Source: an uncultured Phycisphaerales bacterium (GTDB lineage Bacteria; Planctomycetota; Phycisphaerae; Tepidisphaerales; Tepidisphaeraceae). From it: a stretch of 64,000 nt of DNA. Under the pieces are notes generated by a model. That model did no database searches. It worked only from the letters and a program-made list of their open reading frames with translations, and was not told where the DNA came from. Below are positions 1 through 64,000 of this stretch, piece after piece. Each line of letters begins with the position of its first letter. The stretch's first letter is position 1. The DNA lies in assembly GCA_963758525.1 (NCBI GenBank), contig CAVWVQ010000003.1, forward strand, positions 4,160,001 to 4,224,000, written 5' to 3'. The translations under genes were made by a program, and so were the position numbers.

Positions 1-320
1 TCCACCTGCGCTTTCTCCACGGCCAGCGTCGCTTCGAGATTGCGGTCGTCGAGCTTGAACAGCGGCTGGCCTGCTTTGACATGATCGCCGACTTTCACGT
101 AGAGATCCGTCGCCACCCCGGGAACGGGCGTTGCGACGGCGATATTTTCCGTGGCGGCTTCGACGATGCCCGATCCGGCGACGTATGCCTTATATGGCGC
201 GTGCGAAGGTTCCGCCGCCGGTGCGGCGACCAGCGGCTTCTTCGCCCCCTCATGAACCATATAGAACCCGAAGATCACTCCCAGCACTGCAAGCAGCGGG
301 AGAACGTATTTGCGAATCAT
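1..320 (-). CDS. Efflux transporter periplasmic adaptor (HlyD/MFP family), runs off window start
   Basis: Manual translation MIRKYVLPLLAVLGVIFG...GSGIVEA...VPGVATDLYVKVGDHVKAGQPLFKLD (biotinyl-lipoyl-like MFP motif); ATGA overlap with the ABC ATPase stop. Confidence 0.85.
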   Translation of the reverse strand, partial: MIRKYVLPLLAVLGVIFGFYMVHEGAKKPLVAAPAAEPSHAPYKAYVAGSGIVEAATENIAVATPVPGVATDLYVKVGDHVKAGQPLFKLDDRNLEATLAVEKAQV

Positions 321-1108
321 GACATGGACTCCTCGGCGGGCTTCTCATCGGCGCCGGTGCGCACGGCGTGCGCCTCGGCGTGAAGCTCTTCGGGTGAATC
401 GAGCAGGCCGACCACCTGCCCGTCATCCATCTTTGCGATGCGGTCGGCAAACTGAAAAATGCGGTTGTCGTGCGTGACGATCACCAGCGCCCGGTCGCGC
501 GCCACGCCGACGCCGCGCAGAATGTCCATGATTTTCTGTCCCGTGGCGTGATCGAGCGCGCTGGTCGGCTCGTCGCAGACAATCAACTGCGGGTCGTGGA
601 CCAGTGCCCGTGCGATGGCAACGCGCTGCTGCTGGCCGCCGGACAACTGCGACGGGAGAGAATTCATCCGCTCCCCCAGACCGACGGCGGCGAGTTTCTC
701 TTTCGCCTTTGTCATTGCATCGCGGCGCGACACTCCGTTGATGAGCAACGGCACCGAAACGTTTTCAGCGGCCGTGAGTGTTGGAAGAAGATTGAAGCTC
801 TGAAAAACAAAGCCGATGGTCTGCCCCCGATATCGGGTTCGATCGCCTTGTGGCATCGCCTTGAAGTCGTGACCGAAGACGGTGCATTCACCTCGATTCT
901 GGTCGAGGATTCCGGCGATGACGGAAATCAATGTGGTTTTCCCGCATCCTGACGGGCCGACGAGCATGAGCAGTTCGCCGCGCTTCACGTCCAGGTCGAT
1001 GCCGCGGAGTGCGATGACTTCCGACGAGCCGGCGCCGTACGCCTTGGTTACCCCGCGGCAGCGGACGGCAATTTCGTCGGGCGGAAGATGTGCGGTTTCG
1101 AGGGTCAT
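317..1108 (-). CDS. ABC transporter ATP-binding protein (LolD/MacB-like)
   Basis: Walker A GPSGCGKT, signature LSGGQQQRVAIARAL, Walker B IVCDEPT, H-loop VTHD. Confidence 0.95.
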   Translation of the reverse strand: MTLETAHLPPDEIAVRCRGVTKAYGAGSSEVIALRGIDLDVKRGELLMLVGPSGCGKTTLISVIAGILDQNRGECTVFGHDFKAMPQGDRTRYRGQTIGFVFQSFNLLPTLTAAENVSVPLLINGVSRRDAMTKAKEKLAAVGLGERMNSLPSQLSGGQQQRVAIARALVHDPQLIVCDEPTSALDHATGQKIMDILRGVGVARDRALVIVTHDNRIFQFADRIAKMDDGQVVGLLDSPEELHAEAHAVRTGADEKPAEESMS

Positions 1109-1111
1109 GAG

Positions 1112-2266
1112 TTATTGCTTGAAGACAATCGCCGGCTCCAGTTGGATGACTTTCCAGATGCTCAGGAGTGAGGAAAGAATGCAGATCACGACGATCGCCA
1201 GGGCGCTGATCAGCATGAGCTGCCAGGGGAGAACGAAGGACAGTTCGGTATTGCGAGCCGCCCATCCCGACAGGCAGGCGAGGCCGACGCCCAGGCCGTA
1301 GCCGATGACGCCCACGAGGATCGCCTGGAGGAGGATCATGCGCAGCAGGGTGCCGTTGGGCGTTCCCATTGCCTTGAGGGCGCCAAATTGACGAAGATTT
1401 TCCAGCGTGAAGCTGTAGAACGTCTGCCCGGCGATCGCTGTGCCGACGACAAAACCGAGCGCGACGGAGATCGCGAAGTTGATAGGGATGCCGGTGTTCT
1501 TGAAAAAGTACCACCATGTTTTGTCGATGAACCCCTGTTGCGTGAACGCGGACAACCCGGTGACCGTCTCGATGCGATGCCGAAGCTCATCGAGATTCTG
1601 CCCCGGCTTGGCTTTGACGAGCACGAACGACAGAAGCTTCCGTTCGCGCGGGGCGAAGAGCGTCGCCCGTTGATAGGTTGTGTACACCGTCGGCTGCGAT
1701 TGAAAAGTGCGCGACACCTTGCAGATGCCGACGACGGTGGCGCGATGGTCATTGAGCTCGAGCGTGTCGCCGGGGACCAGGGGCCTGGGCTTGCCATTTT
1801 TGGAAGGATGCGCCAGCTTGTCGGCCGCCCCGACGTCATCGACGATCACACTGTCGGCCCGGCGCAGGTCTTCCAGCTTTCCCCTGGCCATCGCCGGCGG
1901 ACCGCCGATCAGCGTCGCATCGTCCAACCCGATCACGTTGCACGTCTGGAACGTGCCGTCCTCGAGACGCGCCTTGAGCAGCCCTTTGTAAAGCGGGACC
2001 GCCCAGTCGACTCCTTGAACGCCACGGACGCGCAGCAGTTGGGTATCCTGCAGCGGCTTGATGTCATCGATGAACTGAACCTTGGGGTCCATCACCCACA
2101 CGTCGGGCAAGCCCATGTCGGAAATCGAGCCGTACGTACGGCCCATCAGCCCGACGAAAATCGCGGCCTGCTGCGTGATCAGCAGCGAGGCGAAGGTGAT
2201 TCCCATGACGATGCCGAGATATTTGGCGCGATCGCCGACGAGCATTTTGAGGGCGACGAAGTTCAT
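1112..2266 (-). CDS. ABC transporter permease (FtsX/MacB/DevC-like)
   Basis: Start MNFVALKMLVGDRAK overlaps the TetR stop; N-terminal TM, periplasmic loop, C-terminal TMs with FGALKAMG motif. Confidence 0.9.
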   Translation of the reverse strand: MNFVALKMLVGDRAKYLGIVMGITFASLLITQQAAIFVGLMGRTYGSISDMGLPDVWVMDPKVQFIDDIKPLQDTQLLRVRGVQGVDWAVPLYKGLLKARLEDGTFQTCNVIGLDDATLIGGPPAMARGKLEDLRRADSVIVDDVGAADKLAHPSKNGKPRPLVPGDTLELNDHRATVVGICKVSRTFQSQPTVYTTYQRATLFAPRERKLLSFVLVKAKPGQNLDELRHRIETVTGLSAFTQQGFIDKTWWYFFKNTGIPINFAISVALGFVVGTAIAGQTFYSFTLENLRQFGALKAMGTPNGTLLRMILLQAILVGVIGYGLGVGLACLSGWAARNTELSFVLPWQLMLISALAIVVICILSSLLSIWKVIQLEPAIVFKQ

Positions 2267-2931
2267 GGCGCGGATTCCGGTTTTGAGGGCGTTCGCGCAG
2301 TGCGCAGGCCGGCGAGCGAAAAGCGGGTGATGTGATCCGCCAGCTTTGCGATTGCCCGCGGCGTGTGCTTTTGCGATGGCGCGAGCTTGGCAATCACCTG
2401 CTCCGCATGACGATAAAAGACGCACTGTCCGACGATGCTCATCGCATTCTGCATGACCGCTTCCCGCGAAACGCCCGGGCCGACAATCTCCCGCACGATG
2501 CCGTTGAGACGATCGGAAAGCGGGCGGATGTGCTCCCGCACCACGATGTCCAGGGCTGATGTGGGATCGCTCATCTCGCGCACCATCAGCCGGGCGTAAG
2601 CGCCCTGGGCCGTGCCGATCAGCAGGCGTTGCAGAAACGAGTGAACAAATGCATGAAGTCGGCGCTCCGCCGAGGCGTCCGGCCCCGCGCCGACGTCCGG
2701 CGGATGCTGCCGGAGGGCATCGGCCATCCCGTGCTGGAGCACGGCGGTGTAAAGGCCGGCTTTATTGCGGAAGTGATAGTTCACGGCAGCGATGTTCGCC
2801 CTGGCCGCGAGGCAGATCTCCCGCACCGTCGCCTGGCGAAAACCGTCGCGCGCGAAAATCGCGGCAGCGGCTTCCAGAAGACGCTGGCGGGTTTCATCGG
2901 GAACCGGAGCAGGAACGGTTGATGGAGGCAT
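2263..2931 (-). CDS. TetR/AcrR family regulator (CecR/YbiH-like)
   Basis: TRQRLLEAAAAIFARDGF...TVREIC...ANIAAVNYHFRNKAGLY HTH; first gene of the efflux operon. Confidence 0.9.
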   Translation of the reverse strand: MPPSTVPAPVPDETRQRLLEAAAAIFARDGFRQATVREICLAARANIAAVNYHFRNKAGLYTAVLQHGMADALRQHPPDVGAGPDASAERRLHAFVHSFLQRLLIGTAQGAYARLMVREMSDPTSALDIVVREHIRPLSDRLNGIVREIVGPGVSREAVMQNAMSIVGQCVFYRHAEQVIAKLAPSQKHTPRAIAKLADHITRFSLAGLRTARTPSKPESAP

Positions 2932-2943
2932 AAAACGTGTATT

Positions 2944-2959
2944 TCAAACGAGTGTTTAA
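2944..2959. promoter_or_regulatory. Putative TetR operator (imperfect palindrome TCAAAC-N4-GTTTAA)
   Basis: AT-rich inverted repeat with 1 mismatch, about 13 bp upstream of the TetR start. Confidence 0.5.
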
Positions 2960-3081
2960 CATGAAGCCAAAGGGCGGTCAAGGAGGCAAGAAGGCCGGAA
3001 GCGACCTCAGTCCGCGAAAAACCCGGAGCTGCTTTTCCTTGGGTCCTCCCCTCGTACCGGCTGGGGGAACGAAGGGAAATC

Positions 3082-3250
3082 GGAAATGTCCAATGGCCAA
3101 TGGCCAACAAAGCACCAAGCCCCAAGGGCCCAAGGTGGGGGGAGAAGGAGAAGTGGCCAACAAAGCACCAAACCCAATAGGCCCAAGGTTGGGTCCCGCG
3201 TTGGTCATTGTGGCTTGGGATTTTGTTGGCCATCCGGCATTGGCCATTGC
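3082..3250. repeat. Intergenic short-repeat element (CAATGGC/TGGCCAACAAAGCACCAA direct and inverted copies)
   Basis: caatggccaatggccaacaaagcaccaa; second tggccaacaaagcaccaa; inverted ttttgttggcca...cattggccattg. Confidence 0.65.
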
Positions 3251-3289
3251 TGCGTCTCTGGCATCGTGCTTTGCGCGACTTCGAGCAAG

Positions 3290-3341
3290 CCCCCACCCCA
3301 GCCCTCCGCCGGAGTACCAGGGGGAGGGAAAATAGCTGCAG
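3290..3341 (-). repeat. REP-like palindrome family C (CCCCTCCCCTGGTAC...GGGAGGG)
   Basis: Related copies at 16580-16613, 26971-27026 and 54436-54480. Confidence 0.7.
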
Positions 3342-3381
3342 CACGGCGCCGCGCACAGCAGTTATGCGCGCTTTCAACCGA

Positions 3382-4155
3382 TCAACTGTGTGCGCTTCGG
3401 CTGAAATAGGCGATCGTCAGCGTGGCGGCGATCACCAGGACGATTGCGCGAACGTAAACAGCCGGAATCCGCTGCGCGAAGGCCATCCCTGCGAATCCGC
3501 CGCCGGCGGCGCCGACAGCCATCGCCAGCGCTGTCCACCATTCAACCCCGGCGCCGAGGAAGATGACGACGGCTGCCGCGTTGGCGGTGATCTGGATGAT
3601 GATCTTGAGCGTGTTGGTTTGCTTGACATCGCCAACGCCCGCGACGGCAAGCCCTGCCAGCAGAAGAATCCCGCCGCCCGCGCCGAAGTAGCCGTTATAG
3701 ATGGAAATCAGCAGGAGCAGGGAAAACAGTGATGCGGAGAACTGCCGTCCGCCGCGGTTGGCGTTGCCCGCACGGCGGTTGGACCACGCATTGATTCGCG
3801 GACCGGCGGCGAGCGTGACGGTGGAGAAGAGCAGCAGCCACGGGATCAGACGGCCAAACGCGGTCGTTGACGTCGTTAACAGGAGGATTGCTCCGATGAT
3901 TCCGCCAGCGGCTCCCGTGGCGGCGTATCCCCAGACCACTCCGCGGCTGAGCGATCGAACATCGTCGCGTGCCGCTGCGATGGCCGCCGCGTACCCCGGC
4001 CAGAGCCCGACGGTGCTCGTGACGTTTGCCGCCTTGGCCGTCAGATGCAGCGGCCCAGTGAGCACCGGAAACGTGATGAAGGTTCCGCCTCCCGCGATCG
4101 AGTTCACCGCGGCCCCCGCGAACGCCGACAGCCCAGCCAATGCAGTACGCAACAT
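3382..4155 (-). CDS. Sulfite exporter TauE/SafE family membrane protein
   Basis: AGAVNSIAGGGTFITFP and YNGYFGAGGGILL motifs; many TMs. Confidence 0.85.
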   Translation of the reverse strand: MLRTALAGLSAFAGAAVNSIAGGGTFITFPVLTGPLHLTAKAANVTSTVGLWPGYAAAIAAARDDVRSLSRGVVWGYAATGAAGGIIGAILLLTTSTTAFGRLIPWLLLFSTVTLAAGPRINAWSNRRAGNANRGGRQFSASLFSLLLLISIYNGYFGAGGGILLLAGLAVAGVGDVKQTNTLKIIIQITANAAAVVIFLGAGVEWWTALAMAVGAAGGGFAGMAFAQRIPAVYVRAIVLVIAATLTIAYFSRSAHS

Positions 4156-4233
4156 TCACCTGAACGTACAGGCGGGTGAAGAGAAGGGGAAGGCAGGGGC
4201 AGAGGGAGAGGCATGAAGGCGCGAAATGAGTGA

Positions 4234-4385
4234 GGCACGAAGGCACGGAGGCACGGAGGCACGGAGGGGAGGACGCTGGCGCGGCGGATTTTGTCCTGCT
4301 GGGTCTACTTCCTCCTGTCTCCTGTCTCCCGCTCTCGCGCTACGCGGGCGGGAATTGCAAATTGCAAATCAAAATCGCAAATTGT
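4234..4385. repeat. Octamer (GGCACGRA)n plus heptamer (TTGCAAA)n intergenic repeat mosaic
   Basis: ggcacgaaggcacggaggcacggaggcacggaggggaggacgctg shared with 9267-9328; aattgcaaattgcaaatc. Confidence 0.7.
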
Positions 4386-4784
4386 GACTGATGGGCGACG
4401 CTCTCATGCCAAGTTGGGTCGGTTTCGCCGGACTGTAATCGTCGTGGCTTGCCCTTCGCGGAAGATCACGACGCCAGTTGCCGCAGGCATGACGACCTCC
4501 TTCAAGGATCGCCCGCCGTCCGCAAATCGGGCTGAAGAAAGTCGTTATCAGAATAACCGGCTGATCGAGTGGGCGCTGCCCTTCCCGCGGACCGGCGGCG
4601 TCCTGAAACGCCACAAATAACTTAGCGACGTGATATATTGCAGGCAAGCAGAATCATTATGAGTCGATGCGACGAGCGTGCGCAAATTTCCGGGCGAACC
4701 ATTGTGGTGCAGTCCTTGAGCCTGCGACTGCCCAGGTGCAAACACAGTTTGTTCCTTCGCGCACGGAAATTCGCGCACCTGAGG

Positions 4785-6016
4785 ATGGGCCTTCACTCGC
4801 ACCGGCTGCGCCGTATCTGCATCATTCCCGCGATCCTGCTCGTATCGGGCGCACGGCTGGCTGCGCAACCAACCATTAGCGAGCAGATTCGCTCGCTGCT
4901 TTTCGATCGCCGGGATCGCGGAGGCAATTCATTTCCGCTGATGGTCGATCCTCCGCTCTGGGCCGACACGCGCTATCTGCTGGAAGGGGACTCGCGGACG
5001 CGGATGCTGGCACTGTCGGATGAACTGCTGGCGCAGGACCTCGGGCGAGCCGTGCCGGACCCGCGCGAGCGCGCGTTGCTGCAGCATGCGTTGTGGCAAG
5101 TCTTCGACTGGACACTCCGGGACGATTCTTTTGATCGGGAAGCGCGGGTCGCACTTCGCAAGAAACTCGCCGCCGTCATCTCCCGGCTCGCTTTGACAAA
5201 AGCGCAGATCGAATCGTTGCCGACGAATCTGGCGCCGGGTGATAACGCTGATGCGCCCCCGAATCTGACAGATGAGCGGCAGGGCTGGATCGCGCTGGGG
5301 ATCCCCGGCTCGACTCCGGTGGCCGAGGCGCATCTGAAACAGTTCGGCGGGCGCAGCGCCTTTGGTGTTTTCATCCGGCATCCCGACGGGCCGCAAGCGG
5401 CGCTGGCATATCTGCGGCGGCTGGCGGAGCGCCCTATCCCCCAACCACGCAGCGATCGACCGGCGGATTCTTCGCGCCGGATGCCGCGCCGCAGTTCCCC
5501 GCCGGCACGAAACTCGCGCTGCTCCGGAGGATGATGCTGATCGATCGCGACGAACAATTGATCTGCTCGCCGATCATCGAAAGCGTTCAGGTTCGGACGT
5601 TCCTGAAGATCGAACCGCAGCTGTTGCCGGAACAACTTCGCATGCAGGAGTTCGTCATGGACCGGGAGCAGTACATCGCCGGCGGGAAGCGGGCTCTACG
5701 CGCAGTCGACGCGGGTGATCGAGAGCCGACGGTGTTTGAGTCGCTCGATATCGACTGGTTTGAAAGCGGCCAGCGTAATGACCTCGGCCGCTACGAACCG
5801 CCGGATCGCATCCTGGAGAGCTGCATTCATTGCCACCATGATTCGGGGGTATTGTCGATGAACAGTTACACCCGGCTTTTCTCCCCCGCGCCGGCGACCA
5901 ATCCCCAACTGCAGAACCTGAGCTTCGACCGGGAGATCACCATAACGGTCGACTGGAAAAAGGAGCAGGCGTCGTGGGGAATGCTCCGCGGATACTGGGA
6001 AGCGGGTGACCGGTGA
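4785..6016 (+). CDS. Secreted hypothetical protein with C-terminal CxxCH (possible c-type cytochrome); frameshift ~5450
   Basis: Signal-like N-terminus; the frame before 5531 reads on as PQFPAGTKLALLRRMMLID; CIHCH near the C-terminus. Confidence 0.55.
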
Positions 6017-6030
6017 AGGTCAGCGGGCTT

Positions 6031-6074
6031 TCGTAACACCATCGTCATTAAGACTGAGCGCATTCTTAATATCG
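6031..6074 (+). promoter_or_regulatory. Putative Pho-box array (11-bp periodic direct repeats)
   Basis: TCGTAACACCA/TCGTCATTAAG/ACTGAGCGCAT/TCTTAATATCG upstream of the PhnD-like gene. Confidence 0.55.
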
Positions 6075-6142
6075 CTCTCGATAATGTCAGCCGATCTTGT
6101 AAATTCCCCTCGATTCACGGTTGATCAGCAGCGAGGAAATTC

Positions 6143-7285
6143 ATGTCCGATCCGATCCCGCCGGCCGACGAAGCAGTCCCCAGCGATATTTCACCCAGGC
6201 GCCGTCTCCTGGAAGGCCGCCAGCGCGTTTGGGCGAGAGTCATCCTTTTCCTCTGCCTCGGCGGTGTGGTGGCTTACGTCGGAGTGGCCGCGGTAAGCAC
6301 GGCACACGAAAGGGAATATCTCCGCCAGACACAGACGCGCACGGTTGCCAGCGCGGGTTTAACCGTCACCGGGCGAAAGGGTCTTTCATCCAAGTTCACG
6401 GACAAGGACGGTCGGCTTTTGGCTGATCCGCCCGCCTCTGCCGACCAATGGATCAATCCCGACACGCTGGTGGTCGCTCACATCGACGGCGCCGACGAGA
6501 ACCCTGGAACATCGTGGGCCGAGTGGGAAGAGCACTTGGCAACGATCACCGGCAAAAAGGTGGTCGATCAGACGTATACCAACAGCGCCAGCCAGATCGC
6601 AGCTGCCGCCTCGGGGAAGGTTACGCTGCTGGCACTGCACGCGGCGGACGCTCCGTTTCTGGTCAACAACTACGGCTTCGAGCCGTTGGCGGTCCTCGGC
6701 GATCAATCCGGAATCAACGGCAATCGAGTGGATCTGATCGTCCCCGCCGGCAGCCCGATCGCTGCTCCCGCCGATCTGAAGGGCCACCGGTTGGTCTGCA
6801 CCACTCCCAGTTCCATCACCGGCTATCGCGCCGCCATTGCGGTGCTCATGCAGGATCAGGGTCTTCGGCCCAACGTCGATTACGAAATCACCTGGTCCCT
6901 GGGCCAAAAGCGCTCCATCACCGGCATCGCCGAGAAAACATTCGAAGCCGCCGCGGTGTCTGATGACAAGGTGCAGTCACTCATGGACAAGGGGACGATC
7001 TCACCCTCTGAATTCAAAACGATCTACCAGTCTCCGGTGATCCCGCGCACGACGATTGGCTGCTTCTACAACCTGAATCCGACGCTGGTTGAGCAGCTTC
7101 GCCAGGCCATCCTCCCCGCCGTCGCTTCTGCGCCGGCGAGCGGCCCGACCACATCGCCCTCAATCGCATCGGACACGCTCAAGTTCATGCCTGTCGACTA
7201 CAAGAGGGATTTCGAATTTGTCCGTATGATCGACGACCAGTTCGATCCGCGGTTCGATACACAGAAACCCTCGCATGCGGAGTAA
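6143..7285 (+). CDS. Phosphate/phosphite/phosphonate ABC substrate-binding protein (PhnD-like) with N-terminal TM anchor
   Basis: DLKGHRLVCTTPSSITGYRA motif (PhnD S-T-S-G-like), YQSPVIP; hydrophobic N-terminal segment. Confidence 0.75.
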   Translation: MSDPIPPADEAVPSDISPRRRLLEGRQRVWARVILFLCLGGVVAYVGVAAVSTAHEREYLRQTQTRTVASAGLTVTGRKGLSSKFTDKDGRLLADPPASADQWINPDTLVVAHIDGADENPGTSWAEWEEHLATITGKKVVDQTYTNSASQIAAAASGKVTLLALHAADAPFLVNNYGFEPLAVLGDQSGINGNRVDLIVPAGSPIAAPADLKGHRLVCTTPSSITGYRAAIAVLMQDQGLRPNVDYEITWSLGQKRSITGIAEKTFEAAAVSDDKVQSLMDKGTISPSEFKTIYQSPVIPRTTIGCFYNLNPTLVEQLRQAILPAVASAPASGPTTSPSIASDTLKFMPVDYKRDFEFVRMIDDQFDPRFDTQKPSHAE

Positions 7286-7311
7286 CCAAACTCTGAAGAC
7301 TGCTCTCAGCG

Positions 7312-8082
7312 TCAGGTCGACGCCCGCGCCATCGTCGCCGTTGCGAGCGTTGCCGGATCGCGGTCATCTTTTAATTCAACTCCGCTGATCCTGCGGACCA
7401 AGGATTGCTCGATGAGCCATGCCAGGACATTTGCGGCGGCGGGGGGGTCCAATTGGCCGGTGCGGATGTTGGAAACGCAGTTGCGCTGTGCGTCGGTGTT
7501 TCCGATCGCTGGGCGATGAACCAGATATCCGCCGAGGCTGTCGGCGGAGCCCAGGCCGGGGCGTTCACCGATCAGGATGACCGCGACTTTGGCGCCGAGC
7601 AGCGATCCGATTTCGTCCTGAACGGCTACCCGGGCCTGTGTGACGATGCAAATCGGCCCCAGCGAAAATCGCCGATCCCGCAGGAGCGGAACGAGATGCG
7701 TCAGGACCGCGGCGGCGTGCCGCTGCGCCGCGACGGCGGATAAGCCGTCGCCGATCACGAGCGCAACATCGACGTCCGCGGTAGCATTCTCAATGACGGT
7801 GGCGGCGCTTCCATCGTCCAGCCGCCGGCCCAGATCTGGCCGTTTAAGGTATGTCTCTCGATCCGGCGCCCTCGAATGGAGCTGGAGAATCGGCAAGCCC
7901 AACGACAACAGCGCATTGGTGAGCGACTGTCTGTCCAGTTCCGAGTAGACAGCATCGCGCGCATCGGCGTGATCCGCCGCGAACGCCAGTAACTCCGCGG
8001 TCGGCAGCGAACCTCCCGCCCGGCCCAGGGCGATCCGCGCTGGCGTATGCCTGCGAAGTTGAGCCCACGGATCGGCCGTCAC
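7312..8082 (-). CDS. eutC: Ethanolamine ammonia-lyase light chain
   Basis: TPARIALGRAG, YLKRPDLGRRL, GDGLSA, ILIGERPGLG, DAQRNCVSNI. Confidence 0.93.
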   Translation of the reverse strand: MTADPWAQLRRHTPARIALGRAGGSLPTAELLAFAADHADARDAVYSELDRQSLTNALLSLGLPILQLHSRAPDRETYLKRPDLGRRLDDGSAATVIENATADVDVALVIGDGLSAVAAQRHAAAVLTHLVPLLRDRRFSLGPICIVTQARVAVQDEIGSLLGAKVAVILIGERPGLGSADSLGGYLVHRPAIGNTDAQRNCVSNIRTGQLDPPAAANVLAWLIEQSLVRRISGVELKDDRDPATLATATMARAST

Positions 8083-8164
8083 TGCTTCCCGCTCTCCATC
8101 ATCAGGCCGGCGACGATTCCCATTTCTTTTGTGGTCGCCTTCCGTCCGTTGGTTTAGCGCAATA

Positions 8165-9137
8165 CTACATCGGCCGATCGACGACGAATCCGGCCATGGT
8201 TTCCAGAACGGACCTGGGTTCGGAAGGCGGCAGTGCCTGGATCGAGCTGATCGCCCGGGTCACGAGCTGGCGGGCGCTTCTGCGCGTAGGGGATCGAATC
8301 GCTGGGCAGAATCAGGTTGCGAATCCGCTCGACGCGATCCGGGGCAGCGGTTTCCAGCAGCGAGCGCAACAGTGCGCGGTGCTCGGCGGGGGCGGTGCGG
8401 AGAAAATGAATCAGCGGGAGCGTGAGCTTTCCTTTTTCGATGTCGCTGCCGAGGGTCTTGCCCACGGTGGCGGGGTCGCCGATCAGATCGAGGATGTCGT
8501 CCTGAATCTGAAACGCGGTGCCGAGCGATCGGCCGTAGATTTCCATGCGGCCGACCGTGTCGGCGTCGGCGCCGGCGAATTGCGCGCCCAACGTGCAGCA
8601 GGCGGCGCAGAGCGTGGCGGTCTTGAGCGTGATGATGCGAAGATACGTTTCTTCGTCCAGGGCGTAGTTTCTGCGATTGTCGATCTGGAGCAATTCGCCT
8701 TCGCAGACCTGGTTGGTGGTTCGCCCGATCAGGCGCGACGCATATTGGGAATCGAGGCTGGAACAGAGGTGGTAGCTATGGCTGATCAGGAAGTCGCCCA
8801 GCAGCACCGCGGCTTCATTGCCGCGCAGATGATTGATGGTAGCGCCTTTGCGCCGCAGCTCGGCTTCGTCGAGCACGTCGTCGTGGACGAGCGTGGCCAT
8901 GTGAACCATCTCGACGACGGTGGCGATCACCACATGGGCGTCGCACAGTACCCCGCACGCCTTGCCGGCCAGCAGCGTCAGGCACGGGCGAAGCATCTTG
9001 CCGCGAAATCGGCTGACGTGGCGCACCAGCGTCTTCACGCACGCCAGGTCGCTGTTGAGTTCCGCATGAAATGCCTCGTCCACGGCCTGGAGCTGCGGAC
9101 GGATGCATTCGGTCAGTTCTGCCAAGAGCGGGGTCAT
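8165..9137 (-). CDS. Polyprenyl diphosphate synthase (IspB/HepT-like); frameshift ~8275
   Basis: GKMLRP, FARM LVHDDVLD..RRK, SARM FQIQDDILD, GKLTLP; natural C-terminus (..ETMAGFVVDRPM*) lies in another frame. Confidence 0.9.
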
Positions 9138-9266
9138 TTGACCTCCACGGCTGTCACTGTGCTTCCTCATTTGACGCGGGATTATATGGGGCGTGTCAGA
9201 TAACGCTATGAGCGATGAGAACTTTCGAAAGGAATGAAAGGAGGGGGGAAGGGGCGGAGGAATGCA

Positions 9267-9420
9267 GGCACGAAGGCACGAAGGCACGTAGGCACGAAGG
9301 GGAGGACGCTGCGCGGCAGATGTTTTTTATCACATCCCCTTCCTTCCCTTCGTGCCTCCGTGCCTTGTCCCCTTGTCCCTTCGTGCCTTGTCCCCTTGTC
9401 CCTTCGTCCCTATCCCTTCC
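9267..9420. repeat. Inverted octamer-repeat hairpin (GGCACGAA)n ... (TTCGTGCC/TTGTCCCC)n
   Basis: Purine-rich left arm and complementary pyrimidine-rich right arm between divergent genes. Confidence 0.75.
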
Positions 9421-9462
9421 CGCGTATTCCATCGCCCACCCCGCGCAGCTTACAATCCCCTG

Positions 9463-10617
9463 ATGTCCCTCGTCTATCTGGATAACAACGCGACGACCCG
9501 GCCTGCGGCCGAAGTGGTGGAGGCGATGCTGCCGTTTCTGACGGAGTGGTATGGGAACCCTTCCAGCGTGCACCGCTTCGGGCAGCGGGCGCGCCAGGCG
9601 ATCGAGGAGGCGCGGTCGCGGGTGGCGGCATTGATCGGGGCCGCGGAAGCGGAACTCTCGTTCACCGGCGGGGGAACCGAGGCAGTGAACACGGCCATTC
9701 GCGGAATTCTTGCGGGACGCGCTCCGCGAAGGCGAATTGTGATCAGCAGCATCGAACACTCGGCCACGCGCGAGTTGTGCGCGGCGCTCACCCGCGACGG
9801 GTGCGAAATTGTCGAGATCGCGGTCAGCCCGGATGGATCGCTCGATCTGGATCAGTTGCGGAGCCAGCTCAACGACGAGACGGCGCTCGTGAGCCTGATG
9901 TGGGCGAACAACGAGACGGGCGTGCTGTTTCCGGTGGCGCAGATCGGTGAGTGGTGTCGCGCCGCGCGGGTGCCGTTTCATTGTGACGGCACGCAGGCGG
10001 TGGGGAAGATTCCCGTCGACGTGAAGGGGGCGAAGCTTGATGCCATGAGCCTGGCGTCGCACAAATTTCACGGCCCCAAGGGGATCGGTGCGCTGTTCGT
10101 GCGGCGGGGGCTGCGCGTCGGTCCGTTGATCATCGGCGGCCCGCAGGAGCGCGGAAAGCGCGGGGGAACGGAAAATGTTCCGGCGATCGTCGGAATGGGC
10201 AAGGCCGCCGAACTGGCGGGTGAGGCGCTGCCGGGCATGGCACGGGTGGCGGTTCTGCGCGACCGTTTGGAACGGGAGATCCTGGCGCGCATCGATCAGA
10301 CCGCGGTCAACGGACGGACCGATCAGCGGCTTCCCAACACGACCAACATCGGCTTTGCCCGCCTCGAGGCCGAGGCGATTCTTCTGCTGCTCAGCGAGAT
10401 GTCGATTTGCGCGTCGGCCGGCGCCGCGTGCAGCAGCGGAAGCCTGGAGCCGTCCCACGTTCTGCGAGGCATGCGGGTTCCCGAGCATTTCGCCCACGGC
10501 GCCATTCGGTTCAGTCTGTCCCGGTACACCACCGAGGCTGAGATCGACAGGACGCTGGAGGTGCTGCCTCGCATCATTACGAAGTTGCGCAGTGATGCCG
10601 GTGGGGTGAGGAACTGA
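9463..10617 (+). CDS. iscS: Cysteine desulfurase (IscS/NifS family)
   Basis: YLDNNATT, YGNPSS, NNETG, SHKFHGPKG (PLP Lys), SAGAACSSGS (catalytic Cys). Confidence 0.93.
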   Translation: MSLVYLDNNATTRPAAEVVEAMLPFLTEWYGNPSSVHRFGQRARQAIEEARSRVAALIGAAEAELSFTGGGTEAVNTAIRGILAGRAPRRRIVISSIEHSATRELCAALTRDGCEIVEIAVSPDGSLDLDQLRSQLNDETALVSLMWANNETGVLFPVAQIGEWCRAARVPFHCDGTQAVGKIPVDVKGAKLDAMSLASHKFHGPKGIGALFVRRGLRVGPLIIGGPQERGKRGGTENVPAIVGMGKAAELAGEALPGMARVAVLRDRLEREILARIDQTAVNGRTDQRLPNTTNIGFARLEAEAILLLLSEMSICASAGAACSSGSLEPSHVLRGMRVPEHFAHGAIRFSLSRYTTEAEIDRTLEVLPRIITKLRSDAGGVRN

Positions 10618-10683
10618 ACCCCCCCCGCCCCTCACGGCCGCTGGACATCTTCGCCATGTCCGCGCACCATCCCGCGAGCTTTT

Positions 10684-11726
10684 ATGTGGAACGACGCTCT
10701 CGAGCCGCACATCCTTTCGACGATGACGACGGCGTTTTTGCTGATCCTCTCGGCCAGCGCGCTTTATGCCGCCTGTCTGGTCGCGCTGCGAGCGGCGCTC
10801 GATCCGTCGGTGGCGAATCCAGGCCGGCGCGCATTGTGCCAGTGGATTCCGGTGGTCGCGACGGCGATCGCGGCAATCCTGATGCGGCATCCGGAAATCG
10901 CGGTCGCCGTCATCTTCGGCACCAGCGTCGCGTATCTTTCGCTGGTTTTGGGCATGGCGAATTACGTCGCCCCCATGAACCCCGATGAGCCGCGGCCACG
11001 GATCTGGGCGTTTGTGCTGGCCCCGGCGCTGCTGGCGCTGGTCGCCGGGTTCAGCGGGGTCTTGACCGGGATCGATGCGGCGATGCTGCTCATTCTTGGA
11101 ATGACAATCTTTGCACTCTGGCACGAAGATTTTGAAAGCGGCGCAATCGCCGCCCCGCGCAGGAGCGAAGCAGAACCTTTCGTGAGATGGGCTGGACGCG
11201 GTGGGTGCAACTGATCGGCGCGGTCGGTCTGGCGTGCGTCGCGGGGAAAGCCGCCGTGACGGCCGCGGTGTCGGCTGCTCAGCAGGCGCGACTGCCGAGT
11301 GAATCGCTGGTTGCATTGAGCGTACTGAGTCCGATGCTCACGCTCCCCTCGCTGCGCACGTGCGTGACTGTCGCCGAGCGTGGCGACGCGCACGGCGCGA
11401 TCTCGGCCGTCGTGGGCACAGTGCTGCTGAACATCTGCGTTTTGCTTCCGGTGAGTGTGCTGCTGTGGTGTTACCTTTCGGGAATCTCATTAAATCCGCT
11501 GCCCCTGTTGCAATCCGCCTCCGCGGATCTGCCCGCACCGGCGCAGGGTCTGATCTATTCCGGCGGGATTTGGCGGCTTGAAACCGTCGCGCTGGTCATT
11601 CTCGGATTCGCCCTGGTTCCCGTCGCCCTGGGCAGAATCACCTTGGCGCGAATGGAATCGGCGGTGCTTGTCATCGGGTACGCGCTGTACCTCGCCGCGG
11701 TCGCGTGGTCTGAAAGACGCGGATAA
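10684..11726 (+). CDS. Membrane protein, Na+/Ca2+ exchanger (YrbG)-like; frameshift ~11190
   Basis: Two repeated hydrophobic halves (IAVAVIFGTSVAYL; AISAVVGTVLLNI; TLPSL) split across two ORFs. Confidence 0.55.
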
Positions 11727-11789
11727 GCGCCCGCACACGAATCACTCGCTCAAACTAATTTCGATGTCGGCGGAGGGGGCGATTCCCTT

Positions 11790-11842
11790 GTAGCACAGCC
11801 GTCTCGGCTGTGATTGAGCCACAGCCGAGACGGCTGTTCTAC
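11790..11842. repeat. REP doublet, family B (GTAGCACAGCCGTCTCGGCTGTG...CACAGCCGAGACGGCTGTTCTAC)
   Basis: Two inverted palindromic units with GTAG foot between convergent genes. Confidence 0.8.
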
Positions 11843-11926
11843 GCAATTGCGTCACTTTCAGCTTCGAAAACGAATGAGTTATTCGTGCGCGAGCACGAAG
11901 CCGATTTCGCGGCTGGGCCTGCACGT

Positions 11927-12757
11927 TCAGACTTTCGGATGTGGAGTGAACAGCACGTCCTTGCCGTTTTCCTTCCGCAGCTCGAAATCGGCAAAAAAGT
12001 TGGGAGCTTCGTGACGCATGATCTCCCACACCGCGATCGCGACGGCGCGAATTTCGTCTTCGGCGTGAAAATTGCCGCGGAGATAGAGGAAATGGCGGAT
12101 CGCGCGGGCGTTGGCGGTGACGAACACCTTGGTTTCCGTCGCGTTGGGCAGAATCGAGCGGGCCGCCTGACGGGCCATCTTGCGGCGGTCGGTTTTCGGC
12201 AGATCGGGCGATTCCTGTTCGATTCGGGCCGAGAGCTTGTTCGTGAGCTCGATGTAGGCGCGCTGACACTCGGCGACGGTTTTCACAAACAGCGCATGCA
12301 GCTCCGGATCGGCAGCGATGACCGGCGGCTCGACAAACTCGCACTGCGATTCGTCGACATATCGCTGGCTCAATTGCGAATAGCTGAACCCGGCGCGATG
12401 GCGGATCAGCTCGTGCGTGAAGGAGCGTGAGACGCCGGTGATGACGAAGTTGTACGACGCGTGCTCGAGCACGCTGCCGTGCCCGACCTCGACGATGTTT
12501 CGCAAATAGGAGCTGTTTCCGCCCGGTCGCGGCTTTGCAAACGACATGTAGCAGATCCGCCCCGCAATTTCCGTGAGCTTTTGGCCGGCCTCCTCGGTGT
12601 CGGTCGACCAGTCCTGCACGTCGTGATCGGCGAGAAAGCGTTCGATTTCCGCCGGTTCGGTCGCCTGCTTTCCGACGAGATAGACCTCGGGCTTACGTCG
12701 AATCTTGACGCCGCTTTCCATGACAACCGGTTCGACCAGTGATTCAGCCTGCGACAT
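11927..12757 (-). CDS. thyX: FAD-dependent thymidylate synthase
   Basis: AGRICYMS, GHGSVLEH, signature RHRAGFSYSQLSQRY, ARSILP. Confidence 0.95.
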   Translation of the reverse strand: MSQAESLVEPVVMESGVKIRRKPEVYLVGKQATEPAEIERFLADHDVQDWSTDTEEAGQKLTEIAGRICYMSFAKPRPGGNSSYLRNIVEVGHGSVLEHASYNFVITGVSRSFTHELIRHRAGFSYSQLSQRYVDESQCEFVEPPVIAADPELHALFVKTVAECQRAYIELTNKLSARIEQESPDLPKTDRRKMARQAARSILPNATETKVFVTANARAIRHFLYLRGNFHAEDEIRAVAIAVWEIMRHEAPNFFADFELRKENGKDVLFTPHPKV

Positions 12758-12974
12758 GGCACTCCCTTGGCAAGTCCGAAAAGTTGACCCGAGGCGAAGT
12801 CTAGTCAACGGGGGCGAGGTTTCAAATATGCTGCGATCGCAGAGGCCGGCGCAAAGGAGCAAACCGCGTTTGCACGGCGGCAATTGCAGGCTGGAAGCCT
12901 GCACCACAAGAGGTTCCCGGAAGCTCACAAGCGGTTACTATCTCCGCGACCAAAACAGAAAGGCGGAACCGCGC

Positions 12975-13781
12975 ATGCTGAAAGCAGGAGATGGGCAGGA
13001 AAGTTGGAGGGTATTTCGGATCATGACCGAATTTGTCGAGGGTTTTGAAGAACTCTCGACGCTGGGGAGGGCGGTGACGATCTTCGGCTCGGCGCGCACG
13101 AAGCCGGAGGACCGTTTTTATCGCGAAGCCGAGGAGACGGCGCGGCTGCTGGCGAAAGCGGGATTCGGCATCATCACCGGCGGCGGGCCGGGAATCATGG
13201 AAGCGGCCAACAAGGGAGCGTTTGATACCGGCTCGCCCTCGATCGGGCTGAACATCTCATTGCCTCACGAACAGGAGAGCAATCGCTATCAGACCATCAG
13301 CCTGGATTTCCATTACTTCTATGCCCGCAAGGTGATGTTCGTGAAGTACGCCTCGGCGTTCATCTGCTTCCCCGGCGGCTACGGAACGCTCGACGAATTC
13401 TTCGAAACACTGACGCTTGTGCAGACAATGAAGATCGAAGCATTTCCGATCCTCCTGTATGGTTCTGAGCACTGGAGCGGGCTGGTCGATTGGATGCGCA
13501 AGCAGTTGATTCCGCATTTCATCGATGGAGAAGACATCGACATCTTTCGCCTGGTTGACAGCCCCGCCGACGCGGTGCGCGAAGTGCGCCGCGGCGTGCG
13601 CAAGCACTGGTGGCGTCCTTTGGATGACGAATTGAAGGAGGCGTCCGGCCCATCCCGCCGCGGCAAAGTTCCTCTCAGCGGGGCCAAAACCTCCGATACG
13701 GGCGAGGGCACGCGCTACGGCAAACGACCGAAAGCCGCAGTCGGGAAACACGCGAAGGCGGGGAAGAAGCCGACGCAGTGA
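12975..13781 (+). CDS. LOG family protein (TIGR00730-like Rossmann fold)
   Basis: TIFGSAR, TGGGPGIMEAANKGA, RKVMF, PGGYGTLDE. Confidence 0.92.
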   Translation: MLKAGDGQESWRVFRIMTEFVEGFEELSTLGRAVTIFGSARTKPEDRFYREAEETARLLAKAGFGIITGGGPGIMEAANKGAFDTGSPSIGLNISLPHEQESNRYQTISLDFHYFYARKVMFVKYASAFICFPGGYGTLDEFFETLTLVQTMKIEAFPILLYGSEHWSGLVDWMRKQLIPHFIDGEDIDIFRLVDSPADAVREVRRGVRKHWWRPLDDELKEASGPSRRGKVPLSGAKTSDTGEGTRYGKRPKAAVGKHAKAGKKPTQ

Positions 13782-13794
13782 GGGGGAGGAGCAA

Positions 13795-13847
13795 GAGGTC
13801 GGAAGTCAGGAGTCAGGAGTCAGGAGTCAAGAAAGTCAGGAGTCTGG
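13795..13847. repeat. Heptamer tandem repeat (AGTCAGG)n
   Basis: agtcaggagtcaggagtcaggagtcaagaaagtcaggagtc; similar at 31032-31083 and 60966-60982. Confidence 0.75.
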
Positions 13848-13854
13848 TCTCAAC

Positions 13855-14787
13855 TCAGCGGGCGGGCCTTGTCGTTGGGGCCGCGTCATCGGTGGGCATT
13901 CCCTGCAGCAATGCATCTACCTCGGTGTTCACCGGCTTCATTACGTAGATTTGTCCGAGTTTGGGATCGTCTTTCACCCTGATCACTTCGAAGCTCTGGT
14001 TCAATCTCATGATGTGTCCGACTTTGGCGGGGTACGAGCCGAGCAAAGTCAGGCTGACTCGCTCGGCCTCGATTGCCGATGTTTGAATGCCCTCGGCAAC
14101 TTTGGCGTTCGTCTCGGAGCCGGGTACCTCGGCGTCGAATTGCCCGGTGACGCCTTCGTCGCTGACAGAGGTGACCATCAGGTCGGGAACGAGCCCTTTA
14201 CTTCCGATGCGAAGAGGTGCGGCAAGACGGAAGGTGCCTCGGATTGCGCTGAGTAACTGCCCCCTCCACTGCGTTGCCTTCTGAAGCGCGGCTTTGTGCG
14301 CGACGAGCTGCTGCTTGTCCGCCGTCAGTTCTTTCTGGTCGTCGGCGAGCACCGGATCCTGCATGACCGCGTCCCGCTCCATTTTCGCAAGGGCGAGCCG
14401 GGCCTTGTTGAACCGCGAACTGGCGTCGAGTTTGTCGAGGCCCTGCGACGTTTTGCGGTCGGCGTCGGCCTGTTTCATCTCCGCGGCCAGTTCGATGTAT
14501 TTCGCGGTGGCCCTGACCGCCGCCACCGCGCGTGTCTGCCCCGGGCCCATGTCTTTTTCCAACTGTTCGATATCGTGATTTGTCTCGGCGATCGAGTCGT
14601 TGAGCCGATCCACGTCCTTATTCAGCAACGCGCGCACCTCGCTGGTGGTTCCCTTCAAGTAATCCGTCAGCGCCCAGACGGTTTCGCCCTTGTCGTTCTT
14701 CGTGTAGAAGTCGGAAGCGTCATCTGCCAGCGCATGCGCAGCGAAGCAGAACGCCAAGCTCAATGCGAGGAAATGGAGTTTTCTCAC
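13855..14787 (-). CDS. Secreted hypothetical protein with coiled coil
   Basis: Signal peptide VRKLHFLALSLAFCFAAHALA, helical middle, PTTRP tail. Confidence 0.6.
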   Translation of the reverse strand: MRKLHFLALSLAFCFAAHALADDASDFYTKNDKGETVWALTDYLKGTTSEVRALLNKDVDRLNDSIAETNHDIEQLEKDMGPGQTRAVAAVRATAKYIELAAEMKQADADRKTSQGLDKLDASSRFNKARLALAKMERDAVMQDPVLADDQKELTADKQQLVAHKAALQKATQWRGQLLSAIRGTFRLAAPLRIGSKGLVPDLMVTSVSDEGVTGQFDAEVPGSETNAKVAEGIQTSAIEAERVSLTLLGSYPAKVGHIMRLNQSFEVIRVKDDPKLGQIYVMKPVNTEVDALLQGMPTDDAAPTTRPAR

Positions 14788-14806
14788 GACATTTGTCCTT
14801 CCCGCG

Positions 14807-16504
14807 CTAGCGGGCGCCGTGCGTCTGTGATGGATCGGACGTGGTGACAGGCAGCACGACCGTGAACGTCGTCCCTTCCTTGGGCACACTCTTGACGGAA
14901 ATCGTTCCCTCGTGCTCCTCGACAATCTTCTTGGCTACTGCCAACCCCAGTCCCGTGCCGCGGTTCCCTTTGGTGGAATGGAACAGCTCGAACATGTGAT
15001 TCATCATGGCGGGGGGGATGCCAATTCCATTGTCAATCACCTCGAAAATAGTCTGACGATTGTCCTCCTCATATCTGCACTCCACGCGAATGAGCCCCTC
15101 CTGCGGCTCAACCGCATCCAGCGCATTGCTGAGCAGATTCATCAGCACCTGATGAATCCCCGATGGATCGAGCGGAACGGCAGGCATGTCTTCTTCGACG
15201 TCGGCCACCACCATTGCCCCTTTTGCATTGGCCGATTGCGCGAGCAACTCCATGCAGTCGTTCACCAGCGTCTTGAGATTCACCAGTTCCAGTTGCGGCT
15301 CGCGAGGTTTGCTGTAGGCGAGAAGGTTCATCGTCAGCGTGTAGATCTTATTGAGATTTCGTTCGACGATCCGCCATCCCTTCGCGGTCTGCGCGAGGTT
15401 TGCGGAACGCAAACCCATTTCGACAACGTCGCCCCCGCCACGCAGGGCCTGGAGGATGTTCTTGATCGAGTGCGAAAGAGCGGCGGTGGTCTCGCCGACG
15501 GCAGCGAGGCGTTCGGCTTCCATTCCGGCTTGAAACAGCTTGGAGTTCTGGATGGCCATGCCTGCCTGCAGCCCGATTGCGGTCAGGAGGCGGAGCTGAT
15601 CGGGGGCATACGTGTAGTTCTTGACCGAGCTGTCGACGTAGATCACGCCGATGATTTCGTCCGCCGCCTGCGCCGCCAGTTTCTTGGCCTTGATCGGAAC
15701 GCACAGCGCGGAGCGGATGCCCAAATTGTGGACGCTCTTTCCCTTGGTGAAGCGCTGGTCCGCCATGGCGTTGCTCGACAGGACGCCTTCGGCCGTGGTG
15801 ATGACATGATTGATAATGGTGCGGGAGGCGTGAATCTTTTCGGGCGCGGGCTTGGCGGCGGACTCGCCCTCGGCGGGGGCGGCCTTGGGCTCGGCGTCGT
15901 CGCGGGAGCGGACGACCTTGGGGATCAGTTCACCATTCTTCGGATCGATCAAAATGATGATTCCGCGATCGGCTTTCATGTGCTCGAACACCAGGTCCAT
16001 GACGACCTCAAGCACCTGATCGACGTTGAAGCTGCTCCCCAGCGCCGCGCTGAGCTGATAGAGGGCCTTGAGATTCGCGGCAGCGGCGGCGGCTGGTTCG
16101 GGGACGGCAAGCACCACCGAGTCTTCGCTGCTGGGCATGGTGTGCATGATTGCACTGTCCATGCCGCTTTCCTCGCCCGCGAGGGAGACGTTTCCCTTGT
16201 TGCTGCGCGAGATGCCGGGAGCCGCGCCAAAGACCATCAGTGTGCGGCCGACGCGCACCTGGTCGCCGATTTTCAGGTATTGCCGTTCGCGAACCCGCTG
16301 GCCGTTGACGTAGGTTCCGTTGCTGCTGCCCGCGTCGCGCACGAGCCATTCGCCGTTGTCGGGAACCAGCTCGGCATGTCTCCGGCTGACGGTGTTATCG
16401 GTGAGGGGGAGTTGCCGGCTGTCGCGGCCGACGAGCGTCGCGCTGTCCGGCAGCTCAAAGCGACGTCCCTTGTCAGGACCCTGAATGACCAGCAGCGTAA
16501 GCAC
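14807..16504 (-). CDS. FHA-GAF sensor histidine kinase
   Basis: FHA (VGR, SRRHA, SSNGTYVNG), GAF (IRSALCVP, GVIYVD), H-box SHSIKN, N-box NLLSNALDA, G-boxes DNGIG and GTGLGL. Confidence 0.92.
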   Translation of the reverse strand: MLTLLVIQGPDKGRRFELPDSATLVGRDSRQLPLTDNTVSRRHAELVPDNGEWLVRDAGSSNGTYVNGQRVRERQYLKIGDQVRVGRTLMVFGAAPGISRSNKGNVSLAGEESGMDSAIMHTMPSSEDSVVLAVPEPAAAAAANLKALYQLSAALGSSFNVDQVLEVVMDLVFEHMKADRGIIILIDPKNGELIPKVVRSRDDAEPKAAPAEGESAAKPAPEKIHASRTIINHVITTAEGVLSSNAMADQRFTKGKSVHNLGIRSALCVPIKAKKLAAQAADEIIGVIYVDSSVKNYTYAPDQLRLLTAIGLQAGMAIQNSKLFQAGMEAERLAAVGETTAALSHSIKNILQALRGGGDVVEMGLRSANLAQTAKGWRIVERNLNKIYTLTMNLLAYSKPREPQLELVNLKTLVNDCMELLAQSANAKGAMVVADVEEDMPAVPLDPSGIHQVLMNLLSNALDAVEPQEGLIRVECRYEEDNRQTIFEVIDNGIGIPPAMMNHMFELFHSTKGNRGTGLGLAVAKKIVEEHEGTISVKSVPKEGTTFTVVLPVTTSDPSQTHGAR

Positions 16505-16579
16505 GAGAAGCTAGTGTAGCAACGTGCGAAGCCGCTGGCACTATCAGGCCTTGGCGCAGCGATCACGCGCGCATGCATC

Positions 16580-16613
16580 TTCCCCCTCCCCTGGTACCAG
16601 GGGAGGGGGGAAA
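16580..16613. repeat. REP-like palindrome family C
   Basis: tccccctcccctggtaccaggggagggggg. Confidence 0.7.
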
Positions 16614-16662
16614 GTGGATGTCGCTGTGAATTAAATTGTGCAGGAAATTCGCGCACGCCCCA

Positions 16663-18264
16663 TCACACCGCTGCCGCCGCGACGGCAACATCTTCCTTCG
16701 CTTTGGCGGCCAGGAAAGTGCGCCAGAGCCAGAAGACGAGCCCGACGAGCACCGCAAGCCCTGCGAGGAACAGGACTTTCCCCATCGGGGTGGTAAAGAT
16801 GAGGAACAGGCCCGCGGAAAATGTTCCCGCGCCCAGAATCAGGCAGACGGGCAATGTGAGCACCCAAGCCAACAGCAAATTGCGCAACGTGTTCATCTGA
16901 AGGCCCGAATGATTGGCGGCCATCGTCCCGGCGACGCCCGACGAAAGCACGTGCGTCGTGCTGACCGGCAGTCCGAACATGTCGGCGGCGCCGATGGTCA
17001 TCATCGCGACCAACTCCGCGGATGCCCCCTGGGCGTAGGTCAGATGCTCCTTGCCAATCTTTTCGCCGACGGTGACGACGATCCGCTTCCAGCCGATCAT
17101 CGTTCCCAGGCCCAGCGACATTGCAACCGCCACCTTGACCCACATTGGGATGTATTGCGTGGCTCCGGTCAGCTCGGTCTTGTAGTCGGTCAGCGCTTTC
17201 TCATCGCCCGCTTCCTTGAGCAGTTTCTGTGTCTTGAGCTTGCCGATGGTTCCGCCGAGCAGATAAATCCGGGTGCGGACGGCTTTGACCTGATCCTCGG
17301 GAAAATCGCGGAAGCTGTTTTTGCCGGCCAGGTCCGTTACGAGCTGATGGTTGATCACGGCCATCGCGGAATAGGTGCGATCGCTCACCTTGCCGGTCGT
17401 TTTCAGATAGTCAGACAAGACGTTGGGGGCTTCGTCGGGGGTGACCTGGGCGGCGACGTGAGTGTCGAGCGAGGCCGCCACGCTGCTTGCCGACGCCTCG
17501 AGCTTCTGGAGCGCGGCGGAATTCGCCCCCATGTTCAAGGCGTAAGCGCCAGGGAGAATGCCGATGAGGATCAACAGGATAAGCCCCATTCCCTTCTGGC
17601 CGTCGTTGGACCCGTGGGCGAAGCTCACGCCGGTGCACGTGAGCACCAGCAGCGCGCGAATGGGCATCGGCGGGGGAACATCCTTGGCCGGAGCGGTATA
17701 GAGCGCCGGCTTGCGGATCAGCGACTTCATCACAAGCAGCAGCACCGCCGAGCAGACAAATCCCACCACCGGTGAGACGAGCAGAGAGGTGAAGACTTCG
17801 GTGACTTTGTGCCAGTTGACGCCTTCCCCGAAGACGTGCCCCTTGGCCAGCAGCGAGTTGGCAAGGCCGACGCCCATGATCGATCCGATCAGCGTGTGCG
17901 AGCTGGAAGCGGGCAGGCCGAGGTACCACGTGCCCAGATTCCAGATAATCGCGGAAATCAGAAGCGCGAAGACCATGGCAAATCCGGTGGCCGAACCGAT
18001 GTTGACCACCAGTTCCACGGGCAGCAGCGCCAAAATGCTGAACGCGACCGCCCCCGTGGAGGTCAGCACCCCAATCAGGTTCCAGCAACCTGACCAGATG
18101 ACCGCGATCCACGGCGGCAGCGTGTGCGTGTAAATGACGGTTGCCACCGCGTTGGCGGTGTCGTGAAACCCGTTCACAAATTCAAAGCCCAGCGCCAGCC
18201 CGAGCGCGAGGACGAGAAAAATGCCCGTTCCCATGGATAGGGAGTCCGCCAGAATCAGGTGCAT
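16663..18264 (-). CDS. pitA: Inorganic phosphate transporter (PiT family)
   Basis: NGFHDTANAVA, PASSSH, FAHGSNDGQK, PVSTTH. Confidence 0.93.
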   Translation of the reverse strand: MHLILADSLSMGTGIFLVLALGLALGFEFVNGFHDTANAVATVIYTHTLPPWIAVIWSGCWNLIGVLTSTGAVAFSILALLPVELVVNIGSATGFAMVFALLISAIIWNLGTWYLGLPASSSHTLIGSIMGVGLANSLLAKGHVFGEGVNWHKVTEVFTSLLVSPVVGFVCSAVLLLVMKSLIRKPALYTAPAKDVPPPMPIRALLVLTCTGVSFAHGSNDGQKGMGLILLILIGILPGAYALNMGANSAALQKLEASASSVAASLDTHVAAQVTPDEAPNVLSDYLKTTGKVSDRTYSAMAVINHQLVTDLAGKNSFRDFPEDQVKAVRTRIYLLGGTIGKLKTQKLLKEAGDEKALTDYKTELTGATQYIPMWVKVAVAMSLGLGTMIGWKRIVVTVGEKIGKEHLTYAQGASAELVAMMTIGAADMFGLPVSTTHVLSSGVAGTMAANHSGLQMNTLRNLLLAWVLTLPVCLILGAGTFSAGLFLIFTTPMGKVLFLAGLAVLVGLVFWLWRTFLAAKAKEDVAVAAAAV

Positions 18265-18365
18265 GGATTTGCCTCGCCAAAAACCGAAGGCGTCAGCGTG
18301 CCCGCGCTGAACTCCTCCGCCACAGGTTCTTTTCAGCGGGAAACTCTAACGAGCCGTTCGGGGCG

Positions 18366-18398
18366 ATGTGTTACGAAGATATGAAGATTTCGTGAAGG
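18366..18398 (-). promoter_or_regulatory. Putative Pho-box array upstream of pitA
   Basis: Minus strand CCTTCACGAAA/TCTTCATATCT/TCGTAACACAT with 11-bp periodicity. Confidence 0.55.
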
Positions 18399-18442
18399 CG
18401 ACCAAGTGCGGTGCACAGCACCAAATTGCAAACGATGGAACG

Positions 18443-20155
18443 TTACTGGAGGTTCGCGTCTTCCTGCATGACCACATTGTTGTAACGCAGCAGCGTCCCC
18501 TTGGAACGCTCGAGGTGCGCGATCGCGTTGTTATAGTTGCTCAACGCGTTGGCCTCCTCGCGTTGGGCGTCGGCAAGACGCTCCTGCGAATCCAGCTTGA
18601 GCTGCACAAATGTCGGCGTTAACGCCTCGCCGTGTTCCTGCTGTTGCTCGATTGCCAGCAGGGAGTCCGACGCGGCGAAGCGCGCCTGACGCCGCGCGCC
18701 CAGCTCTTCCCAGGTCGTATGCACTTCCCGCAAGGAGGTTTTCACGTCCTGCGAGACCTGCTCGACGAGAAAGCCGTACTGTTCGATGGCCTGTGACCGC
18801 TGCAATTGGGACCGGCGGAAGATCGATCGCGCTTCGCGATTTCCAATTGGCACCTCCAGTTGCAGCCCGATCGAATAGCTGATGTGCCCGTCGCTGAATT
18901 GCTGGCGAATCGCGTTGCCGTCGCTTTCGGAAAGTCCTTGAAGACCAAGGGTGGTCTGCAGATCGAGCTTGGGATACAGGCCGTTCTTGGCCACCAACAT
19001 TGCGGTGTCGGCCGAACTGATGCGGATCTGCTGTTCGCCCAGCTCGTAGCGGTTCTCCAGCGCGGTGTCGATCTGCTCCTTCGGGTCGAACTGAATCAGC
19101 GATTCCAGAGGAAGATCGGAGCTGAGGATGACGACTGCGCCGCTCACGGGGAATTCCGGATCGTTCATCCGGCGTTTCAGATCGTCGGACAGATCCCCGA
19201 GCCGGGCTCTTGCTGCGATCAGCACTGCCTCGCGCGATCTCACGGAAGCGGTCGCCTGCGAAACCTGCACGCGCGATACGTCGCCGCCGGCGACGAAGCG
19301 TTTGATCAGCACGTCGGCGGTGTCGCGGGTGCGGTTGAGAAGCTCCTCCTGAATGATGACTTCCTGCTCGGCCTCCACCAATTGCCAGTAGTCTTTCTCA
19401 ATCTCGGCGATGTTGTCTTCGAGCGCTTTGCGGAAGTCGAGAATGCTGACGCGCTGATCGTTGCGCGCGATCGTGATGCGCGCCCGGTTCACGTCGGCGC
19501 CAAATTCCCGAAGCAACGGCTGGTCCAGTTGCAGCTTGAGCTGATTTTCCCAAAAGGGATTGGTGGTAAACGTCTTCGGCGTGAAGTCGCTGTCCTGCAT
19601 TTGATAGCTGATCGACGCCTGGCCGCCGCTGGCCAACTCCTGCTTCACGCCCGGTTCGATTGTATAGATATCGCCGCGTTCGACATTCAACAGAATGTTC
19701 TTGAGCGGGTTCTCCGGATCGGGGATCAACTGCCCGGCGGTCCGCTGATCGCGGTGCTCGTATTTGAGGTTCGTGAAGAAAATCGGGTCGAAGTGGGCGT
19801 CCGCCTCGATAACCTTGGTCTGGGCGATTGCCGCATCGTATCCGGCGACCTTGACCTCCCGGCTGCTGACGACCGATCGCTGCACGATCTCGCGCAGGCT
19901 CATCCGCACCGTCGGCTCGTTGCCGAGCGGGCGGACTTTGGTGGAGCTGTTGGTGGTTGGCGCCTGTTCTGGCGGCGGGAGTGACTGAAGCGTGGTCGGC
20001 AGCGGCTTCATGGGAAGCGGCTGCAGTTGCGTGGCGCTGCTTCGGTCCGGCTGCTGCAAATCGCGGGGATCAAACGGCGCCGGCTCACTAAGACCGCAGC
20101 CGGCCAAGATTGCCGCGGCAACGGAAAGTCCAGCCATCCTGACTGCTCTGTGCAT
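18443..20155 (-). CDS. TolC family outer membrane efflux protein
   Basis: Lipoprotein signal (ILAGC), two TolC repeats, QPLLR, YPKLDL, LEVPIGNR. Confidence 0.88.
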   Translation of the reverse strand: MHRAVRMAGLSVAAAILAGCGLSEPAPFDPRDLQQPDRSSATQLQPLPMKPLPTTLQSLPPPEQAPTTNSSTKVRPLGNEPTVRMSLREIVQRSVVSSREVKVAGYDAAIAQTKVIEADAHFDPIFFTNLKYEHRDQRTAGQLIPDPENPLKNILLNVERGDIYTIEPGVKQELASGGQASISYQMQDSDFTPKTFTTNPFWENQLKLQLDQPLLREFGADVNRARITIARNDQRVSILDFRKALEDNIAEIEKDYWQLVEAEQEVIIQEELLNRTRDTADVLIKRFVAGGDVSRVQVSQATASVRSREAVLIAARARLGDLSDDLKRRMNDPEFPVSGAVVILSSDLPLESLIQFDPKEQIDTALENRYELGEQQIRISSADTAMLVAKNGLYPKLDLQTTLGLQGLSESDGNAIRQQFSDGHISYSIGLQLEVPIGNREARSIFRRSQLQRSQAIEQYGFLVEQVSQDVKTSLREVHTTWEELGARRQARFAASDSLLAIEQQQEHGEALTPTFVQLKLDSQERLADAQREEANALSNYNNAIAHLERSKGTLLRYNNVVMQEDANLQ

Positions 20156-20457
20156 GCTCCCTCGTTCCGCGCCTCAACGGTGTTCCACATCAAAAGGCGA
20201 ATTATAAGTTGATGCGACGGCTCCGCCAGTCATTCTCGAAGACGAAATACAAAGAAGCGCCGGCAACGCTCATGCGCGCGCCGCACGCCGAGATATCGTC
20301 CATTGCCGTCGCCCAACTGTCATAAATTGGACGCAATCGCCGATCCGATTCAATGACGGCCCTGATCCTTGCCCAGGTCCGATATTTTCCGGGGTTGTCG
20401 ACCTAAGAGGGAAATTCCCGTTGGCGATCTGAAAATCGCTTGTTACTATGCGGATAT

Positions 20458-20871
20458 ATGCCGCCCACCAACGAGCGAAGCAGTTGCAAGTCAATGCAGG
20501 AACTAATCGACGACGTCGGTGTATACCCTGCGTCTGCGTATCAGTTTGTGCAGGATGCTCTGGGTTTTACGGTTCGCAAGGTACACGGTGCGTGTGAAGA
20601 CTGCGATGCGACCGTCAGCCGGCACGTCACCGGGCAGGATCTGTGCGAAGGGGCGCGGGAATACGCGACGAAGCAGTGGGGGATGCTCGCATACACCGTG
20701 CTTCGCCGCTGGAACATCACCCGCACGATCGATCTGGGGCGGATCGTCTTCGCGCTGATCGACATCGGGCAGTTGCAGAGAACCGAAAACGACACCCTCG
20801 ACGATTTCCGCGATGTCTTCGACCTCAAGAAGGCCCTGGAAGCCGAGTATTGCATCGCACTTGGCTCATGA
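20458..20871 (+). CDS. Minf_1886-like conserved PVC protein
   Basis: YPASAYQFV..AL, HVTGQDLC, WGMLA..VL..WNI, DLGRIVFALI. Confidence 0.75.
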   Translation: MPPTNERSSCKSMQELIDDVGVYPASAYQFVQDALGFTVRKVHGACEDCDATVSRHVTGQDLCEGAREYATKQWGMLAYTVLRRWNITRTIDLGRIVFALIDIGQLQRTENDTLDDFRDVFDLKKALEAEYCIALGS

Positions 20872-21086
20872 ACTCCGCCAAGCGATCGGCTGCGCAGCCG
20901 ACTTCTGTTCGGCCCTCCCTCGAACCATTGCCGCCTCTCAAGCCGCGACGTGCGCTGTTCCGCGTCCTCCTGGCAGCGACCGCTCTTTGGATGGTCGCGC
21001 TGCTTTGCATGTATTGGTTCACCGTCCGGCCCCAGCGCATCAACTCACCTGCCGACTTGGCAAATTTTCCAGCGACCAGACCTTGA
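20868..21086 (+). CDS. Small single-TM hypothetical protein
   Basis: ATGA overlap with the previous gene; PLKPRRALFRVLL...WFTV. Confidence 0.55.
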   Translation: MNSAKRSAAQPTSVRPSLEPLPPLKPRRALFRVLLAATALWMVALLCMYWFTVRPQRINSPADLANFPATRP

Positions 21087-22793
21087 TTACGCTTCTCTTT
21101 GAAGCACGCGCCCCTTGGCATCCGCGCGGCCGAGCAAGCCCTTGCGATCGATCAGACTGCTGATCCCTACCAGTATCAGTTCGCCGGCTGTTGCCCAGAG
21201 CCGCAACAGCACGCTGAGAAACGCCAGAAATCCCGCGAGCACTTTTGGATCTGAAAACTTCTGCCGCACCGGGGCGGGGAGTGCCACCTGCATTGCAGCC
21301 ACAAAGACCAACTCGCGCACGCCCAAGCCTCCCGCGCACCAAAATGCGAGAAATCCCGCGCACCATGCCAGGCAATACGCGCCGCCGACGACCCACCACT
21401 TGGTAAATTGCAGGTCCAGCGGCTGGGTCGTGATCATCCAGATGGCCATGCTCTGCCAGAGCAAGCCGAGCATCGCCCAGCCGAGCAGTCCGGCAAGCAC
21501 GCGGAAACGCAGCTTCCGTTCGACCGGCTCCTTCCCCATCTTTCGCAAGATCGCATTGGTGATGCCGTAAAAAACTTTCGGGTGAAGCAGAGCAAGGAGG
21601 ACCGGCGCCAGCAGCGCGACGGACAACAGCCACGCCTGCGCCGTTTCGTGCATCGTTTTGAACCCAAACCACGTCAGACATCCCACGGCCAGCAGCACGT
21701 TGGCCAGCAGAAAAATCGTCAGCTCCAGGATCTGGCTGGTGGAGCAGACCGTCCCCGACACTCCGTACGGACGAACGAGATACACTCGTCCCACTACCTG
21801 CCAGATGACCCCGGGCAGATAACGCGCCAGCTCCGAGGATGACCAGATCCGGGTTGTTGCCGCGATCGGCAGACGGTGCCCCAGCCCGCTGAGGATCCGC
21901 CGCCATGACATCGCGCGGAAGATGAACAAGAACGCGGCAAACATCGCCGACGCCAGCAGCACCAGGCTCCAGTTGGTATGCTCGACACGATCCTTCACCT
22001 GGTCCCACCGCCGATAGACCGGCCGAAGAATCCAGAAGAAGATCGCCAGCGTTAACACCACCCCCGCCCCGCGACGTCCCCATTTCTTCCCGCTGGTCCA
22101 GATGCCGCGCACGGCCTGGCCCCGGTCGAACGCGAAGATTTCCTTGTCGGGCGCGCGGGTCATCGTGCGATCCATCCGCGAGTTCTGCCGCCGCCTTCTC
22201 CTGGGTGGCAGAAGCTCAATCCCATAGCGCCGCAACCACGGCCGCGCCGTCCGCCGCGCCCGCGGCACGGCTGCCAGCGCGCGGTTGAAGAGCAGGATCA
22301 TCGGCGATCCGAAGAGCAGCGTCAGCCCCGTCGCCGCGAGGTAGATCAGCACCAGCAGGCCGCATGTGGCCGGCGAGATGTGATAATTCAGATGAAACGT
22401 TTTGATGACATACGCGATCAGCAGCGTCGGGAGCACCACCGCGAGCACTGCCATTCCCGCCCGAAACACCCGGCTTTCCTCCGGCACCGGCTTGCCGCTC
22501 AGAACGCGTGCCGTGATGCGCCGCTTCCCCGGAAACCAGATCAGCCCGAATCCGATCAGGAACAGAAAAAATCCGATTGGCACCGGCGACAGCAGCCCCG
22601 CCGCCCACGAGCTGATAATCAGAATCCAGCCAAGGATGTTGCGTCCGATGATCCAGCAATAGACCGCCACCAGCGGAGCGCGTCGCCGCGCGGGCAGCGT
22701 TTCGGCTTCGCTTGCCGGGATCGTCTGAGGATGATCGAGCTGATCGGTAGCCATGGTTTGCTGGTCTGACAACTGCCGCCGGCGTTCGCTCAA
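21087..22793 (-). CDS. Lysylphosphatidylglycerol synthase TM-domain (UPF0104/YbhN) membrane protein with extra N-terminal TM domain
   Basis: SWRRIL, LARYLPGVIW, GGLGVRE motifs. Confidence 0.75.
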   Translation of the reverse strand: MSERRRQLSDQQTMATDQLDHPQTIPASEAETLPARRRAPLVAVYCWIIGRNILGWILIISSWAAGLLSPVPIGFFLFLIGFGLIWFPGKRRITARVLSGKPVPEESRVFRAGMAVLAVVLPTLLIAYVIKTFHLNYHISPATCGLLVLIYLAATGLTLLFGSPMILLFNRALAAVPRARRTARPWLRRYGIELLPPRRRRRQNSRMDRTMTRAPDKEIFAFDRGQAVRGIWTSGKKWGRRGAGVVLTLAIFFWILRPVYRRWDQVKDRVEHTNWSLVLLASAMFAAFLFIFRAMSWRRILSGLGHRLPIAATTRIWSSSELARYLPGVIWQVVGRVYLVRPYGVSGTVCSTSQILELTIFLLANVLLAVGCLTWFGFKTMHETAQAWLLSVALLAPVLLALLHPKVFYGITNAILRKMGKEPVERKLRFRVLAGLLGWAMLGLLWQSMAIWMITTQPLDLQFTKWWVVGGAYCLAWCAGFLAFWCAGGLGVRELVFVAAMQVALPAPVRQKFSDPKVLAGFLAFLSVLLRLWATAGELILVGISSLIDRKGLLGRADAKGRVLQREA

Positions 22794-22850
22794 AATGGTG
22801 CGGCGCGATCATACGCGGAATTGGGTCCAAACGGGAAAATGGATCGGGAA

Positions 22851-23030
22851 GAAGGCTCGGAAGAAGGCACGGAGGCACGAAGCGCAGAGAAGACGCGGAA
22901 GAGCGTAACGTCTTGGCATCGCCAACGGTGTCGCCGTAGTTTACCCTTCGCGGCAGCGAACCGGTTCCCCCTTTTCTTCATTTGCAGATTCGCAATTTGC
23001 AATTTGCAATCCCCGATTTGCAACATGCAA
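22851..23030. repeat. Mosaic of GGCACGRA octamers, a GTAGTTTACCCTTCGCGG motif and TTTGCAA heptamers
   Basis: Same modules as at 4234-4461. Confidence 0.65.
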
Positions 23031-23100
23031 CTTCCCGGCATTTCCCGCGACCACATTGCGATGCCTTCCAACTGGCTGGCCCCATCAGTACATTTGGTCA

Positions 23101-23658
23101 ATGCACGACGACATTGAGAAGATCCTGATTTCGGAGGCGACGATCGCCGCGCGAGTGACGGCGCTGGCTGCGCAGATCACCGCCGACCATCTCGCGTCGG
23201 CGGGAGGCGCGGAGTTGATGATCGTTCCGGTCCTCACTGGCGCGATGATCTTCTGCGGCGACCTCATTCGCAAAATTCCCATAGCCATGCGCATCGGTCT
23301 CTGCACCGTCAGCAGCTATCCCGGCCACAGCCTGCGCAGTCAGGGGTCCCAACTGCTCTCCCAACAGCTTGGCGACGTCCGCGGGCGTCACGTTTTGCTC
23401 ATCGAAGATATTCTCGACAGCGGCGGAACCCTCGGCCTCGTCATCCCGCTCCTGCGCGAAATGGCTCCCGCGAGTCTGCGGGTCTGCGTTCTGCTCCGCA
23501 AAGAGCGCCCCGAGGCGCTGTCGGTCAAGGTCGACTACGTCGGATTCAACATCCCCGATGAATTTGTGGTCGGCTACGGCCTCGATTACAACAATTACTA
23601 CCGGAACCTGCCCGACGTCGTGACGCTCAAGCCGCAGGCAATTCGAGCAAAAGCGTGA
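23101..23658 (+). CDS. hpt: Hypoxanthine phosphoribosyltransferase
   Basis: VLTGA, VSSY, PRPP motif VLLIEDILDSGGTL, FVVGYGLDY. Confidence 0.93.
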   Translation: MHDDIEKILISEATIAARVTALAAQITADHLASAGGAELMIVPVLTGAMIFCGDLIRKIPIAMRIGLCTVSSYPGHSLRSQGSQLLSQQLGDVRGRHVLLIEDILDSGGTLGLVIPLLREMAPASLRVCVLLRKERPEALSVKVDYVGFNIPDEFVVGYGLDYNNYYRNLPDVVTLKPQAIRAKA

Positions 23659-24293
23659 TGAAGACCATTCCGCAGTTTCGCAACATCGCATCGCGCCGGC
23701 GCCCGGCGGCGCTCCCCGTTGCGAGGGTTGCCCGTCCTCCCAGCCCGCAGCCGATGCTGTTTCCCATTGAGTCCGCCGCCGTCGCCGCGCCGCTTGCATC
23801 TCCGATGGCAAGCCTTCTGACGCGTCATCTTCTGCGCGACGGAGAGGTGATTCTGCTGGTCCTCAAACCTTCGCTGTGGTTTGTGCTGCTCTCCGCGCTT
23901 CGGTTCATCGCGGCGACGCTGATCGTTGCCATTGCCGCCCGGCTCTGGGCGCATGCTCCCACGCATCTCTGCGCGGAAGGAACAGTGTTGTGCATTGCCG
24001 GCCGGCTGATGCTCGCCACTCTGAATTGGATGGGGCGGTTGTACGTTCTGACCGATCAGCGCGTCCTCCGCATCAGCGGCGTCCTCAGCGTCGACATCTG
24101 CGACTGCCCTTTGCGAAAGGTCGCCCGCACCCGCATTCTCCGCACCTTCCGAGAAAAGATTCTCCGACTCGGGTCAATCGAGATCATTCCCCAGGAAGAA
24201 GAACGTCCCTGTGCCCTATGGCAGACGGTGGCCAGGCCGATTGAAATCAACGAACGATTGATGGAAACGATCCGGCGAGCCAAAGCTGGTTGA
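23655..24293 (+). CDS. Bacterial PH-domain (bPH_2) membrane protein
   Basis: L.DGEVIL...KPS, two TMs, YVLTDQRVLRISG, RLGSIEI. Confidence 0.7.
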   Translation: MMKTIPQFRNIASRRRPAALPVARVARPPSPQPMLFPIESAAVAAPLASPMASLLTRHLLRDGEVILLVLKPSLWFVLLSALRFIAATLIVAIAARLWAHAPTHLCAEGTVLCIAGRLMLATLNWMGRLYVLTDQRVLRISGVLSVDICDCPLRKVARTRILRTFREKILRLGSIEIIPQEEERPCALWQTVARPIEINERLMETIRRAKAG

Positions 24294-24305
24294 AGGACTT
24301 TCCCG

Positions 24306-24416
24306 GTGGCATGGGCGTCCCGCGCGTGTTGGCGATTTTGAAACAGAAAAGAAGCGTTCGATATCCAGGTCATCTCCTGTTCCACGCAGCTAACACGGGC
24401 GGGACGCCCGTGCCAC
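24306..24416. repeat. REPIN-like inverted repeat, family B variant (GTGGCATGGGCGTCCCGC...GCGGGACGCCCGTGCCAC)
   Basis: About 25-bp imperfect inverted arms between convergent genes. Confidence 0.75.
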
Positions 24417-24525
24417 GGGGATACGATCTGAAAATCAGGGAACACGATTACGATAGTTCATCGTTCGTTCTAACATTGCGCAGGTTGCTCGCAGCCGCGG
24501 ATGTACATCCGCGGCTCCTTTTTGC

Positions 24526-25802
24526 CTACGCTCGGACGACGCACGCTGGGCGCCGGCCCGCCCACACGGCGCACGGCTCCGCTTGATTCTCGAGAATTTC
24601 CAGCAACGGCTCGGCGCTGCGAGTCGGGAAAATTGCGATATCCGCGCGGCGGCCAACCATGAGCCGTCCAGACATTTCCTGGCACGCAACCGCCGCGGCC
24701 GCACGCACGGTTGCCATCTCCCAGATCCGCTCCGGCGGAACCTCGGGAGCGAGGTGATGCAGCAGGCGCAGATCATCGACCAGATTCAAATTCGGCGAAC
24801 TGCCCCGGCTGTCAGTTCCCACCGCGACGTTGACCCCGCGAGCCAGCATCTGTCGCCAGCGGTGGGGCGGATGTCCGAAGTATTCGTGCGTTCGTGGACA
24901 ATAGACGACGCTTGCGCGGCCTCGCGCGAGCAGCCGCAATTCATCATCATCGCAGTAATTCACGTGTGCCAACAGAGTTTTGGGGTAATCCAGATATCCG
25001 AGTTCCGCCGCCATGCGGATCGAGCCGCCCGTAAACCTCGGCACCTGCTCGTCCCATCCGCCGATGCGTCCCCACAGCTCGCGCAGCGGGCCGCTGTGGG
25101 CCGCGAGAAACGGTGCTTCGTCGTCGGATTCCGCCAGGTGCGTAGCCACCGGCAACGCGTGCTGACGTGCAACCTCCAGGCAGCGCTGATAGCCGGTGAT
25201 CTCGACCGAATAAGGGGCGTGCGGCGAGATTCCCGTTCGAAGCGTCGGCGATTCGCCGGCACGATTCGCCGCCGTCGCCAGTCGCTCCTCCAGCAGACCG
25301 CGCCGCGCCGCCATCGCAAGCACTTCGCCGTAGCTGACGACCCGCAGAGGCCCGTCGCGCAGCACTTGGCGAGTCAACGTGCAGCGTTGGCTGATATCCC
25401 CGACGCACGTCACCCCAAACCGCAGGCATTCCGCAACGCCTGCCGCAACTGCCTGCCGCACCCGCGCGCGCCCGCTTCCCCTGGCAGCGCCGATTGCTTC
25501 ACCACTTGCCCCAGCCAATCCGCGAGCCCCGGGTTACCCGACGGCGGGCTCAAATCACTCAACTCCAGATGCACGTGCGCATTCACCAGCCCCGGCAACA
25601 TCAGGGCGTCGCCGCATTCTGTCACGGTTGCCCCGGGGAAATCTGCCCGCACCGTCCCCCACGTCCCCACGCCGACGATAAATTCTCCTCGCAAGGCCAC
25701 CGCGCCGTCGCGGATCACAGGCCGATCCATCGGCGCGACCCACATTGCGCGGAGGATCGTTTCCTCCGCCGCGTCCTCTTTCGCAGCTTCGACGAGTGAC
25801 AT
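24526..25802 (-). CDS. Metal-dependent amidohydrolase (nucleoside deaminase-like, e.g. aminodeoxyfutalosine deaminase); frameshift ~25470
   Basis: PGLVNAHVHLE, SPHAPYS, THLAES, AHVN, YCPR, GTDS across two frames. Confidence 0.85.
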
Positions 25803-25879
25803 CCGAAAGTCAGTCTAACCGATTGAGGATTTCAAATTTTAAATCGGGGACTTGAACTCGCGATGAACCCCCGTCTCTC

Positions 25880-25926
25880 AATTCGCAATTTGCAATATTT
25901 GCAATCCCCAATTTGCAATTTGCAAC
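25880..25926. repeat. Heptamer (TTTGCAA)n repeat
   Basis: attcgcaatttgcaatatttgcaatccccaatttgcaatttgcaa. Confidence 0.7.
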
Positions 25927-25936
25927 TCCCAGTGCC

Positions 25937-26605
25937 CTATACGACCTGATCTTCCAGCATATCCGCAGCGAGCAGCTTCGCGGTTTCGCGAGCGCGCGCC
26001 AGCCGCGCTTCAGCAATCCTCCGAACGGCTACGAAATGAAACCCTTCCCGGATGCGCGCCTCCCAGTATCCGTACTGCTCGCGTTTTTGCAGGCCGTCGG
26101 CCAGCAGAGCCAGGCCTTCGCCCTGCCGCGCAAGCGCAATGATCTGATTCACAATTCCAATCACGCCAAAGTCATCGAGGTTGACGGCGTCCGCCAGCAG
26201 CTTGGCTTCATCGAGCATCGGGGAGCGGTGGGGCATTTCGTGCAGGAGGCGCGTCGTTCGGTCCAGCAGTGACTCATCGGTGTTCTGGTCCAGCAGCCCC
26301 ACGAGCATCTCGGCAGCATCCTCGCAACGATCGCGCAGGCTGGCGCGCGCGGGCTTGCCGGTCGCAAGACGCTTGCTCTGACGCAGCGGCAACTGCAGCG
26401 CGTAACAGGCCAGCTCGAGTGCGTCGGCGTCGATAATATTACTGAGCAGGCCGAGCTGCTGAAAGCGCGCGACGCGGCGCCAGATGCGCAGCGCGTCTTC
26501 CCGCAGGCGCGGGCCGACGGTCCCATGATCGTCGACGACGGCCAGGGCCTTTTCCAGGCGCTGAACCAGCTTTGAATCCAGCGACATAGGCATCTGATGC
26601 ATCAA
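25937..26605 (-). CDS. HD-domain-like protein with degenerate HD motif
   Basis: EAKLLADAVNLDDFGVIG resembles the YedJ-type HD C-terminal motif; LELACYALQ sits where L..AALLHD is expected. Confidence 0.55.
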   Translation of the reverse strand: MMHQMPMSLDSKLVQRLEKALAVVDDHGTVGPRLREDALRIWRRVARFQQLGLLSNIIDADALELACYALQLPLRQSKRLATGKPARASLRDRCEDAAEMLVGLLDQNTDESLLDRTTRLLHEMPHRSPMLDEAKLLADAVNLDDFGVIGIVNQIIALARQGEGLALLADGLQKREQYGYWEARIREGFHFVAVRRIAEARLARARETAKLLAADMLEDQVV

Positions 26606-26970
26606 GGGATCGGGTTCGGAGGTGTCGTTATCGGACTTGCTTCACGCCTCAACTAGCGCGCCTCGCGGTGTCGCGCGGTGCGGGCATACGCTTCACCCGC
26701 GGGCGACAGACAACTATGATCGACCTTCAACGCGGCCGGAAAGGAATAATTCATGTACGTCGCCTGAATCGGCGGACGACTGGGCGCGTCTGAGTCAGCG
26801 GGATTTTGCCCAGCTTGCCGTCGATGCGGGATTTGCGGGCTGCGATGCCGGGTTTGAGATCGGCTTCGACGATTGCCGAACACGACAGCAATGCGCCAGT
26901 GCGCTTGAACCCTTCGCGCGTGAATCCGCAGGGCCGTGCGCGACTTTCCGGGATTGTGTAACTTTGCATC

Positions 26971-27026
26971 CTGCAATCTATTTCCCCCTCCCCTGGTGTG
27001 CTCCGGGGGAGGGCTGGGGTGGCGGC
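26971..27026 (+). repeat. REP-like palindrome family C
   Basis: Near match to the reverse complement of 3290-3341. Confidence 0.7.
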
Positions 27027-27085
27027 AGTGCTTTGTGCAAGTGCACTTCGCGTCTTCACGCCTTGCCCTATTGGGGCTCCAAACG

Positions 27086-27153
27086 GTAGGGCGGGATTCA
27101 TCCCGCCGTTTTTCTCAGCCGGCCGACAAATCGGCGGGATAATCCCGCCCTAC
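27086..27153. repeat. REPIN family A (GTAGGGCGGGATTCATCCCGCC...GGCGGGATAATCCCGCCCTAC)
   Basis: Near-identical inverted copy at 44989-45056, including spacer and flank. Confidence 0.85.
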
Positions 27154-27240
27154 TCGGAGCCGATCGCTACCACACCGGCGCCGCCTGACGCGCATGGCCC
27201 GGCTTGGAAACCGGTGCTATGAGAGGTAACGTGCGTTGGT

Positions 27241-28517
27241 ATGAAGGTATTGCTGATCGGAAATGGCGGGCGGGAGCACGCTCTGGCGTGGAAACTGGCC
27301 CAGTCGCCGCGGGTGACGGCGCTCTATGCGCTGCCGGGCAATCCCGGCACGGCACAGTTTGCCGACAACGTGCCGCTGGACGTCATGAACTTCGACAAGA
27401 TCGAGAAGTTCGTCAAGCAGAACGCGATCGGCATGGTCGTCATCGGCCCCGAAGATCCGCTGGCGGCGGGACTGGCCGATCGGATCCTGGCGATGGGCGT
27501 GAAGGTGTTTGGTCCGACCAGGGAGGGGCGCGGATCGAAGCGGACAAGTGGTTCGCGAAGGAAATCATGCGGCATCAGTCGATTCCGACTGCCGAGGCGC
27601 GTTCTTTCACTGATCCGGCAAAAGCGGAGGAATTCCTCAAAGCCCGGGATGAGCCCGTGGTCGTGAAGGCCGCCGGGCTCGCGAAGGGGAAGGGCGTTAC
27701 CGTCTGCTATCGGACTTCCGATGCGATCGAGGCCGTCAATAACGCGATCAAAAAGAAAGCGTTCGGAGACGCCGGCGCTCGCGTGGTGATCGAGGAGATG
27801 TTGCACGGGCCCGAGTGCTCGATTCTGGCTTTCGTGGACCGCCGGTCGATCTACGTGATGGAAACCGCGCAGGATCACAAACCGGTCGAGGACGGGGACA
27901 TTGGCCCGATGACTGGCGGCATGGGGGCCTACTCGCCGACGCCGGTTGTCACCGACGAAATTCTCCACCAGATCGAACGCGACATTCTCGTCCCGGCCGT
28001 CGACGGGCTCGTTCGCGAAGGAATCGACTACAAGGGCATCCTGTACGCGGGCCTGATGCTCACGCCGAACGGGCCGAAGGTGCTGGAGTTCAACTGCCGA
28101 TTCGGGGATCCGGAAACGCAGCCGCTGATGATGCGCCTGCAAAGCGACCTGCTGGAGGTAATGCTTGCCGTCGCCGACGGCAAGCTCGACCAGGTCGAAC
28201 TGAAATGGGATCCGCGCCCGGCGCTGTGCGTCGTCGCAACAGCAGGCGGCTACCCTGGCAAGTACGCGACCGGCCTGCCAATCACCGGCATCGCCGACGC
28301 CGATGCGATGCGCGACGTAAAGGTATTCCAAGCCGGCACCCGGGCGGAGGGCAACGAAATCGTAACAGACGGCGGCCGGGTGCTGAGCGTCGCCGCGCTA
28401 GGCGACACGATCGCCGACGCCAGAAATCGCGCCTACGAGGCAATCAAGAAAATTCATTTCGAAGGAATGCACTTCCGCACAGACATCGGTCATCAGGCGA
28501 TGGGCAGTGAAACGTGA
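27241..28517 (+). CDS. purD: Phosphoribosylamine-glycine ligase; frameshift ~27525 (G-run)
   Basis: GNGGREHAL, GPEDPL, VVKAAGLAKGKGV, QDHK, TGGMGAYSP, EFNCRFGDPE. Confidence 0.95.
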
Positions 28518-28524
28518 CAAAGCC

Positions 28525-28646
28525 GGTGATTGGTGATTGGAACGTGACGGGGGACAATTACTGAAAAGTCGCGAGTTGTAAAACGATCGGACGCGGGCCG
28601 GGCCCGGAACTCGGCCGCCGCACCCGCCGTGGCTTGCCCTTCGCGG
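28525..28646 (+). repeat. Two-motif ~120-nt dispersed element (GGTGATTGGTGATTGGAACGTGACG ... GTGGCTTGCCCTTCGCGG)
   Basis: Same end motifs at 60790-60918 (+) and 62434-62552 (-). Confidence 0.75.
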
Positions 28647-28672
28647 AGCGCCCTCTTACCGCCGCGCCGCTC

Positions 28673-28737
28673 GCATCGGCGGGACGCCGATGCCACGGGG
28701 AAGCTCGCCGAGCAGGGCGGGATTCATCCCGCCGATT
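28673..28737. repeat. Single REP units of families B and A
   Basis: gcatcggcgggacgccgatgccac and gcagggcgggattcatcccgcc. Confidence 0.7.
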
Positions 28738-28781
28738 GACTCAGGCGCGTATCTGCCCGCGACAAAACCAGCCCCGATCAA

Positions 28782-29795
28782 TCACCCCTTCGGCGGCTCT
28801 TTCGCCTTCAACCACGGCATCATCTTGCGGAGTTTGCGGCCCGTGACCTCCACGGGGTGATTGTTGTCGGCTTCGTACAGCCGCTTGAAATTCTTCATTC
28901 CCGATTCGTACTCCGCGCGCCATTCCTTTGCGAACTGGCCGCTGGTGATTTCCGCGAGAATCTTCTTCATCTCGGCTTTGGTCTGGGCGTTCACGATGCG
29001 CGGGCCGCGGGTGAGATCGCCGTACTCGGCGGTGTTGCTGATGCTGTAGCGCATGTAATCGAGGCCGCCCTGATAGATCAGGTCGACGATCAGTTTCACC
29101 TCATGAACGCATTCGAAGTAGGCCATCTCCGGCGGATAGCCGGCTTCGGTGAGCGTCTCGAATCCGGCTTTGATCAGGGCGGAGAGCCCGCCGCAGAGGA
29201 CGGCCTGCTCGCCGAAGAGATCGGTTTCGCATTCGTCCTTAAAGCTGGTTTCGATGATGCCCGACCGCGCGCCACCGATGCCGCGCGCCCAGGCGAGGCC
29301 GATCTCGCGCGCCTTGCCGGTGGCGTTTTGATGGATCGCCAGAAGGCAGGGCACGCCGCCGCCGCGCTCAAATTCGCTGCGAACCAGATGGCCCGGCCCC
29401 TTTGGAGCGATCAGCAGGACATCAACGTCTTTTGGAGGGACGATCGTTTTGAAATGCACATTGAAGCCGTGCGTCGCCCCGAGCGCCTTGCCGGCCTTGA
29501 GATTCGGCGCGATGCTCTTTTCATACACGCCGGGCTGAACTTCGTCGGGGAGCGTGATGATGATCAAATCGCCGGCTTGCACCGCATCGTCGACCGAGAG
29601 CAATTCGAACCCGTGCTCCATGGCAAGCTTGCCGTTGGAACTGTCCTTGCGGTTGGCAACGACGACTTTCACGCCGCTGTCGCGGAGGTTGAGACCGTGA
29701 GCATGGCCTTGCGAGCCGAAGCCGAGGATGGCGACGGTCTTGCCCTTGAGGGCGTCGAGCGGTGCATCTTTCTCATAGATCATGGTGAGCGACAT
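28782..29795 (-). CDS. ilvC: Ketol-acid reductoisomerase
   Basis: [39 protein letters not shown]. Confidence 0.96.
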
Positions 29796-30022
29796 GGGTA
29801 CGGTTCTCCAGGGGCGGTAAATAGGCCAGATTGTCTCTCCGATAGCCGGAGCCGCGTCGATCAAATTGCTGACTTTCGCACGCTCCGCGGGAAGTTGCGA
29901 ATCGCATTATGTAGCGGACAACGCCGAAAAAGTAAAAACTGGCGAGCTGACGACCGGAACGATGGCGCTCAATTTCCGTCCGTCCACTCGGTGGGCGAGT
30001 ACTCCCACCCTAGAATAGCCGT

Positions 30023-31029
30023 ATGCCCGACCGCTTTGACCTTCCGATTCGCCCCCGCCGGTTGCGGCAGCAGCCGCAGCTTCGGGAAATGCTGCGCCGT
30101 CACGTGATCCGGCGCAGCGACATCATCGCCCCGGTCTTTGTCTGCGAGGGCCAGGGCGTGCGCCGAGAGGTGCCCTCCATGCCCGGCGTGTTTCAGATGT
30201 CTGCCGACGTGGCGCTGGACTGGCTGGGCGCCAGAGCGAACGAAGGCTTCGGCGCATATCTGGTTTTCGGCGTGATCGATCGGGCGAAGAAGGACCCGAT
30301 CGGATCGGCCGCGCTGGATGAGGGCAACGTCGTTTGTGAACTGCTGCGCCGCGCAAAAAGCGCCAAACTCAAAATGGCTGGGATCACGGACCTTTGTTTC
30401 TGTGAGTACACGAGCCATGGGCATTGCGGGCCGATGACCGCGGATCATGCGACGGTTCAGAACGACCAGACGGTTGCGCTTCTGGTCCGTCAGGCAATTA
30501 ACCACGCCCGAGCGGGAGCTGCTGTCATTGCGCCCAGCGGAATGATGGATGGCACCGTCGGCGCGCTGCGGAAAGGGCTGGACGCCGAGGGTTTGATCGA
30601 CGTGGCGATCCTGTCATATGCGGTGAAGTACGCCAGCGCCTTCTACGGTCCTTTTCGTGATGCCGCGGATTCGCGCCCGCGTTCGGCGACCGTCATTCGT
30701 ATCAAATGGACGGCGCCCGCGGCATCGACGAAGCGCTGCGAGAGGCCGCGCAGGATGTCGAGCAGGGCGCCGACATGGTGATGGTGAAGCCGGCCGGCGC
30801 ATATCTCGACGTCATTCGAGCGGTTCGCGAGAGTGTGCGGGTGCCGGTAGTGGCGTATCAAGTCAGCGGCGAGTACGCCATGATGGAAGCCGCTTTCCGC
30901 AACAACTGGCTGGAGCGGGAGCGGGCGGTTATGGAGTCGCTGGTTGCCATCAAACGTGCCGGGGCGGATCTGATCATTACCTACTATGCGGAACTGCTGG
31001 GGAAAATGCTGGCAGAGGAGAAGGGGTGA
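30023..31029 (+). CDS. hemB: Porphobilinogen synthase; frameshift ~30680
   Basis: [53 protein letters not shown]. Confidence 0.95.
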
Positions 31030-31117
31030 GGAGGAGCCAGAAGCCAGGAGTCAGAAGTCAGAAGCGTAAGAAGCCGGAAGCGGGTAGACCAGTTTCAAAC
31101 ATATCCGGAGGTATTCG

Positions 31118-31904
31118 ATGGATCTGCAACTTACGGGAAAGAAAGCATTGGTGACGGGATCGACCGCAGGTATCGGCCTAGCGATCGCGACGGCGCTGGC
31201 GGCTGAAGGGGCTGTCGTGACTGTCAATGGTCGGACGGAAGCGCGGGTCGAGCAGGCGGTGCAGACCATTCGGGCCAAGACCGGCGCCGCGGACGTTCGC
31301 GGAATTGCCGCCGACCTTGCGACGGCATCGGGGTGCAGGCAGCTCATCGCGTTGCTTCCGGCGGTTGACATTCTCGTAAACAATCTTGGCATCTTTGAAC
31401 CGAAGCCATTCACGGAAATCCCCGACGACGATTGGCTCCATCTGTTTGAGGCGAACGTTCTCAGCGGTGTGCGGATGTCACGGCAGTATCTGCCGAAAAT
31501 GCTGGCGGCGGGGTGGGGGCGCGTGATTTTCATCTCCAGCGAGTCGGCGGTGAACATTCCGGCGGAGATGATTCACTACGGAATGTCAAAAACCGCTCAG
31601 ATTGCCGTCGCGCGCGGATTGGCGGAGATGACCAAAGGAACTGCGGTGACGGTCAATAGCGTGCTGCCCGGGCCGACGCGTTCAGAGGGCGTCGAGTTGT
31701 TTCTGAAGCAGATGGCCGGCGCAAAGTCCGCGAGCGATGTCGAGAAGGACTTCTTCACGACGATTCGGCCGACGTCGCTGCTGAAACGGTTTGAGGAGCC
31801 GGAGGAAATCGCGCAGGTGGTGGCGTTCGTCGCCAGCCCGCGCATCAGCCATCAACGGAGCGGCCGTTCGTGCCGAAGGCGGCTGCATCCAGGCGGCACT
31901 TTAG
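31118..31904 (+). CDS. SDR family oxidoreductase; frameshift ~31840
   Basis: TGSTAGIG, NNLG, YGMSK, PGPT; corrected C-terminus SAINGAAVRAEGG. Confidence 0.92.
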
Positions 31905-31966
31905 GCAGTGGAATACGGCGAATGACGGCGCGCTGCGTCTGACGCGATCGGGCGCGCCAAGGGCAT

Positions 31967-32187
31967 GTTCGAAATTCGAATGACGAAGCTCGAATCCTCG
32001 AATCAAATCCGAAGTTCGAATGTCGAAACGGGGACCTAACCGGGGTCGACGCTGGCTCCGCAAACGCTTTGTTATCGATGCGGAACATTCGCGGCCGCCG
32101 GCCGGCCGGGGCCTTTGCATTTGTTTCTGGTTTCGAGCTTCGTCATTCGAGCTTGATTCGAGGATTCGAGCTTCTTCATTCGGATTT
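31967..32187. repeat. Inverted short-repeat hairpin (CGAATGACGAA...TTCGTCATTCG)
   Basis: Complementary arms of about 60 nt; related element at 54485-54668. Confidence 0.8.
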
Positions 32188-33972
32188 ATGATGGGCCTTC
32201 AGATCCGCGACGACGCGCTCGATCACGGAAGCCCAGTCGTCCCGTCTGCTCTGCCGGAACAGGCGCATCGTCGGATACCACGGGGTGTCTTCACGACCAA
32301 GCATCCACCGGAAATCGGTGAACGAGCCGATCAGCGTCCAGACCGGCTTGCCCAGGGCGCCGGCAAGATGGGCGACGGCGGTATCGACGGAAATCACCAG
32401 GTCGAGCTGTGCGATCACGGCCGCGGTGTCGGCGAAGTCTTTCAGATCCGGGCCGATCTGAATGAGATCGAAACCGTCGATCCGTTCCTCCGCAGCCTTG
32501 CCTTTTTGGAGACTGAAGTACGTTGCGCCAGCGACATCGGCGAGCGGCGCGAGCATTTCAAGAGACATCGACCGCTGACGGTCGCGGCGATGGGTGGGGC
32601 GCCCGGCCCATACAAGCCCGATCTTGCGCGCGGCGGCGGGCGCTTCCAATCGCGGCTTCCACTGCTCAATGTTCTGAGGATCGGGATGCAGATACGGCAC
32701 CGTCGCGGGGATCGTCTGAAGCGTGGTCCCGAAAGCGAATGGGAGGCTGAGCAGCGCGCACCGCACATCGAATGCTGACACCGTCCTGTCAGTTTCGATG
32801 CCTTCGGCGATCCTGCCAACGGTCATCAGCAGCGGCAGTATCTCTTTGCCGGCTTGCAGCAGCACGCGGGCGCCGCGCTCGACGATCAAAGGTGCGTAGC
32901 GGATGAACTGAATGGAGTCGCCGAATCCCTGCTCGGTGTGGAGGAGGATGGTTTTGCCGGCGATGTCGAAGCCGGTCCACTGCGGGACGTGGGAGAAGCG
33001 CGGATTTTGCGGGAAAGTCTTCGACTTCCATCGTATCTCGTATTCCCGAAAGCCTTGCGGCAGCTCGCCGATCGCCAGCAGGGCCAGGGCGCGGAGGCTG
33101 CGGAGTTCAGTGTCACCCGGTTTAAGCGCTATCGCCTTGTCGAGCAGCGGGAGGGCCTTTTGCTGCAGATTCAGGTCGGAGTAATTTCGGGCCAGCTCCT
33201 CAAGGACGGCGGTCGAATCGGGGCTGACTGCAAGGGCACGCTCGAGCGGGGCGATGGTGTCTTCGTTGCGTCCCAGCATCCGGTACGCAATGGCGAGATT
33301 GAAGTTGGCGTCGAAGTGATCTGGGTCCATTCGCAGCGCCTGTTGAAGGCACTCGATCGCCTCCTCGAGGCGGCCCGCTTTTCCGAGCGTCTGGCCGAGG
33401 CGCTGGAGCGTGCCTGGCGCATGGGGGTTGAGTCGCAGGCTCTGGCGAAAGGCCGACTCGGCTTCTGGAAACTTCCCCAGTTGGTCGAACGCCATCCCGA
33501 GTTGGAGATATCCTTGGGCAAAACCGGGATCGATTTTGACGGTCCGCTTGAACGAGTCGATCGCGCGATCGAGCTGGCCGATGCGCGCCAGAAAGAGGCC
33601 GAAAGCGCCCAGCAAGTCGCGCTCCCGGGGCTTCAACTCGCACGCACGCGCATAGGCGGCGTCAGCGCGCGGCGCTTGACCGAGACGTTCACTGACAACG
33701 GCGATGCGCCAGTGAAGCAAATGGTCGGTGCGACGCAGTGCCACGGCGCGGTCGAGGAGCTGCAGCGCGATCTGGTCCTGGCCGACCTGGTGCGCCAGCC
33801 AGCCCAGACCCTGCAGCGCATCGGCGTTTTCGGCGTCGTGCGCGAGAATTTGCAGATACGCCGACTCCGCTTCGGCAAACCGTCTGTCGCTTTGAAGCTG
33901 GCGCAGCCGCAAGCATCTGGGGAATTTGCACGCGAGGATTTTAGTGGGGGCGGCAGAGTTTCCAAAGTTCAT
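32176..33972 (-). CDS. TPR-repeat protein with C-terminal glycosyltransferase-like (GT9-type) domain
   Basis: Multiple TPRs; EQGFGDSIQFIRY, IGLVWAG, DLVISVDTAVAHLAGALG; start uncertain. Confidence 0.85.
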   Translation of the reverse strand: MNFGNSAAPTKILACKFPRCLRLRQLQSDRRFAEAESAYLQILAHDAENADALQGLGWLAHQVGQDQIALQLLDRAVALRRTDHLLHWRIAVVSERLGQAPRADAAYARACELKPRERDLLGAFGLFLARIGQLDRAIDSFKRTVKIDPGFAQGYLQLGMAFDQLGKFPEAESAFRQSLRLNPHAPGTLQRLGQTLGKAGRLEEAIECLQQALRMDPDHFDANFNLAIAYRMLGRNEDTIAPLERALAVSPDSTAVLEELARNYSDLNLQQKALPLLDKAIALKPGDTELRSLRALALLAIGELPQGFREYEIRWKSKTFPQNPRFSHVPQWTGFDIAGKTILLHTEQGFGDSIQFIRYAPLIVERGARVLLQAGKEILPLLMTVGRIAEGIETDRTVSAFDVRCALLSLPFAFGTTLQTIPATVPYLHPDPQNIEQWKPRLEAPAAARKIGLVWAGRPTHRRDRQRSMSLEMLAPLADVAGATYFSLQKGKAAEERIDGFDLIQIGPDLKDFADTAAVIAQLDLVISVDTAVAHLAGALGKPVWTLIGSFTDFRWMLGREDTPWYPTMRLFRQSRRDDWASVIERVVADLKAHHKSE

Positions 33973-34010
33973 CGAACGGAGCGAGCGCATTCGTATCGCG
34001 AACAATTGAA

Positions 34011-34098
34011 CTTTTTCATTTTTCATTTTTCATTGAACATTCCTTTGGTCCTTGGCGATGGGGCGAGAATGAAAAATGAAAATTGGAAAATGAAAAAG
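34011..34098. repeat. Inverted AT-rich short repeat (TTTTCAT)n ... (ATGAAAA)n
   Basis: ctttttcatttttcatttttcatt ... aatgaaaaatgaaaattggaaaatgaaaaag. Confidence 0.8.
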
Positions 34099-34128
34099 CT
34101 AAAGTGGTTTGATTGACCGCGAGTCTCG

Positions 34129-35168
34129 TTATTTCGCGGGCGCTACCACGACGATCTTGAACGTGTCTGGAATCGGCGACGGACGTGCGTTGGGTTTGTC
34201 CGGGTCGGCAGGCTTCATATCGGCGGTGGGCAGGTAGAGCGTGTGCGTCGTGCTGTCGACCGCCAATGTGCGCGCGCCCGCCGCGGTATTCAGCGTTTGC
34301 AGCAGCGTGATCTTGTCGGGACCGTTCTCGGCGAAAACCCATAGCGTGCCATCGCCGCAACTGGCGAGAATCCTGCCGTCGTCAAAGACGGTCGCATCCA
34401 CGCCTTTGCCGATGGGGAGGTTGGAAACGATCTTGCCGGTCTCAGTGTCGAGGATGATGAGCATCTGATTGCGGCAGCCGATGAACAGCAGATGATGCGC
34501 GGGATCAATGGCCAACGACGTGGGCTTCGCGCCGGGGGCGATGGGCCAGCGGGCGAGCTGCTTCATCTCCTTGGGATCGAATTCCACGACCTCGTTCTTG
34601 TCGGCGACGTTGACAAACGCGTGACCGGCGCCGTCCGCGGCCAGGAACTCGGGCTTACCACCGAGGTCGAGCGTTCCGGCTGCCGTCCCATTCACGGGAT
34701 CAACGTCTGCGGCGACCGCCATCACGACTGCGGCGTCGCCGCATCCGACCAGGATGCGCTGCGTTGCGCCGTCATAGATGATCGCGTCGGCATCGGCCGC
34801 GGCTTTGATCTTGCCGAGAACGGCGTGCGACTTCATGTCAAAGACGACGACCGAGCCACCCTCTCCGTCGCTGATGAAGCCGCGATTGAGCGCGGGCACG
34901 AGCGCGACCCCGTGAACTCCGCCCAGATCCGTAATATCTGCCACCTTCTTCGCCGCGTCTTCCGACAGCACCATGACATGCGTGGTCCGCGGGACGTAGA
35001 GTAACTTTGCCTCCGGGTCAACTGTAATGTAATCCCACCGCCCCGCACCCCCGACGGGAAGTGTGGCCGAGACGCTGTACGGGCCCGGCGCGGGTCCGCG
35101 AAGAGCGCGGCGCTGCCCAGGCAGCAGATCATCAATGGAATCAGACGGCAGATATTGCATAGTTTCAT
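34129..35168 (-). CDS. YncE-family secreted beta-propeller; frameshift ~35095
   Basis: GRWDYITVD, GVHGVAL, GARTLAVD; signal peptide MKLCNICRLIPLMICCLGSAALFA with AGGAGG RBS lies in another frame. Confidence 0.8.
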
Positions 35169-35256
35169 CATTGCTCCTCCTCGTAACATGTGGCACCTTA
35201 CGCCACGAAGAAAAGGCCGCGATTTCCTGCGCGGCCTGGTTATTTCCGACCCAGCC

Positions 35257-36123
35257 ATGTTGATCTCCGCGCCGCATACTCCGGCCCTGTGGCTTCTCGA
35301 AGTGGCGGCGGCCTCGTTTTGCGGGGGAATTGTCGGATCGATCAGCGGTCTGGGCGGCGGAATCGTCATCGTCCCGGTCCTCACGCTCTTCCTCGGAATG
35401 AAAATCGAGGACGCGATCGCCGCGAGTATCGTTTCAGTAATCGCGGTGTCCAGTGGGGCGGGTTCAGTTTACGTGAAGGACCGCATCACGAATATTCGGA
35501 TCGCGATGTTTCTCGAACTGTCGACGGCCGCCGGGGCATTGCTGGGGGCGGCGGTGCTGACGCGATACGTCAATCCCCGCCTCCTGTTGATTCTCTTTGG
35601 CCTGCTTCTGCTCCTCTCGCTGATTCCGATCTTCGCCCGGCTCGGCGAGGAATTGCCGCACGGGGTGACCAATGACAGGCTCTCCAGGCTGTTGGGTCTG
35701 AACGGTGTATATCACGACAAGCGGCTCGCGCGGGATGTTGCGTACAACGTAACGGGTATTCCCGAGGCGCTGGGAATCATGTTCGGCGCGGGGGTCATCT
35801 CGGGATTGCTGGGAATCGGAGCGGGAGTGGTCAAGGTGCTCGCCCACGAAATTGCAATGAAGGTGCCGACGAAGGTATCAACGGCGACGAGCAATTTTAT
35901 GATCGGGGTGACTGCGGCGGCGGCGGCAGGGGTCTACCTTCGGCGCGGGCTGGTGCTGCCGTTTCTCGTGGTTCCGGTGGCGACCGGTGTTCTGGCAGGG
36001 GCGTTTCTCGGGACCATGTTGATGGAGCGCATGTCCAACGCCTGGATCAGGCGCGTTTTCGCCATCACGCTGGGTGTGATCGGCCTGCAGATGCTGCTGC
36101 GCGGGCTGGGAGTGAGGTTGTGA
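35257..36123 (+). CDS. Sulfite exporter TauE/SafE family protein
   Basis: GLGGGIVIVP, SGLLGIGAG, STATSNFMIGVTAA. Confidence 0.88.
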   Translation: MLISAPHTPALWLLEVAAASFCGGIVGSISGLGGGIVIVPVLTLFLGMKIEDAIAASIVSVIAVSSGAGSVYVKDRITNIRIAMFLELSTAAGALLGAAVLTRYVNPRLLLILFGLLLLLSLIPIFARLGEELPHGVTNDRLSRLLGLNGVYHDKRLARDVAYNVTGIPEALGIMFGAGVISGLLGIGAGVVKVLAHEIAMKVPTKVSTATSNFMIGVTAAAAAGVYLRRGLVLPFLVVPVATGVLAGAFLGTMLMERMSNAWIRRVFAITLGVIGLQMLLRGLGVRL

Positions 36124-36503
36124 ACAAGCCGGAACAGAAGATCGCCGAGCGCGGAGGAATCATCAATGATGTTTCGGCGTGGGTCTTGCGCACGGGCGTG
36201 GTCATGAGCGTGGCCGTCATGCTCACGGGGATTCTCTTCAGCTTCGTTCACGGGACCGTCTCGCTGGAGCGCGTGCAGACCGCCACATTTGATTACAAGC
36301 CGGCGGCGATTGTTCATGGGATCGCGACTGGCCGCGGACAGAGCATCATCGAGGCGGGAATTTACCTGCTGGTGCTCACGCCGGTGATGCGCGTCTTCAT
36401 GTCGATGGTCCTTTTCGTCTTCGCCGAGAAAGACTGGGTCTACGGCGTCATCACGTTTGTGGTGCTGATGCTGACGTTGACCGGGCTTCTGTGGCTCGGA
36501 TGA
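36120..36503 (+). CDS. DUF1634-like membrane protein
   Basis: VLRTGV, GIYLLVLTPVMRV; GTGA overlap with TauE, a usual pairing. Confidence 0.8.
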   Translation: MNKPEQKIAERGGIINDVSAWVLRTGVVMSVAVMLTGILFSFVHGTVSLERVQTATFDYKPAAIVHGIATGRGQSIIEAGIYLLVLTPVMRVFMSMVLFVFAEKDWVYGVITFVVLMLTLTGLLWLG

Positions 36504-36519
36504 ATCTTCCCAAAACATC

Positions 36520-37413
36520 TCATGCCGCTTGACGGCGCAGAGGCAGCACACGAGCGGGCGCCGGCGTTGGAACTTCCACGGGCCGAACAGCGTCGCCGTT
36601 GAACGTCCAGCCGCCGATGATTCCCTGCACGACGGAAAGGGCCACGACGCTCTGTTGAGGCCGACGGCGCGCCAGTCCGAGCGTCGCTCCCGCCAGCGGG
36701 CGCATCCAGTGATACATCGCGTACCACGCCGGATATTTTCCCAGTCGCAGAACCCTGCCCTGGCCCATTGCGTAACGCCGCGACTTCTCGCGGTGTTCCG
36801 CGAAACCCATCTGCGGATTTTCGTGGTGAATCTGGATCGAGGGCTGATAGGTGAGGTGAAAGTTCATCGCCAGGGCGCGAATGAGGTATTCCGTGCCTTC
36901 CCCTGCGCCAAACTCCGTGCCGGCGCCCGGGCCGAGGGTCTCGTTGAGATCGCCGACATGCTCGACCAGCTCGCGGCGGAGAAACATCGTCCATTCGATG
37001 GCGCGCTTCCAGACATTCCAGCGTCCGATCCGGCTTGGCCGTTCCGACCAGCGCAATGCGTCGGCGGGGCGGCCGCTGAGACCGTCCCATTCCGGGTGCG
37101 TCGCAAACAGCGCCGAAACGTGCTCCAAGAGGCGCGACGGATACCAGCAATCATCGTCGGGAAAGGTGATTAAATCTCCCCTGGCGTGGGCGATGCCGAC
37201 GTTGCGCCCGCGCAAAGCGCCCTTGCCCGAGCGAACGTGCACCAGCGGAAAGCGGTCGTGGTAGGGAGCGAGAATCGGATCGAGCATTTGCGTGGAGTTT
37301 TGATCGACAACGATCATCTCAAAGTCGCGGCAGCTCTGCGCGTCCACCGACGCCAGCAGCCGGTCAAGCTCGTGGGTTCGGCCCAGCGTGGAGGTAATCA
37401 ACGAAAACTTCAT
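36520..37413 (-). CDS. Glycosyltransferase family 2
   Basis: FSLITST, IVVDQNS, RNVGI, FPDDDCW. Confidence 0.88.
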   Translation of the reverse strand: MKFSLITSTLGRTHELDRLLASVDAQSCRDFEMIVVDQNSTQMLDPILAPYHDRFPLVHVRSGKGALRGRNVGIAHARGDLITFPDDDCWYPSRLLEHVSALFATHPEWDGLSGRPADALRWSERPSRIGRWNVWKRAIEWTMFLRRELVEHVGDLNETLGPGAGTEFGAGEGTEYLIRALAMNFHLTYQPSIQIHHENPQMGFAEHREKSRRYAMGQGRVLRLGKYPAWYAMYHWMRPLAGATLGLARRRPQQSVVALSVVQGIIGGWTFNGDAVRPVEVPTPAPARVLPLRRQAA

Positions 37414-37427
37414 GCGTATTCTCCTCT

Positions 37428-38765
37428 TCAGGCGGCAACCGGCAGGCTTGCCGCGTCATCCGTGACAAAAGGCTCTTCTCGGCCGCCGCGGGCCGACTCG
37501 CGGAGCAACGCGCTCCCGACAACAAAACCGGCCAGCGTCGATGCGCACGCTCCCGCCAGCGACCACATCACACCCCCGAACAGGGCCAGCGGCAGTGTGA
37601 TCGCGACGGTTCCGCCAACCATCGCGAGCTGGATCATCAGCGCCGAACGGCTCCGCGCCATTCCATTGAGCAGCGAGCTCTGAACCACGCAGAGGTACGA
37701 GATGAGATATGCCGCCGCGAAAAATCGCAGTGGCGTCCCAAGGGAAAGGTAGGGGGAGGCGGCGCCGTAGAAGAGGCGCAGGGCCACGCCGGGGTTCACC
37801 GCGAGCAGCAGATAATAGGGAATGACCAGCAAACCGCCGATGGCGCCGTACGCCAGGGCGATTCGGAAGGCGGCCACGCGTCCGCCGGAGCGCAGCTCGC
37901 GCGCCGACGCCGGGACGATGAGATTTCCGATGCTGAACAGCGCCGGGTGCGTGACGCCAAGGATTGTTCCCAGCGCGAGCAGCTTTGCGGCTTCGGCGGC
38001 TCCGTGCGCCGCGGCAAGGGTCCAGAGCACCGCTTGAATGTTGACCACGCTGGCGAGGTTGCTCAGCGCCGTCCAGCGGCCCAGGTCCCAGCAGTCGCGG
38101 GCACGTTGTACGATATCGTTGCCGGAAGCAATTTGAGGCCTGATCTGCAGCCACTGCACAAGCGCCGCCAGCGCGGAAGTCAGCGCCATCACCAGAAAGA
38201 TATTCGGCAGCGATGCCTGACCGCGCCAGATCAGAAGTCCGACGAGCGCCGCTTGCCCCAGATAGCTGATCCCATCTCCCCAGAGCGCGTCGCGGTACCG
38301 CAGTTGCGACATCAGCGCCCGGCGGAGCGTCTCCTGGAACTGCCAGAGGATCACCACCGCGATAACCCATGGCGCAATTGCCAGCACTTTCATGGCCCAG
38401 GCGGCCCACGCGATTCCCAATGTCATCGGCAGCAGGATTACCGCGGTGAGCACCAGCGACATCCAGGTAAGCCGCCGAAGCTTTTCCGCGTCGCTGGTTG
38501 CGCCATGAACAGAGAGAGGATAATTGATCAGGGAGCTTTGGATGTTGTTGAGAAGCATCATGACGCCGAGCACGACGCCGTAGATTCCGAAGTCCGCCTG
38601 GGAGAGCCTGCGCCCCAGCAGCAGCATCGTGACAAAGTTGCCGAGGCTGACCACGCCTTGGTCGGCCAGGCTCCAAAAGCTGGTGACGACGCGCCCGCGC
38701 CATGGCGGTGCTGCCGGCGGGGCGGCGGTGTCAGTCGCGGGTTGGAAAGATTGCTGGCTTTTCAC
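37428..38765 (-). CDS. Polysaccharide flippase/exporter (Wzx/MATE-like)
   Basis: SLADQGVVSLGNF...DFGIY; about 12 TMs; co-oriented with the GT2. Confidence 0.75.
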   Translation of the reverse strand: MKSQQSFQPATDTAAPPAAPPWRGRVVTSFWSLADQGVVSLGNFVTMLLLGRRLSQADFGIYGVVLGVMMLLNNIQSSLINYPLSVHGATSDAEKLRRLTWMSLVLTAVILLPMTLGIAWAAWAMKVLAIAPWVIAVVILWQFQETLRRALMSQLRYRDALWGDGISYLGQAALVGLLIWRGQASLPNIFLVMALTSALAALVQWLQIRPQIASGNDIVQRARDCWDLGRWTALSNLASVVNIQAVLWTLAAAHGAAEAAKLLALGTILGVTHPALFSIGNLIVPASARELRSGGRVAAFRIALAYGAIGGLLVIPYYLLLAVNPGVALRLFYGAASPYLSLGTPLRFFAAAYLISYLCVVQSSLLNGMARSRSALMIQLAMVGGTVAITLPLALFGGVMWSLAGACASTLAGFVVGSALLRESARGGREEPFVTDDAASLPVAA

Positions 38766-39149
38766 GGCGATTACTGCATGACCTTGCGCGATGACGCGCT
38801 TCCCGAGACTTTTAGCGGCTGCCCCAAGGGCGCATATTCATCGCACGACCGCGTACTCACGTTGTCGGCCGCGTCATATCGCGACCGGCGCCGCGGTTTT
38901 TCCAGCGCGGGATGGTGCTCGCGAGGCACCGCCTAAAGGTTTCGGCGGAGCGCCGCGATCAGGTCCTGTAACTGTTATCGTGAAGAACGGGCCAATAACT
39001 TTCGCCAGAACGGGGATGAAATCGAAAGTTGTAGGGATTTCCCCCTATGACGGGGAGGCGGGACATTGCACCGCGCCAGCGTTGGGTGCGCAAACAAAAG
39101 AGGACGGCGAGCGTTCGCCGTCCTCCTGAACATTGGCACGCGTTTTCGG

Positions 39150-39665
39150 TCAGAACCGGAATCCGATGCCCAGATCATATACAAACTGGCCGTTGCTGAA
39201 ATTGTTGTGGTTGGCGTGTCCTTCGGTAAAAAAGAACTCGTATTGAACGGATACGAAGATGAACGTCGTGGTGTTGACGAACACTTTCAAGCCACCCTCG
39301 GGTCCGGCTTCAAACGTGTCATGGAAACCGTTCTCGCCGTAGAGGTAACCGATATTCGCGCCGACATAGGGCGCGAATTGTCCCTGGTCGCCCAGAGGGA
39401 AGTGGAGATCCGCGGCCACATCGGTGCCGCCGTCCAGCGAGACTCCATTCAGATCGCTGTAGGAGACGTTCTGCCGTAGCGCAGCCTCGAAATTGTCCCC
39501 GAAGAAATACCCGAGGCTTCCGGTGATGCCGCCCGTGACCCCGTCGAACCTCCGTCCGTTTTCCGCGTTCCCGCCAAGAGTCAGTTCCCATGGCGAGTGT
39601 TGTTGGGCCATCGCCATCGCTGGGAGCAGAACGACCGCCAACACAACCAGTCCGTTGCGCGACAT
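39150..39665 (-). CDS. Outer membrane beta-barrel protein
   Basis: Signal peptide, amphipathic strands, PYVGANIGY, terminal GIGFRF. Confidence 0.8.
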   Translation of the reverse strand: MSRNGLVVLAVVLLPAMAMAQQHSPWELTLGGNAENGRRFDGVTGGITGSLGYFFGDNFEAALRQNVSYSDLNGVSLDGGTDVAADLHFPLGDQGQFAPYVGANIGYLYGENGFHDTFEAGPEGGLKVFVNTTTFIFVSVQYEFFFTEGHANHNNFSNGQFVYDLGIGFRF

Positions 39666-39811
39666 AGATTCCTCCATTGCTAAAACGCTTCGCTGAGGCA
39701 ATCACACGATCGCCTCTCGAAGCCGGCGGCAATGTAGGACTGGTTGCGTTCTGCGCGAATGGAGGAATTTGCTGACGTGGATATTTTGTTGGTACTGCCG
39801 AAAAGCGGCTG

Positions 39812-41215
39812 TCAGACGTTCCGGAGCTTGTTCAGCCCGTTAAGCGCCGCGACTTTATAAGCCTCGGCCAAGGTGGGGAAGTTGAAGACATTGTTGATGA
39901 AGTAGTCGACGGTGCCGTTGAGAGCCATGACAGCCTGCCCGATGTGGATGAGTTCCGTGGCGCCCGTGCCGATGGCATGACACCCCAGAATCTGGTGATT
40001 CTCCTGGTGGATCAGCAGCTTGAGCATCCCGCTATCGTCACCCAGCAATTGTCCGCGGGCGATCTCCTTGTATTGGGCGATGCCGGCTTCGTAGGGGATG
40101 CCGGCGTCGGTGAGCTGTTTCTCGGTCCGTCCGACCATGCTGATCTCCGGCAGCGCGTAAATGCCCAGCGGAAAAAGTTCGGGCATGCTGTTCGTCGGTG
40201 CTCCGAACGCGTGGCAGACCGCAAGGCGACCCTGTTCCATCGCGGTACTGGCCAAGGCGGGGAAGCCAACGACGTCGCCGACAGCATAGATGTGCGGCAC
40301 TTCCGTCTGATAGAAGCCGTTCACTTTCAATCGTTCGCGGTCGTCTGCCTTCAATCCGGCGGCATCCAGCCGCAACGCGTTGGTGGTCCCCTGGCGTCCA
40401 ACGGCATAGAGCAGCGTCTGCGCCCGCAGATGCTTCCCGGATTCGAGAGTCGCCTGCACGAGGCCGCCGTGTCCGTTTTCCGGCGGCAACTGCTCGATCT
40501 TTTCGACCTTCTCTCCAAGGCGCAGCGTCATGCCTGCGCGGCGCATCTGATACTGAAATGCCTCGGTGATCTCGCTGTCGAGAAACCCGAGCACCTCGTT
40601 GCGTCCCTCAACCAGCGTGACGCGCACGCCCAGCGTCGACATCATGCAGGCGTATTCCGTCCCGATCACGCCGCCGCCAACAATGATCATGCTCTTCGGC
40701 AGGGTCTCCAGCTTCAGGAATGCATCTGAACAGAAAATTGTTGAGTGATTGAAGGGGATGTGCGACGGCCGGGCTGGACGCGTTCCAGTCGCGACGACGA
40801 ATTTGTCGGCCGAGAGGATCTCGAAATCTTCCGGCCGCTCCACCCGCATCGTCGTCGGGCTCTCGAAATAGGCCGAGCCCCACAGCAGCTCAATCCCGTT
40901 TCGGTCAAAGTGGTCGCGAATAATCTCCATCTCATGATGGATGACCTGTTGGCTGACATAAATCAGGTCAGTGATCGTAATGTTTCGTTTGACGCGATAG
41001 CTCTGGCCGAAAAGCCCGCGCTTATTGACGCCGGTGAGGTGCATCACGGCTTCGCGCAGCGCTTTGGAGGGAATAGTGCCGGTATTGACGGTGGCGCCGC
41101 CGAGAACGCTGTTTTTCTCAACGATCGCGACCTTCTTCCCAAGTTTTGCCGCCTGGATGGCCGCTTTTTGCCCTGCGGGCCCAGTCCCGATCACCACACA
41201 ATCAAATTGACGCAT
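39812..41215 (-). CDS. sthA: Soluble pyridine nucleotide transhydrogenase
   Basis: GTGPAG, GGATVNTGTIPSKALRE, GGGVIGTEYA, FNFPTLAEAYKVAALNG. Confidence 0.92.
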   Translation of the reverse strand: MRQFDCVVIGTGPAGQKAAIQAAKLGKKVAIVEKNSVLGGATVNTGTIPSKALREAVMHLTGVNKRGLFGQSYRVKRNITITDLIYVSQQVIHHEMEIIRDHFDRNGIELLWGSAYFESPTTMRVERPEDFEILSADKFVVATGTRPARPSHIPFNHSTIFCSDAFLKLETLPKSMIIVGGGVIGTEYACMMSTLGVRVTLVEGRNEVLGFLDSEITEAFQYQMRRAGMTLRLGEKVEKIEQLPPENGHGGLVQATLESGKHLRAQTLLYAVGRQGTTNALRLDAAGLKADDRERLKVNGFYQTEVPHIYAVGDVVGFPALASTAMEQGRLAVCHAFGAPTNSMPELFPLGIYALPEISMVGRTEKQLTDAGIPYEAGIAQYKEIARGQLLGDDSGMLKLLIHQENHQILGCHAIGTGATELIHIGQAVMALNGTVDYFINNVFNFPTLAEAYKVAALNGLNKLRNV

Positions 41216-41481
41216 AATCCCTCCGTCTGGCGACTAAAGCGAACTTGCGCGACTACGCGCTTCCAAAAAAGCGTTCAGCGGCTGCCCCGAAGGGCCATCA
41301 CTGTCGCACGGGCGCATGCTCGCAAGTTCGTTTCGTGCGCCAAGGCATCGGGCGGTTGGTAGCCGCATCATAAGGGAACCGCGATGGACAGCAAAGTGAT
41401 CGCGGTTATGTGAGAATTTGATGAAGTCGAAGGAATTGCGGACTCCCGTTATACTGCGCTGAGCTTTTGGAGGCCCCTGGC

Positions 41482-43438
<1,957 letters not shown>

Positions 43439-43442
<4 letters not shown>

Positions 43443-44085
43443 TGAAATACCGCTCCATCCTCCTGTTCGGCGCGCCGGGCAGCGGCAAGGGGACGCAGGG
43501 CAAGATCATCGGAACCATTCCAGGATTCTTCCACAACGCCACCGGCGACATCTTCCGCTCCCTCGATCTGCAGAGCGAAACCGGCCGCAAGTTCTGGGAA
43601 TTCGCCTCGCGCGGCGAGCTCGTCCCCGACGAATTCACCATCTCCCTCTGGCGGCAATACATTCAGGGGATGGAGATGGTGAACCAGTTCCATCCCAACA
43701 ACGAGTTTCTCGTCCTCGACGGCATCCCCCGCAACCTCAAGCAGGCCCAGTTGCTGAACGACACGATCGACGTTCAGAAAGTGATCTACCTGCGCTGCGC
43801 CGATCTGAACAAGATGGTCGACGCCTCCGCCGCCGCGCCTTGCGCGAGAACCGCATCGACGACGCCAGCGACGCCGTCATCCGCCGGCGTCTTGAAGTCT
43901 ACGAACTCGAAACACGTCCGGTGCTGGACTTTTATCCGCAGGAAAAGGTCGTTCGAGTGGACGCGACCATGTCGCAGATCAGCGTGCTCAGCGAGGTGAT
44001 CAAGACGCTGGTCCCGCTGAAGGAATCGCTGGATGACCACAATCGCGCGCTGGTTGATTCCGTCGCGGCGATGAAAATTTCGTAG
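43439..44085 (+). CDS. adk: Adenylate/nucleoside monophosphate kinase; frameshift ~43823
   Basis: [31 protein letters not shown]...IRRRL..Y. Confidence 0.85.
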
Positions 44086-44147
44086 CACAGGCGTCCCGCC
44101 TGTGTTTGCCGGCCACAGGCGGGACGGCGGCGGGACGCCCATGCTGC
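44082..44147. repeat. REP family B cluster (GTAGCACAGGCGTCCCGCCTGTG...)
   Basis: Related to 11790-11842 and 24306-24416; its GTAG contains the adk stop codon. Confidence 0.75.
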
Positions 44148-44286
44148 AGATGTGGCATATCTGGCGCTCAAGCCCGTCGAATGGATTTGCTTTGGCTTCT
44201 TGATCGCGGTCGCGCCCTCTGCTTGCGAGGTCGCCAAAACTCTCTGGGGGCCGGGCCACTGCGACGAGCAGTGTTGATCGGCGCGT

Positions 44287-44841
44287 TCACGCCCGGCTCA
44301 GATACGCTCGCGTTTCGCAATTGATCCGCACGATTTCCCCCACCTCGATAAACGGCGGCACGCGCGTCTGCAGCCCTGTCTCCAGAACCGCGTCCTTCAT
44401 CTGATTGGTGGCGGTCGCGCCTTTGATGCCGGGGGCGGTGTCGGTCACTTCAAGGTCCACCGTCTTTGGCAGTTCGTACGACACCACTTTTCCTTCGTGA
44501 TAAAATGCAGTCAACGGCGTATTGGGCTTGAGCACCAGGATATCGTCGCCGAATACCGCCTTGGGGATTGAATCCTGATCGAACGTCTCCATGTCCATCA
44601 GAACGTGGCCTTCATTGTCTGAGTAGAGATACTCCACCTGGCGGCGATCCAGCGTTGCGGTTTCGATATCATCGGTGGCGCCAACCCGCTTGTCCTGAAT
44701 GGTTCCCTTCGACACGTCGCGCATCTTGAACTGGACCTTGGCGCGCAGGTTGCCGGGCGTGTTGTGATCGGCGTTGGTCACGACATACAGTTTGCCGTCA
44801 ATAATGACGGCCTGTCCTTTACGGATTTCACTGGCTCGCAT
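44287..44841 (-). CDS. efp: Elongation factor P
   Basis: HNTPGNLRA, EYLYSD, PGIKGATA, LETG..VPPFI..GE. Confidence 0.93.
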   Translation of the reverse strand: MRASEIRKGQAVIIDGKLYVVTNADHNTPGNLRAKVQFKMRDVSKGTIQDKRVGATDDIETATLDRRQVEYLYSDNEGHVLMDMETFDQDSIPKAVFGDDILVLKPNTPLTAFYHEGKVVSYELPKTVDLEVTDTAPGIKGATATNQMKDAVLETGLQTRVPPFIEVGEIVRINCETRAYLSRA

Positions 44842-44988
44842 GCTGTTTCCTCGTTGGTGGCGCTGCCGCGAAGCAGATGTCGCGAGCCGCCGAAACGGTC
44901 AAAATTACAGCCGGCGGGCGCGGAGGTCAAACGCACGTGCGGCGCGGGTCGGGCGGGTGTGGCGCTCGAAAGTGGCGATCGGCTCCGA

Positions 44989-45056
44989 GTAGGGCGGGAT
45001 TCATCCCGCCGATTTGTTGGCCGGCTGAGAAAACGGCGGGATGAATCCCGCCCTAC
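44989..45056. repeat. REPIN family A
   Basis: gtagggcgggattcatcccgcc...ggcgggatgaatcccgccctac. Confidence 0.85.
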
Positions 45057-45133
45057 GATCGCAAAATCTGCAATCGCCACAAATAAAAGTTACACCCGGC
45101 CGGGCCACGGGGTATCGCAGAACTCGAAAGGTC

Positions 45134-47324
45134 TTAGGATCGCAGTGTCGTTGTCAAGAAGGATATCACTGCCGTCGCGGTGTCCATCCAGTTGTTCGGA
45201 AAGAATGGACGCCCCGGACGCGGATCGGGCCAGGGCCGCGGCGCGGGGGTGGGCGGCGGGGTTGAGGTGGGAGAGATTGTGAAGTTCACGCCGTTCAGGT
45301 TTGTGTCGCCGGAGGTGATCTGGAGTGGCGAAGGAGCCGCTCCCGCCAGTTGCATGGACTTTGGCATCGATAGAACCACCTGATACATGCCGGTGGCGCT
45401 GGCACCCGGTGTGATGGCTGCGTCGGTATTGCCGCTGCTGAGTTGATTGAAGCTGTAGTTGCCCGATGCGTCGGTGGTAGTTGCGGCAAGCAGGTCACCG
45501 CTTGTGTCTTCAAGATCGACTGTCAGCCCGGGCATTCCGAGCGCCTGGGATCCGAAGCGCCACCTGGAGCGCCCGCCATCGAAACTGTTCCGCTGATGGA
45601 CGCCCTGAAATAGAAGACATCTGACTGCAGGTTGGTGACGTTGGTATTTGCCTCGATCACTTTCGCCAGCGTATTGCCCTGGAAGAAAAAGTTGGCCTCC
45701 TCGGGGGTGGAGTTTTCGTTGAGATAGAAGAAGCGGTCGCCGTCCCGCAGCCGGGTGAACTGATCGACCATGATGGCCTGGAAGAGCGGTCCGACGTCCG
45801 AGCCGCGGACATGATCCTCGGCAAGTCCGCCTTCGAAGGCGTCAATCGTGTTCACGCCGCCGGGATAGGCCGCGGCCAATTGGTTTTGAACGGCGACATT
45901 GCTGGTGATCTGGGCGAAGCTCTTGACGGGCGGCAGCTTCAGCGCCATGCGCAGGGCGTTATAGTTTGGAATCCCGTTATCCCGTCCGCGCTGAACGTCG
46001 CGGGCCATCAAGTCGTCTCCGCCGGCTCCGTTGCCGAAGAGCAGGTTGCGGACGTCGCCGATGGCCATCAGATCCATCGCCTGCGAGTCACCATCGGCGT
46101 CGCCCTTGAGGATCACTCCGATGTCGGTGGAGGTTTGACCTGTCAGAGGGTCGACGACTTTCGCGGGATTGAGAAGGTTGGGATCGAAAAAGTCCTGGGC
46201 GAGGGAGATGCTGTCGCCCGCGGGGTCGGTAATCGAGGACCCGTCATTGTTGTGACGCTCGATTCCGCCGCTGAGCAGGCTGTGACCGAAGCGAAAGGCG
46301 ACGGTGGAGAATTCGTTGGAGATCGTCGGATTGACCGACGGATTGTACCCCCTGTAGGCCGGGAGCGCGTTTCTGCCGAGAACCGCGGGAATCCATTCGT
46401 TGTAAACGATGCTCTGATACTGGGCGATATTGATCTTCCTCGCCTGCTGATACAGCGTGTCGTCAGTCCACTGCGGATGCAGCGCCTGCAGTTGCGTCGC
46501 AATCCGATTGTGGTTGCGCATGAAGAGCGTTTGCAGCGCGGTCAGTTCAATATTCTCATTGGCGCGCCGATCGCCGGCGGCAAACAGCTTGTCGGAAGTG
46601 ACCATTCCCGCGTCGTTGGCCATGTTGAGCGCGGTAAGCTGGTCAGCCGAGAAATAGGTCGAATTGTTGTACGGCAGCATGTTGCCCGGACTGGTTTTCA
46701 ACAATCCCCCCGCTCCGGTGCGCAGGGCTGCGGCTACTGTCTGCGTCGATCCGTAGACATTGGATAGATCGAGATACGAAGTCACCACGGTTGTCTGCTG
46801 CCGTGGATTGGCTTTGCTGGTTCCGGTGGCGGGATCGAATTGCGACCGCGTGAACTCGAGCGGGCCGGGACCGATTGGATCGTTGGCTGCCACAGCGATG
46901 GGAAATGACGCGCCGCCATCCAGCGTCAAATCCAGATCGTGATCCATGAACTGCCCGAAGGCATATCCGAAATCCGAGAGGCTGTTCTGATCGATGGTGG
47001 CGATGTCCGCCGACGGATTTGCCGGATCGGCCTGATTGTTCAGCAGATTGCTGATGGCGCGGCGCTCTGATCACCGGGTAGAGCGGGTGAGCTGACGCCG
47101 TCGCTGTATGCCGCAGCCGCGAGGCGGAGCAGGTCGGTGTTGGCGGTTCCCCAGCTGGGGTTTGCAATGTTATTTCCAACTTCGTCGATCGGCCGAACGC
47201 TCGTCGACATCAACAAGCGCCCCTCAAGCGTCTCGAAAACACACTTCGTCGCACCTCTTATCTTTTGCTCATGCAACCGCTTTTCTGTTAGGCGACCAGC
47301 CCGAAGCCACAAAAACATTTCCAT
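45134..47324 (-). CDS. Secreted heme peroxidase (peroxidase-cyclooxygenase superfamily) with Planctomycete extracellular motif and SdrD-B/Cna-like C-terminal domain; frameshifts ~47062 and ~45540
   Basis: ETLEGRLLMS; GQFMDHD; GDRRANEN; AFRFGHS; RGRDNG; RDGDRF; TTTDASGNYSF. Confidence 0.85.
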
Positions 47325-47765
47325 GAAATTGCCCTTTCTCTCTCTTCTTCAGCGTCTCCCGACCGCGCCAAAACACCGCGGTCGATGCGTGTAGGGAGAA
47401 AGCGACGCGAGGCGCCAGCCGCAGACTTGAATGATGTTGAGGCGCCCTTCGCGAGCGACCTCGCGGACGCCAAATGCGATTCAAACCTCAAAAAGAAGGG
47501 CAAAACTGGAGCGCGGAATATGGTTGCAGCAAAGCGTCGCATAATCTCCCGGGCCGGAACTTACAAAAGTGCGCGCGCCGAAGTCAACGTAATTTGCCGA
47601 ATATTGGGGAGCGGCGTATGGTTTTTTGTTGATTGCGGTCGGGTATGTGGTTTGGGCGGGGTGAGGCGCGGTAGCAATGTTGGGTCTAAGGAAGCGAGCT
47701 GAAAAACTCTAATTGCTGAGTTCGGTGTTGAGCGATCGCGGTCGCTTCATCAGGGGCCATAAACG

Positions 47766-47802
47766 CAACACCCTTGGCTGACAATCACAGCCAAGGGTGT
47801 TG
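47766..47802 (-). terminator. Probable intrinsic terminator hairpin
   Basis: Perfect 15-bp stem caacacccttggctg/cagccaagggtgttg with 7-nt loop, about 30 bp after the 47834 stop. Confidence 0.65.
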
Positions 47803-47833
47803 ATTTTACAAAGGAACGAGGAAACGCCGTGAC

Positions 47834-48352
47834 TCAGGCGCCTTGGCTCACGCGGTTCCACGCGTCACGAGCGGCCGGCTTCGCTCGATTCCAATCAAGC
47901 GAGGAGGTGCCACGCGATCCGCCCCAATTCTGGGACAGCTCGTCTTCAATTTGATCGAAGTTGCGGTCCGGATAGCGTGCGCGGGACTCCCAACCATATT
48001 GATAAGCGGGACCGAATTCGTCGTAGGACGACCCGGGTGTCGCATACGGGCGGGACGCGAAGTTGCTTCGCCAATACTCATGCTCTTTGGTGGGGTTGAT
48101 TCCCTCGGCGACGCCCTTCCCGATCAGCCCGCCAGCCACCGCTCCGACCGCCGCGCCAACTGCTGTTCCCACCGGCCCGACCGCACTGCCCGCGATAGCG
48201 CCAGCCGCCAGTGCTCCGCCGATGCCCGCTGCACCGCCGGCCGCCGCGCCGATTCCCGTGCCCACCGGATGGGAGCCGGGCGCCTTGGTAATGGGGTCGG
48301 GGTTGGCGGCTGGATCGTCGGTTCGATTGGTGTCCGTCATCTTCCTGTCCAT
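47834..48352 (-). CDS. Glycine-zipper hypothetical (stress-type) protein
   Basis: NPDPIT..PGSHPVGTGIGA, G/A zipper, EYWR...RPY, PAYQYG, L.W..AK.AARDAW. Confidence 0.75.
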   Translation of the reverse strand: MDRKMTDTNRTDDPAANPDPITKAPGSHPVGTGIGAAAGGAAGIGGALAAGAIAGSAVGPVGTAVGAAVGAVAGGLIGKGVAEGINPTKEHEYWRSNFASRPYATPGSSYDEFGPAYQYGWESRARYPDRNFDQIEDELSQNWGGSRGTSSLDWNRAKPAARDAWNRVSQGA

Positions 48353-48670
48353 GGGAATCTCCTCTAGCAAATTTTTAGTAAGCGTGACGGGAATCCCCGC
48401 GGGACTCTGCACATCCGCCACCCGATGGATACAACCTGCGTGCCTTGGCAATGAGGCCCGGTGATTGTCAAGGAACTAGTGGGCACCCCCCCCGGTGTAC
48501 GACAGAGTGCCGGGGAAAGCGCCGGGGTTGTCGTTTTGGCCGGCTCGCTGCATCGGGCCGATTAGCATGGAACAAAAATCCGATCTGCGCAATAGTGGGG
48601 GAGAGGCGGATCCCGACGCCTGAGGGTATATTACGGGATCATCAACGAACTCAACTGCGGAGACAATTCA

Positions 48671-49057
48671 ATGCAAAGCTCTGGGGCTTCTAAAGCGGCG
48701 TTGTGGACAGGGCGCGTGCTCAGCGCGATTCCAGTGCTCATGCTCCTCTGGAGCGGCTACGCAAAGATCACTCGCCAACCGCAAGTGATGGAGGGTTTCG
48801 CCAAATTCGGATTCTCTGAGAAGGTAATCGTTCCCTTGGGCATCATTGAAATCACCTGCACGATCATCTACCTGGTTCCTCAAACATCCGTGCTTGGCGC
48901 GATCTTGCTTACCGGCTACTTCGGCGGCGCTATCTGCACGCACCTCCGCGCCGGCCAGGCGATCCTCGTCTTTCCCTTGCTCTTCGGAATCTTTGTCTGG
49001 CTCGGCCTTTTTTTACGCGATCCCAGGCTGCGTCAGCTGATTCCGCTGCGGAAATAG
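48671..49057 (+). CDS. DoxX family protein
   Basis: GIIEI...IYLVPQTSVLGAILLTGYFGGAICTHLR. Confidence 0.88.
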   Translation: MQSSGASKAALWTGRVLSAIPVLMLLWSGYAKITRQPQVMEGFAKFGFSEKVIVPLGIIEITCTIIYLVPQTSVLGAILLTGYFGGAICTHLRAGQAILVFPLLFGIFVWLGLFLRDPRLRQLIPLRK

Positions 49058-49203
49058 ACGTTGCACGTCCGAGTTGAGTTGCAGCTTTGGGGAGTGAGCA
49101 ATTCCCGCGGGCCAACCGGGGTCGCTCAGAGCCTTTTTTGGAAGCGCGCGATCGCGTAAGCTGATAGACGCGCGATCCCAACAACCACCCATGGAGGCTT
49201 TTG

Positions 49204-49689
49204 ATGTCCTACGCTGAACTGTTTTCGAAGAATATTCTTCAGAGCAAGGGAATGCTCGGTTCGTTCCTCAAGGATTTCTCGGAGGCGGAGATGTATTTCC
49301 GTCCGGCCAAAACGGCCAATCATGCGACCTGGCAGATGGGGCATCTGGCCAACTCGGTGCGGGGCATAGTCACGGCGTGCAATCCGAGCGTCGTTTTCCA
49401 GTTCGAGGACGACACGCGCTTTGGCAAGAGCAAGGCATCCATCGACGATCCCGCTTTTTTCCCGGGCAAAGCGGAACTTCTGAGCAGATTCGATCAGGCG
49501 ATGGATACCGCAGCCAGTTGGGTTGCGAAACTCAGCGATGCGGAATTGGCCAAGCCAACACCCGAACGTATGCAACCATTCGCGCCAACAGTTGCAAATG
49601 CAGCGATACTCCTCGCCTCCCACCCGTTCATGCACATCGGCCAGTTCACGGTCATGCGCCGAGCGCTGGGCAAGCCGATTCTGTTTTGA
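49204..49689 (+). CDS. DinB family protein
   Basis: NHATWQMGHL, H..MHIGQ...RRALG. Confidence 0.88.
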   Translation: MSYAELFSKNILQSKGMLGSFLKDFSEAEMYFRPAKTANHATWQMGHLANSVRGIVTACNPSVVFQFEDDTRFGKSKASIDDPAFFPGKAELLSRFDQAMDTAASWVAKLSDAELAKPTPERMQPFAPTVANAAILLASHPFMHIGQFTVMRRALGKPILF

Positions 49690-49976
49690 GGCCGTTGGGC
49701 CGCTTAAAAAACGACGATGAAAACGGCGGATTACGTCTTCAGCGGTGATTGTCCCCTTTTCTGTCCCCCAACGGGTTGCCCTCGAAGTCACGCGGAGGTA
49801 ATTCGCCGTGGCCGCCGGTGGCCGTTTCGCGTCGTCGCGGATCGCAAGCCGGCCGTGTGGCGCGGACCTTTGGACAATTCCGTTGCGGGAGGGCCAGGGG
49901 GAGCGCTAAAAATCCACAGCGATGGCAACACTCACACTCAACGTTGCAGAAGAAGTGAGGGTAGGAAAGGCAATCC

Positions 49977-50201
49977 ATGTCCATGACGAAGGATCAAATA
50001 TTGACTGAGGCGATGGCACTTGACCCGAGGGAGCGTGACGAAGTTGCCGAAGCGCTGTGGCAATGCCTGGTTCCGGAGGAGTTGGAACCGGGGCAGGTTG
50101 CCGAGATACGTCGTCGCATCGACGCCTTGGACAACGGTCTTGTTCAGCCGATTCCCGGCGAGCAGGTGACGGCGGAACTACGCCAACGTTTCCAACGGTG
50201 A
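49977..50201 (+). CDS. Putative addiction-module antitoxin component
   Basis: EAMAL.PRER..VAE.LW, EIRRRI...G.VQPIPGEQV. Confidence 0.8.
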   Translation: MSMTKDQILTEAMALDPRERDEVAEALWQCLVPEELEPGQVAEIRRRIDALDNGLVQPIPGEQVTAELRQRFQR

Positions 50202-50302
50202 AGCGATGGACTATCGCTTCGGTGTGTAGGACGTGGGTGAAGAAAGGGGGGCTCAGCCTATCTGGAGTTTTGGCTTATGACCCCCTTACGTCGCCCCTTC
50301 AC

Positions 50303-50638
50303 ATGAAGCAAAAGAAACGCAATATCGCCCACGAGATCATCGCGGACTTGAAAGAGATGCACGCAACATTAAGGGCGGGAACGCCCCTGCGCGAGAAGTA
50401 CACGGTGCGAACAGTCCGCGCGGTGCCCGAGCCGGGCGAATATCACCCAGCGGATGTGCGCAGCACGCGCGAACTGGTCGGGGTGAGCCAGCCGGTGTTC
50501 GCTCGAATGCTCGGGGTATCGGCAGCACTGGTACGCTCATGGGAATGCGGCCAACGCAAACCGGCCCCCATCGCCCGGCGACTGCTGGACCTGATGCGCG
50601 CCAACCCATCCACCTGGCGCGAAATGGTCGCCGCGTAG
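50303..50638 (+). CDS. XRE/HigA-type HTH antitoxin-like protein
   Basis: VRSTRELVGVSQPVFARMLGVS..LVRSWECGQRKP. Confidence 0.82.
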   Translation: MKQKKRNIAHEIIADLKEMHATLRAGTPLREKYTVRTVRAVPEPGEYHPADVRSTRELVGVSQPVFARMLGVSAALVRSWECGQRKPAPIARRLLDLMRANPSTWREMVAA

Positions 50639-50687
50639 CTAGCCAAGCAGCTGCTGGAAGTGATTGGGAACGGCACCCCCCCGTCGG

Positions 50688-52142
50688 TTATGGCCGCCGC
50701 GCCGCATTGCGGCCGCGGTGCGGCGTCCGCTGATGCTGTGCCGGCCGGTTTCCCGTGGGCTTGTGCCGGCCCTGGGAAGAATGCAACGGGTGCGGCCCGC
50801 TCCGCGCGGCTGATCGCGGCGATGCATGGGCCGACCCGGCGGAGTGCGGGGCGGAATGCGATCGTGACGGGGTATGCGCGCCAGCGTGTGAGTGCTGTGA
50901 ATGTTGCGAACCATGCGATCGGGCGGGGGCGGATCCGTGAGAGTGGGATCGCGCATTTGCGTGGCCACTCTCGCGGGGCTCGGGCTTCTCGTACGCTTCG
51001 CTGGGGGACGAGGGAAGGGGATTGGTGTGAACGGGAATCGTTCGACGAATCAGTCTTTCGATGGCTTTCAGATTCGCCACCTCTTCGCGATCGCAGAAGG
51101 AGACGGCCGACCCGGATGCGCCGGCGCGGCCGGTGCGTCCGATCCGGTGAACATACGTATCCGGCTCGTGCGTGAGATCGTAGTTGACCACGTGCGTGAT
51201 GCCGTCCACGTCGATGCCGCGGCTGGCGACGTCCGTGGCGACCAGGACGGGAATCTTGTTGCTGGCGAAGTTCGACAGGGCGCGCTGACGGGCTCCCTGG
51301 CTCTTGTTGCCGTGGATCGCTTCGGAACGGATGCCGCGCGTCTGGAGGTGTTTGACGACGCGGTCGGCGCCGTGCTTGGTGCGGGTGAAGACCAGCGTGC
51401 GATACATCTTCAGCGACTGCACCAGGTGCGCGAGCAGGGCGGGCTTGTCCCGTTTTTCAACGCGATAGACCGATTCCTCGATCTTCACCGTGGACGCAAC
51501 CGGGGCGATGCTGACGACCACCGGCTTGGTCATCAGCGAATCGGCGAGCTTGCGAATTTCCGACGGTACCGTCGCGGAGAAGAGCAGCGTCTGCCGTTGC
51601 GAGGGGAGTTTCGAGACGATCTGGCGGATGGGATGAATGAATCCCATGTCGAGCATGCGATCGGCTTCGTCGAGCACGAGCACCTCGATGGCGCTGAGAT
51701 TGACGTGCCGTTGCTCCATCAGATCCATCAGCCGTCCGGGCGTCGCGACGATGATGTCGACTCCCGCGCGCAGCGACTGAACCTGCGGCGTCTGCCCGAC
51801 GCCGCCGAAGATCACCGCCTGGCGAAGGTGCAAACCCTTGCCATAGACGCGAAAGCTCTCGGCGATCTGCGACGCGAGTTCGCGCGTCGGACAGAGCACC
51901 AGGCAGCGCGCCCGGCGCGCGTTCTGTCCGTTCTGCGGCGCGGTTTTGATGGACAATCGATGCAGGATCGGCACCGCAAACGCGGCCGTCTTTCCCGTGC
52001 CCGTCTGCGCGGATCCGAGGACGTCTTTGCCTTCCAGAATCGGCGGAATCGCCTGCTGCTGAATGGCCGTAGGGATGGTATATCCCTCGGCCCCGATGGC
52101 CGCGAGGAGTTGAGGAGACAATTGAAGCTTGGAGAATCCCAT
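50688..52142 (-). CDS. rhlE: DEAD-box RNA helicase (RhlE-like)
   Basis: AQTGTGKT, PTRELA, TPGRL, DEAD, SAT, HRIGRTGRAG. Confidence 0.92.
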   Translation of the reverse strand: MGFSKLQLSPQLLAAIGAEGYTIPTAIQQQAIPPILEGKDVLGSAQTGTGKTAAFAVPILHRLSIKTAPQNGQNARRARCLVLCPTRELASQIAESFRVYGKGLHLRQAVIFGGVGQTPQVQSLRAGVDIIVATPGRLMDLMEQRHVNLSAIEVLVLDEADRMLDMGFIHPIRQIVSKLPSQRQTLLFSATVPSEIRKLADSLMTKPVVVSIAPVASTVKIEESVYRVEKRDKPALLAHLVQSLKMYRTLVFTRTKHGADRVVKHLQTRGIRSEAIHGNKSQGARQRALSNFASNKIPVLVATDVASRGIDVDGITHVVNYDLTHEPDTYVHRIGRTGRAGASGSAVSFCDREEVANLKAIERLIRRTIPVHTNPLPSSPSEAYEKPEPRESGHANARSHSHGSAPARSHGSQHSQHSHAGAHTPSRSHSAPHSAGSAHASPRSAARSGPHPLHSSQGRHKPTGNRPAQHQRTPHRGRNAARRP

Positions 52143-52476
52143 ATGCACACCTTTCGTGCGTAGTCCGTGGCGATCGACAAAGTCAGACCGCAAGCGGACG
52201 AAATGCGCACGTTTGCCTAAAAATGACGGCATCTGCCGAAAGGCAGAGTCGGGCTGGTGCGCTACAACTGGTTGCGTATATCAATCAGGAATGTGCCGGG
52301 AAAAACCCACTGGCGGATTCGCGTGACGATCTGAGGCAGGCAGCTGTTACGAAGGACTATACGCTAAGTTGAGGCAGAAAGCGAGGGACAAGAGCCGTCC
52401 GCAGCCGGGCGGAGGCAATATTTGAAAATCCGGCCGCCGCGCCTCCGCCTGCGTACCCCGCTTTCGCTTGGAAGCG

Positions 52477-53103
52477 CTAAGGAAGCAGGCGCTCCGCCGG
52501 AATAACGACCGGCTCTCCGGTGACGGTCGCGAGGCTCAATTTCATGCCAGCACTCAGCTTCCGCATTTCGGCGTATCCTCCTGAAGCGGCGTCAGCGGGT
52601 TTCTCATAAACCTCTATCACACGATCGATCAAATTCACGATCGCGTACATCGGAATACCCGCCGTCGCATAGAGCTGCAGCTTGTATCCGCGGTCGCGAG
52701 GCAAAGAAGAATCAGCCACTTCGATGACACAGAGGACATCGGCGGGGCGGGGATGACAGGTTCCGTAATCTTCTATGGTTCCGCGAACGATCGCCGCGTC
52801 CGGCTCCGGCTCGTCGCGGGGCGGAATGCTGATTGGCTGCTGTGATCGAAGGTGACAGCCAAGCGGTTCAAATGCGCTTGTCATCCGCGCGAGTCGGCTG
52901 ACGATCAGGGCGTGTTCGACGCCAACGGTCATGATGTCCTCCCCTTTTTCCGAGCGGATTTTCCTGACAATCTGCCCATCAAGCAGTTCGAAGGGCTCGC
53001 CCTCAGCAATCGACCCGGTGGCAATCATCTCGTGGTACTCATCGACGGTGTGCCGATAAACCAGTTCAGGATGAGCGGCCAACTCTTGGGCGATTGTCGT
53101 CAT
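52477..53103 (-). CDS. Uma2 family endonuclease
   Basis: TVDEYH.M, ELLDG, EPEPD, IEVADSS...DR..K...YA.AGI. Confidence 0.88.
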   Translation of the reverse strand: MTTIAQELAAHPELVYRHTVDEYHEMIATGSIAEGEPFELLDGQIVRKIRSEKGEDIMTVGVEHALIVSRLARMTSAFEPLGCHLRSQQPISIPPRDEPEPDAAIVRGTIEDYGTCHPRPADVLCVIEVADSSLPRDRGYKLQLYATAGIPMYAIVNLIDRVIEVYEKPADAASGGYAEMRKLSAGMKLSLATVTGEPVVIPAERLLP

Positions 53104-53142
53104 GACATTTTCCTTCGCGTCTTCGCGGCTCTTTCTCCCGAT

Positions 53143-54426
53143 CTATTGCGCGAAGCGTCTTACAATGATCGAATCATTCTGCCCCCCGAAGCCGAAGCTG
53201 TTGCTGAGCGCGACATCGACTTTGGCTTTGCGGGCTTGATTGGGGACGTAATCGAGATCGCACTCGGGATCGGGGAATTGCAGGTTCATCGTCGGCGGCA
53301 GCACGTTGTCTCGGATCGCGAGGACGCAGCAGATCAATTCGACCGCGCCGGCGGCCGCGATCAAGTGGCCCATCATGCTCTTGATGCTGCTGACGGGGCA
53401 GCTCTTGGCGCGTTCGCCGAAGACGGAGCGGATGGCGATGGTTTCGTTGCCGTCGTTTTCTCGGGTGCCGGTGCCGTGGGCGTTGACGTAGTCGATATCG
53501 GCTGGAGACATCTTCGCATCGCGCAGGGCTTCCTGCATCGCGACGATCGCGCCGCGGCCCTGCGGGTCCTGATCGGTGATGCGATAGGCGTCGGCGGTTG
53601 AGCCGTAGCCGGCGACTTCAGCGAGAATAGTCGCGCCGCGGGCGGTGGCGTGGTCGAGCGTTTCGAGGATGACCATGCCGGCGCCTTCGCCGAGGACGAA
53701 GCCGGCGCGCTGCGCGTCGAACGGTCGGCTGGCGCGGGCTGGTTCGGCGTTGGCAGTCGAGAGGGCGGTGAGACGATTGAAACCGGTGACGCCGAAGGGA
53801 TGGATCATGGAATGGGCGCCGCCGCCGATCATCACCTGGGCGTCGCCGCGGCGGAGGATCGCGGTGGCTTCGCCGATGGCTTGAGTGGAGGCAGCGCAGG
53901 CGGTGAGGCAGTTCATGGCTGGGCCGCGGGCGCCGGTGAGCAGGGCGAGGTGGGAGAGGGGCATGTTGGGCTCCTGCTCCAGCTCGCGCGACACGTTCAT
54001 CAGTTCTCGCGCAGCTCGGCCCATTTGACGGTGTCGAGCGTCGCGGTCTGGGACTGCCAGGCGGCGAGATTCGCGGTGGTGAAGGCGTCGAAATCGAGCG
54101 AGCCTTCGCCGCTGCCGAGATAGATCCCCACTTCATCGAGATCGAGCGTCGCGGCATCGAGCCCGGAGTGTTTCCACGCCTGCGCAGGCAGCCAGCGCGA
54201 ATTGCGTATTGCGACCGCCTGCAGCATGCGGGCCGATGTCGTCCAGATGCTCGGTGAGCTTGAAGTTTTTCACTTCCGCCGAAATCGTCGTGGGAAACGT
54301 CGCGGCATCGAAGAGCGTTGTGCGGGCGATTCCCGATTCGCCGGCCAATAGCCGTTTCCACGTCGACTCGATGGAATGACCCATCGGTGTGATCCAGCCC
54401 ATTCCTGTGATGACGACTCTTTTCAT
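53143..54426 (-). CDS. Beta-ketoacyl-ACP synthase (FabF-like, catalytically intact); frameshifts ~54180 and ~54010
   Basis: RVVITGMG, LTACAAS (Cys), NAHGTGT, KSMMGHL, SNSFGFGGQN. Confidence 0.88.
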
Positions 54427-54435
54427 AATGAAGTC

Positions 54436-54668
54436 TTCCCCCCTCCCCTGATACTCCGGGGAAGGGCTGGGGCGGGGGTTTGGAGAAACCCGAATGACGA
54501 AACCCGAATCCCCGAATCAATTAATCAATTCCGAATGACGAAACCCGAATGACGAAACAAATGCAATCGTGGAGTCCCGCCCCGCTGATCTCATGCATTT
54601 CATTCGTTCATTCGTCATTCGGGTTTGATTATTTGATTCGGGGATTCTGGTTTCGTCATTCGGATTTC
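54436..54668. repeat. Family C palindrome followed by CGAATGACGAA inverted-repeat hairpin
   Basis: ccctcccctgatactccggggaaggg; gaaacccgaatgacgaaa ... tttcgtcattcggatttc. Confidence 0.8.
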
Positions 54669-54673
54669 ACTGC

Positions 54674-55975
54674 TCAGCTGATCATCCTTCGGAAAACCAG
54701 CGAAGCGTTCTGCCCGCCGAGGCTGTAAACGGTGCTGATCGCCACGCCGATCTTGGCCTCGCGCACTTCGGTGCTCACGTTCAGCTTTCGCTGGTCGATC
54801 ACCTTCCGCGTATTCATCGCGGCTGGAATGTTGCCGTGATGCAAAGAGAGGACAGCGGTGGCTGCGTCAACGCCGCAACCGGCGGCGAGCGAGCCGATTT
54901 GCGCCTTGATCGGCGCGAACGGAATTTTCTCAAGCCCGCCGCCAAAAACACGGTCCATCGCCGCAAGCTCGGCTCGGTCGTGAGATGCGATTCCCAAGCC
55001 ATGCGGAACAATCAGGCCCACATCTGACGCAGACACACCAGCCTCTTTGAGGCTTTTGTTGATCGCGTTGGCATAACTCTTTCCCGAAGGGTCCGGCTCG
55101 GTGATCTTGTACGTGTCCTGGCTCGCGCCGAAACCTGCCAACTCTGCGTAAATCTTCGCGCCGCGGGATTTGGCATGCTCAAATTCTTCCAGAATCAATA
55201 AGCCGCCGCCTTCGGCGACGGCGGTTCCCTCGGCGTCGGCGTCGAACGGGCGCACCGCCTCGACGGGCGAATCGTTGTGGGTTTCGTTGAGCCGATGAAG
55301 CAGCGAATGACGGATCAAACTCATCGGCAGCGCCTTGGTTTCCGCGCCGCCGCAGATCGCCAGCTCCGCGTCGCCGCGCCCAATCGTTCGGAACGCCTCG
55401 CCGATCGCGAGATGGCTGCTGGCATCGGCGCAGGTGATGGTGTTGCTCGGTCCCTTCAGCTCGTGAACGATTGTCACGTGACACGAGAGCATGTTGGGCA
55501 AATATTTCAGCAGCCAAAGGGGCGTGAGTTGTGCCATCCCGACGCCGCCCCATTTCGCGAGATCCAGCTTGTTGCCTGCACGGGCGGCGTGCATCGCGGC
55601 GGTCAGCTCGGCGAGATCGACATTGATCAGGCCCGCGCCGATGTTGCAGCCGAAACGTGTCGCGGGAATCGTGGGAGTGTCGGTGTAGGCGCGCGATTGC
55701 AGCCCGGCGTCGCGGAACGCGTCGTCGGCGGCGATCACCGCCAGCTCGATGTCGCGGGCCATCACCTTCGTTGCTTTGCGATAGCTCTTGGGAACGTAGT
55801 CGCTGATTTTGTAAGGCGGGACTTCGCCGCCAATTTGCGAGGCAAAGCCCGACGGGTCGAACGCAACGAGTTTGCGGACACCCATTTGTTTCGCGAGCAG
55901 GTTGTCCCAGAACGCGCGCGTGCCGATCCCGATGGGGGAGATGATGCCGATACCGGTGACGACGACGCGGCGCAT
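54674..55975 (-). CDS. Ketosynthase-like protein lacking catalytic residues (chain-length-factor-like)
   Basis: KS fold, but TITCADASS puts Asp at the catalytic Cys position and KAQIGSL lacks the second His. Confidence 0.8.
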   Translation of the reverse strand: MRRVVVTGIGIISPIGIGTRAFWDNLLAKQMGVRKLVAFDPSGFASQIGGEVPPYKISDYVPKSYRKATKVMARDIELAVIAADDAFRDAGLQSRAYTDTPTIPATRFGCNIGAGLINVDLAELTAAMHAARAGNKLDLAKWGGVGMAQLTPLWLLKYLPNMLSCHVTIVHELKGPSNTITCADASSHLAIGEAFRTIGRGDAELAICGGAETKALPMSLIRHSLLHRLNETHNDSPVEAVRPFDADAEGTAVAEGGGLLILEEFEHAKSRGAKIYAELAGFGASQDTYKITEPDPSGKSYANAINKSLKEAGVSASDVGLIVPHGLGIASHDRAELAAMDRVFGGGLEKIPFAPIKAQIGSLAAGCGVDAATAVLSLHHGNIPAAMNTRKVIDQRKLNVSTEVREAKIGVAISTVYSLGGQNASLVFRRMIS

Positions 55976-56010
55976 GTGCGAATGATAGAACGCGGAAGCC
56001 GGAAGTGAAA

Positions 56011-56493
56011 TCAGATACTGATCTTCCCTTCCAGGCGATACGTTCGCAGCAGTTCGGTGAACTGCTCGGTAAAGACAAAGTTATGCTCGGGAAACTCCAG
56101 TCCCGCGAGGTTCTGATCGATGTGGCTGAACATCAATTCGATATCCGCCACCGCCTCGCCGCCGCAGGTCACCTGCCCGTTGATCGACGCACCCTGCTCG
56201 GAGAGTTGCTCGATCTTCGCTGAGAAAACGATCGTTTCACCCGGCCGGACGAGGCGGTGGAACGTTGCCTTTCCGATCTTGGCGAGAATGACTTTTTCGG
56301 CGAAGTTGCGCGCTTCGCCGACCAGAATTCCCGCGGTCTGGGCCATTCCTTCCACGATCAGGCTGTGCGGAACGATCGGAAACGCGGGATACAAATCGTG
56401 CAGGTGCTCCTCGGCAAGCGTGACGTTCTTCACAGCCGTGGCGGAAACCCGCGGCGTGAACTCAACGAACTTGTCGATCCAGATCCAACGCAT
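56011..56493 (-). CDS. FabZ/FabA-like hotdog dehydratase, catalytic His apparently absent
   Basis: IDK...AVKNVT..E, HDLYPAFPIVPHSLIVEGMAQ, VRPGE. Confidence 0.8.
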   Translation of the reverse strand: MRWIWIDKFVEFTPRVSATAVKNVTLAEEHLHDLYPAFPIVPHSLIVEGMAQTAGILVGEARNFAEKVILAKIGKATFHRLVRPGETIVFSAKIEQLSEQGASINGQVTCGGEAVADIELMFSHIDQNLAGLEFPEHNFVFTEQFTELLRTYRLEGKISI

Positions 56494-56541
56494 CTCAAAC
56501 CCGAGGATGAATCCCGCCCTATGGGGAACTCGAAGCCGTTG

Positions 56542-56958
56542 CTACGCGGCAACGCCCATCTTGGCGGCCATGTAGCGGGTGATCAGGTCGACCGTCATGA
56601 GCGATGATGCTTTGTCGATCTCCGGGTCTTTCTCAAACTCTGTCAAATCGCAGTACGGCATCCGGCGTTTCAGCTCGGCAAGTCCCTCGGCGGTGACTTT
56701 GCCGTTGGTGACGAAGCGGGGGTCGTTCTGCATGGTCTGGAGGTCTTCGGGAAACAGCTCGTTCTTGGGAATCTGAAACGGCTTGGCCGGATCCGTGGTG
56801 AACGCCTTCTCCAGCCGAAACTGAATGTCGAGGTAGTCGATGCTCTCAGCCCCCAGGTCGCCGTTGAGGGTGGCGGTTGGCGTGACTTCCTCTTCATCGA
56901 CGCCCAGCGCGTCCACCAGCACTCCCTGCACCTTTTTGTACACTTCGTCGTAGGTCAT
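56542..56958 (-). CDS. Acyl carrier protein with large internal insertion
   Basis: DLGAESIDYLDI (phosphopantetheine Ser); about 138 aa. Confidence 0.88.
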   Translation of the reverse strand: MTYDEVYKKVQGVLVDALGVDEEEVTPTATLNGDLGAESIDYLDIQFRLEKAFTTDPAKPFQIPKNELFPEDLQTMQNDPRFVTNGKVTAEGLAELKRRMPYCDLTEFEKDPEIDKASSLMTVDLITRYMAAKMGVAA

Positions 56959-57033
56959 GTTCCATTCCCTTGGTAAAGCCATCTCTCATCGACACAACAA
57001 GCGCAGCACCGCCGAATCAGGGGCAAGATTCAC

Positions 57034-57094
57034 GGAGGGCGGGATTCATCCCGCCATCATTCCGCCAACCGCGGCGGGATGAATCCCGCCCTAC
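57034..57094. repeat. REPIN family A (half copy also at 56505-56522)
   Basis: ggagggcgggattcatcccgcc...ggcgggatgaatcccgccctac. Confidence 0.8.
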
Positions 57095-57120
57095 GGGAGA
57101 GTCGTTTCTCCCGCCGACCG

Positions 57121-57621
57121 CTAAGCCGCACCCAGCCCCAGCGGCGTGCTCAGCGAGCTTGGTCGAATCAGCTCCCATCGACGCTGGTTGTGCTCGCAGA
57201 GGCGCCGGTCGATTGTTGCGAGCTGGGGGTTTTTCTCTTCGAGGTTGAACAGCGCCAGCTCGAATCGCATCTGCACGGCCTGTTTCTCTCCGACCGATCC
57301 GATCGCTTTCAATGATGCGCCGGCTTCGGTGGTTTTCAGAAGCTCGACTTCCATCCGAAGGAAGTTTCCCGGCGCGACAAACGTGCCATATTTCACGTTT
57401 CTTGCTTCGCGCAGCACGCAGATGGACTTCGCGAAGCCGGTGCGGTTGTAGAGCAGCCAGCTTCCTGACTGAATCGCCGCTTCCAGCATCAACACCCCAG
57501 GCAGCACCGGAAATGTCGGAAAGTGATCGGCCAGATACTCCTCGGCCAGGCTCACGTATTTGACAGTCACGATGCGCTGATCGCTGATCTGCTCGACTTT
57601 ATCGACAAGATTGAACTTCAC
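57121..57621 (-). CDS. FabZ-like 3-hydroxyacyl-ACP dehydratase
   Basis: FNLVDKV, EYLADHFPTFPVLPGVLMLEA, FVAPG. Confidence 0.85.
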   Translation of the reverse strand: MKFNLVDKVEQISDQRIVTVKYVSLAEEYLADHFPTFPVLPGVLMLEAAIQSGSWLLYNRTGFAKSICVLREARNVKYGTFVAPGNFLRMEVELLKTTEAGASLKAIGSVGEKQAVQMRFELALFNLEEKNPQLATIDRRLCEHNQRRWELIRPSSLSTPLGLGAA

Positions 57622-57964
57622 GCGTCCTTTTCCCGAAGTCCGAAGCGACAACTTGTATCGGTGGCGGGGGAGCATTTCAAGCGGAGGGCTTGGGGTTGGG
57701 GGTTTAGGGCTCGGTGAAAAGACAGGGCAACTTCGGATTTGATTCTGGTTTGTGGTTTCGTCATTCGGGTTTTGGCTTTCGACTCTGCTCGGAGCCGAAG
57801 AGGACCCGAAGAGGCCGGAAGAGGCCACCACCCGAAGAGGCCATTTGACGCCCCCTCACCCCTCCCGTACCATCGACCACCTTCCCGTAGGTTGGAGCGG
57901 ACGGTCAATTTCGCAACTATCGACGGGGGCAAATTTTACGCATCGGCGGAGCGTTTGAACCGGC

Positions 57965-58714
57965 ATGTTTGCCATCGTCAGCGATATTCACGCAAATCTT
58001 GAGGCGTTTACCGTCGTCCTGCAGGAAATCGACCGGCGCGGGATTCAGCACATCGTTTGTCTGGGCGACATCATCGGTTATGGCCCAAATCCGATGGAGT
58101 GCATGGACCTCGTGCAGGCGCGCTGCCGGGCGTCGCTGATGGGCAATCACGACTTCGCGGTGCTCTACGAGCCGTTTAACTTTAACGCCGGAGCGGAAGC
58201 GGCGAGCTTCTGGACGCGGCGATGTTTCGAGAACGATCCTGATTCTCTCCGGCGGGCTCGGCGCTGGCGATTTGTGGGCAATCTCCCGGTGCGGATCAAG
58301 ACGCCCGAGTTTGTCGCCGTGCACGCTTCGCCAAGACGGCCGGTCAACGAATACATCTTTCCGGACGATATTTACACGAATCCGGGGAAGTTCGTCAGCA
58401 TCTTCGAGCGGTTCGACCGACTCTGTTTTGTCGGCCATACGCACGTGCCGGGGGTCTTTCTGGAAGGCCCTGATTTTTATAGCCCCGATGAGCTGGACAA
58501 TAAGTTCGAATTGACCGACGAAAAGGCCATCATCAACGTCGGCAGCGTGGGTCAGCCGCGCGACCGCGATCCGCGAAGCAGTTTCGTGGTGGTTTCGGAC
58601 AAGGACATCGAGTTTGTGCGTTTGAATTACGACGTTGCGACCACGGTGAAGAAGGTCGAGGCCATTCCCGAGCTGGATAATTTTCTGGGCACGCGCCTGT
58701 TGGACGGAAGATAG
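57965..58714 (+). CDS. Metallophosphoesterase (calcineurin-like)
   Basis: SDIHAN, LGDIIGYG, GNHD, VHAS, GHTH, NVGSVGQPRD. Confidence 0.92.
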   Translation: MFAIVSDIHANLEAFTVVLQEIDRRGIQHIVCLGDIIGYGPNPMECMDLVQARCRASLMGNHDFAVLYEPFNFNAGAEAASFWTRRCFENDPDSLRRARRWRFVGNLPVRIKTPEFVAVHASPRRPVNEYIFPDDIYTNPGKFVSIFERFDRLCFVGHTHVPGVFLEGPDFYSPDELDNKFELTDEKAIINVGSVGQPRDRDPRSSFVVVSDKDIEFVRLNYDVATTVKKVEAIPELDNFLGTRLLDGR

Positions 58715-60784
58715 ATGGAACGAAAGCCGTTGGTTCTCGGGATGCTGGCCGTCGGGCTGTTCCTGGCAGCGTGGTACGGCGTGATGCGCTATGTCGACCG
58801 CGTGCATCCGGAATATGCCGCCGAAGAAGCGGCAATGGAAGCGCAGACCCAGCATCCAACCACGGCGCCCAGCATCACGCCTCAGGCGCCCGCGCCCGCG
58901 TCGAAGTCTTTGAGCGCATCGACCATGCCGACGATGTCGGCGGCTGCCGCCGGCCTGCATTTCTCCGCGCCTCCTGCCGGCCCCGGCGTCGCGATTCTCG
59001 GTTCCGATCACGAGAAGGATCTCAACTACGCGATGCAGGTTGTGCTCTCCTCCAATGGGGCGGGCATTGCAAAGGTGACGCTCAATCAGTTTCATCAGAC
59101 GGTGCGGGGGACTGAGCTGTATTCCTTTCAGCAACCTTATGAAGACCATCCCGAAACCAGTCCGCTGGCAACTCGAAACCTCACCATCGACGGGAACACC
59201 GTCGACACCAGCGGCGGATGGAGTCTCGACCATTCCGATGCTTCTTCAGCGACTTTCAGTGAGCTTCTTGCCGTCGGAGAGAATCGTGTCGCGCGCCTGA
59301 CCAAGACGTATCACCTGCCCGATATCGCATCCAGCGCGAAGGAGAGCCAGGGATATGAGTTGCAACTGGACTACTCGATCGAAAACCTCACCGATCATGC
59401 GATTGCCGTGAAGACGGACGTGAACGGGCCGACGGTTCCGCAGAAAGAGGTCGAGCGCGGGACCGACCAGCAACTCCTGGTCGGCTACAAGAACGGCGGG
59501 GCGATCAAAGTTGCGCAGCATCCCATCGAAGAGTTCCGGAAGACTCCGTTGCAGGATCTGACTCGCAGCGGCGATACCACCGCGGCCTGGGCAGGAACGG
59601 CCAGCGTTTACTTCAACGCGCTGCTGCTCACCGAGGCTTCGCCCTCCGCGACGAAGACCGATTACGCGATCAATGCCGAGAATCTCGCCGCCGGCGACAG
59701 CACAAGCTCTTCAGTGGCGATGACGTTTCAGACCGGCGAGATCAAGCTCCCCGCTGCCGGCAAGGCGCTGCTTCCCCTCTGCGCGTTCTTCGGCCCCAAG
59801 GAACGTAAGCTCCTGGAGACTCCTTACTATTCAAGTTTTCCCCGGCAATACAACGAAACCCTGGTGATTGCCAGTGGTTTCTGCGGCGTTTGCACGTTCC
59901 CTTGGCTGATCAGCGTGCTCGTGGCCATGCTCAGCTTCTTCCATCTGATCTTCCGCGATTGGGGCATCGCCATCATCTGCCTGGTCATCATCGTGCGGGT
60001 TCTGCTGCATCCCATCACCAAGAAGTCGCAGGTTCACATGATGCGCATGGGCAAGATGGGCCCGGAGATGGAACGGCTCAAAAAGAAGTACGGCGACGAC
60101 AAAGACGCGCTGAACAAGGCGATGATGTCATTCTACAAGGAGCAGGGGATGGCCCCCGTGCTCGGGTGCCTGCCGATGTTCCTGCAGATGCCGATCTGGA
60201 TCGCGCTCTGGAGCGCGCTGCAGAGCACTTTCGAGTTGCGTCACTCGCCGTTTCTCTTCGTCCATCTGGGAAACTTCGCAATGCATTTGACGTGGATCAA
60301 GGATCTGGCCAATCCCGATGCGCTCATCCGGTTCGCTCCAATTCACATCTTTGGCTTTGACCTCGATTCTCTCAATATTCTCCCGCTGCTGCTGTCGGTT
60401 GTCTTCTATTTTCAGCAGAAGTTCACGCCAAAGCCGATCACGACCACGCCGGAGCAGGCGCAGCAGCAGAAGATGATGACCTGGATGTCGACGCTGATGT
60501 TCCCGATTTTTCTGTACAAAGGCCCGGCGGGTTTGAATCTCTACATTCTGACCAGCACCACGATCGGCATTATCGAGAGCAAGATCATCCGCGACCACAT
60601 CAAGCAGCGCGAAGAGGCGGAAAAAGCCGGCCGGGTGTTCATCGACACCAAGCCCACGCGTGCCGCGCGCCGCAAAGACGAGAAGGACGAGCCGCCAGTG
60701 AAAAAGACCGGCATCATGGCCTGGCTCGCCGATCTCCAGCAGCGCGCCGAAGACCTCCGCCGACAGGCGGATAAGGGGAAGTGA
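58715..60784 (+). CDS. yidC: Membrane protein insertase YidC
   Basis: FFGPK, WGIAII, GCLPMFLQMPIW, WIKDL, PAGLNLY. Confidence 0.93.
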   Translation: MERKPLVLGMLAVGLFLAAWYGVMRYVDRVHPEYAAEEAAMEAQTQHPTTAPSITPQAPAPASKSLSASTMPTMSAAAAGLHFSAPPAGPGVAILGSDHEKDLNYAMQVVLSSNGAGIAKVTLNQFHQTVRGTELYSFQQPYEDHPETSPLATRNLTIDGNTVDTSGGWSLDHSDASSATFSELLAVGENRVARLTKTYHLPDIASSAKESQGYELQLDYSIENLTDHAIAVKTDVNGPTVPQKEVERGTDQQLLVGYKNGGAIKVAQHPIEEFRKTPLQDLTRSGDTTAAWAGTASVYFNALLLTEASPSATKTDYAINAENLAAGDSTSSSVAMTFQTGEIKLPAAGKALLPLCAFFGPKERKLLETPYYSSFPRQYNETLVIASGFCGVCTFPWLISVLVAMLSFFHLIFRDWGIAIICLVIIVRVLLHPITKKSQVHMMRMGKMGPEMERLKKKYGDDKDALNKAMMSFYKEQGMAPVLGCLPMFLQMPIWIALWSALQSTFELRHSPFLFVHLGNFAMHLTWIKDLANPDALIRFAPIHIFGFDLDSLNILPLLLSVVFYFQQKFTPKPITTTPEQAQQQKMMTWMSTLMFPIFLYKGPAGLNLYILTSTTIGIIESKIIRDHIKQREEAEKAGRVFIDTKPTRAARRKDEKDEPPVKKTGIMAWLADLQQRAEDLRRQADKGK

Positions 60785-60789
60785 AAACT

Positions 60790-60918
60790 GGTGATTGGTG
60801 ATTGGAGCGTGACGGGAGGGAGGGAGGGACAAGGGACAAAAGGACAGAGGGACAGAGGGGAAGAGGGAATAACATGAGGGTGCTCGCGAGCGGTACGGTA
60901 GTAGCTTGCCCTTCGTGG
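60790..60918 (+). repeat. Two-motif dispersed element with (GGGACAGA)-type middle
   Basis: Inverted homologue at 62434-62552. Confidence 0.8.
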
Positions 60919-60991
60919 ACGATGCGGGTGATCGGGGGTCTGGGGCGTCGATCGCGGGATTAGCGCCTGACTCCTGACTCCTTCCCCCCAA

Positions 60992-62347
60992 ATGCTCCCC
61001 TCCGACACCATCGCCGCCCTCGCTTCTTCGGCGTTTCCAGCCCCGCGCGCGATCGTTCGTCTGTCCGGGCCGGCGACGTTTTCCGTCGCCGCGCACGTCG
61101 TTGCGGGGCTTGCTCGAGCCGCCGGCGCTTCACCCGCGCGGCTCTGCGTTCGCGGGATGCAAATCCCTGCCACGCTCTACCGGTTCATCGCGCCTCGAAG
61201 TTACAGCGGCCAGGACGTAATTGAATTTCATATCCCCGGCAATCCGCTGCTCACGCAAATGCTCCTCGAAGAACTCCTCAAGCTTGGCGCCCGCGCCGCC
61301 GAGCCGGGGGAATTCACCGCCCGAGCCTATTTCAATGGCCGGCTCGATCTCACGCAGGCCGAGGGCGTTGCTGCCGCGGTGTCCGCCCAGAGCGAGCGGG
61401 AATCCGCCGCCGCCCGGCGTCTGCTTGCGGGAGAGCTGACGCGCCGTCTGGAGCCGATCATCGATCTTGTCGCGCAGACCCTGGCTCTGCTTGAAGCGGG
61501 GATCGATTTTTCGGAGGAGGACGTCTCATTTCTTCCCGCCGAAGCGGCCCGATCGCGGATCGACTCCGCCGCCGAACAGTTACGCGGGCTGCTGGCCGAA
61601 AGCGTTCGCTTTGAACGGCTCGCGCACGAGCCCACCGTGGTCCTGGCGGGTCGTCCCAACGCGGGCAAAAGCACCCTCCTCAACGCCCTGGCCGGCAGAC
61701 ACCGGGCCGTTGTCTCACCCATCGCTGGTACGACGCGCGATGCGATCTGGACAACCGTGCGCCTGCCACGCGGCGCCGCGCGCGTCAGCGATATCGCCGG
61801 CATCGACGACGCCGATGCCGCTACTGATATCGAACGGCAGATGCGCCGCCAGGCGCTGCGGGCCATCGAGAGTGCCGACGTTCTGGTGCTCGTCGTGGAT
61901 TGCTGCGACGACCGTGCGCCCATCACCTTATCGCGAAGCGCCGATTTGCTGGTCCACACGAAGTCCGACCTTGGCCGGCAGGCCACGTCGTCCGTTCGAT
62001 GCGGCGTTGCACGGCCTCTTTCCGCGGCGGCGCCAGTTGCACTTCACGTGAGCGCGCTGACCGCGGACGGCCTCGACGCGCTACGAAGTGCGATCGATCG
62101 TGCCGCGTTTGGTGGCGTGTTTGATTCGTCGGCATCGCTGGCGCTCAACTCCCGTCACGTCGCGGCCGTTGAAGCCGCGCTAGCGGCGCTTGCCGGCGCG
62201 CGCGCGACGCTTGCGGATTCTGCTGGGGATGAACTAATCGCTCTTGAGCTCCGAGAGGCTCTTGACGCCCTCGGCTCCATTTCCGGTCAAGTCACGCCCG
62301 ACGACGTTCTCGGCAGAATCTTCAGTTCCTTCTGCATCGGAAAGTGA
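60992..62347 (+). CDS. mnmE: tRNA modification GTPase
   Basis: DTIAA, PRSYSGQDV, AEPGEFTARAY.NGRLDL, GRPNAGKS, GTTRD, terminal FCIGK. Confidence 0.93.
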   Translation: MLPSDTIAALASSAFPAPRAIVRLSGPATFSVAAHVVAGLARAAGASPARLCVRGMQIPATLYRFIAPRSYSGQDVIEFHIPGNPLLTQMLLEELLKLGARAAEPGEFTARAYFNGRLDLTQAEGVAAAVSAQSERESAAARRLLAGELTRRLEPIIDLVAQTLALLEAGIDFSEEDVSFLPAEAARSRIDSAAEQLRGLLAESVRFERLAHEPTVVLAGRPNAGKSTLLNALAGRHRAVVSPIAGTTRDAIWTTVRLPRGAARVSDIAGIDDADAATDIERQMRRQALRAIESADVLVLVVDCCDDRAPITLSRSADLLVHTKSDLGRQATSSVRCGVARPLSAAAPVALHVSALTADGLDALRSAIDRAAFGGVFDSSASLALNSRHVAAVEAALAALAGARATLADSAGDELIALELREALDALGSISGQVTPDDVLGRIFSSFCIGK

Positions 62348-62433
62348 TGCGCGAGAACCGAGGAATCGGAAGCCGCAATGGATTGAGTCGCTTGCGGTGT
62401 CGTCCCGGCACGCTGCGGTCGTTTTCTTTTGTG

Positions 62434-62552
62434 CCGCGAAGGGCAAGCCACTACCGTACTTCTCGGCGAGCAGCTCAAATCATTCCCTCCGTCCCTTTGT
62501 CCCGTTCGTCCCTCCGTCCCTCTGTCTCGTCACGTTCCAATCACCAATCACC
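62434..62552 (-). repeat. Two-motif dispersed element, inverted copy
   Basis: Reverse complement ggtgattggtgattggaacgtgacg...gtacggtagtggcttgcccttcgcgg. Confidence 0.8.
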
Positions 62553-62639
62553 TCCCTCCGATTGCACTGCCTCTGAGACTCTTGCACAGAACTGCCGGCA
62601 AAGCGATAGTGGGTCCGCTCATCAACCCAGGGAGGTTTT

Positions 62640-64000
62640 GTGGAGAAACGCATTGCATTCTGTCTGATCGCTTTGCTCCTTCCATCCAGTGCGTTTGCCC
62701 AGGCGCTGGCGGATCGCGTGCCGGCGGACGCAACGGTCTACATTGGGTGGAAGGGAACGGATGATCCGGCGCGGGGTACGCGCAGTCGCATCTCAAGGCG
62801 ATGGTCGATGCCTCCAACATCGCGCAGCTGATGCACGAAACGGTTCCGCGGATCATCGAAAAATTTGGCGGGTTCAATGAACAGATTGGCGACGCGGTGC
62901 GCCTGCTCGATACGGTGGGCGGGGCGATGTGGCGGCATCCGTCGGCAATGTTCATCGGAAAAATCGAGCTGGCCAACGGGCAGCCCGCTCCGCCGCATGT
63001 GGCAATCCTTTGTCAGGCCGGGGCCGACGCCGCGGCGCTGCAGGCCGCACTGCAGCAACAGTTGCAGAAGACTCCCTCGCCGCTGCCGGCCGAGGTTTCG
63101 CGCATTGACGATCTGGTGGTTCTGGCGATCGACTACGGCCAGGGCGAACTCGCGCTGCCCGGTGGACATGACGGCAAGTCTCTGGCGGAAACCGCGGCGT
63201 TTAAGCAAACGCTCGCTCAAGTTGGGAGCGACCCAACTTTCGCCGCGTATCTGGACGGCGAGGCGCTGGTGAAGTTCGGCGATGACTTTGCAGTGGCGTC
63301 AACCGATCCGCAGGCGAAGGAGAACTGGCCGAAGGTGCGCGACCAACTGGGTCTTGCGGGATTGAAGCAGATCGCGTTGACCAGCGGCTTTGACGGAAAA
63401 GGCTGGGGGACGCGCATTTTCGTTGGCGCGCCGGAGCCGCGCAGCGGAATGCTCGCGGCGATGGACGCCAAGCCGCTGCCTGACGCGCTGCTGGCGATCA
63501 TTCCGCAAAGCGCCACGCTCGCGGGAGCGGGCCGGCTCGATCTGGCCAGGATCGTCGAAGCGATGCGATCGGCCGCAACGGCGATCGATCCCAATGTCGG
63601 CCAGCAACTCGACGGCGCGCTGCAGATGATCTCACAAACCGTGGGCGTCGACGTTCAGAAAGAGCTGCTGCCGACGTTCGGCGGCGAATGGGTCTATTAC
63701 GTCGATCCGCTCACCGCCGGCAAGAGCACCTCCGGAATTGCCATCATCAACCATCTCCAGGACCCGGATCACGCGCAGGCGACGCTGGAGAAATTGCAGG
63801 ACGGCCTGCAGCAGATCGCCGTGCAACAGCTTCAGGGAAAACCGATCAGCATCGCTTTCCGTAAAACGAAAATCGGCAACACCGAAGTGAACTATCTGGC
63901 GGTTCCTCTGATCACTCCTTCCTGGGCGATCCAGGACGGATACCTCTGCATCGGGCTGTATCCGCAGATCGTGGCTGCCGCTGCCGAGCAAATTGCCGGG
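62640..64000 (+). CDS. Large secreted hypothetical protein, runs off window end; frameshift ~62770
   Basis: Signal peptide then ALADRVPADATVYIGWKG; a long open frame continues to the window end. Confidence 0.6.

Follow-up and report, generated by a model that had tools for sequence, protein, structure and literature searches.

The window analysed here, 64,000 nucleotides from an uncultured Phycisphaerales bacterium (GCA_963758525.1 CAVWVQ010000003.1:4160001-4224000), carries five co-oriented genes on the minus strand, in the order DH1-ACP-DH2-KS2-KS1 (Table 1). This arrangement, and every motif quoted for it in an earlier note on this DNA, is present in the sequence. Pfam and NCBIfam place the module's genes in the FabA/FabZ, PP-binding and ketoacyl-synthase families, and none of them attains the score that NCBIfam sets for a FabZ, AcpP or FabF equivalog. 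The module is flanked in the window by Uma2 and metallophosphatase genes; neither these nor yidC, mnmE and efp are conserved beside the module in relatives, and we rejected them as members of the pathway. Scans of the locus for promoters (3 promoter-like sites, 1.0 +/- 1.2 expected) and terminators (9 terminator-like sites, 5.9 +/- 2.5 expected) were uninformative. The cluster was said to lack a reductase, which holds for this genome but not in general: of 40 relative loci, 12 have an SDR gene separating DH1 from ACP, and one such SDR, when tested, passes the TIGR01830 FabG cut-off.

Table 1. Features of the module, with positions counted from the first nucleotide of the window
Feature	Position	Strand	Evidence and remarks
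DH1, FabZ-type dehydratase, 166 aa	57121..57621	-	His33 and Glu47 intact; family profiles
Long ACP of 138 aa (relatives about 128 aa)	56542..56958	-	Phosphopantetheine Ser39; family profiles
DH2, FabZ-type dehydratase, 160 aa	56011..56493	-	Leu34 in place of His; Glu48 kept
KS2, degenerate FabF-like subunit, 433 aa	54674..55975	-	Catalytic Cys replaced by Asp184 (codon 55424-55426); cap a long helix-loop-helix
KS1, FabF-like ketosynthase	53143..54426	-	Cys-His-His triad (Cys codon 53896-53898); frame broken twice; relatives with an intact gene have the long cap
KS2/KS1 spacer with short genome-dispersed repeats, outside the pathway	54427..54673		Repeat matches in 191 distinct 300-bp genome bins

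The open frame of KS1 is interrupted in the assembly, with breaks near 54183 and 54010 and a TGA at 54133-54135. Judged from the assembled sequence rather than from reads, these are probably assembly or sequencing indels, because 8 of 34 conserved genes tested in the same assembly, including BamA, IspG, adenylate kinase and CarA, carry frameshifts (9 of 35 hits, one being an antisense duplicate of KS1) and because the KS1 homologues of relatives are single open frames. Given these assembly-wide frameshifts, a true pseudogene is unlikely. The catalytic Cys-His-His is found in all 44 KS1 homologues.

A different picture emerges for KS2. A gapless alignment to FabF (1j3n) sets Asp184 in the column of the catalytic Cys and Ser362 at the position of the second His, with His325 kept, which confirms the two losses described in the earlier note. 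The nearby Cys182 falls two places before the FabF nucleophile, on a Thr, and only 29 of 52 KS2 homologues have a Cys there, which excludes it as a shifted nucleophile. Asp or Glu occupies the Cys column in 51 of these 52 homologues. In one family (f55) an intact Cys-His-His gene sits at the KS2 position, another (f9) has two degenerate KS2 paralogues, and among 15 readable Omnitrophota KS2s none has Asp or Glu in this column (7 Ser, 3 Cys, 2 Ala, 2 Val, 1 Thr). As in KS/CLF heterodimers, one partner here lacks the Cys-His-His triad; KS2 is catalytically degenerate and plausibly a chain-length-factor-like partner of KS1. A model pairing KS1 of a related locus (L027) with the KS2 of the window scored 0.97 (contacts agreeing at 98%, pLDDT 95) against 0.00 for the best control, although no homodimer was among the controls and likeness to the FabF dimer may explain the pass; 116 of 157 solved pairs and 2 of 215 mismatched pairs attain the mark used. 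A KS/CLF-like pairing is plausible; the nearest known system is the rhizobial AcpXL/FabF1XL/FabF2XL line for very-long-chain fatty acids, ahead of aryl-polyene, highly reducing type II PKS and anammox cluster I systems.

The two dehydratases are less clearly divided into an active and a degenerate partner. His and Glu are both present in 34 of 35 DH1 homologues, and DH2 keeps Glu in 41 of 41 homologues and His in 28 of 41. The DH2 of the window and those of its 10 nearest relatives have Leu, and 28 of the 30 others retain His, so that the contrast drawn earlier between DH1 His33 and DH2 Leu34 is real here but lineage-specific, and a conserved dead dehydratase is ruled out as a general feature. 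Against the family models, both proteins stay below cut-off for FabZ, and neither has a hit specific to FabA in NCBIfam. FabZ active sites combine His from one subunit with Glu from the other. DH1 His33 together with DH2 Glu48 would thus leave one complete site, which fits the loss of His and the retention of Glu in DH2.

In the ACP of the module about 50 residues are inserted between helix II and the last helices and are folded in the predicted structure (pLDDT 93.6). The best solved ACPs align over 70-84 of the 138 residues of the model, and fold searches with the whole model returned ACP-core matches only. The helix-II motif and the insertion site are common to the long ACP and AcpXL. On an AcpXL profile the long ACPs have a median of 39.6 bits (16-49), overlapping the core ACPs (31-36); this profile kept one mis-called AcpXL ORF (L344), which may lower its scores.

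A profile of the long ACP detects it in 251 of 251 genomes of a class taken to be Planctomycetia and in 198 of 201 genomes of the window's own class (Phycisphaerae by named neighbours), mostly in one copy per genome. Across the phylum it is found in 56 of 301 genomes, with no hit in any of the three anammox-type genomes. The genome of the window has acpP-fabF at C3:3591 kb and lpxC-fabZ at C3:251 kb. The module is therefore separate from core fatty-acid synthesis, as had been suggested, and is not the genome's only source of fabF, fabZ and acpP; the missed equivalog cut-offs also place it outside core type II FAS.

In the TraDIS passages of PMC10632474, Plim_3124-3120 of Planctopirus limnophila (DH, SDR, ACP, DH, KS) are among the listed essential genes with insertion indices of 0-0.024, and Plim_3125-3129 have indices of 0.11-0.19. 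According to the same passages, all five KS paralogues of this species are essential, and essential FabF paralogues are noted there without an assigned pathway. An LpxL-family gene and the fatty-acid desaturase Plim_3820 are essential as well. The insertion indices imply an ACP of 128 aa and a KS of 429 aa, and gene order and lengths match the module (locus L331). Plim_3124-3120 is likely the counterpart of the module and essential for growth there, on a mapping by gene order, COG labels and inferred lengths rather than sequence, and with polar effects in the operon possible. Atypical FabB/F paralogues are also mentioned for Rhodopirellula in part of PMC2649909.

These data bear directly on the first reading of the module, as a highly reducing type II PKS for a polyene or other secondary metabolite. 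A KS with a degenerate KS, two dehydratases, a dedicated ACP and a cluster without enoyl reductase are what such a system would look like. However, the ACP is near-universal and mostly single-copy rather than patchy, the matching genes of P. limnophila are essential, FabF, at 493 bits, far outscores the actinorhodin KS (370) and the ishigamide KS (290) on the KS1 profile, and the genome has further KS clusters (C3:3694-3716 kb and C5:16-20 kb). We consider a secondary-metabolite pathway very unlikely.

The rhizobial AcpXL/FabXL system shares several features with the module. The substrate cap segment has 46-54 residues in KS1 (15 sequences), KS2 (19), FabF1XL (8) and FabF2XL (8), roughly 13 more than in core FabFs (36 in 16 of 16) and anammox KSs (36-37 in 9 of 9). 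FabF2XL has Glu in the Cys column in 8 of 8 sequences; this signature of cap and acidic residue was derived within our analysis and is not a published definition. A FabF1XL profile ranks KS1-type proteins first: seven reach 360-380 bits, and no core FabF exceeds 337. In trees built with the cap removed, FabF2XL, on a long branch, nests among the degenerate KS2s with support of 92/100 (mixture model), and a joint clade of KS1, KS2, FabF1XL and FabF2XL has support of 78/42, but a separate duplication giving FabF1XL and FabF2XL is not rejected (p-AU 0.445). The KS trees are thus compatible with orthology of KS1 to FabF1XL and of KS2 to FabF2XL without deciding for it. For the KS trees near-duplicate rows were thinned (151, 94, 61 and 32 rows) and partial KSs below 340 aa left out. 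The Glu of FabF2XL may be convergent with the acidic residue of KS2, because f55 is intact at the KS2 position and none of the readable Omnitrophota KS2s is acidic. The curated models PRK06508, PRK06519 and PRK06501 were not passed (28.7/83, 85.5/320 and 286.8/629 bits, the last for the KS1 fragment only), and lpxXL and adhA2XL were not identified among recurrent or scanned neighbours of the module. An LpxL-family gene is present in 101 of 101 Phycisphaerae; that of this genome scores 150 bits on PRK08419, 126 on PRK06553 and 98 on TIGR02207, all below cut-off, and planctomycete LpxL enzymes show no supported grouping with LpxXL. In Bradyrhizobium ORS278 the four XL genes could not be mutated and are apparently essential.

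Planctomycetes contain lipids of the kind that such a system would produce. Residually bound (omega-1)-OH C26-C32 acids are described in Telmatocola and Zavarzinella, and (omega-1)-OH C28-C35 acids in Lacipirellula, Limnoglobus, Fimbriiglobus and Frigoriglobus; Gemmata obscuriglobus, with only an omega-OH C24 acid and no (omega-1) series, counts against the connection. The literature searched held no lipid data for Phycisphaerae, none seen for P. limnophila and no link of the module to a product, and the passages retrieved by term from PMC10896814, PMC13159169, PMC13514998 and PMC11129491 contain nothing on it. From these comparisons, we infer that the module is probably an AcpXL-like very-long-chain elongase, a second type II fatty-acid line that, with similar probability, elongates on the long ACP to the envelope's C24-C35 omega/(omega-1)-hydroxy acids.

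In this scheme, the long ACP would be pantetheinylated at Ser39 (module copies in Omnitrophota carry their own AcpS) and malonyl loaded by FabD in trans. KS1 would condense within a KS1:KS2 heterodimer, in which KS2, having no nucleophile, would close off the tunnel for the acyl chain, which the 13 additional cap residues of each subunit would make longer. Reduction would fall to FabG, from a cluster copy in many Planctomycetia and probably from core FabG here; DH1 and DH2 would dehydrate, probably as a hetero-oligomer, and FabI would reduce the enoyl in trans. The product would then be handed on to a lipid of the envelope; lipid A is the likeliest acceptor, and the conserved LpxL-family enzyme would carry out the transfer, a step for which we put the chances at slightly below even.

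Two other products have to be weighed. The module could be an oxygen-independent route to monounsaturated C16-C20 acids (for example 18:1w9 and 16:1w5) without FabA/FabB, the DH pair isomerising and the KS2 paralogues setting the double-bond position. Essentiality and universality would suit bulk membrane lipids, f9 has its two degenerate KS2s and unusual monounsaturated acids are reported in planctomycetes; but P. limnophila has an essential desaturase (Plim_3820), the DHs match FabZ models (below cut-off) and no FabA-specific one, and neither the longer cap nor the larger ACP is needed for C18, which makes this route unlikely. A somewhat better, still small, chance attaches to a chain for another essential envelope lipid (alcohol, diol or glycolipid), the (omega-1)-hydroxy acids then arising by a type I Pfa/HglE-like synthase or another route. 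Of 16 Omnitrophota loci, 11 have a PF07993 acyl-reductase-like gene after KS1 and 12 have a GT2 glycosyltransferase gene close by, which suggests an alcohol or a glycolipid as the product in that group. Genes for a B12 radical SAM enzyme, an alpha/beta hydrolase, GH3 or a methyltransferase occur at some deep-branching loci, and several Planctomycetia have KS-bearing ORFs of 2,200-2,900 aa. Against this, the genome of the window (91% complete, indel-prone) has no KS in an ORF above 544 aa, such tailoring neighbours are not a conserved feature of the two main planctomycete classes, and the long cap argues for the XL type.

The elongase reading would offer a candidate genetic origin for the planctomycete C24-C35 (omega-1)-hydroxy acids and a reason why the five FabF paralogues of P. 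limnophila are all essential and, if true, would mean that primary lipid synthesis can depend on pseudo-enzyme KS subunits that are essential. It also suggests that rhizobial FabF2XL is a chain-length-factor-like partner. It is possible, though doubtful, that Planctomycetia and Phycisphaerae depend on an ancient AcpXL-homologous line, older in form and built on the 128-aa ACP with its folded insertion, supplying membrane-spanning outer-membrane acyl chains. The KS2 partners would then span everything from fully active enzymes, as in f55 and some Omnitrophota, to dead ones, and one family would use two different dead KS2s, both seemingly essential, as exchangeable chain-length factors on a single KS1.

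Among known systems, anammox cluster I (amxACP, amxFabZ, amxFabFmut/amxFabF2) comes from the same phylum and, according to bioRxiv 10.64898/2026.05.19.726425 (PDB 9s5h), has a FabF-derived active and dead KS pair with a dedicated ACP and FabZ; its degenerate KS also lies upstream of the active one, the amxFabF2/amxFabFmut heterodimer is demonstrated, and B12 radical SAM genes occur in a few module loci. Orthology, with a ladderane-related precursor as product, is nevertheless extremely improbable and largely refuted by cap length and trees: anammox KSs form their own branch, have a short cap and carry Val or Phe at the Cys column (Val or Thr for cluster I), and cluster I has an ACP of about 90 aa and linked phytoene-dehydrogenase-like and radical SAM genes, unlike the module.

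Type II PKS KS/CLF pairs (actinorhodin, ishigamide, aryl polyene) likewise join a catalytic subunit of the thiolase fold to a non-catalytic one, with a predicted role in shaping the tunnel, but KS1 and KS2 are closer to FabF, their spread is of the housekeeping type and no cyclases or conserved tailoring genes were found with the module. Mycobacterial FAS-II (AcpM, KasA/KasB, HadAB/HadBC) combines an enlarged dedicated ACP, two KS genes and paired dehydratases to make very long envelope acids; both KasA and KasB are catalytically active, the extension of AcpM is C-terminal and not internal, and KasA reaches only 278 bits on the KS1 profile. The rhizobial XL system shares the order ACP-DH-degenerate KS-active KS, to which the module adds a DH upstream (two DHs rather than one), and has a long cap in both KSs and Glu at the catalytic Cys of its degenerate KS, where KS2 has Asp or Glu. 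AcpXL is shorter (93 aa, as compared with 128-138 aa), and KS2 is much less diverged from FabF than FabF2XL and is sometimes duplicated or unlinked. Its product class, C26-C34 (omega-1)-hydroxy acids, is like the lipids reported in planctomycetes.

The five genes DH1, ACP, DH2, KS2 and KS1 lie co-oriented on the minus strand of the window, in the order given by the earlier note and with every motif that it quoted. The named nearest loci belong to Tepidisphaeraceae, class Phycisphaerae. The reading frame of KS1, the FabF-like ketosynthase, is broken twice, near 54183 and 54010; because 8 of 34 conserved genes tested in the same assembly (6.47 Mb, 6 contigs, 91% complete) are frameshifted, including those for BamA, IspG, adenylate kinase and CarA, these breaks are probably sequencing indels. 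The indel rate of this assembly is high, and pseudogene calls from it are unreliable.

Features of the window and of contigs C3 and C5 of the same assembly
Feature	Position	Strand	Remarks
KS1	53143-54426	-	FabF-like ketosynthase
KS2	54674-55975	-	degenerate FabF-like partner
DH2	56011-56493	-	FabZ-type dehydratase
ACP	56542-56958	-	long carrier protein
DH1	57121-57621	-	FabZ-type dehydratase
Spacer	54427-54673		short repeats dispersed genome-wide, REP-like; 191 distinct 300-bp bins
Spacer	56960-57120		as above; 181 bins
Spacer	57622-57960		as above; 95 bins
Uma2-family gene	52477-53103		adjoins KS1 on its downstream side
Animal-type haem peroxidase domain gene	45523-46947		
Further KS/ACP cluster	C3:3694-3720 kb		LpxL-family gene nearby
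Further KS/ACP cluster	C5:16-20 kb		LpxL-family gene nearby

The Asp proposed at the catalytic Cys of KS2 proved correct: Asp184 occupies that column in a gapless alignment with FabF 1j3n. Cys182 was rejected as a nucleophile, as it aligns with a Thr two residues before the nucleophile and is Cys in only 29/52 homologues. Asp or Glu replaces the Cys in 51 of 52 KS2 homologues, with both His columns variable, and Cys-His-His is kept in all 44 KS1 homologues. Among the dehydratases, His and Glu are retained by DH1 homologues (34/35), while DH2 homologues have Glu in 41/41 and His in 28/41, the Leu at the His position occurring nowhere but in the window and the 10 relatives nearest to it. We infer that KS2 decayed within this system from an active FabF-like enzyme, because in family f55 its position holds an intact Cys-His-His gene, sister to the dead KS2s in the tree, and because the Omnitrophota KS2s carry Ser, Cys, Ala, Val or Thr at the Cys column (15 readable of 16). 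In f55 (L164, L168-L172) both ketosynthases are intact and DH2 lacks the entire His loop, which is the opposite of what the window shows. The genomes of L332-L338 (families f95 and f96) hold, besides KS1 and a dead KS2, a stand-alone Cys-His-His ketosynthase (L333, L336, L338) that carries a long helix-loop-helix cap and branches on the side of KS2 in the tree.

Predicted structures were obtained for the carrier and the ketosynthase pair. In the long-ACP model, which has a pLDDT of 93.6, the four-helix core is retained, and helix II is separated from the last helices by a confidently predicted insertion made up of helices and one short hairpin. Solved ACPs cover at most 84 of the model's 138 residues in alignment. 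KS1 from a relative's locus (L027) and the window KS2 gave a pair score of 0.97, against 0.00 for the best control, with both caps in the interface. The mark for such pairs is attained by 116/157 solved and 2/215 mismatched pairs, and the score may stem from resemblance to FabF dimers.

The genome holds a distinct core acpP-fabF and lpxC-fabZ, which bears out the separation from core FAS proposed earlier. The long-ACP profile (66 rows, part of them drawn from the genomes searched; cut-off E <= 1e-30) matches 251/251 genomes of a class taken as Planctomycetia and 198/201 of the window's class, nearly always once per genome. In an even phylum-wide sample of 301 genomes it matches 56, which exclude three with the anammox cluster I arrangement, and the KS2 profile matches a nearly identical set of 49. 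Among relatives the DH1-ACP-DH2-KS2-KS1 order recurs, often split; between DH1 and ACP lies an SDR gene in 12 of 40 loci and a B12 radical SAM gene in four (L157, L160, L162, L165). Some of these four loci also encode an alpha/beta hydrolase, a GH3-family protein and a methyltransferase downstream. Family f9 has two KS2 paralogues, unlinked from the module. Such a distribution is typical of a housekeeping system passed on vertically, though kin genomes are not independent.

In Planctopirus limnophila, the TraDIS study (PMC10632474; its sections 9 and 10 and supplements 1 and 5) lists as essential the consecutive genes Plim_3124 (DH, classed domain-essential), 3123 (SDR), 3122 (ACP), 3121 (DH) and 3120 (KS), with insertion indices of 0-0.024 versus 0.11-0.19 in the next five genes; all five KS paralogues are likewise essential there. 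Gene order and length suggest that these are counterparts of the module, the lengths implied by those indices (167, 128, 162 and 429 aa) agreeing with the matched locus L331. Judged by their lengths and positions, two further genes, Plim_1694 (430 aa) and Plim_2562 (435 aa; two tags from core fabF), would be the two Glu-bearing KS2s of f9. Divergent active ketosynthases occur at L329 (genome G420) and L326 (G090), and that of G420, at 439 aa, equals in length Plim_3658, the fifth essential KS in that study. The module is not core FAS, yet with a housekeeping-type distribution and probable counterparts that are essential, the earlier reading as secondary metabolism is not borne out.

In the phylum of one Omnitrophota locus, the long-ACP profile matches 32/81 genomes. 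The module there is accompanied by genes for AcpS (13/16 loci), an acyl-reductase-like protein (11/16) and a GT2 enzyme (12/16), suggesting a different end product, with a long-chain alcohol glycolipid pathway as a candidate. A methyltransferase gene also occurs in these loci (L365-L380), and some have an MMPL transporter gene.

The portions used of several lipid studies report hydroxy acids in planctomycetes: residually bound (omega-1)-OH acids of C26-C32 for Telmatocola and Zavarzinella, with omega-OH C24 for Gemmata (PMC3327967); for Lacipirellula, (omega-1)-OH acids of C28-C35 that include cyclopropyl and dihydroxy forms (PMC6995999); and (omega-1)-OH acids of C28-C30 for Limnoglobus, Fimbriiglobus and Frigoriglobus (PMC7397252, PMC7534041). 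Our literature search for Phycisphaerae lipid data found none. There is no type I synthase among the 14 KS-bearing ORFs of the window's genome. We consider it fairly probable that the module makes very-long-chain hydroxy acids. Lipid A as their acceptor has somewhat less than an even chance; an LpxL-family gene is present in 101/101 Phycisphaerae, unlinked to the module, and in the LpxL tree the planctomycete enzymes do not join LpxXL with support.

The closest parallel is the rhizobial acpXL-fabZXL-fabF2XL-fabF1XL cluster, described in the parts used of PMC11901934 and PMC5613085 as the source of (omega-1)-hydroxy acids, C26-C34 in length, that go into lipid A. In all eight rhizobial loci compared, the Cys column of FabF2XL is occupied by Glu. 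The cap, which lines the acyl tunnel according to the part used of an anammox preprint (bioRxiv 10.64898/2026.05.19.726425), spans 46-54 residues in KS1, KS2, FabF1XL and FabF2XL (50/50) and 36-37 in core FabF and anammox ketosynthases (25/25). Trees group the four away from core FabF and anammox enzymes (0.99 FastTree, 87 SH-aLRT). When the cap is cut out and a mixture model is used, support for the joint clade falls to 78/42, and FabF2XL is still nested in KS2 (92/100) on a long branch; a separate duplication giving the XL pair is not rejected in the tree test. From these sequence comparisons, homology with the XL system is likely, and the module probably works like this very-long-chain system as its relative. 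AcpXL resembles the long ACP in a common helix-II motif and insertion site, although its profile scores overlap those of core ACPs. Because the module falls below the curated family cut-offs and has no lpxXL or adhA2XL among the neighbours scanned, we set it apart as a variant rather than a member of the AcpXL family.

What the first reader, a model, noticed from the sequence alone, without database searches (positions are those of the whole stretch)
60790..62552. ~120-nt two-motif element in inverted orientation on both sides of mnmE, with a third copy after purD
Three loci (28525-28646 +, 60790-60918 +, 62434-62552 -) share a 5' motif GGTGATTGGTGATTGGA(A/G)CGTGACG and a 3' motif GT(G/A)GCTTGCCCTTCG(C/T)GG at similar spacing (122, 129, 119 nt). 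The middle varies: GGGACAGA-like repeats in two copies, unrelated sequence in the third. The two + copies start within 8 nt of a stop codon. It lacks terminal inverted repeats, so it is not a classical MITE. It could be a non-autonomous mobile element, a conserved 3'-UTR RNA or a recombination site. The inverted pair could in principle make mnmE invertible.
Basis: partly seen in the sequence, partly recalled or inferred. Interest (0 to 1): 0.7.

Follow-up and report, generated by a model that had tools for sequence, protein, structure and literature searches.

The report
REP repeat fused to heptamer arms
The ~120-base pieces around mnmE are fusions of two different genome-wide repeats, one that elsewhere flanks a tyrosine-transposase gene and one that elsewhere flanks a small four-helix-bundle gene, which were likely copied as one unit and are unlikely to make mnmE flip.

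Summary
The three copies are real, at the stated coordinates. They are chimeras of two genome-wide repeat families.

Motif A (64 copies) is a heptamer arm. It brackets a four-helix-bundle (PF05635) gene here, and homologues in 8 relatives have similar arms. This scan has noted that cassette in many other genomes.

Motif B (77 copies) is a REP-like repeat. It brackets a divergent HUH tyrosine transposase (RAYT-like; fold matches 4ER8), and B-like motifs flank 23 of 30 homologous loci.

The motifs mostly occur apart and their spacing varies (74-312 nt), but the coupling is real and one-directional. 25 of 77 B copies have a purine-rich tract on their 5' side, against 5 of 355 for another REP family. 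Related copies share arm plus B, with homology ending at B.

The two mnmE arms are each other's closest relatives. However, mnmE keeps its orientation to yidC in 15 of 15 relatives, the arms share only 17 exact bases, and no recombinase was found nearby. Orientation to transcription is random and there is no Rfam match.

Verdict: a lineage-specific REP/heptamer mosaic element, a new variant of known kinds.

The parts
60790..60813 (+). Motif A: heptamer arm end (GGTGATT twice, then the AACGTGAC-type unit), 5 nt after the yidC stop
   Evidence: same arm brackets the PF05635 gene at G000:C3:86139-86755
60814..60867 (+). Octamer tract (GGGACRRA type), the arm type that flanks another PF05635 gene at G000:C3:4377228
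60881..60918 (+). Motif B: REP-like unit (conserved tail plus core at 60904-60918)
   Evidence: brackets the RAYT-like gene at G000:C5:11964-12545
60967..60982 (-). Short pyrimidine heptamer tract (CCTGACT type) just before the mnmE start; a separate arm family
   Evidence: seen directly; a related unit flanks the PF05635 gene at C5:136237
58715..60784 (+). yidC (host gene, left neighbour)
   Evidence: Pfam PF02096, PF14849
60992..62347 (+). mnmE (host gene at its conserved place after yidC; not cargo)
   Evidence: Pfam PF12631, PF10396; synteny
62386..62403 (+). Degenerate B-like partner facing the right-hand B (REP-doublet remnant, judged by eye)
   Evidence: resembles the variant listed
62434..62552 (-). 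Right composite: B core 62434-62448, octamer tract, motif A 62529-62552
28525..28646 (+). purD composite: A 28525-28548, unrelated linker, B core 28632-28646; other REP hairpins follow
4232..4461 (+). Fourth B copy (core 4447-4461) preceded by GGCACGRA and TTGCAAA tracts, no motif A
22896..22960 (+). Fifth, degenerate B copy (core 22939-22953) with a GGCACG unit upstream and an inverted TTGCAAA tract downstream

Best explanation
Each copy is a fusion of a heptamer/octamer arm of the kind that flanks four-helix-bundle genes with a single REP-like repeat (B) that flanks a RAYT-type HUH tyrosine transposase gene in this genome, and the fused arm-plus-REP piece was likely copied as one non-autonomous unit. 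Shown: the two parent contexts, the one-directional coupling, and homology between related copies that covers the arm and ends at B. Inferred: the RAYT binds B on single-stranded DNA, cuts near one side of it and at a variable distance inside or beyond the tract on the other, and the piece is re-joined in other intergenic spacers, often nearby. The two mnmE copies are likely one such local copying event that landed in inverted orientation in two spacers that tolerate insertions; they probably have no specific role for mnmE.
For: B brackets a 193-aa ORF at G000:C5:11964-12545. That ORF hits NF047646 REP-associated tyrosine transposase at E 1.8e-8, keeps invariant H109/H111 and near-invariant Y170 in a 22-sequence alignment, and its AF2 model (pLDDT 90.3) has TnpA_REP 4ER8 as top Foldseek hit, followed by IS200/IS605 transposases. 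B-like motifs lie within 250 nt of 23 of 30 homologous loci (own locus included) against 0 of 28 mnmE loci; G018, G122 and G093 carry B or a one-base variant there. A brackets a PF05635/TIGR02436 gene, and 9 of 9 homologous loci in 8 relatives have inverted heptamer arms, judged by eye. Polarity: 25 of 77 B copies have a purine tract on the 5' side against 5 of 355, 2 of 133, 2 of 41, 1 of 29, 0 of 14 and 1 of 147 for six other repeat families (Fisher p 3e-16 against the first). With hand-picked units, 35 copies have the arm only on the 5' side and 1 only on the 3' side. The 10 most similar pairs outside the RAYT locus stay alike 61-120 nt upstream of B (mean score +9.3, background -13.5) but much less downstream (-9.7, background -14.6). 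Copies within 30 kb are more alike than chance (0 of 5000 permutations), and the mnmE arms are reciprocal best matches.
Against: No activity was tested and no closely related strain shows an empty site. The RAYT-like protein scores below the NF047646 cut-off (34.4 against 80) and the PF01797 cut-off (14.5 against 23). B has no GTAG-type stable hairpin (z -0.45 to +1.48), and only 22 of 77 copies keep the predicted CCGC/GCGG stem. The three B copies at the RAYT locus have no tract. Most tracts have no B: for example 6 of 107 for the commonest unit and 1 of 98 for the next. In six relatives with B-pattern hits, coupling was seen in 2 of 14 (G111) and 0 of 13, 11, 7, 9 and 14 hits inspected; these are partial sets and many hits in G085, G111 and G084 look like chance coding matches. 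The arms upstream of B belong to at least four unit families, which needs repeated capture or tract turnover. Gene conversion between existing copies could also produce the shared segments.
Confidence: 0.6

Rival explanations
1. Two-step nesting. Heptamer/octamer arms spread by their own unknown route; B, moved by its RAYT, preferentially inserts in a fixed orientation next to the inner end of an arm. Later gene conversion makes neighbouring composites alike.
For: Four or more unrelated arm types precede B (20, 18, 8, 6, 1 and 1 of 54 copies). Most arms lack B. Nine copies have arms on both sides, including complete symmetric elements at C5:9871-10133 and C3:~36.5-36.8 kb.
Against: Insertion between two arms predicts equal 5'-only and 3'-only cases after decay; observed 35 against 1. 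Related pairs megabases apart or on other contigs share the linker and arm, with unrelated flanks.
Confidence: 0.27
2. Chance co-location: two unrelated repeat families piling up in the same tolerant spacers.
For: The yidC-mnmE spacer holds different repeats in several relatives. Other REP hairpins follow the purD copy. An inward-facing bracket around some gene is expected about 0.2 times by chance. An earlier scan note (e1-3573811) read a similar case in another genome this way.
Against: Six other repeat families in the same genome show background-level tract adjacency, while B shows 25 of 77 on one side. All 21 A-B neighbour relations have A pointing towards B.
Confidence: 0.05
3. The inverted pair is a recombination substrate that inverts mnmE (phase variation).
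For: The arms are inverted, 99 of 129 positions identical, and each other's closest relatives.
Against: The longest exact match is 17 nt. No recombinase or invertase family was found among 62 window ORFs scanned. mnmE is on the yidC strand in 15 of 15 relatives where yidC is adjacent (15 of 28 loci). A was not found in any of those genomes and B not near any of those loci.
Confidence: 0.04
4. A conserved cis-acting RNA element in 3' UTRs.
For: Many A copies start within about 20 nt of a stop codon, so many copies will be transcribed. REPs can affect mRNA fate (Introduction of PMC8266576, in general terms).
Against: B orientation is independent of transcription (17, 18, 18, 16). A was found in 2 of 61 genomes. 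No Rfam match. No significant fold.
Confidence: 0.04

Closest known systems
REP/REPtron systems with RAYT (TnpA_REP), especially the class 3 TnpAY1 'atypical' REPs of Planctomycetes and Acidobacteria (Quentin et al. 2018, PMC6006769)
   Same: Intergenic ~20-45 nt repeat in tens of copies that flanks a HUH-Y1 gene. NHVH motif and an N-terminal extension before the Y1 core. The reverse complement of B (CCGCGAAGGGCAAG...) resembles the class 3 REPs of Table S1 (CCGC basal stem, internal loop, 2-bp upper stem), judged by eye.
   Different: The Y motif is YxxxNP (class 2 signature), not YxxxxQ. No CnGA or GTAG foot is conserved. The hairpin is weak. No class 3 row of Table S1 is B itself. B is fused to tandem-repeat arms.
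REPINs / BIMEs (Bertels and Rainey 2011, PMC3116915)
   Same: Composite intergenic units of about 70-130 nt built around REPs, non-autonomous, forming mosaics with other repeats.
   Different: REPINs are inverted REP doublets, and singlets are considered immobile remnants. Here 67 of 77 B copies have no B-like partner within 200 nt, yet show signs of recent copying together with a heptamer arm.
Heptamer/octamer-armed four-helix-bundle (PF05635 23S_rRNA_IVP / TIGR02436) cassettes, and unexplained intergenic heptamer repeats such as TAACTGA (MacGregor 2015, PMC4679880)
   Same: Motif A and the octamer tract are such arms: purine strand pointing inward from the edge of the spacer, inverted pairs around the gene or empty.
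   Different: Here single arms are capped by a REP instead of a mirror arm. The arm-gene link is documented in this scan's unchecked notes; my three paper searches for it found no description.
MITEs
   Same: Short, non-coding, multi-copy, lineage-specific.
   Different: No terminal inverted repeats within a unit and no target-site duplication in 16 units inspected by eye.

Membership tests
REP with cognate RAYT (REPtron) | Repeat flanks a HUH-Y1 tyrosine transposase gene | tested here: met
   B at C5:11932 and 12556 around the ORF; HUH and Tyr conserved; fold matches 4ER8; 23 of 30 homologous loci against 0 of 28 controls
REP with cognate RAYT (REPtron) | Protein passes the curated RAYT or Y1_Tnp profile cut-off | tested here: not met
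   NF047646 34.4 bits against 80; PF01797 14.5 against 23; a divergent member by fold and motifs
REP with cognate RAYT (REPtron) | Many extragenic copies genome-wide | tested here: met
   77 copies, 69 outside genes called by my own crude model
Canonical GTAG REP | GT(A/G)G foot followed by a stable palindrome | tested here: not met
   GTGG/GTAG occurs at the start of the core, but the fold is no better than shuffles
Class 3 TnpAY1 REPtron (PMC6006769) | NHVH motif, extended N-terminus, YxxxxQ signature, CnGA-footed atypical hairpin | tested here: inconclusive
   NHVH and extension present; Y motif is YVLDNP; hairpin topology kept in 22 of 77 copies; no conserved foot; the class 3 profile itself was not available
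REP with cognate RAYT (REPtron) | RAYT binds and cleaves the repeat as single-stranded DNA | not testable with these tools
   needs an in vitro assay
REPIN | Mostly inverted REP doublets at fixed spacing | tested here: not met
   10 of 77 copies have a B-like partner within 200 nt, 2 of them inward-facing on the 3' side (the pattern misses degenerate partners such as 62386-62403)
Heptamer-armed four-helix-bundle cassette | Unit occurs as inverted 7/8-nt arms around a PF05635 gene | tested here: met
   A around C3:86359-86685; octamer around C3:4377228; 9 of 9 homologous loci
Heptamer-armed four-helix-bundle cassette | The arms at this locus enclose a PF05635 gene or an empty spacer | tested here: not met
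   they enclose mnmE, a host gene at its conserved position
MITE | Terminal inverted repeats and target-site duplication | tested here: not met
Invertible (phase-variable) segment | Both orientations present in reads | tested here: inconclusive
   two public runs cover only scattered pieces, none across a junction
Invertible (phase-variable) segment | Site-specific recombinase nearby and near-identical inverted sites | tested here: not met
   none among 62 window ORFs scanned; 17-nt longest exact match; a distant recombinase was not searched for
Rfam RNA family | Match above a gathering score | tested here: not met
   0 in the window; two E~1 chance hits

The most novel reading that the evidence does not exclude
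A divergent planctomycete RAYT uses a single REP as a one-ended origin and carries heptamer/octamer arms with it. That would make a HUH transposase a mobiliser of the unexplained bacterial heptamer repeats and link two repeat systems (REP/RAYT and four-helix-bundle cassettes) so far treated as unrelated.
Probability: 0.15. Interest if true: 0.72.

Novelty: new variant of a known kind. Interest (0 to 1): 0.38.

Why it matters
How REPs spread is unresolved (PMC8266576), REP singlets are held to be dead remnants (PMC3116915), and no mechanism is evident for intergenic heptamer repeats (PMC4679880). This genome offers a named enzyme, a cognate repeat, a sharp boundary on one side and dozens of natural products, so one-ended copying can be tested in vitro. 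It also defines a RAYT clade that Pfam and NCBIfam cut-offs miss, with its REP. For mnmE itself the finding is probably incidental.

Tried and rejected
Rfam, gathering and E-value modes: nothing. PDB sequence search with the RAYT-like ORF: nothing useful; the fold search was needed. Sequencing runs: two low-share DNA runs, no RNA holder listed; their contigs did not bridge any junction, so inversion and expression are untested. Replichore bias: none on a local GC-skew proxy (B 34 of 77, A 47 of 89). Target-site duplications: none in 16 units, by eye. Promoter/terminator scan of 60700-62700: background level. Exact-match scan of genome contigs for B: 45 single hits; the 11 inspected were mostly chance-like. 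RAYT tree: flank-motif labels cluster (7 changes against a shuffled mean of 12.2, 0 of 200), but the B-type label needs 3 changes, so strict co-evolution is not shown; labels were set by eye, 8 of 32 rows were unlabelled, and 1 short row was dropped. GxxExxY and DUF559 genes were checked as partners: their flanks carry other repeats. The 23 PF01797 hits do not include the B-flanked gene. Paper searches without a description of the arm-gene cassette; I ran no paper search aimed at the REP-arm fusion itself, and the library lacks most subscription papers. One search failed on a frame error and was repeated.

Full report
OBSERVATION. The three loci are present exactly as reported, next to yidC, mnmE and purD. 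The window is G000:C3:4160001-4224000. I call the 5' motif A and the 3' motif B.

BOTH MOTIFS ARE GENOME-WIDE AND MOSTLY SEPARATE. A has 64 copies at <=2 mismatches (89 with a shorter pattern). B has 66 at <=1 mismatch and 77 by HMM at E<0.05, with a weaker conserved tail about 25 nt upstream of the core. Only 21 of 89 A hits have a B within 400 nt, and 18 of 77 B copies have an A. The 17 same-direction units measure 74-312 nt. By my own crude gene calls, 85 of 89 A and 69 of 77 B are intergenic. B is indifferent to transcription direction (17/18/18/16), and A usually sits at the spacer edge pointing inward. A was found in 1 of 60 relatives. B has 20 or more pattern hits in 3 of 140 family members, and only G018's were confirmed as intergenic repeats.

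WHAT A IS. The genome has 8 PF05635 four-helix-bundle matches, most flanked by inverted 7/8-nt tracts. One, at C3:86359-86685, is bracketed by A itself; another is bracketed by the octamer that fills the two mnmE copies. All 9 homologous loci of the first gene, in 8 of 200 class-level genomes, have inverted heptamer arms of related type, judged by eye. About 620 period-7/8 tracts lie outside called genes. I had this reading before consulting the scan's notes; they report the same cassette in at least 88 genomes (unchecked).

WHAT B IS. Two inward-facing B copies bracket a 193-aa ORF at C5:11964-12545, with a third copy upstream. The ORF hits NF047646 (REP-associated tyrosine transposase) at E 1.8e-8 but below the cut-off, and PF01797 only at E 0.04. 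H109, H111 and Y170 are conserved across 22 homologues. The AF2 model (pLDDT 90.3) matches E. coli TnpA_REP 4ER8 first, then IS200/IS605 transposases. Related proteins occur in 61 of 140 family genomes. Of the 30 best loci, 23 (own included) carry a B-like motif within 250 nt, against 0 of 28 mnmE loci; G018, G122 and G093 carry B or a one-base variant, in varying orientation. Kin are not independent, and the tree shows clustering of motif types but not a single B clade. B is not a stable hairpin. Its reverse complement resembles the atypical class 3 REPs in Table S1 of PMC6006769, but the protein's Y motif is of class 2 type.

THE FUSION IS REAL AND POLAR. In an unbiased tract catalogue, 25 of 77 B copies have a purine-rich tract on their 5' side. 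Six other repeat families score 5 of 355, 2 of 133, 2 of 41, 1 of 29, 0 of 14 and 1 of 147 (p 3e-16). With unit patterns chosen after seeing the data, 44 of 77 have an arm on the 5' side; 35 have it only there and 1 only on the 3' side. At least four arm families take part. Related copies, some megabases apart, share linker and arm, in several cases from the first base of A to the last base of B, with unrelated flanks. 67 of 77 copies lack a second B-like motif within 200 nt, unlike REPIN doublets (PMC3116915). Against generality: most tracts have no B, the B copies at the RAYT locus have no tract, and partial sets from six relatives show little or no coupling.

THE mnmE PAIR. The two arms are reciprocal best matches among the 77 copies (99.7th percentile; 99 of 129 positions identical; longest exact match 17 nt), while the purD copy is unrelated in its middle. 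Copies within 30 kb are generally more alike (0 of 5000 permutations). One gene bracketed by inward-facing copies is expected about 0.2 times by chance. Of 28 relatives' mnmE loci, 15 have yidC within 1.5 kb upstream, all on the same strand, with spacers of 0-420 nt: 8 are 57 nt or shorter and several longer ones hold other repeats. One of the 15 is G004, flagged unpublished. No B-like motif lies near any of the 28. No recombinase family was found in 62 window ORFs. Public reads were too thin to test inversion.

MECHANISM. Shown: parent contexts, polarity, shared boundaries, local kinship. From the literature: E. coli TnpA_REP recognises single-stranded REP on one strand and cuts at CT dinucleotides 5' or 3' of it, and the dissemination route is unknown (PMC8266576). 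Inferred: this RAYT excises or copies a piece that runs from B's boundary through a variable stretch including the tract, and inserts it in tolerant spacers (0.6). Main rival: oriented insertion of B beside existing arms plus gene conversion (0.27). Chance co-location, inversion and RNA element are each 0.05 or less.

NOVELTY. Both components are known kinds. Di Nocera 2013 (PMC3733652) notes that a few REP families sit regularly inside other palindromes, so REP-plus-other-repeat composites have precedent. A polar fusion of REP singlets to four-helix-bundle-type arms did not appear in the passages I read; I ran no search aimed at that fusion, and the library is incomplete. One scan note (e1-3573811) called a similar composite in another genome coincidence; here coincidence fails the controls. 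The lineage is planctomycete by an earlier scan note, which I did not test.

PAPERS SEEN. PMC6006769: passages, plus Table S1 parts 1 and 7 and a term search of it; its first supplementary file (figures) was not read and may bear on the class assignment. PMC8266576: abstract, Introduction, Discussion. PMC3733652, PMC3116915, PMC4679880: passages. Others: search listings only.

Noticed in passing
window 27241-27666 and 27204-28517: purD is split by a frameshift: GARS_N is in one frame, GARS_A/C in another. acs (41482-43442) is also in two pieces. Several PF05635 and Y1 genes elsewhere look frameshifted too, which suggests assembly indels.
   Followed up: partly
G000:C3:86359-86685 (L082): The four-helix-bundle gene bracketed by motif A appears frameshifted after about residue 91. 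It sits between a lysS-like gene and a conserved downstream gene, a slot filled by homologues with different heptamer arms in at least 4 relatives' loci.
   Followed up: partly
G000, e.g. C3:305758, C1:316102, C3:4614154, C3:2876085: About 12-14 PF01797 genes in two near-identical groups are bounded by long terminal inverted repeats instead of REPs (TIRYT-like) and look recently multiplied.
   Followed up: no
G000 genome-wide: At least six further REP-like families (355, 147, 133, 41, 29 and 14 copies); several match the flanks of particular Y1 or DUF559 genes by eye. GxxExxY genes have 8-9-nt tract arms.
   Followed up: partly
G018 (L051-L080), contig C2 222-321 kb: The B variant in G018 occurs in long same-strand runs (10 consecutive + copies) in C-rich context, often followed by a second variant in direct orientation; possible strand or replication bias.
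   Followed up: no
L003, L004, L007, L008, L013, L019: The yidC-mnmE spacer has been filled by different repeat families in different relatives, suggesting an insertion-tolerant hot spot.
   Followed up: yes
window 45134-47210: Animal haem peroxidase-family gene (PF03098) with SdrD-like fragments, apparently in pieces.
   Followed up: no
window 53143-57621: Cluster of two ketosynthases, two FabA-like dehydratases and an acyl carrier protein.
   Followed up: no
window 62640-62865: The DUF3352 gene after mnmE seems frameshifted near its start; its homologue also follows mnmE in G010.
   Followed up: partly
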